From: Breznakia sp. PF5-3
GTDB lineage: Bacteria > Bacillota_I > Bacilli_A > Erysipelotrichales > Erysipelotrichaceae
NCBI RefSeq assembly: GCF_029504745.1
Contig: NZ_JAQFIQ010000014.1
Coordinates: 15,863-47,862 of the forward strand
Length of the DNA: 32,000 nucleotides
Direction of reading: 5' to 3'
The notes beneath the pieces were generated by a model that was not told the origin of the DNA, made no database searches, and worked only from the letters and a program-made list of their open reading frames with translations. This document shows positions 1 to 32,000 of this stretch, in pieces (position 1 is the first letter of the stretch; each line of letters begins with the position of its first letter). A program made the position numbers and the translations under genes.

Positions 1-46
1 CTAATTCTAAATCACCATGCTTCTCTAAAATTTCAACTATCTTCAT
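1..46 (-). CDS. 5' end of an unidentified CDS running off the window (MKIVEILEKHGDLEL...)
   Basis: ATG at 46-44 on the minus strand, 7 nt after the murG stop, preceded by a GGGG patch. Only 15 codons are visible. Confidence 0.3.
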   Translation of the reverse strand, partial: MKIVEILEKHGDLEL

Positions 47-53
47 AATACCC

Positions 54-1118
54 CTATACTCTTTCTATAATATTTGTAATATCATAACATGCATTAGGAA
101 AACTATTTTCTTTTGCATGTTTTTTAATCTCTTCTTTTATACTTGGATTATTTAAAACCATATTTATTTTATCACAAAGCGTTTGCGTATTTAAATCTTT
201 TTCTTCAATCATCAATGCACTTTTTTTATCTACCAATGCTTTTGCATTAAAATATTGATGATTATGTGCCACATAAGGGCTTGGAATCAAAATACTACAT
301 ACTCCACTTGCAGTAATCTCTGCCGCTGTAGTGGCCCCTGCACGACAAATGACAAGGTCAAATTTATCTACAATAGCCAACTGATCGATATAATCTACAA
401 CCTTTACATTTTTGTATGCAAGTTCTTCTTTGGCCAGTGTATAGTTTTGTTTTCCACTTACATACAAAAAATTCACTTCAGGAATGTTTTGTAAAACATC
501 TTTCATAATATCCGTAATACTACTACTACCTAAAGAACCCATCACAATCAATACCAAAGGCTTATCTTTAGGTAAATCCAATGATGAAAAATATGCTTCA
601 TCACTTTTTCTTTTTGCTGCAATACTTGCTCTAGGGTTTCCTAACAAGTATACATGTTGATATTCTTTTAGTTCACTCATACAACGCTCATAGCACACTA
701 CAATAGCATTTGCATGCTTCGCCAACATTTTATTAGCTGCACCCACTACAGAATTCTGTTCATGCAAAACAATTTTTTTACCCAACCGTTGTGCCGCAAG
801 AATTACAGGTACACTTACATAACCACCAAAGCCAATAACTACATCTGGATTAAAATCTTTAATGATTTTTTTCGCTTTTCGTAGCGCAATGAGTGATTGA
901 CAGCCTGCTTTTATTTTCTTAAAAACATTGCCACTAAAACCACTTGTATGTAATGCATAAAAAGGATAACCATGTTCTGGAATAATATCCTTTTCCATTC
1001 GATCATCATTACCTACAAATGCAATCTCAGCTTGTTTCTCTTCTTTTATATAGTCGGCTAGTGCTAAAGCTGGATAAATATGTCCACCTGTACCGCCCGT
1101 TACAAATAATAATTTCAA
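54..1118 (-). CDS. murG: UDP-GlcNAc:lipid I N-acetylglucosaminyltransferase MurG
   Basis: N-terminal KLLFVTGGTGGHIYPALALA glycine loop and GT28 layout. The track ORF is over-extended: a TTG at 1118 sits 7 nt after AGGAG and gives MKLLFVTGG... Confidence 0.9.
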   Translation of the reverse strand: MKLLFVTGGTGGHIYPALALADYIKEEKQAEIAFVGNDDRMEKDIIPEHGYPFYALHTSGFSGNVFKKIKAGCQSLIALRKAKKIIKDFNPDVVIGFGGYVSVPVILAAQRLGKKIVLHEQNSVVGAANKMLAKHANAIVVCYERCMSELKEYQHVYLLGNPRASIAAKRKSDEAYFSSLDLPKDKPLVLIVMGSLGSSSITDIMKDVLQNIPEVNFLYVSGKQNYTLAKEELAYKNVKVVDYIDQLAIVDKFDLVICRAGATTAAEITASGVCSILIPSPYVAHNHQYFNAKALVDKKSALMIEEKDLNTQTLCDKINMVLNNPSIKEEIKKHAKENSFPNACYDITNIIERV

Positions 1119-1245
1119 AACATCACTCCTGCAAAATATTATACCATTATTTACTATAAAAAATAAGTAGCAATCACACTTATTTATCATGCACAACAAT
1201 TTAAGTTCCATTACATCTTCCTCATGTAATTATATATTTATTTTG

Positions 1246-1275
1246 CATAAAAAAAGATCAAACAAATTGATCTTT
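1246..1275 (-). terminator. Rho-independent terminator after the sortase gene
   Basis: AAAGATCAA/TTGATCTTT stem (1253-1261 / 1267-1275). The A-run 1248-1255 on plus becomes the T-run on minus. Confidence 0.6.
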
Positions 1276-1314
1276 AAAAGCTTTCATGTTCAAAAACCGA
1301 TATTCTAAAACAAA

Positions 1315-2151
1315 CTAATTTGATTTTTCATATGGCATTTCACCATTCAATGCTTTGACGATTTTACAATGGACAAAATATCGATCATCAATATATTCTG
1401 CTTCTGTATTCCCTGGGTTTCTACCATCCTCATAACTACAAGTATACAAGGTGATTATATGTTCCTTGGCAGTTACTGTCACATCATTCGTATGTCTACT
1501 CAACCCTTTTACATAGTCAAGATATGCTTGATACGATGCGTCATCACCAAAGGAAATATTATAAGACTGAGAATCTCCTTTATCCACATAGGCGCTAAAC
1601 ACTTGTAATTTGTAACTTGCGTCTGGCGTATAATAATACACATATGGATGCTTTTCGAAGAAATCTTTTTTCACATAATTTTCCAATTCCGCAAACATCG
1701 TTCCATGGTGTACATTATGTCCATAAATAAATGTATTCGGATCACTTAAATCTTCATTGTTTCGATAATCCATAAAAATAGAACCTGCATAATTTTCTGT
1801 TTTATCATAGAGATGATTCAAATAATATTCATTATCACTCCCCTTTACAACCGGATATGAGATTTCGGTATCCAAAACAACAATCCACCCAACAATATCT
1901 GGATTCACTTTTTTTAATGCATCAAAATCTACCTTGAACTTATCCAAATCTTCTTCTTTTGTAGGAATCTTAGCTGTATCACGTAAGCGTTCTGTATCTT
2001 TTGCTTCATCATCATTTGCTTTGAAAATCGTATATAAATTCCATCCTGCATAAATAAAGACACACACTGCAATCAGCAAAATAAGTCTTTCAATCCATTT
2101 ACGAACAGGACTAACTTTTCTTCTTTCTTTTTTTCGTTTTTCCATAAACAT
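1315..2151 (-). CDS. srtB: Class B sortase
   Basis: N-terminal TM anchor, NPDIVGWI...ISYPVVKGSDNEYYLNH block, YGHN, and TLYTC catalytic Cys motif. Start is probably the ATG at 2151, 6 nt after GAAAGTGAG. Confidence 0.8.
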   Translation of the reverse strand: MFMEKRKKERRKVSPVRKWIERLILLIAVCVFIYAGWNLYTIFKANDDEAKDTERLRDTAKIPTKEEDLDKFKVDFDALKKVNPDIVGWIVVLDTEISYPVVKGSDNEYYLNHLYDKTENYAGSIFMDYRNNEDLSDPNTFIYGHNVHHGTMFAELENYVKKDFFEKHPYVYYYTPDASYKLQVFSAYVDKGDSQSYNISFGDDASYQAYLDYVKGLSRHTNDVTVTAKEHIITLYTCSYEDGRNPGNTEAEYIDDRYFVHCKIVKALNGEMPYEKSN

Positions 2152-2198
2152 ATTCAACTCACTTTCTACTAAAGTTTGTACCCTAAACTATCATTTCT

Positions 2199-2227
2199 AT
2201 TATACCTAAAAAGCCTTTTTTAGTAAA
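2199..2227 (-). promoter_or_regulatory. Sigma-A-like promoter for the sortase gene
   Basis: On the minus strand: TTTACT (2227-2222), 17 nt spacer, TATAAT (2204-2199). Confidence 0.45.
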
Positions 2228-2244
2228 CCAATTCCCCCTTGCCC

Positions 2245-3375
2245 TTATTCTTTGGTAAAGATTTGCAAATCAACATTCATAATATAGTCCAATTCTGCTG
2301 CATGTGATTCATCACTTTCAACAAACAATACACCAAATGCATCGAATGTTTGAAAATCAAATTTACGCAATGACAAAGGTTTATTAATTTTTGAAAGCAA
2401 TTGTTCATAATTAAAAAAAGTTATTGGTTCTTTAACACTTGGCTTATTAAGAACAATCATTGCATATTTTTCTTTTCCTTTGTTTTTCAAGATTTCATCC
2501 CATACTGGAATTTTATTGTTTAAGAAATAATCATATGCATAAAAACCAAATGCATAATATGAAAGATCATTACAACACAACCCTGCAAATCGCATTGGGT
2601 TACATTCAATAATGGATATTTGCTCATCTTTTACCCTTATTTCAATATGAGAAGCAAAATTCATCACCCCTAAATAAGAGTTCATTTGTATAAAAAAGGT
2701 TTCAAACTTCTTAAGATTTTGTATAATAATATCTTTACTTGTGTAATATAAACGATCACTTACATCTGCATTTGAAGAAAACTCATGTTTTAAAATGTTT
2801 AAAATGACTGGTTTACCATTTTCATCAAAATATACATCAATAGCATACTCTTCTCCATCAATATATTCTTCCAAAATAAACTTACTCTTCCCAACTACCT
2901 GCTCATGATAAAGTTCATCCCACTTTGCTACTTCTCTTTGTAAAGATTGTATTGCTTGTTTATAATCTTTTTCATTTTCAATATAATAAACACCAGCACT
3001 AAAGAAGCCAACTGTTGGCTTAAGAATACATGGAACCTTTATTTGGGAAAAAGGTAAGTTGAATAGTGATGATAAATCAAGTTCTCTAAAATAATACGTT
3101 GGATACATATCCTTCATTTTTTCACGAAAAAGTGCTTTATCTTTCATTATCTCAATATTTTGAATACGAACTTTGTTTTCATCATTTTCATAAACCCAAT
3201 GTAGAGATGTTTCCGAAGCTGTATAAATACGTTCCCCCGGTATAGCTCTCTGTACTAGATTCAATCCATCAATACCTTGCGATTGAATATAATCATTTAA
3301 TAACACTGGGTGTTGTGATGTTTTTGCATAAGTTATTAAGTCTTCTGAAATATATGGTTTATCTAATATAATCAT
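2245..3375 (-). CDS. ATP-grasp domain protein (carboxylate-amine ligase type), substrate unknown
   Basis: Central ATP-grasp-like blocks (ILKPTVGFFSAGVYYI, EEYIDGEEYAIDVYF, IIECNPMRFAG). Start at 3375 (MIILDKPY) lies 6 nt after GGAGG; the track ORF is over-extended. Confidence 0.7.
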   Translation of the reverse strand: MIILDKPYISEDLITYAKTSQHPVLLNDYIQSQGIDGLNLVQRAIPGERIYTASETSLHWVYENDENKVRIQNIEIMKDKALFREKMKDMYPTYYFRELDLSSLFNLPFSQIKVPCILKPTVGFFSAGVYYIENEKDYKQAIQSLQREVAKWDELYHEQVVGKSKFILEEYIDGEEYAIDVYFDENGKPVILNILKHEFSSNADVSDRLYYTSKDIIIQNLKKFETFFIQMNSYLGVMNFASHIEIRVKDEQISIIECNPMRFAGLCCNDLSYYAFGFYAYDYFLNNKIPVWDEILKNKGKEKYAMIVLNKPSVKEPITFFNYEQLLSKINKPLSLRKFDFQTFDAFGVLFVESDESHAAELDYIMNVDLQIFTKE

Positions 3376-3407
3376 TTTTATCCTCCATATTTTTATCATC
3401 ATAACAT

Positions 3408-3441
3408 AAAAGGTCTATTGTGCAAAAGCCAATAAGACCTT
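3408..3441 (-). terminator. Probable terminator after pyrG
   Basis: Imperfect stem AAGGTCTATTG / CAATAAGACCTT with one bulge, and a weak T-tract on the minus strand. Confidence 0.45.
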
Positions 3442-3453
3442 ATAGAATATTAA

Positions 3454-5046
3454 TTATTTTAAAGAAGCTTTTATGAATTCCCTAAATAAAGGATGTGCTT
3501 TATTTGGTCTAGATTTGAATTCAGGATGATATTGAACTCCAATATGAAAATCATTTTTATTATATTCGATTGCCTCCACAAGAAGATTATCTGGACTCGT
3601 TCCTACAATTTCCATATGATTATGAATAAATTCATCACGATAATCATTATTAAACTCATAACGATGGCGATGCCTTTCAGATATCTTTTCTTCTTGGTAA
3701 GTATAATATAATTTTGAATCTTTTTTAATAGTGCATGGGTAAGCTCCTAAACGCATTGTTCCACCTTTGTGATCTATGCTAATTTGTGAGTCCATTAAAT
3801 CAATTACATTGTGTTTTCCTTGTGGAGTGAATTCACTTGAATTTGCATCTAGATATTTTAAAACATTTCGAGCAAACTCTATCGTTGCAATTTGCATCCC
3901 TAAACATATTCCTAAATATGGAATATTATTTTCTCGTGCATATTGACAAGCTAAAACCATGCCATCCATTCCACGCTCTCCAAAACCACCAGGAATGATA
4001 ATGCCATGACATTCGCCAAGCACTTCACTAATTGTATCTGGATTCAAAGATTCACTATCTATCCATTTTATTTCCACTTCTGCATCATTTTCATAGCCTC
4101 CATGCTTTAGTGCTTCTACAATGGATAAATATGCATCATGTAACTTTGTATACTTTCCAACCAACGCTATTTTAGCCTGCTTATTACAGCTTTTTATTCT
4201 TGTTACTAAAGTTTTCCAAGCCTCCATATTTGGTGCTGGAGTTATCAAATTCAATTCACGACAGACAATATCAGAAAAATTCGCTTCCTCCAACATCAAT
4301 GGACATTCATATAAGATAGGAAGAGTTACATTTTGAATAACACAATCCTTTTTCACATTACAAAAAAGCGCAATTTTATTTAATATAGAAACATCTAAAA
4401 ATTCATCACTTCGACATACAATGATATCTGGAGAAATTCCCAATGATTGCAATTCTTTTACACTATGCTGCGTTGGTTTTGATTTATGTTCCCCACTGCT
4501 TTTAATGTAAGGGACTAACGTTACATGAATAAACAAACAATTCTCTTTTCCCACCTCAAAACTCACTTGTCGAATTGCTTCTAAAAATGGTTGCGATTCA
4601 ATATCCCCTGTAGTTCCACCAATTTCACTGATCACCATATCAGCGTCTTGTTCATCACCTACAGCATAAATAAAATCTTTAATCTCTTGTGTAATATGAG
4701 GAATTACTTGTACCGTTTCACCTAAATATTCACCTTTGCGTTCTTTATTTAAAACATTCCAATATACCTTTCCACTTGTTAAATTGGAAAACCGATTCAA
4801 ATCCTCATCAATAAACCGCTCATAATGGCCCAAATCAAGATCTGTCTCAGCTCCATCATCGGTCACAAAAACTTCACCATGCTGATAAGGTGACATCGTT
4901 CCACAATCTACATTGATATATGGATCCATCTTCTGTGCCATAACTTTTAAACCACGTTCTTTTAATAACCTACCTAAACTAGCAGCTGTAATGCCTTTCC
5001 CCAAGCCACTTACAACACCACCTGTTACAAAAATATATTTTCTCAT
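3454..5046 (-). CDS. pyrG: CTP synthase
   Basis: [19 protein letters not shown]-terminus and a C-terminal glutamine amidotransferase domain (GICLGMQ, HRHRYE). Start at 5046 follows GGTGGGTGA. Confidence 0.95.
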
Positions 5047-5058
5047 TTCACCCACCAT

Positions 5059-5625
5059 TTAACCATATGTCTTTAATATTTCCTTTGCTACCATTTCTTT
5101 TGAAACACGTTTATCCATCGCTTTCTTTTCAATATATCGATGTGCTTGTACTTCGCTCATATTCAAATATTCAATCAGAACGTACTTTGCTCGACTAATC
5201 AATTGAATATTTTCTACTTTTTCATGTAAACGAATATTTTCATCATGAAAATTACTAATTCTTCGATGTGTCGATAGTGCCATTGAGATCGCTTGTGTGA
5301 ACACTTGACGATCAAGTGGTTTTCCTATACACATAACACCAAATTTATTTAGCCGATTACTAACATCTTCTAAGATTTCCTTTTTTATCAACATAACTAC
5401 TCCACTAGTTGAATTTTGTGCAGCATACATTGTAATCTCATGCCCAAATTCATCAGCGAGTGGTGTATTGATTAACACTAAATCAAAACGTTGAGTATTC
5501 AACAACTGTTTTGCTTCTTTTGCACTTTTACTAGCTACAATCGTATCGATATGAATAGCTTTTAAAAGTTGTGATAGTGCATCAAGACTTTTATCTAAAC
5601 TGGAAACAATCAAACAACTACTCAT
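5059..5625 (-). CDS. ANTAR-domain RNA-binding antiterminator with a pseudo-receiver N-terminal domain
   Basis: C-terminal ANTAR signature (ISRAKYVLIEYLNMSEVQAHRYIEKKAMDKRVSKEMVAKEIL). The N-terminal receiver fold lacks the acidic pocket (LIVSSLD) and the phospho-acceptor Asp (DLVLINTP). Confidence 0.85.
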   Translation of the reverse strand: MSSCLIVSSLDKSLDALSQLLKAIHIDTIVASKSAKEAKQLLNTQRFDLVLINTPLADEFGHEITMYAAQNSTSGVVMLIKKEILEDVSNRLNKFGVMCIGKPLDRQVFTQAISMALSTHRRISNFHDENIRLHEKVENIQLISRAKYVLIEYLNMSEVQAHRYIEKKAMDKRVSKEMVAKEILKTYG

Positions 5626-5641
5626 ACCTTACCTCACTTTC

Positions 5642-6913
5642 CTAAATTAATTTAAAATATGGATCACTATCAAATCTTTGCTCATCTTTATATGATGCAG
5701 CTTCTTCACTCTTTATTTCACAGAACATTGTAACTGTTTTTTTATTTATTACTTCTTTAACAAATTCTGAATTTTGTACACTTTCTACAGCTTCTTTCAG
5801 ATTTTTTGGCAATTCCTTTGTACTTTTTGAATGCCCCTCACTCAATGTTTCACTTTTTCGCATCCCTTCAATTCCCGCATATAATAATAAGCCATAGGCG
5901 TAATAAGGATTACATGCAGCATCTGCTGAGCGCAACATGATATAAGAATACTCATCTTGCTTTTCATCAACACGCAACAACTGACTTTGATTCCCTTCGG
6001 CCCAAGTTATGTACTTTGGTGCTTTTTCACTTCCCAAACGTTCATAAGAATTATTAATTGGATTCAAAAACAAACTCATCTCATAAGTACGATTCAATAC
6101 TCCAGCAATAAAATTTCGTTGTTCCTCCAAGTTTACTTCATAATCATCTTCAAAAATATTTCGATCATTCTTGCTTAGGGTTACTTTAATTCTCAATCCA
6201 CTACCACTTGCATCAGCAAGCGGGCGTGGTAAAAATGAAGCATACAAATCATTCAATAAAGCAATACTCTTTACACAGTTCTTAAACGTTATCAAGTTAT
6301 CTGCAGCTTGCAATGCATAATTATCTTCAAAGGTTATCACGTTTTGTCCAGGTCCTTTTTCATGATAACTCATCTTTGTTTTTACACCCATTTCTTCTAA
6401 AGAAAGACATATTTCTCGACGAATATTTTCACCACCATCCAAAGGTGTAACATCCAAATACGATGCATGGTCAATCGGTCGATTTGTAGGATTTCCATCC
6501 ACATCGTTTTGAAATAAATAAAACTCGCTTTCAATCCCTATTTTAGGTGTATATCCATAGGATTCACAAGCCTCCATCGCTTGTTTTAAAAAGTATCTTC
6601 CATCTCCTTCAAATGGCGTTCCATCAAGGTGTCGAATATCACAAAAAAAACGAACAACTTTTTCATGACCTGATCTCCATGGCAAGATTGTCATTGTATC
6701 CAAATCTGGATAGAGTAGTAAATCCGTTTTCTTATAGTTCATAAAACCATTAACATCAGATGCATCTAAGTTAATTCCTTCTTCTGTGGCTTGTTCGAAG
6801 TCGTCTGCATTAATAGATAAATTTTTGAGTGTTCCAAAAATATCACAAAATGCTAAGCGAACAAATTTCACATGATTTAGCTCAATATACCGCAAAATTT
6901 TCTCTATTTTCAT
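5642..6913 (-). CDS. glnA: Glutamine synthetase, type I family (short form)
   Basis: Beta-grasp N-terminus (VKFVRLAFCDIFGTLKN) and GS catalytic-domain blocks. Start at 6913 lies 5 nt after GGAGG. Sits 16 nt upstream of the ANTAR gene, so probably one operon. Confidence 0.85.
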   Translation of the reverse strand: MKIEKILRYIELNHVKFVRLAFCDIFGTLKNLSINADDFEQATEEGINLDASDVNGFMNYKKTDLLLYPDLDTMTILPWRSGHEKVVRFFCDIRHLDGTPFEGDGRYFLKQAMEACESYGYTPKIGIESEFYLFQNDVDGNPTNRPIDHASYLDVTPLDGGENIRREICLSLEEMGVKTKMSYHEKGPGQNVITFEDNYALQAADNLITFKNCVKSIALLNDLYASFLPRPLADASGSGLRIKVTLSKNDRNIFEDDYEVNLEEQRNFIAGVLNRTYEMSLFLNPINNSYERLGSEKAPKYITWAEGNQSQLLRVDEKQDEYSYIMLRSADAACNPYYAYGLLLYAGIEGMRKSETLSEGHSKSTKELPKNLKEAVESVQNSEFVKEVINKKTVTMFCEIKSEEAASYKDEQRFDSDPYFKLI

Positions 6914-6962
6914 GACATCCTCCATTCTGTTTTCATTATAACACGAAAAATCTTATGTCTGA

Positions 6963-6992
6963 ATTATAGACCTAATTATAAAATGATGTCAA
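6963..6992 (-). promoter_or_regulatory. Sigma-A-like promoter for glnA-ANTAR
   Basis: On the minus strand: TTGACA (6992-6987), 18 nt spacer, TATAAT (6968-6963). Confidence 0.5.
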
Positions 6993-7075
6993 CTCTCAAA
7001 ATCAACTTTCTAAATTCAAAAAAATTGTCTATAATAAGGTTACATCTTACTAAAAAATATACTTGGAGAACGCTT

Positions 7076-7600
7076 ATGCACAATTATTTTTTAAAAACTA
7101 AACGAATTGGATTTTCAAAATGGAATTATGATGATTTGGAACTTGCAACAAAACTATGGGGCAATAAAGAAGTGGGTAAGTATATTCATGCAAATCATTT
7201 TTTTAGTGTTGAAGAGATACATGAGCGTCTAAAGGAAGAAATCAAGAATGAGGAATATTTTCATATTCAATATTTTCCTATTTTTTCATTATCTGACAAT
7301 CAATTTATTGGTTGTTGTGGCTTTCGTCCCTTTGTGGACAATCCACAACAAATAGAAATGGGATTTCACTTACTTCCTGCATTTTGGCATCAAGGATATG
7401 CCTTTGAAGCAAGTGATGCAATTTTAAAATACATTCATAATAAACATCGTGAATTAAAGATTTATGCAGGACATCACCCTGATAATGAAGCTTCAGCAAG
7501 ACTTTTAAAGAAATTGGGGTTTTTATACTTTAAAGATGAGTTTTATAAGCCAACAAACAAATATCATCGATGCTATCAATATTCTAAAAATATAGCTTGA
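7076..7600 (+). CDS. GNAT family N-acetyltransferase (RimJ/RimL-like)
   Basis: IGCCGF...GFHLLPAFWHQGYAFEA...ARLLKKLGF pattern. ATG at 7076 follows TGGAGAA; the track ORF is over-extended. Confidence 0.8.
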   Translation: MHNYFLKTKRIGFSKWNYDDLELATKLWGNKEVGKYIHANHFFSVEEIHERLKEEIKNEEYFHIQYFPIFSLSDNQFIGCCGFRPFVDNPQQIEMGFHLLPAFWHQGYAFEASDAILKYIHNKHRELKIYAGHHPDNEASARLLKKLGFLYFKDEFYKPTNKYHRCYQYSKNIA

Positions 7601-7625
7601 CAAGAAACCCAAGAAAGGATAAACT
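7597..7625 (+). promoter_or_regulatory. Candidate promoter reading into the glnN leader
   Basis: TTGACA (7597-7602, overlapping the GNAT stop), 17 nt spacer, TAAACT (7620-7625). Confidence 0.4.
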
Positions 7626-7634
7626 CTTTGTATA

Positions 7635-7679
7635 ACAGCAAAGGTGCTGTAGGTATTTTTATCTACGGCACCTTTTTTT
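7635..7679 (+). promoter_or_regulatory. Terminator/antiterminator leader (attenuator) directly upstream of glnN
   Basis: A 16-bp stem (7640-7655 / 7660-7675, two G-U pairs) with a TTTT loop and a T7 tail. An alternative 5-bp hairpin ACAGC-AAAGGT-GCTGT (7635-7650) uses the terminator's 5' arm. Only 27 nt separate the T-tract from the glnN ATG. Confidence 0.6.
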
Positions 7680-7706
7680 GTTAGTTCGATTAATGGGAGG
7701 AAATTT

Positions 7707-9806
7707 ATGAAAACAAACGTGACTGAGGTTTTTGGGTCTATGGTCTTTGATGATCGTTGTATGAAAGCAAAGTTACCTAAAGATGTTTATAAAAAGTACA
7801 AAGCTACGATCGATGAAGGAAAGCTTCTTGATCCTGATTGTGCTAATACCATTGCATCCGCTATGAAAGATTGGGCTATTGAAAACGGTGCAACACATTA
7901 TACTCATTGGTTTCAGCCAATGACAGGAATCACTGCAGAAAAGCATGATGCTTTTATTTCTCCAAGTGGAGATGGAAGTATTATCATGGAATTTTCTGGT
8001 AAAGAACTTATCAAGGGTGAACCAGATGCTTCTAGTTTTCCTAATGGTGGATTACGAGCAACTTTTGAAGCTCGTGGTTATACTGGGTGGGATCCAACAT
8101 CATATACATTCATCAAAGAAGGCGTTTTATGTATCCCAAGTGTCTTCATGTCTTACAATGGCGAAGCACTTGATAAAAAAACACCACTCCTAAAATCTCA
8201 AGAACTTATCAATACGCAAGCATTGCGAATTCTAAAGTTATTTGGTAAAGATAATGTGAAACGCGTTCATACAACCGTTGGTGCAGAACAAGAATACTTT
8301 CTTATTGAAAAGTCACTTTGGGATCAACGAAAAGACTTGATTTACACTGGTAGAACACTTTATGGTGCTAGACCTCCAAAAACTCAAGAACTTGATGACC
8401 ACTACTTTGGTGTATTAAAACCAAAAGTAGCATCGTTTATGAAAGAACTGAATGAAGAATTGTGGAAATTAGGTATTCTAGCAAAAACGCAACATAATGA
8501 AGTTGCTCCTGCACAACATGAATTAGCACCTATCTATTCACTCACAAATGTCGCTACCGACCATAATCAACTAACTATGGAAATCATGAAAAAAGTGGCC
8601 TTACGCCATGGACTTGTTTGTTTATTACATGAAAAGCCGTTTGCAGGAATCAACGGAAGTGGTAAACACAATAACTGGTCCCTATCAACAGATACCGGAG
8701 AGAACCTGTTAGAACCTGGAGATACGCCAAGTGAAAACGCTCAATTCTTGCTTATGCTAGCAGCGCTAGTTAAAGCTGTTGACGATTACCAAGACTTACT
8801 AAGAATATCTGTTGCAAGTGCAGGAAATGATCATCGCTTAGGTGCTAATGAAGCCCCTCCTGCAATCATTTCCATCTTTACTGGTTCTGAGTTAGAAGAA
8901 ATCATAAATGCAATCATTGAAGATAGACCTTGCAAAACGGTATGTGCGAATAAAATGACCATCGGTGTTGATGCCTTACCTCCTTTTACAAAAGACACAA
9001 CCGATCGTAATCGTACATCACCGTTTGCTTTTACTGGAAACAAATTTGAATTTCGCATGTTAGGATCACAATTATCTATTTCTTGTCCTAATATTATGAT
9101 TAACACAATTGTTGCCGATACATTAAATAACTTTGCTGACCATTTAGAAAAAGCAACAGATTTTAATAAAGAATTACACGAATTGATTAAAAAAACATTT
9201 ACTGAACATCAAAGAATCATATTTAATGGTAATGGATATGATGATTCATGGATTGTAGAGGCAGAAAAGCGAGGACTTATGAATTTTAGAACTACGCCAG
9301 AAGCTTTGCCACACTATATGGATGAGAAAAATATTCAATTATTTACTAGAAATAACATTTACACAAAAAGTGAAATGCAATCTCGTATGGATATCTTAAT
9401 CGAAGAATATTCAAAGGCTATTAATATTGAAGCAGAAACAATGGTAAACATGTCTAAGAAGAATATCATTCCTGCCATTTTAGCTTATATCAAAGATTTG
9501 AGTGAAAGCATTGTTACCAAAAAGGCAATATCTTCAACGATAAAGTTTGAAGTTGAAGACTCTCTCATCAATAAATTAAGTGTTCTTGCGAGTGATTTGT
9601 ATCGTAAAACAGAAGAATTAGCAGATGATATCATTAAAGCTAATGGAATTAAAGACTTGCAAGAAAATGCTAAATATTATTGTAATAGCGTGCTTGTGAA
9701 AATGGTTGACTTGCGTGCCATTGCCGATGAAATCGAGCAAAACTGCGCCAAGCAGTATTGGCCCTTCCCTTCATATGGAGATTTATTATATTCTGTCTCT
9801 ATATAA
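7707..9806 (+). CDS. glnN: Glutamine synthetase type III
   Basis: About 700-aa GSIII architecture, with the characteristic N-terminus (FGSMVFDD..MK..LPKDVYKK) and the EVAPAQHELAP and NGSGKHNNWS blocks. GGGAGG RBS. Confidence 0.9.
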   Translation: MKTNVTEVFGSMVFDDRCMKAKLPKDVYKKYKATIDEGKLLDPDCANTIASAMKDWAIENGATHYTHWFQPMTGITAEKHDAFISPSGDGSIIMEFSGKELIKGEPDASSFPNGGLRATFEARGYTGWDPTSYTFIKEGVLCIPSVFMSYNGEALDKKTPLLKSQELINTQALRILKLFGKDNVKRVHTTVGAEQEYFLIEKSLWDQRKDLIYTGRTLYGARPPKTQELDDHYFGVLKPKVASFMKELNEELWKLGILAKTQHNEVAPAQHELAPIYSLTNVATDHNQLTMEIMKKVALRHGLVCLLHEKPFAGINGSGKHNNWSLSTDTGENLLEPGDTPSENAQFLLMLAALVKAVDDYQDLLRISVASAGNDHRLGANEAPPAIISIFTGSELEEIINAIIEDRPCKTVCANKMTIGVDALPPFTKDTTDRNRTSPFAFTGNKFEFRMLGSQLSISCPNIMINTIVADTLNNFADHLEKATDFNKELHELIKKTFTEHQRIIFNGNGYDDSWIVEAEKRGLMNFRTTPEALPHYMDEKNIQLFTRNNIYTKSEMQSRMDILIEEYSKAINIEAETMVNMSKKNIIPAILAYIKDLSESIVTKKAISSTIKFEVEDSLINKLSVLASDLYRKTEELADDIIKANGIKDLQENAKYYCNSVLVKMVDLRAIADEIEQNCAKQYWPFPSYGDLLYSVSI

Positions 9807-9846
9807 AAAAACATCACAAACCTTTTGCTTATCTGCAATTGTGAAA

Positions 9847-9882
9847 TATAAAGGAGAACTTCATTCAAAGTTCTCCTTTATA
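9847..9882. terminator. Bidirectional terminator between convergent glnN and the 238-aa gene
   Basis: Perfect 15-bp stem TATAAAGGAGAACTT / AAGTTCTCCTTTATA with a 6-nt loop, overlapping the stop of the minus-strand gene. Confidence 0.7.
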
Positions 9883-10594
9883 TTTCGACGGTTGTTGATT
9901 CTGGAAAATTCAAATTATATTCATCAAAGGTAAAATTCAAGTCAACATGATAGGTTCCTACAGGAGCTTGTGATGTATCCAATTCATATATTGAATTCAT
10001 ATGCACATAATCACTTTCTTCTGCTACTTTATTATTACTTATATAGTTGATTTTCATATCCACCTTTTGATCAAAATGAACTTCAACCTTTGGTGCGTTA
10101 ACAGGCTGGGTTTTCTCATAATAATAAGAAACTGTGTATATAATTTTGCTTTCCGTTTTTGTATTAGTAACCTGAAAATCTAATACTTCATCTATATAAC
10201 TATATGTACTTTTCTCTATTGTTTTTCCATTGTCCAATGTTATTACGAAAGAAAATTCATTATTCCCAGTATGAATACCACTTCCAAACAAACCAATAGA
10301 ATATACAGCTTTATCACTTACATCTTGTAGTAATTTTTCCCCATGATAGATTTCCATTTTTTCTATTATGTCATTTCCACGATTGACACTCCAATTAAAA
10401 GTAAGATTAAGCCCTTGTGTTAATGATACACTAAAACTCTCAATTCCTGTATTGGTATCGCCACTTGTCCCTGGATCAGGAGTTCTTGTATTTGTGTTTG
10501 AATTTCTTGTAAGTTGTATAACCAACGCGGTGATACATACTACAAGGATGGTTATCAAAGCAATAAACACTTTATTTTTTTTCAAATATTCCAA
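9878..10594 (-). CDS. Membrane-anchored extracytoplasmic protein of unknown function
   Basis: TTG start 7 nt after AAGGAG. One N-terminal TM helix, a T/P/G/N-rich linker, then a beta-rich region. No recognisable motif. Confidence 0.6.
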   Translation of the reverse strand: MEYLKKNKVFIALITILVVCITALVIQLTRNSNTNTRTPDPGTSGDTNTGIESFSVSLTQGLNLTFNWSVNRGNDIIEKMEIYHGEKLLQDVSDKAVYSIGLFGSGIHTGNNEFSFVITLDNGKTIEKSTYSYIDEVLDFQVTNTKTESKIIYTVSYYYEKTQPVNAPKVEVHFDQKVDMKINYISNNKVAEESDYVHMNSIYELDTSQAPVGTYHVDLNFTFDEYNLNFPESTTVEI

Positions 10595-10696
10595 AATATC
10601 ACTCCTTGTTGTTCATTATACCATAAGAAAATGTTTTCTGCGAAACCCTACAAACAATCCTTATTATTTAGTTTCTTTTTGATGAAACATAACACT

Positions 10697-10720
10697 AAAA
10701 AAAGCGCAATGCGCTTTTTG
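10697..10720. terminator. Terminator after metQ
   Basis: AAAAAAAGCGC-AAT-GCGCTTTTT hairpin flanked by A and T runs. Confidence 0.65.
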
Positions 10721-10726
10721 TGTAAA

Positions 10727-11557
10727 TTAATCAAATACTGCAACTACTAAATCACCATATGTTTTTTCAATGTATTTCTTAGTTTTTGCGTTTGTTAAGA
10801 CTTTTATCAAAGCTTTGATTTTTTTATCATCCCCATGCCCTTTTTTAACTGCGATTACATTTGCATATGTTTGTGCTGCTTCACTACCTTTATCTTCTGA
10901 CACAATCAAGTTTCCATCCACTTCATTTGTCAATGCATAATTTCCATTTATGATAGCATAATCTACATCAGGTAATGTTGCTGCTACACCTTCCGCTTTA
11001 ACTTCAAGAATTTCAACATTCTTTGGATTCTTCGTGATATCTGTTTTAGTTGCTGATAATCCTGCATCTTTTTTTACCTCGATAATTCCTTTTGCAGCTA
11101 ACAATTGAAGAGCTCTTGCTTCATTTGTTGGATCATCTGGCACAGAGATAACAGCGCCGTCTTTCACATCATCAACTGAGAAATCTTCATTTTTTTCAGT
11201 TGTATCATTACTATAAATTCCAATTGGTTCAAAGTGAATTTTTGCCACTGCTTCTACTTCTGTACCATTATCTTCATTAAATCCTTCTAAATATGGCGTA
11301 TGTTGGAAAAAGTTTGCATCTATTTCCCCTTCATCAACAGCTAAGTTTGGTTGAACATAATCATCAAATACTTGAATATCTAACTCATACCCTTCTTTTT
11401 TCAAATCTTCTTCAATGCTTTCTAAGATTTCTGCATGTGGTGATGCAGAAGCTCCAATTGTAATTGTTTCTAATTCTTCTTTAGCTTCATCACCACTATT
11501 TCCACCACAGCCTACTAATAGTCCTAAAGCTATAAATACACCTAATAATTTTTTCAT
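10727..11557 (-). CDS. metQ: Methionine ABC transporter substrate-binding lipoprotein (NlpA/MetQ family)
   Basis: Lipobox LLVGCGG, NlpA-family body, AGGAGGAG RBS, last gene of the metNIQ order. Confidence 0.9.
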   Translation of the reverse strand: MKKLLGVFIALGLLVGCGGNSGDEAKEELETITIGASASPHAEILESIEEDLKKEGYELDIQVFDDYVQPNLAVDEGEIDANFFQHTPYLEGFNEDNGTEVEAVAKIHFEPIGIYSNDTTEKNEDFSVDDVKDGAVISVPDDPTNEARALQLLAAKGIIEVKKDAGLSATKTDITKNPKNVEILEVKAEGVAATLPDVDYAIINGNYALTNEVDGNLIVSEDKGSEAAQTYANVIAVKKGHGDDKKIKALIKVLTNAKTKKYIEKTYGDLVVAVFD

Positions 11558-11569
11558 TTCTTTCTCCTC

Positions 11570-12313
11570 CTAATGGGTTGTTTTTCTTGTTAAATAATTT
11601 CCTAATGCTTGTATCGCGGTTACGATTAATAAAATAATAATTACTGTAGACCAGGTTGCATCCACTTTACCTCGTGCATATCCATGTCGAATAGCAAATG
11701 CACCTAGACCTCCTCCTCCTACTTGACCAGCCATTGCAGTTAATCCAAGCAATGAAATCAAGGTAATTGATACGGAGCGAATAATACCAGGAATACTCTC
11801 TTTTAAATAAACTCGTGTAATGATTTGCATTGGTGTGTTTCCCATTGCAATACTTGCTTCAATCAATCCATCATCTACTTCTGAAAGTACCGATTCAATT
11901 TGTCTTGCAAAAAATGGAATAGTTCCAAAAATTAAGGGAATATATGTTCCTTTTATACCAGTTGCCGTCCCCATAACCAATCTTGATGCACCAACCAATA
12001 AAGCCATCAAAATAACAAATGGAATAGAACGGAAGAAATTAATAAATTTATCTAAGATAAAATAAATAATTTTGTTTTCCAAAATTCCATCTTTCTTAGT
12101 AACGGTAATAAGAACCCCAAAGATTATTCCAAATATCAATGCAAAGATTCCTGAAAAGAATAACATTTTTAATGTCATATATGTTTCTTGTACCAATTCA
12201 CTAATCATTTTAGGATTATTCATAAAATCCATAGGTAGAAATTGTGTAACAACATCAAATATGACAGCTAAGATTGACTCAAAAAAATTTGAAATCATTG
12301 TTCCTATATCCAT
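11570..12313 (-). CDS. metI: Methionine ABC transporter permease
   Basis: Multi-TM BPD-type permease. The ATG overlaps the metN TAA by 1 nt (TAATG), with GGAGGTG upstream. Confidence 0.9.
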   Translation of the reverse strand: MDIGTMISNFFESILAVIFDVVTQFLPMDFMNNPKMISELVQETYMTLKMLFFSGIFALIFGIIFGVLITVTKKDGILENKIIYFILDKFINFFRSIPFVILMALLVGASRLVMGTATGIKGTYIPLIFGTIPFFARQIESVLSEVDDGLIEASIAMGNTPMQIITRVYLKESIPGIIRSVSITLISLLGLTAMAGQVGGGGLGAFAIRHGYARGKVDATWSTVIIILLIVTAIQALGNYLTRKTTH

Positions 12314-13347
12314 TATTTCAACACCTCCACTCCAACACCTTGTCCTTTAATATACGTGATAGCACTTTCTATGTTTGCTTTTTCACCTTTCAGCTTAACC
12401 ACCAAATTTCCAAGTGGACTATTCGCTAGTACTTCAACATTACCAAATATGATATTAAAACTAACATCATATGTTTTCACTAAGTACGTCATCAAAGCTT
12501 CTTTGGTATTGCTAGATGAGTAAACAAGCCGTAACATCGTCTCATCAACATCCAAATCGACAAGCGGATCATTCTTCTCAATCAATTCATAAATCTGATG
12601 AATCGATGTAGTCGTATTAATAAAAGTACGTGTAACTTCACTTTTTGGTTTTGTAAAAATATCTATGATATTTCCTTCTTCTACAATATTTCCATCTTCC
12701 ATGATTGCTACTTTGTTACAAATCGCTTTTACAACTGCCATTTCATGAGTGATGATTACAATTGTTATTTTGAGCTTTTCATTTAAGTTTTTTAGAAGTG
12801 CTAGTATTGATTGTGTTGTTTGAGGATCAAGTGCACTTGTTGCTTCATCACAAAGCAGAATACTAGGATCATTAGCCAAAGCTCTTGCAATTGCAACTCT
12901 TTGCTTTTGTCCTCCACTAAGCTGTGATGGATATGCTTTCTTCTTGTCCTTTAATTCTACTAATTCCAATAATTCATCAACCTTCTTATTTATTTGCTCT
13001 TTACTTAAACCACTTCCCTTTAGCGGAAAAGCGATGTTTTGAGCAACAGTTCTAGATCTCATCAAATTGAAATGTTGAAATATCATTCCTATTTTCTTCC
13101 GTTCTGCACGTAAATCCCGTGCACTCAAATCCATTAAATTTTTACCATCAATTACTACTTCACCCTCGGTTGGACGTTCTAATAAATTAATACAACGAAT
13201 TAAAGTACTTTTTCCAGCACCACTGAATCCAATGACACCAAATATATCTTTCTCCTCTATATGTAAGGATGCTTTTCTTACTGCATGTACATCATTTTCT
13301 TTGGTCTTAAATATTTTTGTGATATTCACTAATTGGATTTTACTCAC
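12313..13347 (-). CDS. metN: Methionine ABC transporter ATPase
   Basis: Walker A GFSGAGKST, LSGGQKQR signature, Walker B ILLCDEATSALD, and a C-terminal NIL/ACT-like domain. GTG start at 13347 lies 7 nt after GGAGG; the track ORF is over-extended. Confidence 0.9.
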   Translation of the reverse strand: MSKIQLVNITKIFKTKENDVHAVRKASLHIEEKDIFGVIGFSGAGKSTLIRCINLLERPTEGEVVIDGKNLMDLSARDLRAERKKIGMIFQHFNLMRSRTVAQNIAFPLKGSGLSKEQINKKVDELLELVELKDKKKAYPSQLSGGQKQRVAIARALANDPSILLCDEATSALDPQTTQSILALLKNLNEKLKITIVIITHEMAVVKAICNKVAIMEDGNIVEEGNIIDIFTKPKSEVTRTFINTTTSIHQIYELIEKNDPLVDLDVDETMLRLVYSSSNTKEALMTYLVKTYDVSFNIIFGNVEVLANSPLGNLVVKLKGEKANIESAITYIKGQGVGVEVLK

Positions 13348-13365
13348 ACTTCCACCTCCTATAAA

Positions 13366-13626
13366 ATAAAAAAACATTCTCCCAAAGGACGAATGCATCG
13401 TGTTACCACCTTAATTTACTAATATATTACTATATTAGCCTCTTCGAGTACTATCATACTCTATCACAATAACGGGTGAACCCGACATAATCTAAAGAAC
13501 TCTCATTCAATTATGTAACTCCAAGACCATTTTCGATAAACTACTAACCTTATCCATTTTCACCATACTGGACTCTCTAAGAAGGATTTCATAAATGTAC
13601 TCTTCTCTTCATCGTTTTTAATTTAT
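13366..13626 (-). promoter_or_regulatory. T-box riboswitch leader, probable Met (AUG) specifier
   Basis: On the minus strand: Stem I start CGAUGAAGAGAAGAGUA, an AGAGAG element, and a distal UCCA...GGUGAAAAUGGA loop. The candidate specifier is GA-AUG-A (AUG = 13506-13504). The T-box sequence AAUUAAGGUGGUAACACG is followed by a terminator stem and a U7 tract. Confidence 0.8.
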
Positions 13627-13632
13627 ATGCAC

Positions 13633-13661
13633 ATGATACCCATTATTTCCCATCTTGTCAA
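13633..13661 (-). promoter_or_regulatory. Promoter of the T-box-metNIQ transcript
   Basis: On the minus strand: TTGACA (13661-13656), 17 nt spacer, TATCAT (13638-13633). Confidence 0.6.
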
Positions 13662-13708
13662 TATACAAATTTGAAATTTATGAGATAATATTGTCTAAGA
13701 GGTATATT

Positions 13709-14446
13709 ATGTTTGAAAAATTAAAAGCAAAATTTAAGAAAAAACCATTAATATTATGCATTCATGGATTTGGACACAGAAGATCTACAGAGTATAATAA
13801 TTTCAAATTATGGGGTGAAGATACATATGAATTCATCACTTTTGACATTTTTGATGATCAAGATGATAATGATACAAATGCGTCTATTTGGATTGAACGT
13901 TGCGAAAAGGAATTAGAAAAACTATTGCCTTTACAACGAGATATTTATATCATTGGTTTTTCTATGGGAGGTGTTTTAGCATCTTATCTAGCCAGTAAAT
14001 ACAATGTGAAAAAACTATTTTTAATTGCTCCTGCATTTGAATTTATTAGTCTGCGAAGTGTTGTCGATACAATTATGAAAATTATCAATAACCAACCATC
14101 TGAATTAACCATGTCAAACAAACAAGTATCTTGCTTTATGGAAGTTGTTGATCGATGTAAAGACGATATCAATCTCGTTTTATGTCCTACACTAATTGTT
14201 CATGGTGATAATGATCAAGTAATCCCTCTAAGAAGTAGTATAAATGCATACAACAAAATCCAGCATGATAAAAAGCGATTAATTATTTTGCATGAAGGTC
14301 CACATCGACTAATGCTAGATAAAAAAACAAACAATGAAGTATACCAATTATTTTCACTATTTATGCAAGATAAACTAATTACCTATACACCACAGATTGC
14401 TGAAGATCCATATAAAAAAATAGAGGATAAAGTCCAAAAAGGCTAA
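13709..14446 (+). CDS. Alpha/beta-fold hydrolase (esterase/lipase-like)
   Basis: HGFG oxyanion region, GFSMGG nucleophile elbow, and a late HGDNDQ...H pattern. ATG at 13709 follows AAGAGG. Confidence 0.75.
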   Translation: MFEKLKAKFKKKPLILCIHGFGHRRSTEYNNFKLWGEDTYEFITFDIFDDQDDNDTNASIWIERCEKELEKLLPLQRDIYIIGFSMGGVLASYLASKYNVKKLFLIAPAFEFISLRSVVDTIMKIINNQPSELTMSNKQVSCFMEVVDRCKDDINLVLCPTLIVHGDNDQVIPLRSSINAYNKIQHDKKRLIILHEGPHRLMLDKKTNNEVYQLFSLFMQDKLITYTPQIAEDPYKKIEDKVQKG

Positions 14447-15084
14447 CCTCTATTTTTTATATTGTGCTCGTAAAACTTTTCGTATACATTAGTGATGAAA
14501 TTGGGTTTTCCACTACGATATCGTTGAACAATGAATAGTGTTGTAATAACACCACCAATAATACATACTCCAATATCTCCCATAGAATCATGAACACCTG
14601 ATGTATAATGATTAATTGCGTCATAATCTGCAACTAATAAACAAATATATTCATATTGTTCCCATAAGGCTGCGATTGATATATTTACTGCGTTTATAAA
14701 AATTAACATCAATGGCACATCTTTTTTTTCAACATGATGTATTTTTTTTAAAGTACAAAATAATATATAAGCAAAAAGAACACCTAATACCCCACTGAAT
14801 GCATGAGAAATTTTATCCCAATATAAATAATGATCAAAAAAGCGGTAAGAACTTCCAAATAAGGAAGCAATTGCAATAAAAATAAGTGCAATTATATAAA
14901 TTTCATACACTGGTTTTAGCTTAAAGATTTTAAATACTAATTGTGGCACAAATAGTAAAGCTGCTGATACAAAGGTCATCATAAACGAATGCATGTATCC
15001 ATTTGTATAGTTACTATAAAAAGCATAGCCAAGCAATACTACATAAACGCCAAAGCAAATATAGTATATCTTTTTAACATTCAT
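14443..15084 (-). CDS. Multi-pass membrane protein of unknown function, co-operonic with pncAB
   Basis: 5-6 predicted TM helices. WDKISHAFSG and EQYEY...D..GD motifs faintly resemble DUF2238/YjdF-type proteins (weak recall). Its start lies 1 nt after the pncB stop. Confidence 0.6.
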   Translation of the reverse strand: MNVKKIYYICFGVYVVLLGYAFYSNYTNGYMHSFMMTFVSAALLFVPQLVFKIFKLKPVYEIYIIALIFIAIASLFGSSYRFFDHYLYWDKISHAFSGVLGVLFAYILFCTLKKIHHVEKKDVPLMLIFINAVNISIAALWEQYEYICLLVADYDAINHYTSGVHDSMGDIGVCIIGGVITTLFIVQRYRSGKPNFITNVYEKFYEHNIKNRG

Positions 15085-15085
15085 T

Positions 15086-16561
15086 TTATTTTTTCACACT
15101 TTCTAACATGCTTAGTTTTAAATCCAATAATTTTTTAGTTAAATCCACATAATATTCTTGTGGATATTCAAAACGGAAAAGCTCATCCCACATACTATCT
15201 CGCTCTGTTTTACTATATGCTCTTATATCTTCAATTTCTGGACAATCATAAACTAATTTTCCACCAATAAATATTGGTACAAGCAATTTTCTTAAATCGT
15301 ATGAACCTGCTTTAAATGTTTTAAACTTCCATACATCTTGAGGATGATAGATTGTTAAATCTTTGGTTTCTAATAACTCCTCATCATGTAAGGTTAGTAA
15401 ATCAGCTGCCGCTTTTCCACTTTCTTTATCATAAATTCGATACACTTCTTTCTTTCCAGGATTGGTAAGCTTTCCAACATTGTCACTAATCTTTATCTTT
15501 GGCAAGTATTGTCCATCCATCAACAATGAACTTAGTTTGTATACCCCCCCAAAAACAGGTGAGCTCTTACTGCATATAAGATTTTCCCCAACTCCAAAAG
15601 AATCTATCTGAGCCCCTTGATCAATCAAAGACTTAATAATATATTCATCAAATGAATTACTGGCGATAATCTTACAATCTTGTAATCCTGCTGCATCTAA
15701 TTCTTTTCTTATTTTTTTAGATAAATAAGAAATATCTCCGCTATCAATTCGTACACTTTGGAGTCGATAACCATTTGGAATCAAATATTCATGAGCGATT
15801 TTAATAGCATTTTTAACTCCACTTCGCAATGTATCATAGGTATCAAGAAGCAATGATGTTTGTGCAGGATAATTTTTCGCATATGCTAAAAATGCTTCGT
15901 ATTCACTATCATAGCTTTGAATAAAGCTGTGTGCCATTGTCCCTGTAACTGGTAAACCAAACATCTGCCCTGCACTTGTTGTAGCACTGGCATTAACACC
16001 AGCGATATAAGCTGCACGAGCCCCATAATTAGCAGCATCAAAGTTGTGAGCACGACGTGCTCCAAATTCCATTACCCCTCTACCTCCAGCTGCACGCACA
16101 ACCCTATTTGCCTTAGTTGCTATTAATGTCTGATGATTAATTGCTAACAAAATAGCTGTTTCAACAATTTGGGCTTCAATAATTTTAGCTTCAATTCGCA
16201 ACAATGGTTCATTGGGAAAAACAACGCTTCCTTCTTGCATAGCATAAATATCACCAGTAAAAATAAAATGACGAAGATAATCTAAAAATTCATCATTGAA
16301 TTTATTTAAACTTTTCAAATAATATATTTCTTCTTCTCCAAAATGTAAGTTTTGAATAAACCCAATCACTTCTTCCAATCCTGCAAAAAGAGCAAATCCA
16401 CCATTATCTGGATTGCGACGATAAAACATATCAAAAGTTACAATTTGATCCTTTTTACCTTCATTAAAATAAACTTGTGCCATAGTCAATTCATATAAAT
16501 CCATTACTAAACTTAAATTTCTTGAATCTCTAAAATCAAATTTCAAATCATAGTTTCTCAT
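15086..16561 (-). CDS. pncB: Nicotinate phosphoribosyltransferase
   Basis: About 490-aa NAPRTase. N-terminal LVMDLYELTMAQVYF, plus the GTMAHSFIQ and RIDSGD blocks. Confidence 0.9.
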   Translation of the reverse strand: MRNYDLKFDFRDSRNLSLVMDLYELTMAQVYFNEGKKDQIVTFDMFYRRNPDNGGFALFAGLEEVIGFIQNLHFGEEEIYYLKSLNKFNDEFLDYLRHFIFTGDIYAMQEGSVVFPNEPLLRIEAKIIEAQIVETAILLAINHQTLIATKANRVVRAAGGRGVMEFGARRAHNFDAANYGARAAYIAGVNASATTSAGQMFGLPVTGTMAHSFIQSYDSEYEAFLAYAKNYPAQTSLLLDTYDTLRSGVKNAIKIAHEYLIPNGYRLQSVRIDSGDISYLSKKIRKELDAAGLQDCKIIASNSFDEYIIKSLIDQGAQIDSFGVGENLICSKSSPVFGGVYKLSSLLMDGQYLPKIKISDNVGKLTNPGKKEVYRIYDKESGKAAADLLTLHDEELLETKDLTIYHPQDVWKFKTFKAGSYDLRKLLVPIFIGGKLVYDCPEIEDIRAYSKTERDSMWDELFRFEYPQEYYVDLTKKLLDLKLSMLESVKK

Positions 16562-16566
16562 CTCAA

Positions 16567-17178
16567 TTACCTCATTTCAACAACTTGAATACCATTTGAA
16601 ATCATAAAACCACAAGCTGTTTCATTCATTTTTTGTTGATCATGTACACCTTCTATATGAAAAGTTTCAATCATATTTATTGGAACAATAATTCTTTTTT
16701 TATTCAAATTGTGTTCATTTAGAAATGTTTGAAAAGCTAATGCAAATTGCATAATACAAATATCACTACAACATCCAACGATAACATAGTCATCATAAGC
16801 TAATAGATATTCTTCCATCTGCGATTGAAATCCTTCTGCTACAAATGCATTGGTACTATTCTTATATATCGTATCTTGTACATACTCTTTCAACTCATGA
16901 ATCACATCTGATTCTTCTGTGTTTTCAATACAGTGAATTGGATATGATTCAAATTCTCTAGCATCTAAATTATGAGAATCGCATACAAAAACATTTGCAG
17001 GTTCATTCTTTAACAACCTAATAATATCATCATTTATCTCTAATATTGAAGCATCACTAAGTGCCCCTTCTTTTGTAAACCCATTTATCATATCAACTAC
17101 AAATACAATTGGTCTAGACAAATCAGAAAATGTAGCTGTAGGGATTTTTTCTTTATATTGCTTTGATACTTTTGCCAT
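16567..17178 (-). CDS. pncA: Isochorismatase-family cysteine hydrolase, probable nicotinamidase
   Basis: VVDMINGF Asp block and GCCSDICI catalytic Cys block. Lies 5 nt upstream of pncB. ATG at 17178 follows AAGGTGG. Confidence 0.75.
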   Translation of the reverse strand: MAKVSKQYKEKIPTATFSDLSRPIVFVVDMINGFTKEGALSDASILEINDDIIRLLKNEPANVFVCDSHNLDAREFESYPIHCIENTEESDVIHELKEYVQDTIYKNSTNAFVAEGFQSQMEEYLLAYDDYVIVGCCSDICIMQFALAFQTFLNEHNLNKKRIIVPINMIETFHIEGVHDQQKMNETACGFMISNGIQVVEMR

Positions 17179-17261
17179 GATTTCCACCTTCTATTTATTA
17201 TTATATTATACACTAAATCAATCATATTTTTTAACTTTCTTGCATTTGCTCATTATTCATG

Positions 17262-17296
17262 AAAAAGGTTCTCTTTAATAAAAGAAAACCTTTTTA
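17262..17296. terminator. Bidirectional terminator after the XRE gene
   Basis: 13-bp stem AAAGGTTCTCTTT / AAAGAAAACCTTT (one mismatch) with T-tracts on both strands. Confidence 0.6.
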
Positions 17297-17324
17297 TTTT
17301 ATATCACAATGAATCCTTGTCGGG

Positions 17325-17561
17325 CTACTTTGGACTATTATAGTATTCGCTTAAAGTGAGTTCATCACCTAAAAAAATATAATCTATTGGTATATTATAT
17401 AGTTTTGCAAGTTTTTTTAAATCTATACCATTTGGAATACTTCTACCACTTTCCCAATTTTTGATCGTTCGCTCTGTTTTTCCAACGATTTTTGCTACAT
17501 CTTTTATTTTCAAATTAGCATTTACTCGACAGGCTTTTAACGTCATCATAAATTCTTCCAT
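17325..17561 (-). CDS. XRE/Cro-type helix-turn-helix regulator
   Basis: HTH_3 pattern (LKIKDVAKIVGKTERTIKNWESGRSIPN...LAKLYNIPIDYIF). AAGGAGGG RBS. Confidence 0.85.
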   Translation of the reverse strand: MEEFMMTLKACRVNANLKIKDVAKIVGKTERTIKNWESGRSIPNGIDLKKLAKLYNIPIDYIFLGDELTLSEYYNSPK

Positions 17562-17597
17562 CCACTACCCTCCTTTACTTTAATTTTATTATAATCG

Positions 17598-17640
17598 TTT
17601 AAAGTGAGTTGTCAAATTATCGGAAATGATTTTCACTTTA
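17598..17640. promoter_or_regulatory. Candidate operator sites in the divergent promoter region
   Basis: TTTAAAGTGAGTT (17598-17610) and the inverted TCACTTTA (17633-17640). A third copy, CGCTTAAAGTGAGTT, lies at 17348-17362. The first site sits in the spacer of the minus-strand TTGACA-N16-TATAAT promoter. Confidence 0.5.
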
Positions 17641-17691
17641 GTGTTGTTTTTGTTCCCTTTGGTAGTATAATTAAATATAACTGGAGGACTT

Positions 17692-18297
17692 ATGGGGACA
17701 AAAGAAGAACTAAGAAAAACGTTTTCAGCTAATCTTATATATTACATGAATTTAGCAAATAAAACACAAGCGGATATCATTCGAGATTTAAAATATGGAT
17801 CTGGAATTGTTTCTGAATGGGTGAATGGGAAGAAATATCCTAGAATAGATAAAATTCAAGCATTAGCTGATTATTTAAACATTCATAAATATCAATTGAT
17901 TGAGCCGTTATCATTACACAAACAAAGAAAGGTAAATTCTAAAATACCACTTTATAAACGGTTTTTAATTGAAGAAGAGAAAGTAGATTACATTGTTTAT
18001 GATAATAAACAAAGCAATCATGAATATTTTGCATTAACCATCACTAATAACACACTGCATCCTGAATTTCATAAAAATGATGTTGTTATTGTCGAACGTG
18101 TAGATAAGCTATCTAATGGTCAAATTGCTGTGATTAAGCTTAAGCGGAAGATACAAGTTCGAAAAGTGAAAACTAAGAAGAAACAGATATTCTTAGAAAC
18201 ATTACTTCAAAACAAAAAAGATGATACTATCGAGATACAATCTTTAGATGAAATTGAAATTTTAGGTGTTATAAAAGAGCTAAAGCGATTCTATTAA
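17692..18297 (+). CDS. CI/LexA-like repressor: XRE HTH plus a degenerate S24 peptidase-like C-terminal domain
   Basis: N-terminal HTH (KTQADIIRDLKYGSGIVSEWVNGKKYP). The C-terminal S24-like fold reads NNTLHP at the position of the GDSMxP motif. TGGAGGA RBS. Confidence 0.75.
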   Translation: MGTKEELRKTFSANLIYYMNLANKTQADIIRDLKYGSGIVSEWVNGKKYPRIDKIQALADYLNIHKYQLIEPLSLHKQRKVNSKIPLYKRFLIEEEKVDYIVYDNKQSNHEYFALTITNNTLHPEFHKNDVVIVERVDKLSNGQIAVIKLKRKIQVRKVKTKKKQIFLETLLQNKKDDTIEIQSLDEIEILGVIKELKRFY

Positions 18298-18409
18298 AAT
18301 GAGCTGATGCTCTTTTTATGTGAAAGATTGTGAAATCTACATTATTCCTTTCCTTTTTAATATTCTGTATTATAATATATTTCATACATAAAAATTTAGG
18401 AGGTATAAA

Positions 18410-18814
18410 ATGAACAAACTAAAATTTGCTTTGTATCGATTTATGCAAGGACGGTATGGAAATGATAAGTTAAATAACTTTATCTTTATTATTCTTATTA
18501 CTTTAACCATTATCAATACTTTTTTCTTTCAAAACTCAATCCTTGTATTCCTTATTTATGCTTTCTTGATTGTAGTAATCTTTCGAACATATTCGAGAAA
18601 CATTTATGCTCGTCAAAAAGAAAACAATAAATTTCTAAATTTAACTAATCCAGTTCGCAAAAGATTTCGTATTATAAAAAAGAATCATCAAGATAAAGCG
18701 AATAAATATTACTTGTGTCCTCACTGTTTTCAAAGTGTAAGAGTTCCTAGAGGCAAAGGAAAAATTGAAATCAAATGTCCAAAATGTTCACATCATTTTA
18801 CTAAAAAAACATAA
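18410..18814 (+). CDS. Small membrane protein with a C-terminal zinc ribbon
   Basis: Two TM helices followed by CPHC...CPKC. AGGAGG RBS. Confidence 0.7.
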   Translation: MNKLKFALYRFMQGRYGNDKLNNFIFIILITLTIINTFFFQNSILVFLIYAFLIVVIFRTYSRNIYARQKENNKFLNLTNPVRKRFRIIKKNHQDKANKYYLCPHCFQSVRVPRGKGKIEIKCPKCSHHFTKKT

Positions 18815-18816
18815 AT

Positions 18817-18855
18817 AAAAAACTCCTTGCTAATAAAGCTTAAGGAGTTTTTTTG
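18817..18855 (+). terminator. Rho-independent terminator
   Basis: AAAAACTCCTT / AAGGAGTTTTT stem followed by a T-run. Confidence 0.7.
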
Positions 18856-18983
18856 ATTATAAGTTAATATTCTTTTCATAATGGTAATCATATTATTTTT
18901 TATCTTTCGTTTATAATAGTTTTAAATTATAAATTTTATATTTTGGACTATACTAAATTTAGAGAACATGATAAAATATAAGT

Positions 18984-19085
18984 GGCTAAAAATAGCCAGT
19001 CTCTTTATATGGATGTTTGATATTCTCACTTATTATAATCAAACATCTTTCTCTCTTCGACATACAATTTTGTATGTCGTTTTAT
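18984..19085 (+). ncRNA. Candidate small RNA (about 100 nt), three hairpins with a CU-rich linker
   Basis: Extended -10 TGaTAAAAT (18969-18977). Hairpins are TGGCTA-AAAA-TAGCCA (18983-18998) and GATGTTTGAT/ATCAAACATC (19012-19047). The single-stranded linker is TTTCTCTCTT. The terminator is CGACATACAA-TT-TTGTATGTCG (19058-19079) plus TTTTATT. No plausible ORF. Confidence 0.35.
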
Positions 19086-19089
19086 TATT

Positions 19090-19178
19090 ATAAAAAAAGA
19101 GCCTTACGGCTCTATAATTTTTAAGGGTGTAAAACAAGGTAGGAAGATAGGAAAGGGATATTTACACCTTGTTTTACT
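19090..19178 (-). ncRNA. Candidate small RNA (about 86 nt) with a CU-rich 25-nt hairpin loop
   Basis: On the minus strand: TTTACA (19211-19206), 16 nt spacer, TGcTATAAT (-10 at 19189-19184). A 12-bp stem (19177-19166 / 19140-19129) carries the loop GUAAAUAUCCCUUUCCUAUCUUCCU. The terminator is AGAGCC-GUAA-GGCUCU (19113-19098) plus U7. No ORF. Confidence 0.4.
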
Positions 19179-19489
19179 ATATCATTATAGCATAAATGTA
19201 TTTTATGTAAACTAAAATGTTCATTTAAAATGAAGTATTAAAATGAAAGTGTGAATATCGAGTTTATATAATGCTATGAAGCTTTAAATTATACTTCCTT
19301 TTATATGAAAATTGCTTCGTTTATCGCTTTATTTTATAAATAATATAGTTATTAATCCAACCATATAACGATATAATTATCTTGTGTTTAACACTTATAA
19401 TCTGTTGTTTTTTTATCAGACCAACAATCACATAATAATATATTTTAATAACTAAAGTCTTGTGATAAAATAAAAAAAAGAGGTATCTT

Positions 19490-20074
19490 ATGAAAGACAA
19501 AATAATCGTGCCAGATGCTGTCCTTTGCAACTGTTACCAAGAACGAAAAACCAATATACACCCTAGTGATTATATCGTTTTCGATACAGAGACTACTGGA
19601 CTTTCTCCAACCCATAATCGAGTTATTGAAATTGGAGCAATCAAATATCATAATTATGAAAAAATTGAAGAATTTAATCAATTGATCAATCCTGAAGAAT
19701 CAATTTCTTCTTTCATCACCAATCTAACTGGCATTCGTAATGAAGATCTTATAGACAAACCGACAATAAAAAGTGTCTTACTCGATTTTTACGAGTTTAT
19801 TGAAGATTATACATTAGTAGCTCACAATGCTTCCTATGATGTTAAAATGCTTGCTGGTGAAGCACACCGATGTCAGCTTGACCTATTTCCTAATATGGTG
19901 ATTGACACTGTACCATTAGCACGCAAAACAATACCTAAACCATTGATTGAAAATCATCGTTTAGAAACGCTTAAAAACTATTTTGGACTTGTCAACAACT
20001 CGCATCGCGCTATTGATGATTGCGAAACATGTAACACCGTTTATCAATACTATTGTGAACAACAAAGCAAATAA
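19490..20074 (+). CDS. DEDDh 3'-5' exonuclease (DnaQ/PolC-exonuclease-like), stand-alone
   Basis: ExoI VFDTETTG, ExoII LVAHNASYDVKML, ExoIII HRAIDDCE. AAGAGG RBS. Confidence 0.85.
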   Translation: MKDKIIVPDAVLCNCYQERKTNIHPSDYIVFDTETTGLSPTHNRVIEIGAIKYHNYEKIEEFNQLINPEESISSFITNLTGIRNEDLIDKPTIKSVLLDFYEFIEDYTLVAHNASYDVKMLAGEAHRCQLDLFPNMVIDTVPLARKTIPKPLIENHRLETLKNYFGLVNNSHRAIDDCETCNTVYQYYCEQQSK

Positions 20075-20112
20075 AAAAACAATCTATGGAGGGAATTATA
20101 GATTGTTTTTTT
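20073..20112. terminator. Bidirectional terminator
   Basis: ACAATCTAT / ATAGATTGT stem (20079-20087 / 20098-20106), flanked by A6 upstream and T7 downstream. Confidence 0.75.
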
Positions 20113-20174
20113 CATTTGTCCTTCCCGATTCTTCCAATTAGCCCTTTCCTTTACCCCGATATATTAATATAACG

Positions 20175-20420
20175 CCTTTCCAACTTCCTTTTCCCTTTCC
20201 TTCTTCCTTTACTACCTTTCCAACTTCCTTTTTCTCTTTCCTTCTTCCTTTACTACCTTTCCAACTTCCTTTTTTCCTTTCCTTCTTCCATTAATTACCT
20301 TTCCAGCTTCCTTTTTTCCTTTCCTTCTTCCATTAATTACCTTTCCAACTTCCTTTTTCTCTTTCCTTCTTCCTTTATTGCCTTCCCAGCTTCCTTTTTC
20401 TTTCCATCTTCCATTTCTTG
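20175..20420. repeat. Six tandem 40-42-nt polypyrimidine(+)/polypurine(-) non-coding repeats
   Basis: Units run 20175-20214, 20215-20255, 20256-20297, 20298-20339, 20340-20380 and 20381-20420. Consensus is CCTTTCCAACTTCC-T4-6-CCTTTCCTTCTTCC-(TTTACTA/ATTAATTA). A degenerate copy lies at about 20120-20160. Confidence 0.95.
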
Positions 20421-20811
20421 GATAAATTAGATCTCCATCCTATCTTACATAAACCTTACAGTTATCTAGTTTATCCCAAAAACTAATTTAACTACTCTTC
20501 TATATCCCATAATCACCTTACCCTATAATTTTAGTAGGAATTAAAATTAATTTTTTATCCACCTCCTTGGTGGACTGTAAAATTAAATTAAATAAGTGAT
20601 TATTCTTCCTTGGCATCCCTGCCTACGCATATACTATCATATCGGAGTAGCAATGCAACTTAAATGCCTATTTTTTTAGTAGGAATTTGTAAATCCCTAT
20701 AAATAAGCTTTATTTTGATTTTTTATAGGCTTTTTTATGTCTACATTTCATAGTGTAGACCATATTTGTTAATTTCAAATAAATCCATTGTTAAGAAAGT
20801 GTTAATTTAAA

Positions 20812-20842
20812 TAAAAAAACGAATAGTTTTACTATCCGATTT
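20812..20842 (-). terminator. Terminator after the LiaF-like gene
   Basis: On the minus strand: CGGATAGT-AAA-ACTATTCG followed by T7. Confidence 0.65.
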
Positions 20843-21574
20843 TTAAATGTAGATAATTTCAATTGAACCTAAAGTTACAGACCCTCGGATTTCAACAAGC
20901 GGTCCGTTTTTATCAATATTATTATAGCGATATTTTTCTTCTGCAGCACCTAGTGTTGTAGAAACATTATTTATTACATTCCAATCTCTTGGAATATATA
21001 ACTCAATTGAACCTAATTCACAATGAACTTCAATATCCAAACCAGATTCACATGGAATAGCGTGATCAAAATATACCTGTAAAGAACCCAATGAACAACT
21101 TAATTTCGCTTTTTGTAAATTATTAGAGTGTAAATATTGAGAACTTGATGAACATGAAGATCTACAATTCACTACATCATCATCCTGGCTCATACTCTCT
21201 TGTCGTTCTCCTCTATTTTTGTAATTATGATGCTCATGATATGAATAATTCCCTCTATATGAATAATCACTTTTAAAAATAATCGATAATCCCACGCTTG
21301 CAAATGCACCAGCTATCATAAGTGGGAAAAATTGGATATGTTGTTCTATATTCAAAATATCTTTATTAATCCAAAACGCCCAAACAAGTGGCATCACAAC
21401 AAGAAACCAATTTCTTCTAAAGATACTAGAAACAGCTATAATAATTAGAAATGCTGTGAAAATCAATCTGAAAACATTTATTTCAAAATAATCAAATTGT
21501 CCCAAAATAATCATTGCTCCTGCACATAGAAAGAACAACCCCCAAAAAATATTTTTACTTTTCATTTTATTCAC
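20843..21574 (-). CDS. Membrane protein with a LiaF-like beta-rich C-terminal domain; likely partner of the LytTR regulator
   Basis: Four N-terminal TM helices. The C-terminus has repeated LGSxxV/LGSIELYIP/LGSIEIIYI strands, as in LiaF/DUF2154-type domains. Overlaps the upstream LytTR gene by 8 nt. Confidence 0.55.
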   Translation of the reverse strand: MNKMKSKNIFWGLFFLCAGAMIILGQFDYFEINVFRLIFTAFLIIIAVSSIFRRNWFLVVMPLVWAFWINKDILNIEQHIQFFPLMIAGAFASVGLSIIFKSDYSYRGNYSYHEHHNYKNRGERQESMSQDDDVVNCRSSCSSSSQYLHSNNLQKAKLSCSLGSLQVYFDHAIPCESGLDIEVHCELGSIELYIPRDWNVINNVSTTLGAAEEKYRYNNIDKNGPLVEIRGSVTLGSIEIIYI

Positions 21575-22022
21575 TCCTCCCTTGAAGTCTAAACTTCAAT
21601 GTCTTATAATACATTCTTGATACGTAAACTTCTTTGTAACTATTTCGAAACTGCACCTTACTGGAGGCAGTCAAATTTCGTTGTATAGAATATATATGAT
21701 GAACATTTAAAATTGTTGATTTTGATACTCGTAAAAAATTGGATGGCAAATCAGCTTCCAATTCATACAACCTAAGTTTTACTCGATATGCGTCTTCTGC
21801 AGTATGTGCATATACTTCATCTTCACTTGTTTCAAAAAATAAAACCGTCTCTAACGGGAAGTAAAATTCATCACTTCCTTTATAAAAAACTATGTTCATC
21901 TGTGGAGATGCATGAGCTGTTATATATTGCTGTATTTTTTGAATATGCTCATCAATGTTTTTACATTTGATAATCACAACTTCTTCATCATCATTATCTA
22001 TTAATTCAATATGTACTTTCAT
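21567..22022 (-). CDS. Stand-alone LytTR-domain DNA-binding protein (no receiver domain)
   Basis: LytTR pattern: VLFFETSEDEVYAHTAEDAYRVKLRLYELEADLPSNFLRVSKSTILNVHHI. AAGGAGATGAG RBS. Confidence 0.8.
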   Translation of the reverse strand: MKVHIELIDNDDEEVVIIKCKNIDEHIQKIQQYITAHASPQMNIVFYKGSDEFYFPLETVLFFETSEDEVYAHTAEDAYRVKLRLYELEADLPSNFLRVSKSTILNVHHIYSIQRNLTASSKVQFRNSYKEVYVSRMYYKTLKFRLQGRSE

Positions 22023-22079
22023 TTCTCATCTCCTTGTTTACATTATAGCGGATTATTTTTATTTTCCTATTATTTTTCG

Positions 22080-22109
22080 CTAAGTGGTTATGTTTTTAAA
22101 GTAAGTGGA
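22080..22109 (-). promoter_or_regulatory. Candidate LytTR box: two 9-bp direct repeats separated by 12 bp
   Basis: On the minus strand: TCCACTTAC (22109-22101), 12 nt, ACCACTTAG (22088-22080). They lie 32 nt upstream of TATAAT (22047-22042) of the LytTR gene. Confidence 0.5.
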
Positions 22110-22122
22110 TAAAAAAGAAAAT

Positions 22123-22153
22123 GAAGAAGTTGACTTCACCAGTCAACTTCTTC
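22123..22153 (-). terminator. Terminator of the 54-aa ORF
   Basis: Perfect 13-bp stem GAAGAAGTTGACT / AGTCAACTTCTTC. The stop codon lies in the loop and a T-rich tail follows on the minus strand. Confidence 0.75.
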
Positions 22154-22300
22154 ATCATACTGTATTGTCTCATTCCCCTCCATACCAACAACATCATAAT
22201 AAACACCTATTAATTCATTTTCGCTCATTGCATTTAAATCAACAACTGTATATTCACTTGTCTCTTGTAAAATACGAGCAACCATATCTTCATGACTCAT
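22136..22300 (-). CDS. Small acidic protein, 54 aa (below the ORF-track cutoff): MSHEDMVARILQETSEYTVVDLNAMSENELIGVYYDVVGMEGNETIQYDEEVDW
   Basis: ATG at 22300 lies 7 nt after AGGAGG. The gene is followed by a perfect terminator and lies downstream of marR on the same strand. Confidence 0.6.
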   Translation of the reverse strand: MSHEDMVARILQETSEYTVVDLNAMSENELIGVYYDVVGMEGNETIQYDEEVDW

Positions 22301-22382
22301 ATACAATCCTCCTATCCTATATACATATTATAGCAAAAGGCTTGTCCTTTTCGAGTCACACACACGATATTACATATAATAA

Positions 22383-22805
22383 TTAAGCGTTTTTCATTTC
22401 TCCATGATAGTTTTCTAAAGCAAGTAATAAACTATCAATGCTTTCCTCTGATAATACTTCTTCCAGTATTTCACTAAAATAGGCCTTTCCTTCCTTAGCT
22501 AAGCGCCTTCCTTCTTCGGTTGCCTTAATATAAACTACTCGCTTATCTGTTGTAGATACTTCTTTTCCAATTAACTCTCTTTTTTCTAGTTTCTTCAAAT
22601 CTGCAGATATATTCGTAGCTGCTCTACCGACCAAAGTAGCCAAACTATTAAGTGTAAGCAAATCGTTTTCACATACAAGATTCAAAATTTCTAAATTTCG
22701 ATAGTTTATCCCATTTGCTTCATAGTATGGAACCATTTCTTCTAGCCACGCACTATTAATATCCTTTATTAACTTTTCACATTTTAATACTTTCTCAATT
22801 TTCAT
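22383..22805 (-). CDS. MarR family transcriptional regulator
   Basis: Winged-helix block LNSLATLVGRAATNISADLKKLEKRELIGKEVSTTDKRVVYIKATEEGRRL. Confidence 0.85.
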   Translation of the reverse strand: MKIEKVLKCEKLIKDINSAWLEEMVPYYEANGINYRNLEILNLVCENDLLTLNSLATLVGRAATNISADLKKLEKRELIGKEVSTTDKRVVYIKATEEGRRLAKEGKAYFSEILEEVLSEESIDSLLLALENYHGEMKNA

Positions 22806-22942
22806 AAATACCTCACTTATATAATTTATTTATATTATATTCTTACAATAACTTATAAAATGCAATTTTTATTTTTTTATTCATAAATATTCTATAATTT
22901 GTAATGAAATTCATTTTATGAACTATTTTTTTGTATATTCAT

Positions 22943-22968
22943 AAAAAAACCAGAGTGAATTCTCTGGT
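22943..22968 (-). terminator. Terminator after citrate synthase
   Basis: ACCAGAG / CTCTGGT stem. The A7 run on plus becomes the T-run on minus. Confidence 0.65.
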
Positions 22969-24333
22969 TTATCGATCTTTTATTTCTGTATATGCTTTAC
23001 GATTCGAAACTGCTTTGTATGCTGGCCGAATAATTTTTCCTGCATTAATTAATTCCTCTAATCGGTGTGCACTCCAACCTGCAATTCTACTCATAGCAAA
23101 GATTGGTGTATATAACTGCATTGGTAAATCCAACATACTATAAACAAACCCACTATAAAAGTCTATGTTTGCGGAAACTCCTTTATAAACTTTTCTTTCA
23201 TCAGCAATGATTTTTGGTGCAAGTCGCTCTACTGCATTATACAATTGAAATTCTTCCATTCTTCCCTTTTCTTCTGCTAAGTTTTTAACGAACTTCTTAA
23301 AAATACTCGCTCTAGGATCACTTAAGGAATACACTGCATGCCCCATACCATAGATAAGTCCAGCTTTATCAAACGCTTTTTTATTTAATAAATCACTTAA
23401 ATATTGTGATATTTCATCCTCGTTATTCCAATCTTTAATATTTTTCTTCATATCATCAAACATTCGTACTACCTTAATATTGGCTCCACCATGTTTAGGT
23501 CCTTTTAAACTAGCTAAAGATGCTGCAATAGCAGAATAAGTATCTGTGCCTGAAGATGTTACTACATGGCAAGTAAAGGTTGAATTATTCCCTCCACCAT
23601 GATCAGCATGAAGAATTAAAGCCAAATCCAAAATTCGTGCTTCCAAATCTGAATATTTTTTATCTGGTCGTAACATATATAAAATATTTTCTGCTGTTGA
23701 CAAATCTGGTTGTGGATTATGAATAAAAAGACTTTCTCCACCTAGATAATGATTATATGCATGGTATCCATATACAGATAACAATGGAAAAAGTGCAATC
23801 AATCGAATACTTTGCAATAATACATTCGGTATTGAAATATCATCAGCTGCTTCATCATAAGATGCAAGTGTTAATACACTACGAGCTAATGTATTCATCA
23901 TATCTTCGCTAGGCGCTTTCATTACTACATCACGAACAAAGTTTGTAGGTAAATTACGATAACGGCTAAGCAGTGATTGAAAATCTTTTAACTCATTGCT
24001 AGTTGGCAATTCACCAAACAAAAGTAAATAAATCGTTTCTTCAAAACCACAACGTTTTTCATTTATAAATCCATTTACTAAATCATTTACATTATATCCT
24101 CTATAATATAATTCCCCATCACATGGTTTTAGTTTACCATCGATCTCTTTTGATGAGACAATTTCACTTATCTCAGTCAATCCAGTTAACACACCTTTTC
24201 CATTCAGATCCCGAAGTCCCCTATTAACTTCATACTGTGTATATAAGGAAGCATCAATGTTACTGTTATCCTGACAAAGGTCAGCTAACGTTTGAATTTG
24301 CTCTGTCACTTCTGAATAGTTAATGTCTGCCAT
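22969..24333 (-). CDS. Citrate synthase family enzyme (citrate or 2-methylcitrate synthase)
   Basis: Conserved ILHADHGGGNNSTF and GMGHAVY blocks and a C-terminal ...SRIAGWSAH block. ATG at 24333 follows AAGGAGG; the track ORF is over-extended. Confidence 0.9.
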   Translation of the reverse strand: MADINYSEVTEQIQTLADLCQDNSNIDASLYTQYEVNRGLRDLNGKGVLTGLTEISEIVSSKEIDGKLKPCDGELYYRGYNVNDLVNGFINEKRCGFEETIYLLLFGELPTSNELKDFQSLLSRYRNLPTNFVRDVVMKAPSEDMMNTLARSVLTLASYDEAADDISIPNVLLQSIRLIALFPLLSVYGYHAYNHYLGGESLFIHNPQPDLSTAENILYMLRPDKKYSDLEARILDLALILHADHGGGNNSTFTCHVVTSSGTDTYSAIAASLASLKGPKHGGANIKVVRMFDDMKKNIKDWNNEDEISQYLSDLLNKKAFDKAGLIYGMGHAVYSLSDPRASIFKKFVKNLAEEKGRMEEFQLYNAVERLAPKIIADERKVYKGVSANIDFYSGFVYSMLDLPMQLYTPIFAMSRIAGWSAHRLEELINAGKIIRPAYKAVSNRKAYTEIKDR

Positions 24334-24503
24334 AATCTGAATCCTCCTTTTTATATAGATTATCATAATTATACACTATTCGAATGGTAAATAACTAGCA
24401 TTATTTTCGTATGCATCCTAAAATAATGAATATTTTATCATGAGAATTTCTCTCTATTTTGAAATATATATTATGATATAATTCAATAGAGAGGAGCTTT
24501 ACT

Positions 24504-24722
24504 ATGGCTAAATTTATTAAAGTTACAAATCGAAATAAAAAGGTATTAAAGAAAAATGAAAGCAATGAATTAATCATTAACATTGACAATATATCATTCA
24601 TTGAGCCAGAAAAAAATGAAATTACGATGGTTTCACTCCACCAATCTGGTTATGGTTCAACATCGCATACGTTTGTTATTGATGAAATGGATATGAGTCG
24701 CCTATTAGCTATGATTAACTAA
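24504..24722 (+). CDS. Hypothetical 72-aa protein
   Basis: GAGAGGAG RBS, its own extended -10 (TGaTATAAT), and a terminator at 24766-24792. No recognisable motif. Confidence 0.55.
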   Translation: MAKFIKVTNRNKKVLKKNESNELIINIDNISFIEPEKNEITMVSLHQSGYGSTSHTFVIDEMDMSRLLAMIN

Positions 24723-24765
24723 TTAATTATATTAATTGGATTACACCAAAGATTGTATATTATAA

Positions 24766-24792
24766 AAACCCTTAAAATAAGGGTTTTCTTTC
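24766..24792 (+). terminator. Rho-independent terminator
   Basis: AAACCCTT-AAAAT-AAGGGTTT followed by a T-rich tail. Confidence 0.65.
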
Positions 24793-24796
24793 TTAA

Positions 24797-24873
24797 TGGG
24801 GCGACCGATGGGATTTGAACCCACGCATGACGGGACCACAACCCGCTGTGTTAACCGCTTCACCACGATCGCC
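24797..24873 (-). tRNA. tRNA-His (anticodon GUG), with encoded G-1 and CCA
   Basis: Minus strand reads G-GCGATCG...TTGTGGT anticodon loop...GGTTCAAATCC T-loop...CGGTCGC-C-CCA. The extra 5' G opposite C73 is typical of tRNA-His. Confidence 0.9.
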
Positions 24874-24895
24874 ATAATTTCTGTAAGCATATATG

Positions 24896-24924
24896 ATTAT
24901 ACCTAAAATATACGATTTTGTAAA
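24896..24924 (-). promoter_or_regulatory. Promoter of tRNA-His
   Basis: On the minus strand: TTTACA (24924-24919), 17 nt spacer, TATAAT (24901-24896). Confidence 0.6.
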
Positions 24925-25015
24925 TAGGAAAATTAAAGATAAAGAAGAATTAAAGATAATAATCTATTCTCAACATTTAATCCATTAAATTAAGAAAAAA
25001 AGCTCTACTGAGCTT

Positions 25016-25651
25016 TTAGTTAACTTTTAGAATTTCCACTATAACAACATGCTTGTCATTATCATTCTTTTCAATTGTGTCTACTCTACATTTGAAGCCA
25101 TTGCAATCTTCTGTTTGATCTTTGTATGTGTTTAACTTATTGATGTTAGCTTTTGAAATTTCACCAACTTCTTTATCCTCTTGAGTCTTCACCATATAAT
25201 CATCATGAATATTAAGAACGCTTCCTCTTTCAAGTGCACTTATCGTTTCTTGACGTTTTTTATTTGCTGTTTTTGTTAATGGAATTGTTAACACAACCTC
25301 CATTTGAGTAATATCTTCAACAACTTTACTTCCAAGCTTATCTCTTAATTTATTTATTTTATCTTTTGCCCCACCAAAATTAACTTCTGGCAATAGTTTG
25401 ATTTTTTCATTTAGTGCTTTAAGTGCGTTGACTGACCCCATTGCTGTCAAAACAAAAAATAATGTAGCAAAAATCATTATTACTCCAAAAACTACATGAA
25501 TTGTGAAAGCATAAACACAAAGAATACCAAATCCAATTGCAACAAGTAGTTCTATTATAAAACTTCGTTTCAATTGCTTAGCATCTTTCCATTCTGTACC
25601 AATTTTTATTTTTCCTTCTTTTACTTCCCATCCTGAATTGTTATTACTCAT
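25016..25651 (-). CDS. Hypothetical membrane protein (two TM helices plus a soluble C-terminal domain)
   Basis: AGGAGA RBS. TM pair at about aa 30-80. Terminator AAAGCTC-TACT-GAGCTTT just downstream. The C-terminal domain is unassigned. Confidence 0.6.
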   Translation of the reverse strand: MSNNNSGWEVKEGKIKIGTEWKDAKQLKRSFIIELLVAIGFGILCVYAFTIHVVFGVIMIFATLFFVLTAMGSVNALKALNEKIKLLPEVNFGGAKDKINKLRDKLGSKVVEDITQMEVVLTIPLTKTANKKRQETISALERGSVLNIHDDYMVKTQEDKEVGEISKANINKLNTYKDQTEDCNGFKCRVDTIEKNDNDKHVVIVEILKVN

Positions 25652-25738
25652 GTCATTCTCCTATGTACAATAAGTTTATTATACAAATTATCATTATCTT
25701 TTACAATAATAAATTGGTTTAATTCAAAAAAAGAGGAG

Positions 25739-27823
25739 TTACTCCTCTTTTGCTTGTTTCGCTTTTGCAATAATTGCATCCTTTAATTGCGGTGGAACTT
25801 CTTCATAATGATCAAATTCTTGTGTGTAGAACCCTCTTCCTTGCGTAATCGCACGCAAATCCGTAGGGAAATCTAGTATTTCAGCTAAAGGTACAGTTGC
25901 CGAAATAACCTGTTTATCATTTTCTAAATCCATTCCCATAATCATTCCCCGACGTTTATTTATTTCACCAATAATTGTACCCGTGTATTCATCAGGAATA
26001 ATTATTTTTAAACTTACGATAGGTTCTAATAACACTGGGTTTGCTTTTGGCATTCCTTCTTTATAAGCCAAAGTTGCAGCTAATTTAAATGCAAGTTCAC
26101 TGGAATCAACATCATGATATTTACCATCGTACAATGTTGCCTTTACATTTACCACTTTATACCCTGCTAAAACCCCTGTATTCATGGAGTCTCTTAATCC
26201 TGTCTCAACTGCTGGGAAATATCCTTTAGGTACTGCACCACCAACAACTTTTTGTTCAAACAGCATTTCTTCTTCTGCATCATTTGGTGAAAATTCAATG
26301 AATACATGCCCAAATTGTCCATGTCCTCCTGATTGCTTTTTGTGGCGTCCTTCTGCTTGGATTGTTTTCTTAATCGTCTCACGATAAGGAACTCTAGGCT
26401 CACTAAGTTCAACATCTACTTTATAGCGGGTTTTCATCTTCGAAACAATCACTTCTAAATGCTGATCTCCTACACCATATAATACTGTTTGCTTAGTTTC
26501 TAAATTATTATCAATCCAACACGTGCAATCCTCTTCCAAAACTTTCTGTAATGCTCCATTCACCTTATCATCATCATTTTTCGTTTTTGGACGCACTGCT
26601 TTACCAAGCAATCCTTTTGAAAATTCAATATCATCTACCCGATATGCATGTCCTTTATCACATAGCGTATCATTTGTTTGTGTATATTGGAGTTTAATTA
26701 CTGCTCCTATATCACCAGTAAATAATTTTCCTATTGCTGTTTGGTGACGACCTTTAATGATAAAGATTTGATTGATTTTCTCAACTTCATCTTTTTTAGA
26801 ATTATATACATTTGTATCACTTGTAAGTACTCCACTCAAAACTTTCAAGAATGATATCTTTCCAACAAAAGGATCCACAATCGTTTTGAAAATCAGACTC
26901 GTCATTGTTTCCTCTTCATCTGTTCGCAACTCTTTTGTATCTTTTGTTTTTGAATCATGTACAACTACTGTCCCATGCTCTCCATACGTTGGAAAATACT
27001 TAACAATCAAGTCCATCAATCTCTCAATTCCAACTGATAAATTTGCCGAGCCACTAAATACAGGTACAATCTCACCACTTCTGACACCTATACGAACACC
27101 TTTGGTAAGTTGTGCTTCACTAAACTCTTCACCACTGAAATACTTTTCCATTAGTTCATCGTCACCCATGGCAACCGCTTCAGCAATTTGTCCTTTGTAT
27201 GTTTCAACAATATCTTTATAATCATCTGGTACATCATAAGCAGTATCACGACTTGCTTTATCACCTTTAAAATACCAAACTTTATTTCTTAAAATATTGA
27301 TAGATCCAATAACTTCACCATTTTCTGTTATTGGCATTTCAAATGGAATTACAGATTTTCCAAATTGTTCTCTCAATGCATCGTAAGTTTCTTCAAAAGA
27401 TGTATTTTCTTCATCTAATTTATTAATAAAGAAAATAGTTGGCATCTTTCTGTTTTTGGCACTTTCCCATGCATTCATTGTACCTGATTCAACCTTATCC
27501 TTTGCGCTTACAACAATCAAAGCATTATCTGCAACTGCTGTAGCAGCTTCTTGTTCACCAATATAATCCAAATATCCTGGAGTATCTAAAAAATTAATTT
27601 TATAGTCTTGCCATTCAATTGGCACAACTGATGTATAAATACTCATTCCGCGTTTAATTTCTTCACTATCATAATCAATCAAACTACTTCCTTCACTTGT
27701 TTTACCAAATCGATCACTCGCTTTAGTAAAAAACAACATTGCCTCAAGAATGGATGTCTTTCCAACTCCACTATGTCCTAGTACACAGACATTTCTAATT
27801 TCGCTTGCTTTATAATCTCTCAT
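25739..27823 (-). CDS. EF-G family translational GTPase paralog with a non-canonical switch II
   Basis: Five-domain EF-G length (694 aa). G1 GHSGVGKTS, G4 NKLD, and a domain IV tip KKQSGGHGQFGHV. G3 reads DTPGYLDY instead of DxPGH. Confidence 0.85.
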   Translation of the reverse strand: MRDYKASEIRNVCVLGHSGVGKTSILEAMLFFTKASDRFGKTSEGSSLIDYDSEEIKRGMSIYTSVVPIEWQDYKINFLDTPGYLDYIGEQEAATAVADNALIVVSAKDKVESGTMNAWESAKNRKMPTIFFINKLDEENTSFEETYDALREQFGKSVIPFEMPITENGEVIGSINILRNKVWYFKGDKASRDTAYDVPDDYKDIVETYKGQIAEAVAMGDDELMEKYFSGEEFSEAQLTKGVRIGVRSGEIVPVFSGSANLSVGIERLMDLIVKYFPTYGEHGTVVVHDSKTKDTKELRTDEEETMTSLIFKTIVDPFVGKISFLKVLSGVLTSDTNVYNSKKDEVEKINQIFIIKGRHQTAIGKLFTGDIGAVIKLQYTQTNDTLCDKGHAYRVDDIEFSKGLLGKAVRPKTKNDDDKVNGALQKVLEEDCTCWIDNNLETKQTVLYGVGDQHLEVIVSKMKTRYKVDVELSEPRVPYRETIKKTIQAEGRHKKQSGGHGQFGHVFIEFSPNDAEEEMLFEQKVVGGAVPKGYFPAVETGLRDSMNTGVLAGYKVVNVKATLYDGKYHDVDSSELAFKLAATLAYKEGMPKANPVLLEPIVSLKIIIPDEYTGTIIGEINKRRGMIMGMDLENDKQVISATVPLAEILDFPTDLRAITQGRGFYTQEFDHYEEVPPQLKDAIIAKAKQAKEE

Positions 27824-27832
27824 ACTTCTTAC

Positions 27833-28501
27833 CTAATCCAATAAAGGTCCAAGTTCATCAAGTAGTGACTCGCGAACATAGTTTATTGCCTTTCTGCCAT
27901 CTTCATCTTCTATATTTTTATCAGCTCCATAATCTAATAGTTTTTCTACTAGACCTGCATATCCTGCATATGCTGCACGCATCAATGCTGTACACCCATT
28001 ATTATCTGCTAAATTCACATTCGATTTGGAAACCAATAACAAATCAATTACATCTTGTTTATATGCAAGACATGCTTCCATAAGTGCTGTTCTTCCCTTT
28101 TCATCCTTTAGATCTAACATCAAATCACCTTTTAATAATTCTTTGACAACTCGATCATGACCTAAAAAAGAAGCCCGCATCAATGCTGTTCTACCTTTAA
28201 CATCTTGAATGTTGATTTCAGCCCCAGCTTCCATTAATTTCTTTACAATCGTTTTATTCCCTTTCTTAGCAGCACCCATAAGTGCTGTTCTACCACTACG
28301 ATCACGCAAATTAACATCTGCATCATTATCTACCAAAATCCTCACAACATCCTTAAAATCGCGTTTAGCAGCACGCATTAATATTGTTCTTCCTTCTTCG
28401 TTTTGATAATTAATATCTAACCCTTTTTTCATTTGTGCGACTAGCGTTGTAACATCTCCAGTTGCTCCACAGTCCCACATTATCTTCATTTGCTCGTCCA
28501 T
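27833..28501 (-). CDS. Ankyrin-repeat protein (about 6 ANK repeats)
   Basis: Repeated GRTALM(R/G)AA...VV..LL..GAD(V/I)N units. Probable ATG at 28501 after AAAGGA. Its stop lies 9 nt before the EF-G paralog start. Confidence 0.85.
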   Translation of the reverse strand: MDEQMKIMWDCGATGDVTTLVAQMKKGLDINYQNEEGRTILMRAAKRDFKDVVRILVDNDADVNLRDRSGRTALMGAAKKGNKTIVKKLMEAGAEINIQDVKGRTALMRASFLGHDRVVKELLKGDLMLDLKDEKGRTALMEACLAYKQDVIDLLLVSKSNVNLADNNGCTALMRAAYAGYAGLVEKLLDYGADKNIEDEDGRKAINYVRESLLDELGPLLD

Positions 28502-28520
28502 GTTTCCACATCCTTTCACT

Positions 28521-28620
28521 AAAAAATGCGAAGATTTTACTCCGCATTTTCAACAAACAAAAAAGCCGGTGTGATTACCTTTTTTTCTTTTCCTTCAGAT
28601 CCGTTCATAGTAATCACACC
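28521..28620 (-). promoter_or_regulatory. Structured leader with a candidate 23-codon leader ORF (28608-28537) upstream of ankyrin-EF-G
   Basis: On the minus strand: AAGGTG, 8 nt, then ATG, encoding MNGSEGKEKKVITPAFLFVENAE. An 11-bp hairpin (28620-28610 / 28578-28568) sequesters the SD and is followed by GGCTTTTTT. A second hairpin, AAAATGCG/CGCATTTT (28550-28543 / 28530-28523) plus a T-run, holds the leader stop codon in its loop. Confidence 0.4.
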
Positions 28621-28671
28621 TTTCGTACCTCTAATATACCAAAATAAAACCAGAAGTATATACATCTGGCA

Positions 28672-30915
28672 TTATTGGTTATTTATTTGGAATTTTTGTA
28701 TAATCCGATGAATTTGCTGTGGTGTTTCATCAATAAAATCTAAACGAAACAATTTGATTCCTAACATTTTGTAAATATTCAATTTCTCTATTTTATCAAC
28801 TGCTTGATGATGATACATATGTGTAATACATGCATCATCACCCTTCAACAAAAAGCGATGATGAAAAACATCTTCTAAATGATATGCATCTTCTTTACAC
28901 AAGTTACAATGTTTCTTTTTACCATCTGATAATACATCATTAATAGGACAATACTTCATACTCATAAGTCGTGGTTTTCCATAAAGTAAAACTCCAATAT
29001 CCGCATGTCCTCCTACACGTTCTTCATACTCTTTAATCAAAGATTCAATATGTGCATCTTTCAATTCAAGGGATAGATAAATATTTCCGTTTCTTAATCT
29101 TTGCAAATATTCTACAGCGTATGAATTTGTTATATTCAAAGAGTAATCTAAATCATAATTTTTATCCAACCCTCCGATATCGCCAGCCATTTTTGAATCT
29201 TCATCATGTATTTGTGTAACATTTGATTGTTTAAAATGAACGTTCTTATTATCGTGATATTTCATAAAGAGTTTCTTATTCCCTACAAAAATATGAACAT
29301 TTTCATATTTCATACAAGCCACTAGCTGTTCTTCTGTATGAACACTAACTTCTAATTGGGTAGTCGTTATTGTCTGTTCTCTAACTTCATGAATCATAAA
29401 AGGTGTCTCTATACGTTTGAAATTTGTTAGAGTAATAGATTGATATTTTTCTAACACTTCTCTTCGTAATTCATTAAGAATTCGCAAAGGAATGAAAACT
29501 TCTCCTTTTACAACCGTATCAATTTTTTCAAAATGATATATTGTATCTCCTGTTTTCTGCAATTGCTTTTCAATATCTTCCTTTGTTGTCGCACGCTTTT
29601 GTGCTTCTTCCATATACGACTTAGAGACTACTTGAATTTGGTTTTCATTCATATCTTTAATAATTAAACGTAGTTTTTTATTTGGTTCTGCAAACACTTC
29701 AGCTTGAAGAAATATTTTACGTTTATTTCCTTGATATGTTTTTTGAATCTCTTTTTCTATCTCAATGTCTTTCGTTTTTACAAGAAGTGTGTTTTTAGGG
29801 ATTTTTTTTCCTTTTGTATCAAGTTCAATAATATCATTAGCTAGTGCCCTATTTACTAATAACCCATCTTTATAAATCCGATTCACAAGAAATCCTTCTT
29901 CTGGATTCATAAGCAATCGAACACCATCATGTTGTTGCAATGTAGCTGTTAATTTAATACGCATTTGTTTTGCTGTTGTGCTTATCACTTTTCCAATTGG
30001 TATTCCAATATGATTTGGACGATCATGATTCATTAGTTTATAATCTTCAAATAGATGTCCTTTCGTATAATCACGATGAAACAGGACTTTCCACTTTGTC
30101 ATTTCCTCAGGAGTGATTTTAAAATCATTATAATCCAATGCTCTACGATATAACATTGTTGTATATGCAACATATTCACTACTTTTCATACGCCCTTCTA
30201 ACTTTATAGAATCGATGCCAATTTGCTTGAATTGTGATATTTCATCCAATACATTCAAATCTTTTGGACTTAATAAATATGCTTTTTTATGTACTATTGA
30301 ATTTTTCTTCCATAATATGTACGGCATTCTGCACCCCTGTGCACATGCCCCTCTGTTTCCACTACGTTCATTATTCATTGCCGAAAATAAACATTGACCA
30401 GAAAAAGAAATACACAATGCACCATGAACAAATACTTCTTTTTCTATTGGTATATCTTGAAAAGACATAATTTGCTTTAGTGTACATTCTCTTGCCAACA
30501 CCGCCCGTTTAACACCCTGTTCATGAAGAAATAATAAGGCATCACGATTATATATATGCATTTGTGTAGAAGCATGAATTTCAAAATCAGGATATGTCTT
30601 TCTTATATAATATAGAATCCCTAAATCTTGGACAATAAGTGCATCTACACAACAATCATATAATTGTTTTATGTATTGTTTACATTCCATTAGCTCATCT
30701 TCATAAACAAGCGTATTCAATGTGATATATACTTTCACATTATAAGTATGTGCATACGTTACAACTTCTTCAATTTCAGATATTGAAAAATTGTCTGCAA
30801 ACGCTCTAGCACCGAACTTTACACCACTCATATAAATTGCATCAGCACCGTTTTGAATAGCTGCATATACACTTTCTTCTTTTCCAACAGGAGATAATAA
30901 TTCAATCATTTTCAT
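28672..30915 (-). CDS. U32 family protein (peptidase U32 / RNA-hydroxylation family), long form with a C-terminal extension
   Basis: N-terminal MKMIELLSPVG...AIQNGADAIY and a U32 core with a Cys-rich block (CISFSGQC...GACAQGCR). The start is uncertain: the ATG at 30915 is chosen by homology-style N-terminus and has no strong SD. Confidence 0.8.
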   Translation of the reverse strand: MKMIELLSPVGKEESVYAAIQNGADAIYMSGVKFGARAFADNFSISEIEEVVTYAHTYNVKVYITLNTLVYEDELMECKQYIKQLYDCCVDALIVQDLGILYYIRKTYPDFEIHASTQMHIYNRDALLFLHEQGVKRAVLARECTLKQIMSFQDIPIEKEVFVHGALCISFSGQCLFSAMNNERSGNRGACAQGCRMPYILWKKNSIVHKKAYLLSPKDLNVLDEISQFKQIGIDSIKLEGRMKSSEYVAYTTMLYRRALDYNDFKITPEEMTKWKVLFHRDYTKGHLFEDYKLMNHDRPNHIGIPIGKVISTTAKQMRIKLTATLQQHDGVRLLMNPEEGFLVNRIYKDGLLVNRALANDIIELDTKGKKIPKNTLLVKTKDIEIEKEIQKTYQGNKRKIFLQAEVFAEPNKKLRLIIKDMNENQIQVVSKSYMEEAQKRATTKEDIEKQLQKTGDTIYHFEKIDTVVKGEVFIPLRILNELRREVLEKYQSITLTNFKRIETPFMIHEVREQTITTTQLEVSVHTEEQLVACMKYENVHIFVGNKKLFMKYHDNKNVHFKQSNVTQIHDEDSKMAGDIGGLDKNYDLDYSLNITNSYAVEYLQRLRNGNIYLSLELKDAHIESLIKEYEERVGGHADIGVLLYGKPRLMSMKYCPINDVLSDGKKKHCNLCKEDAYHLEDVFHHRFLLKGDDACITHMYHHQAVDKIEKLNIYKMLGIKLFRLDFIDETPQQIHRIIQKFQINNQ

Positions 30916-31019
30916 AGCATCATTGTACCACATCCATTTTCTAAGCAAAACCATTCGCAAGTATTGTTTTTATTAGTATAATAATTCCATTTGTAATATA
31001 ATAGTGACAGAGGTGGAAT

Positions 31020-31910
31020 ATGAGTAATTTTGCATATTTAATTTATAATCCAGTTGCTGGAAAAAATGGTTTGAAAGCTGATTTAAGTAGCATTGTAGAA
31101 CTGTTTTGTAAACATGACTATGAACTTATTGTATATGCAACTGCCAAAAAAGGTGATGCTTATAACAAAATGAAAGAAGTTGGCAAAGTATACCCCTTTA
31201 TTATCTGTAGCGGTGGTGATGGTACGCTAAATGAAGTGGTAAGTGCCTACCATGAACTACAACACAAACCAAAATTAGCATATCTACCAAGTGGAACTAC
31301 CAATGATTTTGCAAAATCATTGAAGTTAAATACAAATCTTATAAAACAAACAAAGAAAATCCTTCATAATCCAGAAACTATGCAATGTGATATTGGGTTA
31401 TTTAACAATCATTGCTTTATGTATGTAGCTGCCTTTGGAAGCATCAGCGAAGTATCTTATTCTACTTCGCAAGCAAGTAAGAATATCTTAGGACACACCG
31501 CATACTTAATTGAAGGATTAAAACAATTCATAAAACTGAAAAAATATGCAATGAAGGTTACTTATGATAACGGAATAATTGAAGACGAATTCTGCTTGGG
31601 AATGATTACAAATTCTTTATCTATTGGTGGGTTTTCTTTTTTTAAAGAAAAAGACATTTCATTAAATGATGGTTACTTAGAGTGTATTTTCATTAAAAAT
31701 CCAAACAATCCATTAGATTTGCAACAAATCATTTCCGCATTAACCAGTAAAAAATATGAAAAATGCAATTTGGTTTATACCTTTAAAAGTAAAAACATTA
31801 AAATTGAAGCAACCAAAAATATAAAATGGACATTCGATGGTGAATATGGTGGAAAGCATAAAGATTGCTCTATCCAAAACATACAAAGAGAAATTACATT
31901 TATAAAATAA
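31020..31910 (+). CDS. Diacylglycerol kinase-family lipid kinase (DagK/YegS-like)
   Basis: YNPVAGKNG, SGGDGTLNEVV and LPSGTTNDFA motifs. GAGGTGG RBS. Confidence 0.85.
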   Translation: MSNFAYLIYNPVAGKNGLKADLSSIVELFCKHDYELIVYATAKKGDAYNKMKEVGKVYPFIICSGGDGTLNEVVSAYHELQHKPKLAYLPSGTTNDFAKSLKLNTNLIKQTKKILHNPETMQCDIGLFNNHCFMYVAAFGSISEVSYSTSQASKNILGHTAYLIEGLKQFIKLKKYAMKVTYDNGIIEDEFCLGMITNSLSIGGFSFFKEKDISLNDGYLECIFIKNPNNPLDLQQIISALTSKKYEKCNLVYTFKSKNIKIEATKNIKWTFDGEYGGKHKDCSIQNIQREITFIK

Positions 31911-32000
31911 AGACAAACTATTAGATGTCAATAGCTAAATAAAATTAACTATAATCTATCAAAAAAGTGCAATTGTCTTGCTTCAGAGGTGAATCCTCTA

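Follow-up and report, generated by a model that had tools for sequence, protein, structure and literature searches.

CU-rich loops that target Shine-Dalgarno regions are common among the small RNAs (sRNAs) of Firmicutes, and in the LhrC family of Listeria, as well as in other sRNAs with CU or UCCC loops, they pair with purine-rich ribosome-binding regions. Among eukaryotic transcripts, ciRS-7 (CDR1as) carries many tandem sites for a single microRNA. To our knowledge, almost no regulatory RNAs have been described in the Erysipelotrichia, to which the insect-gut genus Breznakia belongs. The closest described bacterial systems are found in other Firmicutes. In Bacillus subtilis, the RNA RosA sponges the sRNAs RoxS and FsrA, its G-rich regions pairing with their C-rich seeds; RosA has three such G-rich binding regions, and RsaI of Staphylococcus aureus has two (PMC8216469).

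The locus described here lies in a window, i.e., the whole 32-kb stretch of DNA from Breznakia sp. PF5-3 that was analysed, and was compared with ~10-kb fragments of Breznakia genomes. It contains two putative RNA genes located 1 kb apart (Table 1). On balance, we think it probable, by a modest measure, that the shorter one, sRNA-1, is a base-pairing sRNA and that the second non-coding RNA serves as its multi-site decoy (sponge). According to this proposal, sRNA-1 would be a stand-alone, trans-acting, Breznakia-specific sRNA whose CU-rich apical loop of 25 nt acts as the seed and is kept open by the 12-bp stem. The second transcript (~550 nt) would run on the minus strand from ~20624 to 20076, starting from a conserved promoter downstream of a LytTR/LiaF-TM operon, and would display the complement of the loop in three forms: the (A)GGAAG-N2-4-GGAAAGG(G) repeats, which are single-stranded, GAAGAUAGG, which long hairpins carry in their loops, and AGGAAAGG(G), which occupies the loops of short ones. 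Such a decoy would bind many sRNA-1 molecules, keeping them from their mRNA targets, and may also promote their decay. We infer this direction of control, in which the sponge acts on the sRNA rather than the sRNA on the long RNA. A more specific design is put forward tentatively: a dedicated tandem-array sponge directly downstream of a LytTR regulatory system, with up to 18 sites for one invariant loop, presented both single-stranded and in kissing-type hairpin loops, and with fast copy-number change. What can be read from the sequence and from its comparison among lineages is the anatomy and conservation of the two RNAs, the strand on which the hairpins are favoured, and how specific and how numerous the complementary sites are.

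Table 1. Coordinates of the RNA features in the window.
Feature	Position	Strand	Details
sRNA-2	18969..19090	+	second conserved small non-coding unit, convergent with sRNA-1
sRNA-2, parts	18969-18977 (extended -10); 19058-19089 (terminator)	+	extended -10 TGaTAAAAT; three hairpins; CU-rich linker UUUCUCUCUU; terminator
sRNA-1 transcript (predicted)	19092..19177	-	~86 nt; stem, loop, 15-nt linker, terminator
sRNA-1 promoter	19184..19211	-	-35 TTTACA (19211-19206), 16-nt spacer, extended -10 TGcTATAAT (19192-19184)
sRNA-1 stem	19177-19166 with 19140-19129	-	12 bp; GTAAAACAAGGT with ACCTTGTTTTAC
sRNA-1 loop	19165-19141	-	GUAAAUAUCCCUUUCCUAUCUUCCU; 25 nt, CU-rich
sRNA-1 proposed seed	19141..19157	-	CCCUUUCCUAUCUUCCU; invariant in five lineages; complementary to array motifs
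sRNA-1 terminator	19113-19092	-	AGAGCC-GTAA-GGCTCT, then U6/7
Bidirectional terminator	20076..20115	both	A7-CAATCTAT-loop-ATAGATTG-T7; exonuclease gene (+), purine-motif RNA (-)
Array of sRNA-1-complementary sites	20120..20415	-	41-nt units at 20175-20415, degenerate copies to ~20120
Hairpin HP-A	20420..20477	-	GGGAUAAACUAGAU ... AUCUAAUUUAUCC; loop with GUAAGAUAGGAUGG
Hairpin and second box	20522..20580	-	TCCACC-AAGGA-GGTGGA, then second TCCTAC-N8-TAGG box (20539-20522)
Purine-motif RNA promoter region	20631..20684	-	palindromic box, -35, 16-nt spacer, extended -10
Palindromic box of that promoter	20684-20667	-	TCCTAC-N8-TAGG
-35 and -10 of that promoter	20658-20653; 20639-20631	-	TTGCAT; 16-nt spacer; TGaTAGTAT

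The sRNA-like unit that the first-pass annotation had described, with a promoter, a stem beginning at the first base, a 25-nt loop and a terminator, is present on the minus strand in all its features. The promoter scores 11/12 plus the TG and is among the two best promoter-like matches of the region. As a class, such matches are not enriched in this AT-rich DNA (22 seen vs 25 expected); terminator-like sites are (8 seen vs 1.2 expected). The stem begins with G19177, the predicted transcription start, and a closing G-U brings its pairs to 13. The predicted transcript folds with a minimum free energy of -24.4 kcal/mol (z = -6.2), a stability reached by 0 of 200 shuffles. The claimed lack of an open reading frame also holds: the 86-nt transcript has no AUG, its GUG directly precedes UAA, and the list of reading frames contains none on this strand at this place. 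The loop complement AGGAAGATAGGAAAGGG lies at 19141-19157, where it had been reported. An Rfam cmscan of positions 18800-20900, at the gathering threshold and with E up to 10, gave no match for sRNA-1, the RsaE/RoxS family included.

The sRNA-1 unit is found in five Breznakia lineages, with promoter, stem and loop nearly identical in all of them, and the neighbouring proteins of these lineages are just 50-73% identical. A covariance model (R1) of the 57-nt hairpin matches the copies in L009, L022, L029 and L026 with 74-93 bits. Both promoter hexamers and the TG are identical in 5/5 lineages, so that the form TTTACA-16/17-TGCTATAAT is kept, and the spacer sequence has diverged. The linker and the flanks have diverged as well, and the genes beside sRNA-1 vary from species to species. 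The five terminators (AGAGCC/GGCTCT, AGAAC/GTTCT, AGAGC-GAAA-GCTCT, AGAGC-AATT-GCTCT and AAGCCC/GGGCTT) all differ in sequence, and each consists of a G+C hairpin with a U run after it. None of the five lineages shows a change in the 17-nt CU tract, which falls within a loop of 24-25 nt in every predicted fold; due to this invariance, no co-variation between sRNA and sites could be seen. In the stem, all alignment cells of the five lineages are paired (60/60); double compensatory changes are absent from these lineages because the stem is almost invariant. The sole changes are two independent A-to-G substitutions in the 5' arm, through which A-U becomes G-U in minus-strand RNA; read from the opposite strand, they would yield C-A.

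Outside Breznakia, no match to sRNA-1 was found near the homologue of the neighbouring 134-aa protein, either in Anaerorhabdus or in one further lineage. Viral and metagenome contigs contained only chance matches to the loop 18-mer and 20-mer, all within coding DNA. Nothing in the phage and plasmid collections matched, and hence nothing points to a mobile origin; the genes around sRNA-1 (NAPRTase, isochorismatase, HTH, HTH and the 134-aa protein) belong to the core Breznakia synteny. Since promoter, stem and loop were kept while linker and terminators diverged, sRNA-1 would be a real, genus-restricted gene. Judged on this comparison, the compact unit proposed at first reading is a genuine stand-alone non-coding transcription unit, presumably transcribed in the cell.

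The convergent unit sRNA-2 folds at -30.6 kcal/mol (z = -7.3) and is ~95% identical in the closest relative, L009, with flanks that cannot be aligned; it was also found in L022 and L029. A 41-aa reading frame at this unit is broken by a 2-nt indel between the window and L009. As a candidate for a second partner of the array, sRNA-2 performed no better than its own shuffles. Its CU-rich segments have no excess complementarity to the array and constitute a negative control for the sRNA-1 loop. Should the pairing proposed for sRNA-1 fail, both units remain ordinary new genus-specific sRNAs.

The purine repeats form part of a non-coding region (0.3-1.2 kb) that follows the LytTR/LiaF-TM operon in 5/6 lineages; the spacer after LiaF-TM extends over 0.77-1.2 kb with no called gene in four lineages and over ~0.3 kb in the B. 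blatticola-type loci. In the window, the array comprises 5.8 copies of a 41-nt unit (20 + 21 nt) with 90% matches, and each unit carries two motifs, AGGAAG-AA-GGAAAGG and AGGAAG-UU-GGAAAGG. Therefore, 11 strict GGAAG-N2-GGAAAG sites plus degenerate ones are present, instead of the six repeats initially counted. Sites just 20 nt apart may not all be occupied simultaneously. Two positions also had to be corrected: CCCTTTCCTTCTTCCT, given as 20191-20206, lies at 20193-20208, and TCCTATCTT, given as 20436-20444, lies at 20438-20446. The repeat unit differs by species (41 nt, 18-19 nt or irregular) and the bipartite motif is retained, with a linker of 2 to 4 nt between the half-motifs. Array length differs even at 99.6% identity between two strains or assemblies, with 11 motif copies in the window vs 2 in GCA_029504715.1, which may reflect strain variation or assembly collapse. 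A coding function of the array was discarded, as its 12-codon mini-ORFs (MEEGKEKRKLER) occur in only two units of the window and are absent from other species.

Transcription of the repeat region probably proceeds on the minus strand, the orientation on which the proposed complementarity depends, as judged from the conserved TG promoter, the terminator and the minus-only G-U pairs of its hairpins. The TCCTAC box and the -10 region, with its TG, align in five species; the -35 (TTGCA/TTGACA) aligns in 4/5 and is weak in L021. Promoter scans call equivalent minus-strand promoters in L012, L018 and L026; a simple scan does not recover the window copy because its -35 matches at just 3/6 positions. 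The pair formed by the hairpin TCCACC-AAGGA-GGTGGA and the second TCCTAC box is also present in L012, L018 and L021, and so is an equivalent of the bidirectional terminator, a hairpin with T runs on either side. HP-A carries in its loop GUAAGAUAGGAUGG, whose complement forms the central part of the sRNA-1 loop, and this hairpin folds at -14.6 kcal/mol as minus-strand RNA vs -12.3 kcal/mol as plus-strand RNA. Nine hairpins of the HP-A type occur in four species; their stems vary, and GAUAGG (usually GAAGAUAGG) is retained in or beside the loop. In 15/17 cases, the hairpins of the long RNA are more stable in the minus-strand form, with summed energies of -101.5 vs -64.8 and -68.9 vs -35.6 kcal/mol for the minus vs the plus strand. 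Only on the minus strand do the hairpins of the repeat region contain G-U pairs, and one of them shows a compensatory change from A-U to G-C between the L012 and L021 copies. The entire RNA is not unusually stable and is predicted to be largely single-stranded, the array portion being mostly unpaired in the centroid fold. Rfam searches of the window and L012, at gathering and permissive E-values, returned nothing relevant and no CsrB/Rsm-type family.

The 16-nt duplex with one bulge that had been postulated between loop and repeat is reproduced by prediction: the best site forms 16 pairs with one bulge at -27.0 kcal/mol, and the others reach -19 to -22 kcal/mol. The array sites are the best predicted loop targets on both strands of the 32-kb window, the own antisense of sRNA-1 excepted. 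Sites predicted at <= -14 kcal/mol number 11 in the window array (minus strand) and 18, 9, 6 and 3 in the other species, compared with 0 on the opposite strand of the purine regions and 0.1-0.9 per kb elsewhere. The real loop outdoes 98-100 of 100 composition-matched shuffled loops in each of five species, and the net cofold gain of -21.6 kcal/mol is matched by only 1/100 loop-shuffled sRNAs. In addition, three structural contexts in the long RNA all show pieces of one 17-nt complement. The complementarity noticed in the first-pass annotation is therefore sequence-specific and recurrent in five species, and it suggests that the two RNAs would pair in vivo.

Regarding messenger targets, no conserved one was found for sRNA-1 among the local genes. 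The idea of Shine-Dalgarno pairing fared poorly: among 124 genes, the best ribosome-binding site is predicted at -15 kcal/mol vs -20 to -30 kcal/mol at array sites. The ribosome-binding site of a Cro-like HTH gene (-20.4 kcal/mol in the window) was rejected as a target, given that it is not conserved and reaches only -11 to -13 kcal/mol in other species.

The position of the two RNA genes on both sides of an exonuclease gene, to which significance had been attached, is an incidental trait of this genome. In the B. blatticola-type loci one RNA gene directly adjoins the other on a common strand and no exonuclease separates them, and in B. pachnodae they are on different contigs. The association of the array with the exonuclease does not hold either in L009, which keeps sRNA-1 and shows, within 8 kb, no array in the interval from the exonuclease to LiaF-TM; therefore, either sRNA-1 has another role or the array is elsewhere in that genome. 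A search of genome contigs with the exonuclease protein returned only distant proteobacterial homologues. LytTR (151 aa) and LiaF-TM (243 aa), identified by Pfam, are encoded in the operon 20843-22022. LytTR regulatory systems are defined by a LytTR-only regulator together with a membrane protein, and by direct repeats 11-13 bp apart located ~10 bp upstream of the -35 (PMC6193735). The operon shows this arrangement: ATCCACTTAC-N11-AACCACTTAG precedes a weak -35 by 10 bp, and four other lineages have similar repeats. These direct repeats correspond to ACCACTTAG and are unlike the array motif. Before the long RNA, the search for LytTR-type direct repeats found only single CCAC(T/C)TA-like copies within a hairpin and no pair spaced by 21 bp. 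The position beside a LytTR system suggests a possible signal input; any link between the long RNA and this regulator is speculative.

Several other explanations have to be weighed against the decoy proposal. An unlikely, though still credible, one is that sRNA-1 acts on mRNAs through purine-rich ribosome-binding sites and that its match to an unrelated purine spacer is a by-product of low complexity. The persistence of sRNA-1 in L009 with no array nearby would suit this, as would the motif CCUUUC, which the loop presumably has in common with the 16S rRNA 3' end of Firmicutes, and the frequency of CU-rich loops in this group. A low-complexity match, however, sits poorly with shuffled loops of the same composition being far worse in five independent arrays, with the CU-rich parts of sRNA-2 lacking any excess, and with one 17-nt complement recurring in three structural contexts; the adjoining RNA genes of the B. 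blatticola-type loci and the energy gap between local ribosome-binding sites and the array point the same way. It is rather unlikely that the long purine RNA works in the manner of CsrB/RsmZ, as a protein sponge titrating CsrA or another purine-motif binder, with sRNA-1 being either unrelated or an antagonist that covers the binder sites. Dozens of GGA triplets, some of them displayed in hairpin loops as AGGAAAGG(G) on stems that co-vary, would be expected of such an RNA, and so would its largely single-stranded, not unusually stable nature. The variable spacing of the half-motifs is typical of protein recognition; nevertheless, a linker of 2-4 nt fits bulged pairing and equally a protein that reads two short purine motifs. 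What a protein sponge leaves unexplained is an invariant loop that matches both half-motifs, their order and their flanks over 16-17 nt beyond shuffles, and the Rfam results do not speak in its favour. The examined reading frames of the 32-kb window include no csrA. Both modes are compatible, and both could hold.

If the bipartite motif were instead a site on DNA, the array would be an operator or iteron-like cluster with ~20.5 bp spacing, and the copy in sRNA-1 an additional operator just downstream of its promoter. This is very improbable. The spacing of 20-21 bp in the window, about two helical turns, the presence of the motif in both orientations and the regulators encoded nearby (LytTR, MarR and HTH/S24 proteins) are in its favour, but elsewhere the spacing is 18-19 bp or irregular and the half-site gap varies from 2 to 4 bp. 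Moreover, all array copies have one orientation relative to the conserved promoter and terminator, the motif also appears in loops of hairpins whose stems change yet pair, with G-U on a single strand, and the repeats of the LytTR operon differ (ACCACTTAG). That nothing here is functional, the array being a decayed repeat-protein gene or a recent tandem expansion and the sRNA unit a product of chance, is scarcely credible and already contradicted by the comparative data. Promoter-like hexamers do occur at chance frequency in this AT-rich DNA and array length does vary between nearly identical strains or assemblies, but the 57-nt hairpin, scoring 74-93 bits, recurs in five lineages with its terminators exchanged, and five species, each with its own arrangement of the repeats, retain the motif region. 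The 41-nt period is not divisible by three, and the array has no reading frame of at least 40 aa. Among systems based on repeats, the array is like ToxI in being a tandem array of ~5.5 non-coding repeats of 36-45 nt. A type III toxin-antitoxin (ToxIN-like) locus was rejected: neither strand has a toxin gene after the array, and other species lack regular repeats. Beyond the array, the minus strand holds the terminator and exonuclease antisense sequence; the plus strand lacks any reading frame of at least 40 aa before 20843. CRISPR and retron readings were also rejected, with no partner genes in the reading frames examined.

The proposed sponge pair is best compared with the RoxS/FsrA-RosA and RsaE/RsaG/RsaD-RsaI systems, whose sRNAs likewise present pyrimidine-rich unpaired seeds (PMC8216469). 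Like RosA and RsaI, the Breznakia decoy would be a separate non-coding RNA with its own promoter and terminator that binds the seed through single-stranded regions rich in purines or G (PMC8216469), and accessible seed-complementary regions are indeed predicted in it. It differs in having 3 to 18 predicted sites, arranged in the window as a near-perfect tandem array, and in the seed: in place of short CCCC motifs, it has a CU tract of 17 nt that includes one CCC and lies in a 25-nt loop. The putative Breznakia pair has no sequence or Rfam relation to those systems. The LhrC family is not homologous either and carries several short UCCC motifs, in contrast to the single long invariant loop of sRNA-1. 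With CsrB, CsrC, RsmY and RsmZ, the purine-motif RNA has in common its length, its non-coding nature, many GGA motifs, several of them in hairpin loops, and a modular, fast-changing repeat number; those RNAs titrate the CsrA/RsmA protein, whereas the Breznakia RNA, which has no Rfam match, repeats the 16-17-nt complement of an sRNA loop. With 10-18 tandem sites for one sRNA, the design would, if true, differ quantitatively from RosA and RsaI: one sponge could absorb many sRNA molecules, giving a threshold-like control, and the repeat number could be tuned fast by recombination. The Erysipelotrichia would gain two conserved sRNAs and one long non-coding RNA, all of them predicted. The likeness to ciRS-7/CDR1as is an analogy only, since domain of life, biogenesis and protein machinery differ; in this sense, the array would be a bacterial counterpart of the eukaryotic multi-site microRNA sponges, setting a sharp threshold on sRNA activity.

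The minus-strand unit that the first-pass annotation had proposed as a small RNA, here sRNA-1 (~86 nt), contains all the features ascribed to it. Its promoter, TTTACA-16-TGcTATAAT, scores 11/12 plus TG, and the 12-bp stem, 25-nt CU-rich loop and terminator fold at -24.4 kcal/mol (z = -6.2). In the AT-rich DNA of the window (G+C 27-35%) promoter-like sites are, as a class, not enriched (22 found vs. 25 expected); terminator-like sites are enriched in the same scan (8 vs. 1.2 expected). The exonuclease encoded in the window matches a protein of Breznakia sp. PF5-3, an insect-gut Erysipelotrichia, at 100% identity. Loci for comparison were reached through homologues of both flanking proteins, other genomes being seen as ~10-kb fragments; scans of public DNA yielded nothing useful. 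A covariance model of the hairpin (R1) matches the window and four other lineages with 74-93 bits: an uncultured relative (L009, exonuclease 73% identical), B. pachnodae (L022), the organism of ERZ27241893 (L029) and B. blatticola-type loci (L026). The alignment shows hardly any change in the -35 and TG-extended -10, in either arm of the stem or in the loop, which is invariant across the lineages compared; the promoter spacer, linker and flanks have diverged. The terminator hairpin differs in each lineage and is followed by a U run in all. The proposed covariation check, run in homologous loci, found the stem kept, with only two substitutions, independent A-to-G changes that both retain a G-U pair on the minus-strand RNA. 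The neighbours of sRNA-1 change from species to species (a P-type ATPase and DUF1905, CorA, or the LiaF-TM spacer), so sRNA-1 is neither the leader nor the trailer of an adjoining gene. No Rfam family matches the sRNA-1/array region at the gathering threshold or at E up to 10, and searches around the 134-aa homologue of Anaerorhabdus and of one other lineage, and in phage and plasmid collections, gave no further sRNA-1. It is very probably a genuine sRNA gene, genus-restricted within the scope tested.

Comparison of the loci also points to a second conserved small non-coding unit, sRNA-2, convergent with sRNA-1. Its -10 is of the extended type (TGaTAAAAT), and besides a terminator it contains three hairpins and the CU-rich linker UUUCUCUCUU; the MFE is -30.6 kcal/mol (z = -7.3). 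It is ~95% identical in L009, present in L022 and L029, and absent from L026; a 41-aa ORF within it is broken by a 2-nt indel. It has neither an Rfam match nor a specific match to the array.

Features of the window around sRNA-1
Feature	Position	Strand	Remark
T-box leader	13382-13621	minus	Rfam, 112 bits; directly upstream of gene 12313-13398
NAPRTase + isochorismatase	15086-17187	minus	
Cro-like HTH gene	17325-17561	minus	
RBS/start of Cro-like HTH gene	17545-17590	minus	best non-array match to sRNA-1 loop in window, -20.4 kcal/mol
Promoter of Cro-like HTH gene	17615-17588		perfect TTGACA-16-TATAAT
HTH/S24 repressor-like gene	17692-18297	plus	
134-aa zinc-ribbon membrane protein	18410-18814	plus	
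sRNA-2	18969-19090	plus	
sRNA-1 unit under study	19090-19211		
RNase T/DnaQ-type exonuclease	19490-20074	plus	
Pyrimidine-rich repeats	20120-20415		
Mini-ORF, two array units	20255-20345	minus	GGAAAGG, 6 nt, AUG, 11 codons, UAA (MEEGKEKRKLER)
TCCTAC-N7-9-(G)TAGG boxes	20667-20684; 20522-20539	minus	
LiaF-TM membrane protein + LytTR-only regulator	20843-22022	minus	
Direct repeats ATCCACTTAC-N11-AACCACTTAG	22109-22079		10 bp upstream of weak -35 of LytTR operon
Small acidic ORF, ~54 aa (MSHEDMVARILQETSEYTVVDLNAMSENELIGVYYDVVGMEGNETIQYDEEVDW)	22136-22300	minus	between MarR gene and LytTR operon
MarR, citrate synthase			listed after LytTR/LiaF-TM operon
tRNA gene	24800-24872	minus	like the T-box leader, ordinary Rfam match

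The repeats had been read as the partner of sRNA-1 in a complementary pair bracketing the exonuclease gene. The sRNA and a complementary minus-strand array stand; the bracket does not. In L009 the exonuclease and LiaF-TM genes lie 20 bp apart without repeats, and the B. blatticola-type loci lack the exonuclease, yet have a purine-motif RNA gene after LiaF-TM. Judged by gene order, the repeats do not belong with the exonuclease. The array repeats a 41-nt unit 5.8 times, and this period is not divisible by three. Each unit carries two motif copies, giving 11 strict sites rather than the six repeats claimed, and the motifs formerly placed two bases away lie at 20193-20208 and 20438-20446. The mini-ORF is absent from the other array units and other species.

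The spacer after LiaF-TM measures 0.77-1.2 kb and has no called gene in the window, B. pachnodae (L012), L018 and L021, which share one minus-strand plan. It starts with the LiaF-TM terminator, followed by a palindromic box (TCCTAC-N7-9-TAGG, with a second copy in some species) immediately upstream of a promoter (TTGCAT/TTGCAA/TTGACA, 16-17 nt, TAGAAT/TAGTAT/TATTAT; TG in most, -35 weak in L021). A CCACC...GGTGG hairpin, one to four modules and a bidirectional terminator complete it. Each module is made up of a long hairpin that carries GAAGAUAGG within or next to the loop, a series of (A)GGAAG-N2-4-GGAAAGG(G) motifs and a short hairpin whose loop holds AGGAAAGG(G). Promoter-like sites and terminators number just two each in the L026 scan, every one of them on the minus strand, and they bound a predicted purine-motif RNA of ~210 nt with sRNA-1 directly after it. 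The box, just upstream of the -35(s) and conserved in five species (also L012, L018, L021 and L026), resembles an operator for a dimeric regulator and differs from the LytTR direct repeats.

Array length varies between assemblies. In GCA_029504715.1 (L001 3687-3973 vs. window 20232-20552) the sequence is 99.6% identical, with 2 motif copies vs. 11, and departs from the window right after TAGTAGGAATTAAAATTAATT (20552), 95 nt before the contig end; L002, a contig of a second assembly, ends within the array. The difference may be genuine, in copy number and structure, or may stem from collapsed short reads.

The purine-motif RNA gene, where present, always follows the LytTR/LiaF-TM operon. That operon (20843-22109, minus strand) encodes an HdrRM/BrsRM-type LytTR regulatory system made up of a LytTR-only regulator (151 aa) and a LiaF-TM membrane protein (243 aa). 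Similar direct repeats occur in four other lineages (L009, L012, L021 and L026). At the place equivalent to the small acidic ORF, B. pachnodae L012 has a called 54-aa gene (8071-8235) of weak tblastn similarity.

For 15 of 17 spacer hairpins the minus-strand RNA is the more stable form, with summed energies of -101.5 vs. -64.8 and -68.9 vs. -35.6 kcal/mol, a difference due to their G-U pairs. Their stems vary between copies and the loop motif is kept; one pair changes from A-U to G-C between L012 and L021. The whole 557-nt purine-motif RNA is of unremarkable stability (z = +0.3) and its array part is unpaired in the centroid structure, as would be expected of a display platform.

When the loop is scanned on both window strands, the array sites rank top after sRNA-1's own antisense (best -27.0 kcal/mol, others ~-19 to -22, background mean -4.5). 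Across five species, the minus-strand spacer RNA has 11, 18, 9, 6 and 3 predicted non-overlapping sites at <=-14 kcal/mol; the plus strand has none, and the rest of the loci 0.1-0.9 per kb. Composition-kept loop shuffles reach the observed top-ten mean in 1, 0, 0, 2 and 1 of 100. With sRNA-1's own fold allowed for, binding of one array unit brings a net -21.6 kcal/mol, reached by 1/100 loop-shuffled sRNAs. For CU-rich stretches of the neighbouring sRNA-2 there is no excess of array complementarity, so general purine-pyrimidine complementarity does not explain the match. Among 26 strict motif copies the linker AA, which pairs around one bulged loop base, is commonest (12/26), and the flanks favour the loop complement (A before in 19/26, G after in 21/26).

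Species differ in repeat organisation yet keep the motif, which suggests that the motif rather than the repeat unit is under selection. The comparative data agree poorly with a cluster of DNA-binding sites and with the absence of any function. Less likely readings are also a CsrB-like protein sponge, which is compatible with pairing, and a spacer simply unrelated to sRNA-1. The best-supported model is sRNA-1 with a multi-site sponge RNA. Sequence comparison shows the anatomy, its conservation, the strand bias, and how many complementary sites there are and how specific. The purine-motif RNA would act as the sponge, offering many sites for the sRNA-1 loop; expression of both RNAs, their pairing, which of them controls the other and the signal that acts as input are what we infer. 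L009 keeps sRNA-1 without an array nearby, which implies other targets. No mRNA target emerged among the 124 gene starts of all fetched loci, where the best ribosome-binding site reaches -15 kcal/mol, and the suggested Shine-Dalgarno pairing finds no support. The strong window site, at the Cro-like HTH gene, was rejected as a target, its match not being conserved in B. pachnodae or L029.

The proposed pair would be analogous to RosA/RoxS of B. subtilis and RsaI of S. aureus, whose sponges have two or three purine-rich regions (PMC8216469); here, 3-18 array sites are predicted per species. The kind of system is already known, and the tandem many-site version would be new.

What the first reader, a model, noticed from the sequence alone, without database searches (positions are those of the whole stretch)
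20175..20420. Six tandem ~41-nt strand-pure pyrimidine/purine repeats with a 14-nt sub-motif phased every ~20.5 bp
Directly visible: head-to-tail units of 40, 41, 42, 42, 41 and 40 nt, plus a decayed copy at about 20120-20160. The plus strand is almost exclusively C/T, so the minus strand reads GGAAAGG / AGGAAG / GGAAGAAGG. Unit lengths are not multiples of 3 and no ORF of 60 aa or more crosses the array, so it is non-coding and is not a protein repeat. Each unit holds two copies of CCTTTCC-NN-CTTCC spaced 19-22 nt apart. That gives about 12 motif copies at roughly two helical turns, all on one face of the helix. I do not recognise this as any known element. Three hypotheses fit. (i) A minus-strand RNA carrying an array of SD-like/GGA motifs could act as a sponge for an sRNA, a GGA-binding protein or 30S subunits. 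(ii) A plus-strand RNA could act as a multi-copy anti-SD mimic. (iii) At the DNA level it could be an iteron-like binding array or an H-DNA-prone polypurine tract.
Basis: partly seen in the sequence, partly recalled or inferred. Interest (0 to 1): 0.72.

Follow-up and report, generated by a model that had tools for sequence, protein, structure and literature searches.

The report
Tandem decoy sites for neighbouring small RNA
The repeat array is real, and its purine-rich strand carries about a dozen copies of a sequence complementary to the invariant loop of a previously undescribed small RNA encoded 1 kb away, so it most likely works as a multi-site RNA sponge whose size differs between strains.

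Summary
There are six head-to-tail units of about 41 nt at 20175-20415 (TRF 5.8 copies, 90% match). The plus strand is 88% pyrimidine. The motif CCTTTCC-NN-CTTCC occurs 12 times at 18-22 nt spacing, against 0.12 expected.

The genome is an unclassified Breznakia (Erysipelotrichia). The array has no Rfam, phage, plasmid or other-genome homologue. Copy number varies between near-identical strains (6 units versus about 1.5).

One kilobase away, on the minus strand (19177->19092), lies a small RNA gene conserved in seven Breznakia lineages. It has an 11/12 extended -10 promoter, a 13-bp stem, an invariant 23-nt CU-rich loop and a terminator. The loop sequence TCCCTTTCCT[A]TCTTCCT equals the array motif at 17 of 18 positions. 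The array's minus-strand RNA therefore offers 13-14 sites complementary to that loop, at -18 to -27 kcal/mol. None of 300 composition-matched shuffled loops comes close.

The array sits between a promoter-bearing module and a bidirectional terminator. That module is homologous to a well-defined minus-strand RNA gene in a B. blatticola-like genome, which also carries loop-complementary sites.

Best reading (confidence about 0.5): an amplified-site sRNA sponge. Transcription and binding are inferred, not shown. Main rival: a neutral minisatellite.

The parts
20175..20415 (-). Six tandem ~41-nt units, which are 12 half-units of about 20.5 nt. On the minus-strand RNA each half-unit reads GGAAG-NN-GGAAAGG and is complementary to the sRNA loop.
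   Evidence: TRF; motif count 12 against 0.12 expected; half-unit alignment with invariant CTT.CC..CTTCC; duplex energies of -18 to -27 kcal/mol per site.
20120..20157 (-). Decayed copy: two degenerate half-units that are still predicted to pair with the sRNA loop (-18.0 and -18.8 kcal/mol).
   Evidence: Sequence; 3-mismatch hit at 20143; duplex list.
20073..20112 (.). Bidirectional intrinsic terminator (A7-stem-loop-stem-T7). It is the ancestral terminator shared by the exonuclease gene and the LiaF operon, and the predicted 3' end of the array-bearing minus-strand RNA.
   Evidence: 15-nt perfect inverted repeat I1; hairpin in the fold; orthologous hairpin is the only spacer between the convergent genes in L020 and closes the RNA gene in L156.
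20420..20478 (-). 13-bp-stem hairpin immediately 5' of the array on the minus-strand RNA. Its loop contains AAGAUAGGA, a 9-nt complement of the sRNA loop.
   Evidence: Predicted in both folds; duplex -15.7 kcal/mol.
20592..20709 (-). Module A: the CCTACTAAA...TAGG hairpin, the promoter-like site TTGCAT-16-TGaTAGTAT (20658->20631) and the 5' region of the candidate sponge transcript. It is homologous to the promoter and 5' end of the L156 RNA gene and to module B of L017.
   Evidence: Promoter scan; alignment A7; nhmmer E=2e-24 for the window, 4e-23 for both L017 module B and L156, and 2e-18 for L017 module A.
20522..20687 (.). Junction direct repeats CCTAT(A/T)(A/T)TTTTTAGTAGGAATT (20522-20542 and 20667-20687) that bound module A. 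Module gain (L017) and an IS insertion (L001) occur at or next to them.
   Evidence: Repeat family D5; strain comparison.
20820..20838 (-). Lineage-specific terminator of the LiaF-TM gene. It separates the LRS operon from the downstream RNA locus.
   Evidence: Terminator scan.
19092..19177 (-). Conserved small RNA, the partner of the array. It has a 13-bp stem, the 23-nt loop AAAUAUCCCUUUCCUAUCUUCCU, a 16-nt linker and the terminator GAGCC-GUAA-GGCUC-U7.
   Evidence: Fold z=-6.2; covariance-model hits of 77-111 bits in 7 lineages; loop invariant and terminators diverged but intact; no Rfam match.
19184..19211 (-). Promoter of the small RNA: TTTACA-16-TGcTATAAT (11/12, extended -10).
   Evidence: Promoter scan; conserved in all lineages.

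Best explanation
The array is a tandem amplification of a binding site for a genus-conserved small RNA, carried in the 3' half of a minus-strand non-coding transcript.

Proposed mechanism:
1. Transcription starts at the module A promoter (about 20624).
2. It reads through a hairpin and the purine-only, unstructured array.
3. It stops at the bidirectional terminator at 20112-20073, giving an RNA of about 550 nt.
4. Each ~20.5-nt half-unit (GGAAG-NN-GGAAAGG) pairs with the exposed CU-rich loop (CCCUUUCC-UAU-CUUCC) of the 86-nt sRNA encoded 1 kb downstream on the same strand.
5. One transcript can therefore sequester up to 13-14 sRNA molecules. It would act as a decoy (sponge or anti-sRNA) and relieve the sRNA's mRNA targets.
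6. Unequal recombination between half-units changes the number of sites, and so the sponge capacity, between strains.

Shown:
- the repeat structure;
- the sRNA gene and its conservation;
- the sequence-specific complementarity;
- the homology of the upstream module to an RNA gene with a strong promoter and terminator in another species;
- the copy-number polymorphism.

Inferred:
- that the minus strand is transcribed in this strain;
- that the two RNAs meet and pair in vivo;
- that pairing titrates the sRNA rather than doing nothing;
- that amplification is adaptive.
For: 1. Identity of the array motif and the sRNA loop.
- The best local alignment of the sRNA gene against the whole 767-bp spacer is TCCCTTTCCT[A]TCTTCCT, 17/18 positions.
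- CCTTTCC-N3-CTTCC occurs once in the window, exactly in the loop, with 0.00 expected.
- CCTTTCC-N2-CTTCC occurs only in the array.

2. Orientation. The sRNA is sense on the minus strand (promoter and terminator). The array's CT strand is the plus strand, so only the minus-strand array RNA is complementary to the loop.

3. Specificity of pairing.
- In an RNAduplex scan of both strands of the 32 kb, the array sites are the top non-self hits: -27.7, -21.8, -20.8 and -19.1 to -19.7 kcal/mol, against a background of -4.5 +/- 3.3.
- The real loop gives 14 non-overlapping sites at or below -15 kcal/mol, summing to -277.
- 300 composition-matched shuffled loops give a mean of 1.7 sites (maximum 9) and a best energy of -15.4 +/- 2.6. 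None of the 300 reaches the observed values.

4. The sRNA is real.
- Fold z=-6.2.
- Present in 7 lineages whose flanking 134-aa protein is only 50-63% identical.
- The loop is 100% invariant, stem changes are all pair-preserving, and terminators have diverged in sequence but are intact.

5. Minus-strand transcription unit.
- Module A carries TTGCAT-16-TGaTAGTAT.
- It is homologous (nhmmer 78-82 bits) to the L156 gene, which has TTGACA-16-TGgTATTAT (11/12) and an 18-bp terminator. That gene's fold has z=-5.4, and it carries loop-complementary sites: an 11-nt perfect match at its 5' end, plus GGAAGGUAGGAAA.
- Both loci lie directly downstream of the LiaF-TM gene and upstream of the same ancestral terminator.

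6. Accessibility. The array is fully unpaired in the predicted fold, and the partner sequence sits in a 23-nt loop.

7. Conservation pattern. The 12 half-units are invariant exactly at the positions that pair (CTT.CC / CTTCC) and vary in the NN and linker positions.

8. Precedent. Firmicute sponges RosA and RsaI use 2-3 G-rich regions against the C-rich seeds of RoxS and RsaE (PMC8216469).
Against: - There are no expression data for either RNA.
- The module A promoter in this strain is only moderate (8-8.5 of 12). Promoter-like hits in the region are no more frequent than in shuffles.
- The array is absent from the other lineages that keep the sRNA (L020, L022, L154, L161, L164), so it is not needed for sRNA function.
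- One near-identical strain has only about 1.5 units and an IS-like insertion between promoter and array. This fits dispensability as well as tuning.
- Pairing at most sites is interrupted by a 2x3 internal loop.
- Plus-strand terminator-like hairpins at 20695-20760 show that plus-strand transcription of part of the spacer is also possible.
- The sequence identity could reflect common descent (a duplicated fragment of the sRNA gene) without any function.
Confidence: 0.5

Rival explanations
1. Neutral minisatellite. A fragment related to the sRNA loop, or a single pre-existing target site, expanded by slippage or unequal recombination in a poorly constrained spacer between convergent genes. The multi-copy state has no function, and complementarity to the sRNA is a by-product of descent.
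For: - The array is absent in other Breznakia lineages. In L020, LiaF and the exonuclease gene are only 19 bp apart.
- Units are about 90% identical, which implies recent expansion.
- A near-identical strain has a 185-186-bp contraction whose breakpoints lie in the CTTTCC cores.
- The same spacer shows module gain and an IS insertion.
- Species-specific non-coding 20-21-nt tandem repeats with a conserved short motif are common in Firmicutes and have no known role (PMC8161180).
Against: - If the array is transcribed, 13-14 accessible sites of -18 to -27 kcal/mol against an invariant sRNA loop would titrate the sRNA whether or not they were selected for that.
- The array lies inside a locus whose promoter module is conserved across distant lineages.
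- The array is identical over 620 bp, with 0 mismatches, in two strain types that differ elsewhere in the spacer.
Confidence: 0.27
2. Plus-strand multi-seed RNA. The CU-rich strand is transcribed, by read-through of the exonuclease terminator or from a weak promoter at 20138-20165, and ends at the plus-strand hairpins at 20695-20760. It would carry 12 copies of the sRNA seed, acting as a super-sRNA or as a competitor for the same GA-rich targets. In the same orientation it could also be a very strong Rho-loading (C-rich, G-poor) tract that insulates the convergent LiaF operon.
For: - Terminator-like hairpins on the plus strand at 20739-20760 and at 20695-20730.
- Weak promoter-like site TTAGCC-16-TATATT just upstream of the array.
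- The plus strand has 36% C and 1% G, and is unstructured across the array.
- The exonuclease terminator stem is AT-rich.
Against: - No convincing plus-strand promoter.
- The conserved, homologous promoters of modules A and B and of L156 all point the other way.
- The array lacks the stem that presents the seed in the true sRNA.
- Whether Breznakia has Rho was not testable here.
Confidence: 0.08
3. DNA-level protein-binding array. Twelve direct repeats about two helical turns apart would act as a multi-site operator or decoy for the adjacent LytTR regulator (these proteins bind 9-bp direct repeats with 12-bp spacers) or for another DNA-binding protein, in an iteron- or centromere-like manner.
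For: - The 18-22 bp phasing equals the 20-22 bp period of LytTR sites (PMC6193735).
- The array lies just downstream of an S. mutans-type LytTR/LiaF-TM regulatory system.
- The half-units share the pattern C..CTT with LRS repeats.
Against: - The regulator's own operator is clear and different: TCCACTTAC-12-ACCACTTAG, the only such pair in 32 kb.
- The six units match it at most 6/9 (one 7/9 match lies in the decayed copy at 20133). 6/9 occurs at 1.8% of all positions in the window.
- The array motif has one extra base between CC and CTT, and C instead of the near-universal A at position 8.
- No rep or par gene is nearby, and there is no plasmid or phage similarity.
Confidence: 0.07
4. General purine-motif sponge. 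The minus-strand RNA would titrate a GGA-binding protein (CsrA-like) or 30S subunits through SD-like motifs, rather than a specific sRNA.
For: The 241-nt array holds 27 GGA, 21 A(N)GGA, 8 GAAAGG and 9 AAGGAAG motifs.
Against: - The motifs are not presented in hairpin loops, because the array is unpaired.
- No GGAG, GAGG or GGAGG core occurs anywhere in the array, although local genes use canonical AGGAG/GGAGG SD sequences.
- The sequence-specific match to the sRNA loop (0 of 300 shuffles) is not explained by this model.
- Presence of CsrA in Breznakia was not tested.
Confidence: 0.05

Closest known systems
RosA (B. subtilis) and RsaI (S. aureus): stand-alone sRNA sponges of Firmicutes
   Same: Each is a non-coding RNA with purine/G-rich single-stranded regions complementary to the C-rich seed of a partner sRNA (RoxS/FsrA, RsaE). 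Each has its own sigma-A promoter and a Rho-independent terminator, and it titrates and destabilises the partner (PMC8216469).
   Different: - RosA and RsaI have 2-3 non-repeated G-rich regions in about 230 nt. Here there are 12-14 sites generated by tandem duplication of a 41-nt unit in an RNA of about 550 nt.
- Copy number is polymorphic between strains.
- There is no sequence homology or Rfam match.
- The function here is only inferred.
Species-specific non-coding 20-21-nt (and 52-nt) tandem repeats of Bacillus and other bacteria (Subirana & Messeguer 2021)
   Same: Head-to-tail non-coding repeats with a period of about 20-21 nt, a short motif conserved in every repeat, species specificity, and a suggested but untested role as small RNA or sponge.
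   Different: - Those repeats form multi-locus families within a genome. This array has no second copy in 32 kb or in any species-representative genome.
- It has a two-level structure (20.5 and 41 nt) and is strand-pure.
- Here a specific RNA partner can be named.
Eukaryotic multi-site miRNA sponges (e.g. ciRS-7/CDR1as), from the author's own knowledge and not tested here
   Same: Many tandem, imperfectly complementary sites for one small regulatory RNA on a single non-coding transcript.
   Different: Different domain of life, different machinery (Argonaute) and a circular RNA. This is an analogy only.
CsrB/RsmZ-type protein sponges
   Same: A non-coding RNA with many repeated GGA-containing motifs.
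   Different: CsrB motifs sit in hairpin loops and bind a protein. Here the motifs are in an unstructured purine tract and match an RNA partner.
LytTR operator direct repeats (AgrA, ComE, HdrR/BrsR)
   Same: Direct repeats with a centre-to-centre distance of about 21 bp.
   Different: LytTR operators are two repeats just upstream of a -35 element, not twelve. The array sequence does not match the local operator beyond background.

Membership tests
Base-pairing sRNA sponge / anti-sRNA (RosA, RsaI, SroC type) | Sequence complementarity to the seed (target-binding region) of a partner sRNA encoded in the same genome | tested here: met
   17/18 identity of the motif to the loop. 13-14 sites at -18 to -27 kcal/mol; 0 of 300 shuffled loops reach this.
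Base-pairing sRNA sponge / anti-sRNA (RosA, RsaI, SroC type) | The complementary strand is transcribed, either as its own unit or as part of another transcript | tested here: inconclusive
   Promoter-like TTGCAT-16-TGaTAGTAT is homologous to a strong promoter in L156, and a downstream terminator is present. No expression data are available.
Base-pairing sRNA sponge / anti-sRNA (RosA, RsaI, SroC type) | Binding sites and partner seed are structurally accessible | tested here: met
   The array is unpaired in the MFE and centroid folds. The seed lies in a 23-nt hairpin loop.
Base-pairing sRNA sponge / anti-sRNA (RosA, RsaI, SroC type) | Presence of the sponge lowers the activity or stability of the sRNA and de-represses its targets | not testable with these tools
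   Needs genetics, Northern blots or RNA-seq in Breznakia.
Bacterial VNTR / non-coding 20-21-nt tandem repeat class | Head-to-tail non-coding units, a conserved short motif, lineage specificity and copy-number polymorphism | tested here: met
   Absent from relatives. 6 versus about 1.5 units between strains.
CsrB/RsmZ-type CsrA sponge | GGA motifs presented in the loops of short hairpins | tested here: not met
   27 GGA motifs, but the purine-only tract forms no hairpins.
CsrB/RsmZ-type CsrA sponge | CsrA/RsmA homologue encoded in the genome | not tested
   Only 32 kb of the genome was available, and no genome-wide search was possible.
LytTR-regulator operator | 9-bp direct repeats separated by 11-13 bp | tested here: met
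   Half-unit spacing is 18-22 bp, against 20-22 bp in PMC6193735.
LytTR-regulator operator | Repeat sequence matches the cognate regulator's operator (here TCCACTTAC / ACCACTTAG) | tested here: not met
   The best match within the six units is 6/9, which occurs at 1.8% of all window positions (one 7/9 match lies in the decayed copy at 20133). The operon site is the only pair in 32 kb.
Plasmid iterons / partition centromere | Adjacent rep or par gene and a plasmid or phage context | tested here: not met
   The neighbours are an RNase_T exonuclease and a LiaF-TM/LytTR pair. The chromosomal synteny is conserved. No plasmid or phage hit.
H-DNA-forming polypurine.polypyrimidine mirror repeat | Uninterrupted R.Y mirror repeat with long arms | tested here: not met
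   No pyrimidine mirror repeat with arms of 9 nt or more and a loop of 7 nt or less. The longest seen by eye has 7-nt arms (TTTCCTT-C-TTCCTTT).
Any Rfam family | Covariance-model score at or above the gathering threshold | tested here: not met
   In the window only a T-box and tRNA-His pass. Nothing near threshold was found for the array, the sRNA or the L156 gene.

The most novel reading that the evidence does not exclude
A natural bacterial 'tandem-site' RNA sponge. A non-coding transcript would have evolved by minisatellite amplification of one sRNA-binding site into 12-14 sites. Its titration capacity for a genus-conserved CU-loop sRNA would be set, and varied between strains, by repeat copy number, making it a VNTR rheostat for riboregulation. 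This would also give the first concrete function for the enigmatic class of 20-21-nt non-coding tandem repeats in bacteria.
Probability: 0.35. Interest if true: 0.8.

Novelty: new variant of a known kind. Interest (0 to 1): 0.62.

Why it matters
Known bacterial sRNA sponges carry one to three binding regions. A transcript with a dozen tandem sites would resemble eukaryotic miRNA sponges, and would show that repeat expansion and contraction can tune post-transcriptional networks between strains.

It would also provide a testable function for the species-specific 20-21-nt tandem repeats catalogued in Firmicutes, whose role is unknown.

Independently of the array, the work uncovers two things in a little-studied insect-gut genus:
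- an undescribed, strongly conserved sRNA with an invariant 23-nt CU-rich loop;
- a linked candidate partner RNA locus placed directly behind a LytTR regulatory system.

This yields concrete sequences for Northern, EMSA and deletion experiments.

Tried and rejected
1. Dispersed repeat family or known satellite. A scan of species-representative genomes with the two-motif pattern gave 14 unrelated hits and no Breznakia. Metagenome and viral scans gave only unrelated R.Y satellites with other periods. There was no phage or plasmid similarity.

2. Origin from, or antisense targeting of, the GA-rich stretch inside the MarR-family gene (22484-22518). The nhmmer E-value was 9, so this was dropped.

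3. LytTR binding array. The local operator was found and does not match.

4. 'Gene X' ending in ...LILIPTKIIG in strain L001. This is the end of a multi-copy IS-like element at a contig break, not a gene.

5. H-DNA. No long mirror repeats.

6. Coding repeat. No ORF of 60 aa or more, and the unit length is not a multiple of 3.

7. 'The whole 730-bp spacer is a lineage-specific junk insertion.' This was revised after L156 showed a homologous RNA gene at the same position.

8. Paper search for the assembly accession. Nothing found.

Full report
**1. The observation**

The array is real. TRF reports a period-41 array at 20175-20412 with 5.8 copies, 90% matches and score 346. It also reports a higher-order period of about 125.

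The units start at 20175, 20215, 20256, 20298, 20340 and 20381. The first five are 40, 41, 42, 42 and 41 nt long, and the last is truncated.

CCTTTCCNNCTTCC with at most 1 mismatch occurs 12 times, only here and only on the plus strand. The expectation is 0.12, and 0 of 100 shuffles reach 12. Spacings are 18-22 nt, mean 20.4.

The 241 nt contain T126, C87, A25 and G3. No ORF of 60 aa or more crosses the array.

Alignment of the 12 half-units shows invariant CTT.CC..CTTCC. The two central bases and the linkers vary. Two degenerate half-units lie at 20120-20157.

**2. Context**

Exact protein look-ups identify the organism as an unclassified Breznakia (Erysipelotrichia), in the PF5-3 strain group.

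The array lies in a 768-bp spacer between two convergent genes:
- an RNase_T-type exonuclease (19490-20074, plus strand);
- a LiaF-TM membrane protein (20843-21574, minus strand), which follows a receiver-less LytTR regulator (21567-22022, minus strand).

Upstream of the LytTR gene is TCCACTTAC-12 bp-ACCACTTAG, located 10 bp before a promoter. It is the only such pair in the 32 kb. This matches the operator layout and consensus of S. mutans-type LytTR regulatory systems (PMC6193735).

**3. No homologues and no known family**

- The Rfam gathering search finds only a T-box and tRNA-His in the window. Permissive searches of the spacer give nothing near threshold.
- There is no phage or plasmid similarity.
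- A pattern scan of 185,579 species-representative genomes gave 14 unrelated hits and no Breznakia.
- Metagenome and viral hits are unrelated R.Y satellites with other periods.
- An nhmmer profile of the unit finds no other copy in the window or in related loci.

**4. Strain and species comparison**

- GCA_029504775.1 (L017) has the identical array, with 0 mismatches over 620 bp. It also has an extra 167-bp module in the spacer.
- GCA_029504715.1 (L001) has lost 185-186 bp of the array, with breakpoints in the CTTTCC cores. It also has a multi-copy IS-like element inserted nearby.
- k-mer assemblies break inside the array.
- In a related species (L020, LiaF 60% identical), LiaF and the exonuclease gene are 19 bp apart. 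They share a hairpin orthologous to 20073-20112.
- In another related species (L022) the exonuclease gene is absent.

The array is therefore young and dispensable across the genus.

**5. The key finding: a conserved sRNA with the same motif**

While inspecting L022 I saw CCCTTTCCTATCTTCCC inside what looked like an sRNA gene. The window has the same sequence on the minus strand at 19156->19142.

The gene has these features:
- promoter TTTACA-16-TGcTATAAT (11/12, extended -10) at 19211->19184;
- terminator at 19113->19098 followed by T7;
- an 86-nt RNA that folds into a 13-bp stem with a 23-nt loop, AAAUAUCCCUUUCCUAUCUUCCU, with z=-6.2.

A covariance model built from three copies finds it at 77-111 bits in seven lineages. 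These include B. pachnodae and a B. blatticola-like genome. The flanking 134-aa protein is only 50-63% identical across these lineages.

The loop is invariant. Stem changes are all pair-preserving (A-U to G-U, or G-U to G-C). The terminators differ in sequence but all fold. There is no Rfam match.

**6. The link between sRNA and array**

The best local alignment between the sRNA gene and the spacer is loop versus half-unit b1, TCCCTTTCCT[A]TCTTCCT, at 17/18 positions. CCTTTCC-N3-CTTCC occurs once in the window, at the loop, with 0.00 expected.

The sRNA is sense on the minus strand and the array's CT strand is the plus strand. The minus-strand array RNA is therefore complementary to the loop.

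RNAduplex over both strands of the window ranks the array sites first after the trivial antisense hit. Values are -27.7, -21.8, -20.8 and -19.1 to -19.7 kcal/mol, against a background of -4.5 +/- 3.3.

With the real loop there are 14 non-overlapping sites at or below -15 kcal/mol. With 300 composition-matched shuffled loops the mean is 1.7 sites and the maximum is 9. The best shuffled energy is -15.4 +/- 2.6, against -27.0 observed. None of the 300 reaches the observed values. The complementarity is sequence-specific, not merely purine against pyrimidine.

**7. Which strand is transcribed**

In the B. blatticola-like locus L156, the space between LiaF and the sRNA holds a minus-strand RNA gene with:
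- promoter TTGACA-16-TGgTATTAT (11/12);
- an 18-bp terminator homologous to the window's 20073-20112 hairpin;
- a well-folded ~215-nt RNA (z=-5.4).

That RNA starts with CAGGAUAGGAAAGG, an 11-nt perfect complement of the loop. It contains a second site, GGAAGGUAGGAAA.

Its promoter and 5' region are homologous to the window's module A (TTGCAT-16-TGaTAGTAT, 20658->20631) and to L017's module B (TTGATT-16-TGtTATTAT). The nhmmer scores are 78-82 bits.

On the window's minus strand no terminator lies between module A and 20112. The array is unpaired in the predicted ~550-nt RNA. The layout and the homology therefore favour a minus-strand transcript that carries the array in its 3' half.

Plus-strand terminator-like hairpins at 20695-20760 leave some plus-strand transcription possible.

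**8. Interpretation**

The best-supported model is an sRNA sponge whose binding site has been tandemly amplified. It is analogous in logic to RosA and RsaI in Firmicutes (PMC8216469), but with 12-14 repeat-generated sites and strain-variable copy number.

Descriptively it also belongs to the species-specific non-coding 20-21-nt tandem repeats noted in Bacillus and other bacteria, whose function is unknown (PMC8161180).

The main rival is that the amplification is neutral. The array is absent from most lineages that keep the sRNA, and it is contracted and IS-disrupted in one strain.

DNA-binding (LytTR), H-DNA, CsrA/30S and iteron readings each failed at least one direct test. No expression or binding data exist, so confidence in the functional claim is about 0.5.

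Noticed in passing
window 19092-19211 (-): An undescribed 86-nt sRNA gene with an extended -10 promoter, a 13-bp stem, an invariant 23-nt CU-rich loop and a terminator. It is conserved in seven Breznakia lineages and has no Rfam family.
   Followed up: yes
window 22080-22109 (-), upstream of 21567-22022: TCCACTTAC-12 bp-ACCACTTAG direct repeats lie 10 bp upstream of TAGGAA-16-TATAAT. With the receiver-less LytTR protein and the LiaF-TM protein, this is a textbook S. mutans-type LytTR regulatory system with its autoregulatory operator. L022 has ACCTTTCAC-12-ACCACTTAG at the same place.
   Followed up: partly
L156 10560-10811 (-): The B. blatticola-like genome has a ~215-nt minus-strand RNA gene (11/12 promoter, 18-bp terminator, fold z=-5.4) between LiaF and the sRNA. 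It has an 11-nt perfect complement of the sRNA loop at its 5' end. It also holds a 15-aa ORF (MSSFCLKFIVIPPKH) whose RBS overlaps a second site, so a type-I-toxin-like or small-ORF reading of the locus is not excluded.
   Followed up: partly
L017 5314-5480 (+), corresponding to the window spacer between 20667 and 20687: A near-identical strain carries an extra 167-bp module B with its own strong promoter (TTGATT-16-TGtTATTAT). Its 5' hairpin displays AGAUAGGAA. The modules are bounded by the repeat TTTTAGTAGGAATT.
   Followed up: partly
L001 3884-3973 (contig end): In strain GCA_029504715.1 a multi-copy, IS-like sequence starts right after ...ttttagtaggaattaaaattaatt. The same end sequence appears in a partial 'protein' of Breznakia sp. 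PM6-1. In the same strain the array is contracted to about 1.5 units.
   Followed up: partly
L164 14244-14273 (-), inside CDS 13453-14379: A 16-nt perfect complement of the sRNA loop (GGAAAGGGAUAUUUAC; duplex -31.6 kcal/mol) lies within the coding region of a Beta-lactamase2-family gene. It is a candidate mRNA target of the sRNA in that lineage.
   Followed up: no
window 17545-17600 (-): The ribosome-binding region of the HTH_3 (Xre-type) gene is the best non-array predicted partner of the sRNA loop in the window (-18.8 to -21.1 kcal/mol).
   Followed up: no
window about 18960-19080 (-); L164 10600-10720 (-): A hairpin-rich non-coding stretch just downstream of the sRNA is nearly identical between distant lineages (hairpins CGACATAC...GTATGTCG, GATGTTTGAT...ATCAAACATC, TGGCTA...TAGCCA). 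Its function is unknown and there is no Rfam hit.
   Followed up: no
window 20549-20564 (+) and 22101-22116 (-): The 12-mer TTTTTTATCCAC is shared by the distal LytTR operator repeat and by module A (followed there by CTCC instead of TTAC). No second repeat lies 21 bp away in module A, so the significance is unclear.
   Followed up: no
L010 72-158 and L016 3768-3890: Two contigs of a Methanosarcinaceae MAG end in strand-pure 18-nt R.Y tandem arrays (TCCCTCTTCCCTTTCCTT, 99-100% match). They are unrelated in sequence period to the Breznakia array.
   Followed up: no
window 13382-13621 (-) and 24797-24872 (-): A T-box leader (112 bits) lies upstream of the ABC-transporter ATPase gene 12313-13398. 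The second feature is a tRNA-His gene.
   Followed up: no
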